Assembly (NCBI GenBank): GCA_043805855.1
Contig: JAZDHP010000007.1
Location: 1 to 7,514, forward strand
Length of the DNA stretch: 7,514 nt
Direction of reading: 5' to 3'
From: Candidatus Micrarchaeota archaeon
GTDB lineage: Archaea; Micrarchaeota; Micrarchaeia; Norongarragalinales; UBA8480
In this document: positions 1 to 7,514 of the stretch, piece after piece
How the letters are laid out: each line of letters begins with the position of its first letter
Numbering within the stretch: position 1 is the first letter of the stretch
Position numbers and translations under genes: made by a program
The notes under the pieces: generated by a model
What the model saw: the letters and a program-made list of their open reading frames with translations, nothing else
What the model was told of the DNA's origin: nothing
Databases searched by the model: none

Positions 1-1
1 A

Positions 2-637
2 GTAGAGAACGCTTTAGACACTTTAAAAAACCGCGGGGAAATTTTACAAACAACTGCACAAGATAGACTAAATCGATTACCGCAATTTAGAAAAGCAACT
101 AGAGAAGATATTGAACGGCATTTACACTTAATTCACAAAGTAATGCGAAACGGCCACATATACCTGCGTTTTAACTGGCAGAAATTTATTACTCCAAGTG
201 AAGCTTACGCAGATGGGCTTGATGGACTGGAATACGCAATTAAAACACACGACCCTACAAAGGGAAAACTAGAACCCCGCATTAAAGCATGGGTAGCACA
301 AAAAATAGGCCGCGTTGCAAGAGCAGAACAAAGGAGAATACAAAAAACACGTTCAATAGATACAATTATTACAAAAAGACAAGAACGGCGACTTTCACTT
401 TGCAGCGAGCCACGTGAACCGAGAATAACCGAAGATCAAATTGAAAGTTTAATGCAACACCCAAAAATAAAAGCAATGCATTTAGCAATACTGGCACTGC
501 ATGGCATTTACGGCCACAGTTATCCCGAAATAGCGCGGCATTTTGGTGCAAAGCCACAAGCAGTTCAAAAACACTATTCAACAACGATAAGGACATTTGC
601 TAAGATAAACAGAGAAAGAGCAGTTGGCGAACGTTAA
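2..637 (+). CDS. Sigma-70-like paralog 1 (5'-truncated by the window edge): end of wHTH-like segment, sigma region 2, region-4 HTH
   Basis: The frame is open from nt 2 (VENALDTLKNRGEILQTTAQDRLNRLPQFRKATREDIERHLHLIHKV) into the listed ATG143. This upstream part aligns with paralog 2 (VASALQKLKAKGEIQATTSQDRRTRVPQLREVTSADMERHLNLIDAV). Region-2-like GLDGLEYAIKTHDPTKGKLEPRIKAWVAQKI and region-4-like HSYPEIARHFGAKPQAVQKHY are present. Confidence 0.8.
   Translation, partial: VENALDTLKNRGEILQTTAQDRLNRLPQFRKATREDIERHLHLIHKVMRNGHIYLRFNWQKFITPSEAYADGLDGLEYAIKTHDPTKGKLEPRIKAWVAQKIGRVARAEQRRIQKTRSIDTIITKRQERRLSLCSEPREPRITEDQIESLMQHPKIKAMHLAILALHGIYGHSYPEIARHFGAKPQAVQKHYSTTIRTFAKINRERAVGER
23..43 (+). repeat. 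21-nt exact direct repeat, copy 1 (copy 2 at 2943-2963)
   Basis: TTAAAAAACCGCGGGGAAATT, encoding LKNRGEI in paralogs 1 and 4. Confidence 0.9.
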
Positions 638-639
638 AA

Positions 640-678
640 GGCAAAATAATATAAGATTAAACAAAGGCATATTGTTTA
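640..678 (+). promoter_or_regulatory. Putative BRE-TATA promoter for paralog 2 with a downstream operator-like inverted repeat
   Basis: GGCAAAAT-AATATAAG (640-655) about 28-35 nt before ATG683, then TAAACAA-N7-TTGTTTA (658-678). Confidence 0.45.
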
Positions 679-682
679 GCAC

Positions 683-1594
683 ATGACAAAGCACAACTTG
701 AAAGAGTTTTTCGCCAACGTACACTACGCGAACCTACAAGCGTTAATGCAACATGCTGAACAGCTATCTGCGCAAATTAAGGCAACTCAAAAGCCAAGAG
801 GACGAGTGAAACAATCACTAAGCGCGTTTAATTTAAAAGTGAAAGCACTTGCACCGCAATTTCTTGACGGACAGTACAATACTATGGGAATAGCCCGCGC
901 AATTATAGCAGAATCAAAAAAGAAAACTACGCCTTTTAAGAAAATGCATAGACAAGTAGCAAGTGCATTACAGAAGCTAAAAGCTAAAGGCGAAATTCAA
1001 GCGACAACTTCTCAAGATAGACGGACCCGAGTGCCGCAATTAAGAGAAGTAACAAGCGCAGATATGGAACGACATTTAAATTTAATCGACGCAGTAATGC
1101 GCGGCCGACATAAGTACCTTCGACCAGACTGGTGGCAATACTTATCAGAAGAAGATGCCTACACAACGGCACTTGATGGACTATTATATGGCCTTAAAAC
1201 TTTTGACCCAACAAAAGGAGAAAAAAGAGACGTTAGTGTAAAATTAAACGATCACTGTAGAGCATGGATTGCACAAAGGATAGACTACGCTGCTAGAAAA
1301 GAACAAAGGCAAGTAAACCGGCTAGAGTCAATGGACGATATTGAAGAAACAAGAAAAGAACACCGATTGTTGAAACCAGGCGAACAAAAGGAGCGAATAA
1401 CTAGAGCCCAACTTCAGCTTTTAATGCGACACCCGAAAATGAAGGCAACACAATTAACTATACTGGTGCTTCACGGCGTTTACGGTCACAGCCAAAAAGA
1501 AATTGCAAGACACTTCGGCGTAAAGCCACAAGCAATTCAAAATCATTACTACCGCGCGCGAGATGCACTTGTTGAAATGAACCGAGAAAAATGA
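683..1594 (+). CDS. Sigma-70-like paralog 2 (303 aa) with N-terminal basic wHTH-like domain
   Basis: EDAYTTALDGLLYGLKTFDPTKG...RAWIAQRI resembles sigma region 2.2-2.4 (DLIQEGxxGLxxAxxxFDxxKG...WWIRQAI). C-terminal LVLHGVYGHSQKEIARHFGVKPQAIQNHYYRARDAL resembles the region-4.2 HTH. Collinear with the other three paralogs. Confidence 0.8.
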   Translation: MTKHNLKEFFANVHYANLQALMQHAEQLSAQIKATQKPRGRVKQSLSAFNLKVKALAPQFLDGQYNTMGIARAIIAESKKKTTPFKKMHRQVASALQKLKAKGEIQATTSQDRRTRVPQLREVTSADMERHLNLIDAVMRGRHKYLRPDWWQYLSEEDAYTTALDGLLYGLKTFDPTKGEKRDVSVKLNDHCRAWIAQRIDYAARKEQRQVNRLESMDDIEETRKEHRLLKPGEQKERITRAQLQLLMRHPKMKATQLTILVLHGVYGHSQKEIARHFGVKPQAIQNHYYRARDALVEMNREK

Positions 1595-1647
1595 CGAATA
1601 ATACGAACACTAGATAAAAGGAAAAAACGCACACGTGAAATAGAAAA

Positions 1648-2607
1648 ATGCCACAAAATCCAATTGTAAATTACTTTAAAGGAAAATGTTACACTAGCGT
1701 AGAGGATGTTTTGGAACACACTGAAGAAATTTCTAAAAACATGAAACCAACACCAGGACCGGCTAAACTAGCGTTAACTGACTTTGAAAAAAGAGTAGCA
1801 GAAGTAGCGCCAAGATATTTAAACGGCCAGTACAACCCGAAAGAAATCGCAGTTAGAGTATTGCGCTTAAGCCAAAGAAGTAGAATAGCGAGACAGAAAA
1901 TTCCATTGCCATCTGCTATTAGAAGAATTATTCCCAAAGTGAAAAAAGCACTTAAAAAGTTAAAGAAACGCAGCAGCATTCCAATAACAACCTCGCACGA
2001 CCGACCGAAACGGTTACCAAAATTAAGAGAAGCGACCGGCGAATTAATAGAAGAGCACCGGCACTTGATTAGAAAAGTAATGGGCTGTGGCCACAAGTAC
2101 CTACCTAAAAGTTTACTATATTACTTGCAGCGCGACGATGCAAAAGCTGTAGGCATGGACGGTCTAGTACGCGCAATTGAAACTTGGGACGAAACTAAAG
2201 GTAAACTAAACCCATGGGCACGTGCATGGATTGCGCAGGCAATTGCAAGAACAGCAGTAAAAAGTAAAAAAAACCAAATGCAGTCGCTAGACGCGCCTTT
2301 AGGAGAAGATGAAGATGCAACGCTCTATGATAGAAAAGGCACACCTGCAAGTAGCCTTGAAGACCGTGAAGAAGTTGAAGATGGTTTGAGTAAATTAATG
2401 AAAAGCAGGAGGACTAAACCACATCACTTGGCGCTATACGCGTTGCACGAAATTTACCAGCGCAATTATAGCGAAATAGGCCGACATTTTAACTGCAAAG
2501 GCATAAACATAAAACGTCACCTAACAACCGCGCGGGCAATAATTGAAAAAGTAAAACAACGCGAACAAGCGGAACAAGAAAGAAGATCCCTCCGGTTAAA
2601 GGGTTGA
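1648..2607 (+). CDS. Sigma-70-like paralog 3 (319 aa) with N-terminal basic wHTH-like domain and acidic region-3.2 motif
   Basis: ELIEEHRHLIRKV (2.1), DDAKAVGMDGLVRAIETWDETKG (2.2-2.3), WARAWIAQAIART (2.3-2.4), SLDAPLGEDEDATLYD (RpoD-like 3.2) and NYSEIGRHFNCKGINIKRHLTTARAII (region 4). Confidence 0.85.
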   Translation: MPQNPIVNYFKGKCYTSVEDVLEHTEEISKNMKPTPGPAKLALTDFEKRVAEVAPRYLNGQYNPKEIAVRVLRLSQRSRIARQKIPLPSAIRRIIPKVKKALKKLKKRSSIPITTSHDRPKRLPKLREATGELIEEHRHLIRKVMGCGHKYLPKSLLYYLQRDDAKAVGMDGLVRAIETWDETKGKLNPWARAWIAQAIARTAVKSKKNQMQSLDAPLGEDEDATLYDRKGTPASSLEDREEVEDGLSKLMKSRRTKPHHLALYALHEIYQRNYSEIGRHFNCKGINIKRHLTTARAIIEKVKQREQAEQERRSLRLKG

Positions 2608-2621
2608 AAAGTTATTTTAAA
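2606..2621 (+). promoter_or_regulatory. Putative archaeal BRE-TATA promoter for paralog 4 (leaderless)
   Basis: Purine-rich GAAAAG followed by TTATTTTAAA, ending 21 nt before ATG2643; no SD motif. Confidence 0.5.
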
Positions 2622-2642
2622 GCACAACTAACTACTAACTAT

Positions 2643-3605
2643 ATGCAACCGATGCCAATTGCAAATTACTTCAAGGGAATTAGATACACTAATTTTGAAG
2701 CAGTCATGAGGCACGCTGAACAGATATCACAAGAAATAAGAGAAACCCGACAACCTAGAAAAATATCACGTAACCCGCTTACGCCGAGCCAAATTCAAGT
2801 AAAAAGACTTGCATTAACAAATTTAGACGGACAATATCGCGTTAGAAAAATCGCGGCCGCATTATTAAAAAAAGAAAAAAAACGAATTACGCCTCGCAAA
2901 ATAGATGAACGGGCAAGGCAATTAAGTCATATGTTGAAAAGATTAAAAAACCGCGGGGAAATTCCCAATACAGACGTTAGAGGTAGAAAACGGCAAAAAG
3001 CGTTACGCGCGGCAACCAACGAAGAAATTGAAAAACACCGAGAATTGGTGAAAAAAGTTATCCTCTACGGCCACACCTACTGCCATCGTAGTTTTTGGCC
3101 AAACTACTTACAACGCGAAGACGCAGAAGCAGCTGGTTTAACTGGATTAGTAAGAGCAATTGAAACGCATAAACCAAGAAAAGGAAACTTTAAAACATGG
3201 GCTAAAATGTGGATCGCACAGGCGATTACGCGAGCAGCACGGCGAGAAAAACAAAAACACGTTGCAACTTCAATGGACAAGCCAATTGGTAGAGACAAAA
3301 AAATAACGCTTCACGATGTTAAAGGTGAACCTGCGCTTAACCCAGAAGCGTTTGACCCAACTCAGATAGAAGAAGACATAAATATTTTATTAAAAAAACG
3401 AGCAAAGCCGCAAGATATAATGACTTACTTCTTGCACAAGGGGTACAAACATTCAACAAGTGAACTAAGCCGACACTTTGGAGCAACTCGAACAAGCGCT
3501 CACCGTAACTTCAAAAGAGCACAAACAATAGTGCAAAGATTAAGGCAAATAAATCAAGAAAGAGAAGAACGCGAAACCACGTTGCAAAGAACTGGAACTT
3601 ACTGA
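2643..3605 (+). CDS. Sigma-70-like paralog 4 (320 aa from ATG2643) with N-terminal basic wHTH-like domain
   Basis: ATG2643 (MQPMPIANYFKG) aligns with the paralog-3 start (MPQNPIVNYFKG) and has a TATA-like box upstream, so it is preferred over TTG2604. EDAEAAGLTGLVRAIETHKPRKGNFKTWAKMWIAQAITRA closely tracks RpoD DLIQEGNIGL..AV.KF..R.GYKFSTYATWWIRQAITR. Also SMDKPIGRD (3.2) and STSELSRHFGATRTSAHRNFKRA (region 4). Confidence 0.85.
   Translation: MQPMPIANYFKGIRYTNFEAVMRHAEQISQEIRETRQPRKISRNPLTPSQIQVKRLALTNLDGQYRVRKIAAALLKKEKKRITPRKIDERARQLSHMLKRLKNRGEIPNTDVRGRKRQKALRAATNEEIEKHRELVKKVILYGHTYCHRSFWPNYLQREDAEAAGLTGLVRAIETHKPRKGNFKTWAKMWIAQAITRAARREKQKHVATSMDKPIGRDKKITLHDVKGEPALNPEAFDPTQIEEDINILLKKRAKPQDIMTYFLHKGYKHSTSELSRHFGATRTSAHRNFKRAQTIVQRLRQINQEREERETTLQRTGTY
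2943..2963 (+). repeat. 21-nt exact direct repeat, copy 2 (copy 1 at 23-43)
   Basis: TTAAAAAACCGCGGGGAAATT, identical to 23-43. Confidence 0.9.
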
Positions 3606-3656
3606 ACTAAAACTCGCTTAAACTAGTTTGCTGCCTTGTATTTGGCTATCTTTTTC

Positions 3657-4220
3657 TCATCGCCTGCGCTTAACAGTTGCGGTTTCTCTTGGCAGCTCTA
3701 GCCCATGTCTACTCGCGACAGTCGCATATAGCGTTTCTAAATTTCTAGTATTTCTAAGGCTAGTTTGAGTAGAAGGCGCTTCAGATACGAAATATCTGTT
3801 ATCCGGATACCCGATTGCAATTGAACGAATTGGACTTATCATAACCAGCGCATAATCTGGATCGCGCTTTAACTGCGCCATTACACTATTGCGATCACCG
3901 CTTGAAAAGCGGTCAAACCACTCTTCGCCAGTTCCACGGCAATGCGTGTGCACTTTTAAAAGTTTATAACCGGCACTAGGAGACTGCGCATGTACATGTT
4001 CAAGTAAATGGTTCGCTGCAGCGAGGCGCATTGGATCTGCTCGAACGTGCGTTGCGCTTCCACGGCCTAGTAAGTGAAAAGAATGCGCTAACCAACGAGT
4101 TTTAGCTCCAGTTCTTTGAGGTGTACAGAGAAAAACCCCGTTCGTCTCTTGCTCCAGCTGAGCTAAAGTTTTAAGTCGCTTATGCAAATGTTGTGGAATC
4201 ACTATTTCAACTTGAGGCAC
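3657..4220 (-). CDS. JAB/MPN (JAMM) domain protein, putative zinc metallo-isopeptidase
   Basis: GTG start preceded by GGGTGA. N-terminal strand-helix VEIVIPQHLHKRLKTLA followed by E25-TNG-VFL, typical of MPN domains. H91-T-H93...S106-xx-D109 matches the JAMM motif E..HxH..SxxD with a longer spacer. Confidence 0.75.
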   Translation of the reverse strand: MPQVEIVIPQHLHKRLKTLAQLEQETNGVFLCTPQRTGAKTRWLAHSFHLLGRGSATHVRADPMRLAAANHLLEHVHAQSPSAGYKLLKVHTHCRGTGEEWFDRFSSGDRNSVMAQLKRDPDYALVMISPIRSIAIGYPDNRYFVSEAPSTQTSLRNTRNLETLYATVASRHGLELPRETATVKRRR

Positions 4221-4224
4221 TTTC

Positions 4225-4263
4225 TCACCCTTGAATAAAATTACAGTCTTAACTTTATTAAAC
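4225..4263 (-). promoter_or_regulatory. Putative TATA box and archaeal-type SD (GGTGA) for the JAB gene
   Basis: The minus strand reads TTTAATAAAG (from 4263) ... AAGGGTGA-GAAA-GTG. GGTGA lies 4 nt before the GTG start. Confidence 0.5.
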
Positions 4264-4265
4264 TG

Positions 4266-6710
4266 TCAAAATTCACCTAGACTCTTTTGACTTGCGCTAA
4301 CTAGCGAGGGTTCCTTTTTGCGTTTCCCAAGCTTAAGCTGTTCCGGTAAGAGTAACTCGCCGTACTCTCCATCATAGCCGGGTTTGATTTTAATCGCGTT
4401 CTCGCGGTTTAACATAATTACACGCGCCATCTCGAGGCCGACTACTTCACGCAACTCACTCTCCGGCACGTCGAACACAATTCTAAACTCGTTGACAAAC
4501 TTCGCGATTAACTTGTTGAACATTTCCTGCACTTTCACAGCGTAAAGATTAGAGCCGAGAACAGACGCGATTAACTCAGCAAGCGGAAGTACAGTACGAA
4601 AAGGAATGGCGCCCTTGCGGCGGAACCCCTCGGGCCGGTCAGCTAGTTCAATAACGCGCTTTTCAACGCCAATTGTCATTTGCTTGCCACACCTGGGGCA
4701 AATCTCTTTCAACTTCTTCGCTTCAGCTGAAGAACAAGAGAAATTACAAAGGCGGTGGCCACTCCAGTGATACTTGCCATAACTAGGCGAAGTTTCAACA
4801 GTGAACAAGAATTTACTCGCATCGTTGGAGCGAATTGCATTAAATATTTTTTCAAACGAATTACAATCGTCGCTAAACGCGTTGCACTCGCGGCCAATAC
4901 GCCACGGGTGCGGCGAGTGCGGGTCAGAACCAGAAACAATTGCAAACTGGTCAAGCGAAGACACTTGCCAATTCATAGCTGGATCGCTACTCATTCCAGT
5001 TTCAATTCCAAGCACTTTTCCAGATTTATCTTCATACGCTTCTTGAACAGAATTATAACCACTTTTATCGCCGAGTACACCAAACCAAGGCGTCCAACAA
5101 TTATGTACAGTTGCAAATTCAGTTAAATAGGAATTGTCTTCATCTACTTCTAAATTATAGACTTTTCCAGCATACTTACGCGTTTCAATTTTGCGTACCG
5201 GGAGATAAACATAAGCATCGTCTATCCAACCATGCCGTACGTTAGTCTTAAAATTGAATTTACTAAATTCTAATTCAGACAATAAATTAAATTTATCCTC
5301 AAAAAAAGTAAGCGTATTGAAAACGAAATTATCACAAGTAGCGACAATTTGCCTTTTTCCAATAAAATGCTTGCCTCTTATGGCATGCGCTAAAGCTGAA
5401 TCTACTCGAATTCCAGGAACTATTCCTAATCGCAAACAAATGATTTTAATCTGATTAGCAAAAATCCGGGAGGACGTGCTGCCTTTATCTCCTCGCCACC
5501 AACCTCGAAGTATTTGTACTTGTTTATCTACCGGTAAATTTAGCATAAAAACTGGCAAACATTTTGAGAACGCCCGCTTCACTCCAGATTTATCATAAAA
5601 TAAGCTTTGAAATAGCGTCATAATTGATTTAGAATAGAAAACTAAATCACCTGCTGATTTCCCTTGCATAGGTTTTACATTAAAGATCTGTTGCATCAAC
5701 GTTTTTACGTCATTCATATACCCCGTTTCAGTAGGTGAAAAAGTAAATGAAATAGCGTCTCTATTATTACAATAGCCCTCTGCTAGATAATATCCTGCTA
5801 AGCGGCAAAAATCAGCATCTATCTTTAAAGAAAATGACGTGTTTTCGAGTTTAATATCGAGAATTTGAACATCTTGAGAGTTATTATTAAACCGCGGGTA
5901 AAGCAAAACATCTCCGATTTCAACAGAAGATAGTGGCGCCCAAGTTGGTTTGTACTGTTGAAAATATCCAGTGGTGCAACCTTTTAGGTGAGAAGGAGTT
6001 GGTTTGCAAATAGTGCGGGGGCTATGCCCACACTGCTTTACCGTTTTAATTAAATAAATAGGATGTTCTCCAGTTGCTGCAACGCCCAAAGAAAAATACC
6101 AAGGAATCACTTTATAGATTATACCCTTATAGTCGCGGCTAATAGTTTTAGTAACTTTTCTAAGCCTGCCTAAATGAGTATAGACTGAATCGCCTTCGCT
6201 AATATCTTCTATAGCTTTAAGCTCTGATACGCTCGAAATTGGAGTTCCGGGCAAAAGACAATGCGCTGCAACGATTTCAATATCCTTCGAAACATTTTTC
6301 ACAATTTCAACAAGCTCGACGCACGAAGTTTTGCCAAACATTGGCCTACCGTCAGAAGCTAAGCTCCCGCGCTTTGAAAAAACGTCGTTTAACTGCACGG
6401 CGACGTCAAGCGAAGGCGCGTGAAGCACATGGTGAACGCGTTTCATTGAGTCAAACGTGGCAACTTCAACTGTTAGCATAAACCGCGTCGACGTTTTTAT
6501 TGAAGTTAACTCGTACAGCCCAACGCCGCTTTCAACTTCACGCAACTTAGATTTAATTTCCTTGAACCACAGCGGGTGAGTAAAATCGCCGGTGCCAATA
6601 ATTGACAACCCTTTTGCCTGCGCACCTTGCGCTAGCCCCTCGAGCGTAGATTGCGGCGAACACGCGCGAGAGTACTTAGAGTGAATGTGAAAGTCGACAA
6701 AAGAAACCAT
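4266..6710 (-). CDS. endoQ: Endonuclease Q family (PHP-domain) DNA-repair nuclease precursor with intein; mature protein 427 aa
   Basis: Family motifs DFHIHSKYSRACS, KGLSIIGTGDFTHP, VHHVL, SDGRP, AH|CWTPWFG, ETGMSSDPAMNW, SDPHS..IGRE, YGKYH..GHRLC...CPRCG...GVEKRV..LADR (Zn ribbon) and PGYDGEYG. Removing aa 151-537 leaves 427 aa, the usual EndoQ size. Confidence 0.9.
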   Translation of the reverse strand: MVSFVDFHIHSKYSRACSPQSTLEGLAQGAQAKGLSIIGTGDFTHPLWFKEIKSKLREVESGVGLYELTSIKTSTRFMLTVEVATFDSMKRVHHVLHAPSLDVAVQLNDVFSKRGSLASDGRPMFGKTSCVELVEIVKNVSKDIEIVAAHCLLPGTPISSVSELKAIEDISEGDSVYTHLGRLRKVTKTISRDYKGIIYKVIPWYFSLGVAATGEHPIYLIKTVKQCGHSPRTICKPTPSHLKGCTTGYFQQYKPTWAPLSSVEIGDVLLYPRFNNNSQDVQILDIKLENTSFSLKIDADFCRLAGYYLAEGYCNNRDAISFTFSPTETGYMNDVKTLMQQIFNVKPMQGKSAGDLVFYSKSIMTLFQSLFYDKSGVKRAFSKCLPVFMLNLPVDKQVQILRGWWRGDKGSTSSRIFANQIKIICLRLGIVPGIRVDSALAHAIRGKHFIGKRQIVATCDNFVFNTLTFFEDKFNLLSELEFSKFNFKTNVRHGWIDDAYVYLPVRKIETRKYAGKVYNLEVDEDNSYLTEFATVHNCWTPWFGVLGDKSGYNSVQEAYEDKSGKVLGIETGMSSDPAMNWQVSSLDQFAIVSGSDPHSPHPWRIGRECNAFSDDCNSFEKIFNAIRSNDASKFLFTVETSPSYGKYHWSGHRLCNFSCSSAEAKKLKEICPRCGKQMTIGVEKRVIELADRPEGFRRKGAIPFRTVLPLAELIASVLGSNLYAVKVQEMFNKLIAKFVNEFRIVFDVPESELREVVGLEMARVIMLNRENAIKIKPGYDGEYGELLLPEQLKLGKRKKEPSLVSASQKSLGEF
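5100..6260 (-). mobile_element. Intein (387 aa, aa 151-537) with LAGLIDADG homing-endonuclease domain
   Basis: Block A C1-LLPGT, block B ATGEHPIY (TxxH), LAGLIDADG motifs LAGYYLAEG and LRGWWRGD, block H-like IKIICLRLGI, block F VYNLEV, block G TVHN followed by +1 Cys. Splicing restores AAH-CWTPWFG. Visibly more AT-rich than the exteins. Confidence 0.95.
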
Positions 6711-6715
6711 TGAAA

Positions 6716-6740
6716 TTTAACGAAGTTAAAAGTTTTAAAG
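6716..6740 (-). promoter_or_regulatory. Putative TATA box for endoQ overlapping the marC stop, followed by a 6-bp inverted repeat
   Basis: Minus-strand CTTTAAAA (6740-6733) ends 22 nt before ATG6710. TTTAAC-N3-GTTAAA (6716-6730) lies between the box and the start codon. Confidence 0.4.
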
Positions 6741-7334
6741 CGCGGCTTTTAACCCAGCTAATGCAAATTGAACTGCAACGGCGATTAACAGCAAACCCAT
6801 TATTCGCGAGAGCAACTCAGTTCCAGTTTCACCAATTACATTATTGATAATGTCAGAATAGCGGAGTATAGCCCAAGTTGTCACAAGCGCAAGCAACGCG
6901 GCAGCAGCAGTTATCCAAATTCCATACTGCCCGGACAAAATAATTGCAGTTGTAATTACTCCGGGCCCGCTTAACACTGGAGTGCCAATAATAAGCGCAG
7001 CTGGCGGCACTTTCTTGATTTTTTCCTTTTCTCTTGGAAACGATAAACCAAGCACTAGCTCAAGCCCCATTACCCCGAGGACAATTCCACCTGCAACTTG
7101 CATTGAACCAAAAGTAATCCCAAGCGCAGATAAAATAGATTGACCAAAAAACAAAAACACAAACAACAGCCCGCCGGCAATTGCAACGGCCTCAAGTGCA
7201 ATTAAATGTTTCTTCTTAACATTTTCCTTGCGCGTCAACGACAAAAATACAGGTAAACTTACAAACGGGTCCATAATGGCAAGTAGCGGAATAAACACGC
7301 GGATGAAAACTTCAACTAAACTCGCCTCGACCAT
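6735..7334 (-). CDS. marC: MarC family integral membrane protein (199 aa)
   Basis: About six hydrophobic segments with MarC signatures: LLAIMDPFVSLPVFLSLT, GQSILSALGIT..SMQVAGGIVL, P.LSGPG.ITTAI and SRIMGLLLIAVAVQF. Confidence 0.93.
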   Translation of the reverse strand: MVEASLVEVFIRVFIPLLAIMDPFVSLPVFLSLTRKENVKKKHLIALEAVAIAGGLLFVFLFFGQSILSALGITFGSMQVAGGIVLGVMGLELVLGLSFPREKEKIKKVPPAALIIGTPVLSGPGVITTAIILSGQYGIWITAAAALLALVTTWAILRYSDIINNVIGETGTELLSRIMGLLLIAVAVQFALAGLKAAL

Positions 7335-7374
7335 ACTAAGTAAAAAACCCTCGAAGTATAAAAAAGTACGACCA
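7335..7374. promoter_or_regulatory. Compact divergent promoter region between marC and the small membrane ORF
   Basis: 40-nt gap. The minus strand has TTTTTTATA (7365-7357) about 22-30 nt before the marC ATG. No SD on either strand. Confidence 0.5.
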
Positions 7375-7514
7375 ATGGCAAAAACTAACTACGAAAAAGA
7401 AAAACTAGACAATCTAGAAAAAGAACTGCACAACGTCAAGCAAATCAACTACTTGAACTTAACGATTTTGCTAATTTTACTCGCATTTGTAATTGGAATA
7501 GTTTTAAAACAACT
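7375..7514 (+). CDS. Small putative membrane protein (3'-truncated): charged helical N-terminus followed by one TM segment
   Basis: Not in the ORF track. ATG7375 opens MAKTNYEKEKLDNLEKELHNVKQINYLNLTILLILLAFVIGIVLKQ with no stop before the window end. It is divergent from marC across a 40-nt gap. Confidence 0.6.
   Translation, partial: MAKTNYEKEKLDNLEKELHNVKQINYLNLTILLILLAFVIGIVLKQ

Follow-up and report, generated by a model that had tools for sequence, protein, structure and literature searches.

The window, the whole stretch of 7,514 nucleotides analysed here, is the entire 7.5-kb contig (C7) of a 1.03-Mb archaeal genome, and it carries four tandem genes for sigma-70-like proteins. They belong to a family of about ten paralogs in a cell that has archaeal transcription machinery. 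On balance, and with a confidence only a little above even, we read these proteins as an accessory Micrarchaeota family derived from a sigma-70 factor, whose members would act as gene-specific DNA-binding regulators and not as canonical sigma subunits.

The archaeal host and the four-gene array

The genome is 92% complete, with a contamination estimate of 1.23%, and its named relatives are Micrarchaeota. It encodes a TBP (97.8 bits in a profile search), one TFB, one TFE-alpha and an archaeal RpoA1 scoring above its cut-off, and it contains an archaeal SSU rRNA (1257.9 bits). The archaeal, DPANN-type host proposed in the sequence-only reading is thus borne out. RpoB occurs only in the split archaeal form, on contig C51; no bacterial rpoB reached the cut-off in the host genome, where TIGR02013 gave only sub-cut-off matches to the split RpoB. 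The bacterial-type core RNA polymerase that a functional sigma factor requires was therefore not found in this genome.

All four array genes are read from the forward strand (Table 1). Their products are 33-53% identical, with copies 1 and 2 at 53%, and copies 3 and 4 are sisters in the tree (support 99/98). The gaps between them measure 45, 53 and 35 nt, within the 35-53 nt given earlier, and the motif GLVRAIET...KGNFKTWAKMWIAQAITRA quoted there is present in copy 4. The mechanical open reading frame of copy 4 (2604..3605) begins at a TTG, upstream of the ATG used by the public gene call. The N-terminal 138 aa of copy 1 are encoded on contig C49 (3660-4073), whose 3' end overlaps the 5' end of the window by exactly 141 nt; merged across C49 and C7, copy 1 is an open reading frame of 303 aa with no stops. 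Since copy 1 is completed on C49, and none of the C49 genes upstream of it is sigma-like, the array consists of exactly four copies. The original count of "at least four" was right about the four, and its open end can be closed. The spacers at 1595-1647 and 2608-2642 resemble the one at 638..682, and judging by their letters the TATA-like stretches they hold are putative promoters. The GGTGA Shine-Dalgarno sequence mentioned in the sequence-only reading was absent upstream of every sigma-like start codon checked.

Table 1. Features of the window (positions in nucleotides from its first letter)
Feature	Position	Strand	Description
Copy 1	2..637	+	5' cut; C-terminal 211 aa with sigma region 2, linker and region 4
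Spacer before copy 2	638..682	+	AT-rich TATA-like stretch (AATAATATAAG) ~30-40 nt before the ATG
Copy 2	683..1594	+	303 aa; winged-helix-like N-domain, sigma domain 2, region-3.2-like linker, region-4 HTH
Copy 3	1648..2607	+	319 aa; architecture as copy 2
Copy 4	2643..3605	+	320 aa from the ATG at 2643 (public gene call, P0001)
JAMM/MPN-like gene	3657..4220	-	187 aa; HxH...S..D motif, the class being a reading of this motif
EndoQ-like PHP-domain protein (TIGR00375)	4266..6710	-	Intein-split; right-hand anchor of the slot
MarC/NAAT-family membrane protein	6735..7334	-	PF01914, 147.8 bits; context only

The window contig is short (7.5 kb), and some assembly breaks fall inside sigma-like paralogs, as might be expected if it were misbinned bacterial or phage DNA, or a chimera. 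We regard such an origin as practically excluded. In tetranucleotide composition the contig correlates with the genome at 0.932, where 400 control segments gave 0.938 +/- 0.027, and the composition of the array itself is typical of the host. Unique 141-nt overlaps join contigs C49-C7-C19, all in one bin, and the end of C19 adjoining the window carries aIF5A and DUF2226. This native composition and the unique links to two contigs of the bin indicate that the contig is not chimeric. The EndoQ gene next to the array is syntenic in three related archaeal genomes, and the contamination estimate is low. Outside the array, some paralogs occur singly amid archaeal housekeeping genes, on contigs of 58 kb and 34 kb: the neighbours are TBP, Rpb4/RpoF, DUF655 and KsgA on C29, and MetRS, thermosome and deoxyhypusine synthase on C31. 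NCBI names the family members P0009 and P0015 'sigma factor [Candidatus Micrarchaeota archaeon]'.

Sigma homology, architecture and divergence of the family

The Pfam model Sigma70_r2 (PF04542) matched copy 4 with 35.3 bits, over its cut-off of 24, and copy 3 with 22.0 bits, below it; Sigma70_r4_2 (PF08281) matched copy 2 with 40.6 bits, over its cut-off of 25.7, and copy 1 with 22.8 bits, below it. The NCBIfam model TIGR02937 gave 41.4, 39.1, 31.8 and 20.6 bits for copies 4, 3, 2 and 1, all under the cut-off of 42.9. When the profile of the paralogs was compared with PDB sequences, it matched group-1 sigma factors, best of all 8h3v_G (SigA, E 4.5e-16), in two stretches corresponding to region 2 and to regions 3.2-4. 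The AlphaFold2 model of copy 4 (pLDDT 92.3) superposes its residues 125-202 on residues 376-446 of E. coli sigma-70 (1sig) with Z 10.9 and rmsd 1.7 A, over 70 residues at 31% identity, and its structural alignments to sigma factors reach residue 308. In the Foldseek search with this model, all 26 matches listed at E <= 0.001 were sigma factors. Sigma domain 2 (regions 2.1-2.4) is thus present both in sequence and in predicted fold, and the region 4 helix-turn-helix is present in the PF08281 match of copy 2 and in the SigA stretch. Open reading frames, profiles and predicted fold consequently agree with the sequence-only reading on four collinear paralogs bearing region 2 and a region-4 HTH, whose closest matches, in the PDB profile search and the alignment, are group 1/3-like and not ECF-like.

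Family proteins are 299-333 aa long. Every paralog has an N-terminal domain of ~120 residues that looks like a winged helix (model pLDDT 79.3), and the long C31 paralog carries it twice. Residues 40-118 of this domain align to the winged-helix domains of PqqD, Lrp/AsnC, MarR, Fur, ArsR, MCM and Orc, and most of the 50 listed rows are winged-helix; the Z scores of 5.1-6.9, none of them >= 8, lie in the range for which the comparison tool warns of a possible common arrangement. The domain had no match in Pfam, and none in Foldseek at E <= 0.001. In an alignment against six group-1-like sigmas that the search had yielded, every family row lacks sigma domain 3 (regions 3.0/3.1), the stretch of ~75 residues separating region 2.4 from the 'SLD' motif; the region-3.2-like motif 'SLDxPxGxD..TL' is retained. 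The proteins are strongly basic: the median pI of 62 family members is 10.39, that of 77 other sigma hits 7.86, and the high value may in part reflect general proteome composition.

The determinants of promoter melting have drifted. We take Y430, W433, W434, Q437 and T440 (E. coli numbering) to be the conserved aromatic and polar residues with which regions 2.3/2.4 melt and read the -10 element. Among 46 aligned family members, none has W at the W433-equivalent and 7 have it at the W434-equivalent; Q stands at the Q437-equivalent in 3, and T at the T440-equivalent in 3; at the Y430-equivalent there are 20 H and 16 Y. These residues are therefore not conserved family-wide. The three members with Q are window copies, and the four copies of the window retain the W434 and Q437 equivalents without that of W433; this brings them closer to sigma factors than other family members and leaves room for single-strand -10-type recognition. 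The stretch 'GL.RAIE..DP.KG' of region 2.2 is the best conserved in the family, and the equivalents of Q406/E407/N409, presumably the core-binding residues of region 2.2 (E. coli numbering), are variable. Recognition-helix positions of region 4 also vary among the aligned members, and the terminal branches of the tree are long (0.5-1.1 changes per site).

With bacterial group 1-3 sigmas (SigA/RpoD, RpoS, SigH, sporulation sigmas), the family shares the fold and sequence of sigma domain 2, a 'SLDxPxG' motif preceding region 4, and the HTH of region 4.2. It departs from them in lacking sigma domain 3 and region 1.1, in its extra N-domain, in the missing W433 tryptophan, in a pI of ~10, and in a host without bacterial core polymerase. 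ECF (group 4) sigmas have a similar size and the same two-domain sigma2-sigma4 core, and the best NCBIfam model is TIGR02937, sigma70-ECF; by contrast, all four copies fall below its cut-off, the PDB profile prefers group-1 sigmas, and the array proteins have a ~120-residue N-terminal extension. ECF sigmas also differ in having an anti-sigma partner gene, whereas here, as in the sequence-only reading, no anti-sigma gene was recognisable by Pfam, among neighbouring genes or in defence-family searches.

A variable chromosomal slot

The array occupies a slot between a gene for a small Zn-ribbon membrane protein and the EndoQ gene. The latter scores 215 bits against TIGR00375, over two separate stretches, and also matches intein and Hint models, its product being interrupted by an intein of ~380 residues with a LAGLIDADG domain. 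Homologues in L074, a related metagenome contig, are intein-free and 66-74% identical, and EndoQ reading frames of 429-480 aa are found in genomes G001 and G002 and in L074. In G002 nothing occupies the slot, in G001 the JAMM-like gene is its sole content, and in L074 it contains one sigma-like gene, G001 and G002 being of the same genus as the host. The array is thus an optional insert in a variable chromosomal slot, missing from close relatives. The full-length family was present in G000 and G001 and was not found in G002 or G003. G002 is 91% complete, and its RpoA N-terminus is 92% identical. Of 401 genomes sampled from the phylum, four match the family at E <= 1e-12, with a full-length match only in G000.

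The JAMM-like gene in the window had no Pfam, PHROG, PADLOC or PDB sequence match. It is paralogous (43% identity over 176 aa, E 2e-54) to a gene on C49 (2601-3599, reverse strand) that flanks the other side of the array, and C42 carries a third copy.

Genetic conflict or mobile elements could account for such a locus, the proteins being either regulators exchanged with DPANN viruses or integrated elements, or host factors directed against viral transcription; rapid divergence, copy-number variation and a location in a variable slot would all follow. The presence of the family varies within one genus, four slot contents occur in four genomes, and both the long terminal branches and the duplicated JAMM-like genes around the array fit this origin. 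In PHROG the best match is phrog_351, a family of phage sigmas (E 4.7e-14), and two DPANN viral genes carry an rpoS annotation in the accessible text of one report (PMC12647753). However, viral contigs yielded no relative of copy 4, the query used; no defence-system family was matched except MzaA at 14 bits; no integrase, repeats or tRNA came to notice at the borders; other paralogs stand singly between housekeeping genes; and tetranucleotide composition is native. We consider this origin unlikely.

Possible roles and significance

In the reading that we favour, the ancestor would be a sigma-70 factor of bacterial type that had a region-3.2-like motif, and it would have given rise to an accessory family restricted to Micrarchaeota. 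This family would have shed sigma domain 3 and acquired the winged-helix-like N-terminal domain, leaving up to three nucleic-acid-binding modules in each strongly basic protein: winged helix, sigma 2 and sigma 4 HTH. Their folds and charge suggest that the proteins bind DNA, and we infer that they do so as gene-specific transcription regulators atop the ordinary TBP/TFB/TFE machinery, independently of docking on the polymerase. Varied recognition-helix residues may give each paralog its own targets. The tandem array would have arisen in the variable slot by local duplication, giving the pairs 1-2 and 3-4. The amplification noted in the sequence-only reading is plain in the genome: about ten paralogs, four of them in tandem.

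Alternatively, the proteins could be genuine sigma-like subunits that direct the archaeal RNA polymerase to alternative promoters alongside TBP/TFB, with sigma domain 2 putatively docking where TFE and Spt5 do, on the clamp coiled-coil of RpoA. The well-kept sigma-2 fold, the conserved region 2.2 stretch and the W434/Q437 equivalents of the window copies would suit this role, and a family of about ten has the size usual for a set of alternative sigmas. In addition, with one TFB and one TBP, which is half-size (a single lobe), the genome has no other source of promoter-class diversity. Yet the entire family is absent from one same-genus genome, so it is not part of the core initiation system; the region 2.2 core-binding equivalents are variable; and the half TBP is widespread in the order, occurring in 35 of 41 genomes, with a distribution that does not follow that of the family. 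This role seems to us about as unlikely as an origin in genetic conflict. Slightly less likely again is its extension to a hybrid bacterial/archaeal initiation system, in which a bacterial sigma captured in some Micrarchaeota, in about ten paralogs docking on the RpoA clamp as alternative promoter-specificity factors, would work with the single-lobe TBP and the single TFB.

The sequence-only reading had also suggested that the proteins might target a bacterial partner's RNA polymerase as effectors or decoys, for which only the sigma homology itself speaks. Inspection of the alignment revealed no evident secretion signal in the N-termini, the core-binding positions are not conserved, and three DNA-binding-type modules would be unneeded in a secreted decoy. 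Moreover, cultivated Micrarchaeota live with archaeal hosts, as stated in the accessible text of PMC8975820. We hold this role to be very improbable.

Sigma-70-class genes of DPANN archaea, Micrarchaeota included, are already in print as fam00359, whose members have a median length of 280 aa and occur in 15% of the 13 Micrarchaeota, 39% of the 196 Woesearchaeota and 38% of the 90 Pacearchaeota tabulated (Castelle 2021, Front Microbiol, PMC8204110, Table S3, among the parts accessible). The statement that no characterised system of this kind was known thus holds for characterisation, and not for the existence of such genes. The array family fits the description of fam00359 (sigma-70-annotated, ~280 aa, archaeal neighbours), a likeness by description and not by cluster model. 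As far as the accessible parts of that account go, both are sigma-70 homologues in DPANN genomes with full TBP/TFB/TFE, with no anti-sigma found and mis-binning excluded; the winged-helix-like N-domain, the roughly ten-fold expansion in one genome with tandem arrays, and the presence or absence within a genus are not described in those parts (PMC8204110). The array is a well-documented example of a published, uncharacterised phenomenon.

This genome is a favourable case for the role of sigma-like proteins in cells without bacterial RNA polymerase. Its copies, about ten in all, are intact and diverged and share a defined architecture of three modules; a close relative without the entire family provides a natural comparison, and one clean locus differs across four related genomes, with none, another gene, one copy and four copies. 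Should the proteins prove to be ordinary DNA-binding regulators, they would exemplify a sigma factor recycled as a transcription factor. If it is true that they touch the archaeal polymerase, the divide between bacterial and archaeal initiation would be blurred.

Sigma homology and architecture of the family

The proteins encoded by the four tandem genes (copies 1-4) are sigma homologues, as established by four independent lines of evidence. In the Pfam search, copy 4 matched Sigma70_r2 (35.3 bits) and copy 2 matched Sigma70_r4_2 (40.6 bits), both over the cut-offs, with the remaining copies just under them. The NCBIfam sigma-70 superfamily model gave copies 4, 3, 2 and 1 scores of 41.4, 39.1, 31.8 and 20.6 bits, all below its cut-off of 42.9, so that the curated rule would leave these proteins unnamed. 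A profile of the paralogs from this genome (alignment A1) produced 75 distinct matches at E <= 0.01 among solved sequences, led by cyanobacterial SigA (8h3v_G, E 4.5e-16), to which it aligned in two stretches, region 2 and regions 3.2-4. Copy 4 was modelled with AlphaFold2 from an alignment of 46 family members (pLDDT 92.3), and Foldseek returned 26 matches at E <= 0.001, all of which, among those listed, were sigma factors. In a second structural comparison after Foldseek, 159 of 992 chains reached Z >= 8; residues 125-202 superposed on residues 376-446 of E. coli sigma-70 (1sig) with Z 10.9 and an rmsd of 1.7 A over 70 residues at 31% identity, and T. aquaticus sigma-A domain 2 with -10 single-stranded DNA (3ugo) gave Z 9.8. 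A homologous-protein search with copy 4 returned only copy 4 itself. The attribution of sigma region 2 and a region-4 HTH in the sequence-only reading was thus borne out by the Pfam, PDB-profile and predicted-structure searches.

Nine complete genes of this family and one fragment were found in the genome: four on the window contig (C7; copy 1 spans C49 and C7), two on C31, one on C29 along with an N-terminal fragment truncated where that contig begins, and one each on C15 and C65. Pairwise identity is 53% between copies 1 and 2, 40% between copies 3 and 4, which are sisters in the tree (support 99/98), and 33-36% for the other pairs. Every copy begins with an N-terminal domain of about 120 residues, followed by sigma regions 2.1-2.4, which contain an insert specific to the family; a near-invariant tryptophan (W152, in 43/46) lies in this insert. 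A short acidic linker keeps the motif 'SLDxPxGxD..TL', which marks the start of region 3.2 in group-1 sigmas, and region 4 ends the protein; sigma domain 3 is absent in the alignment with group-1-like sigmas. The proteins are strongly basic, with a median pI of 10.39 (n = 62); the median for the 77 other sigma hits is 7.86.

The N-terminal domain, modelled alone (pLDDT 79.3), had no Foldseek match at E <= 0.001. A Foldseek-independent search with its residues 40-118 gave mostly winged-helix matches at Z 5.1-6.9 (PqqD, Lrp/AsnC, MarR, Fur, ArsR, and the winged helices of MCM and Orc); Z >= 5 was reached by 67 of 48,161 chains and Z 8 by none. These matches are suggestive, but not proof, of a winged helix. 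A protein Atlas search with the domain yielded no usable lead (top feature score 0.82, TM < 0.4). One of the C31 paralogs, of 378 aa, carries the domain in duplicate, and relatives of 370-490 aa contain two to four matched stretches, indicating that the domain behaves as a repeatable module.

Residues used for promoter read-out were compared across 46 family members, aligned with group-1-like sigmas from the profile search; the family positions are named after the E. coli sigma-70 residues to which we take them to correspond. The Y430 equivalent is histidine in 20/46 and tyrosine in 16/46; tryptophan occurs at the W433 equivalent in 0/46 and at the W434 equivalent in 7/46. Glutamine is found at the Q437 equivalent in just 3/46, namely the three window copies in that alignment. 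In region 2.2 the equivalents of Q406, E407 and N409 vary; the 'GL.RAIE..DP.KG' backbone of that region shows the highest conservation in the family. The recognition-helix positions of region 4.2 differ among paralogs. Thus the sigma fold is preserved and, for the most part, the canonical read-out residues are not. Divergence at these positions is lowest in the four window copies.

The tandem array and its variable slot

The window spans contig C7 from end to end, in a bin of 67 contigs and 1,031,631 bp (92.14% complete, 1.23% contaminated). The four genes are collinear, as had been described, with measured intervals of 45, 53 and 35 nt between open reading frames. Both contig ends share exact 141-nt overlaps with the ends of C49 and C19, the sole such links, which resemble k-mer joins made by an assembler and would allow scaffolding in the order C49(+)-C7(+)-C19(-), about 32.7 kb. 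The C49 overlap extends copy 1, stop-free, to 303 aa. Upstream on C49 lie genes for a NUDIX protein, a cobalamin adenosyltransferase, two unknowns and a small Zn-ribbon protein, and none is sigma-like; the number of copies in the array is therefore exactly four, and of the earlier count of "at least four" the four stand and any further ones do not. The assembly is broken within or next to sigma-like paralogs at the C49 3' end, both C7 ends and the C29 5' start.

An AT-rich box lies 25-45 nt ahead of the ATG of each copy. The GGTGA SD proposed from sequence was absent before all four ATGs, and the two features together are consistent with separate archaeal promoters for each copy.

Coordinates of the features discussed (C numbers, contigs of this genome; L numbers, loci and related contigs)
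Feature	Location	Strand	Basis or remark
Copy 1	window 2..637	+	ORF, cut by contig start
Copy 2	window 683..1594	+	ORF
Copy 3	window 1648..2607	+	ORF
Copy 4	window 2604/2643..3605	+	ORF
JAMM-like gene, 187 aa, of no known family	window 3657..4220	-	ORF + Pfam/NCBIfam search
EndoQ-like PHP protein, 814 aa, intein-split	window 4266..6710	-	Pfam/NCBIfam
MarC-family membrane protein	window 6735..7334	-	Pfam/NCBIfam
95-aa open frame	window 7228-7512	+	runs off 3' end
Other JAMM-like genes	C49:2601-3599	-	
	C42:16102-16635	+	
Zn-ribbon border gene	C49:2245-2598	+	
	L076:939-1298; L077:437-793; L074:558-914		
Paralog with duplicated N-domain, 378 aa	C31:24375-25523	-	locus L023:12373-13509
Largest RNA polymerase subunit	C51:4956-7373		locus L013:520-3918 (-)
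Half TBP	C29:4734-5024	-	single repeat

The array is bordered by the gene for the small Zn-ribbon membrane protein (75% identity to that of G002, a genome of the same genus) and by the EndoQ gene. The slot between them is empty (14 nt) in G002; it holds a single JAMM-like gene, with 46% identity to its window counterpart, in G001 (also of the same genus), one sigma-like gene (P0014) in the related metagenome contig L074, and a JAMM-like gene, the four sigma-like genes and a second JAMM-like gene in the present genome. Given these differing contents among relatives, the array is an insert of accessory nature that has been amplified locally. A role in a mobile element or in conflict, to which the variable slot, the fast divergence and the rpoS-like genes reported in DPANN viruses (PMC12647753) lend some weight, is nevertheless unlikely in our view: a query of viral contigs with copy 4 found no relatives, and no defence signature was found.

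The left border protein, conserved in four genomes at 117-119 aa, has an N-terminal CxxC...CxxC zinc ribbon, with a weak Pfam match to the TFIIB ribbon (19.7 bits), and a C-terminal membrane helix. The two JAMM-like genes flanking the array are 43% identical to each other and belong to a three-member family, whose 'KVHTHCRGTG..WFD.FSS.D' motif reads like a JAMM/MPN metalloprotease signature; no match was found in Pfam, PHROG, PADLOC or PDB sequences. The intein-bearing EndoQ gene is indeed present. The intein, of about 380 residues (protein residues about 155-536) with a LAGLIDADG domain, occurs in this genome only; the EndoQ homologues of G001, G002 and L074 (429-480 aa) are intein-free, which points to a recent or strain-specific acquisition. 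The 95-aa frame at the window's 3' end, Lys-rich and then hydrophobic, overlaps the 5' end of the MarC gene on the opposite strand and had no match in Pfam.

An archaeal host

The archaeal affiliation proposed earlier for the host is confirmed by TBP, archaeal RpoA1 over its model cut-off, an archaeal 16S rRNA (1257.9 bits), one TFB and one TFE-alpha; the bacterial rpoB model matched only the split archaeal RpoB, below cut-off. Mis-binning is excluded, and with it the bacterial or phage contig and the chimera that had been allowed for, since paralogs lie amid archaeal genes on other contigs, the 141-nt links are unique and the tetranucleotide profile is native. On C29 (58 kb) a paralog sits between a PIN gene and TBP, RpoF, DUF655 and KsgA, and on C31 (34 kb) the paralogs are found among MetRS, thermosome, deoxyhypusine synthase and IMPDH; the C19 end that joins the window carries aIF5A and an archaeal DUF2226. 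The tetranucleotide correlation of the array with the rest of the genome was 0.932, against 0.938 +/- 0.027 for 400 random segments of 3.6 kb, 31% of which were lower.

In the largest RNA polymerase subunit, A' and A'' are fused into a single protein of 1132 aa. Of the related genomes, 29 gave a match, in open frames of 1128-1185 aa (about 1665-1671 aa in three), and the fusion thus seems to be order-wide. TBP is a single-repeat 'half' protein here and in 35 of the 41 related genomes, each of which has a single PF00352 match, in an open frame of 93-182 aa. A link between the sigma-like family and this single-lobe TBP was rejected, most of those 35 genomes being without the family. Also rejected as a conserved partner were the genes of about 250 aa just upstream of the C29, C15 and C65 paralogs, which are mutually non-homologous.

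Distribution and a candidate role

Searching 1.84 billion representatives with a profile gave 58 proteins at E <= 1e-30 and 20,563 at 1e-3. Matches with the full architecture (about 73) extend down to about 1e-18, and generic sigmas follow at about 1e-14. Two family members from other bins bear the NCBI names 'sigma factor' and 'sigma-70 family RNA polymerase sigma factor [Candidatus Micrarchaeota archaeon]'. Those sigmas from outside the family that come nearest to it lie to one side of a branch with support 97/98. This was seen in a careful tree (32 chosen family rows, 10 outgroup rows) and a quick one (62 family rows, 20 outgroups; 11 fragments or off-family rows of P0001-P0073 left out), the exception in the latter being a short 'outgroup', P0083, nested within the family. 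The paralogs of this genome interleave with proteins of other bins, indicating that most duplications are old.

Some match at E <= 1e-5 occurs in 12 of 41 related genomes, and full-length members only in the present genome (12 matches) and G001 (9 matches). None was found in G002 (91% complete, RpoA N-terminus 92% identical) or in the related genome G003 (62% complete). In a phylum sample scored for at most five candidates per genome, 4 of 401 genomes matched at E <= 1e-12; the three besides ours match regions 2-4 only, two of their proteins exceeding the Pfam cut-off for Sigma70_r2. Genome contigs searched with P0026 or P0011 showed no related loci. Among sequencing runs, one DNA run contained 0.06 of the sampled words and no RNA run was listed, a result with no bearing on expression or habitat.

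Sigma factors in DPANN were reportedly first described by Rinke et al. 2013 (Nature). Published DPANN sigma-70 genes form family fam00359, present in 15% of 13 Micrarchaeota (Table S3); that study ruled out mis-binning, recorded anti-sigmas as absent and left the mechanism open (Castelle et al. 2021, PMC8204110). The literature searched, most subscription journals being outside its coverage, contained no functional study of archaeal sigma homologues. As far as that search shows, the family combining a winged-helix-like domain with sigma2 and sigma4, its roughly ten-fold expansion in one genome, including a four-gene array, and the comparative evidence for the array as an optional insert are new.

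The cell offers no bacterial polymerase for these proteins to serve, and the existence of a congener without the family means that it cannot be part of the core initiation system. That its members act as true sigma-like factors on the archaeal polymerase is a prediction we consider improbable. The three modules of nucleic-acid-binding type, the high basic charge and the diversified recognition helices lead us to lean towards another reading, in which a sigma factor would have given rise to a family of gene-specific DNA-binding regulators.
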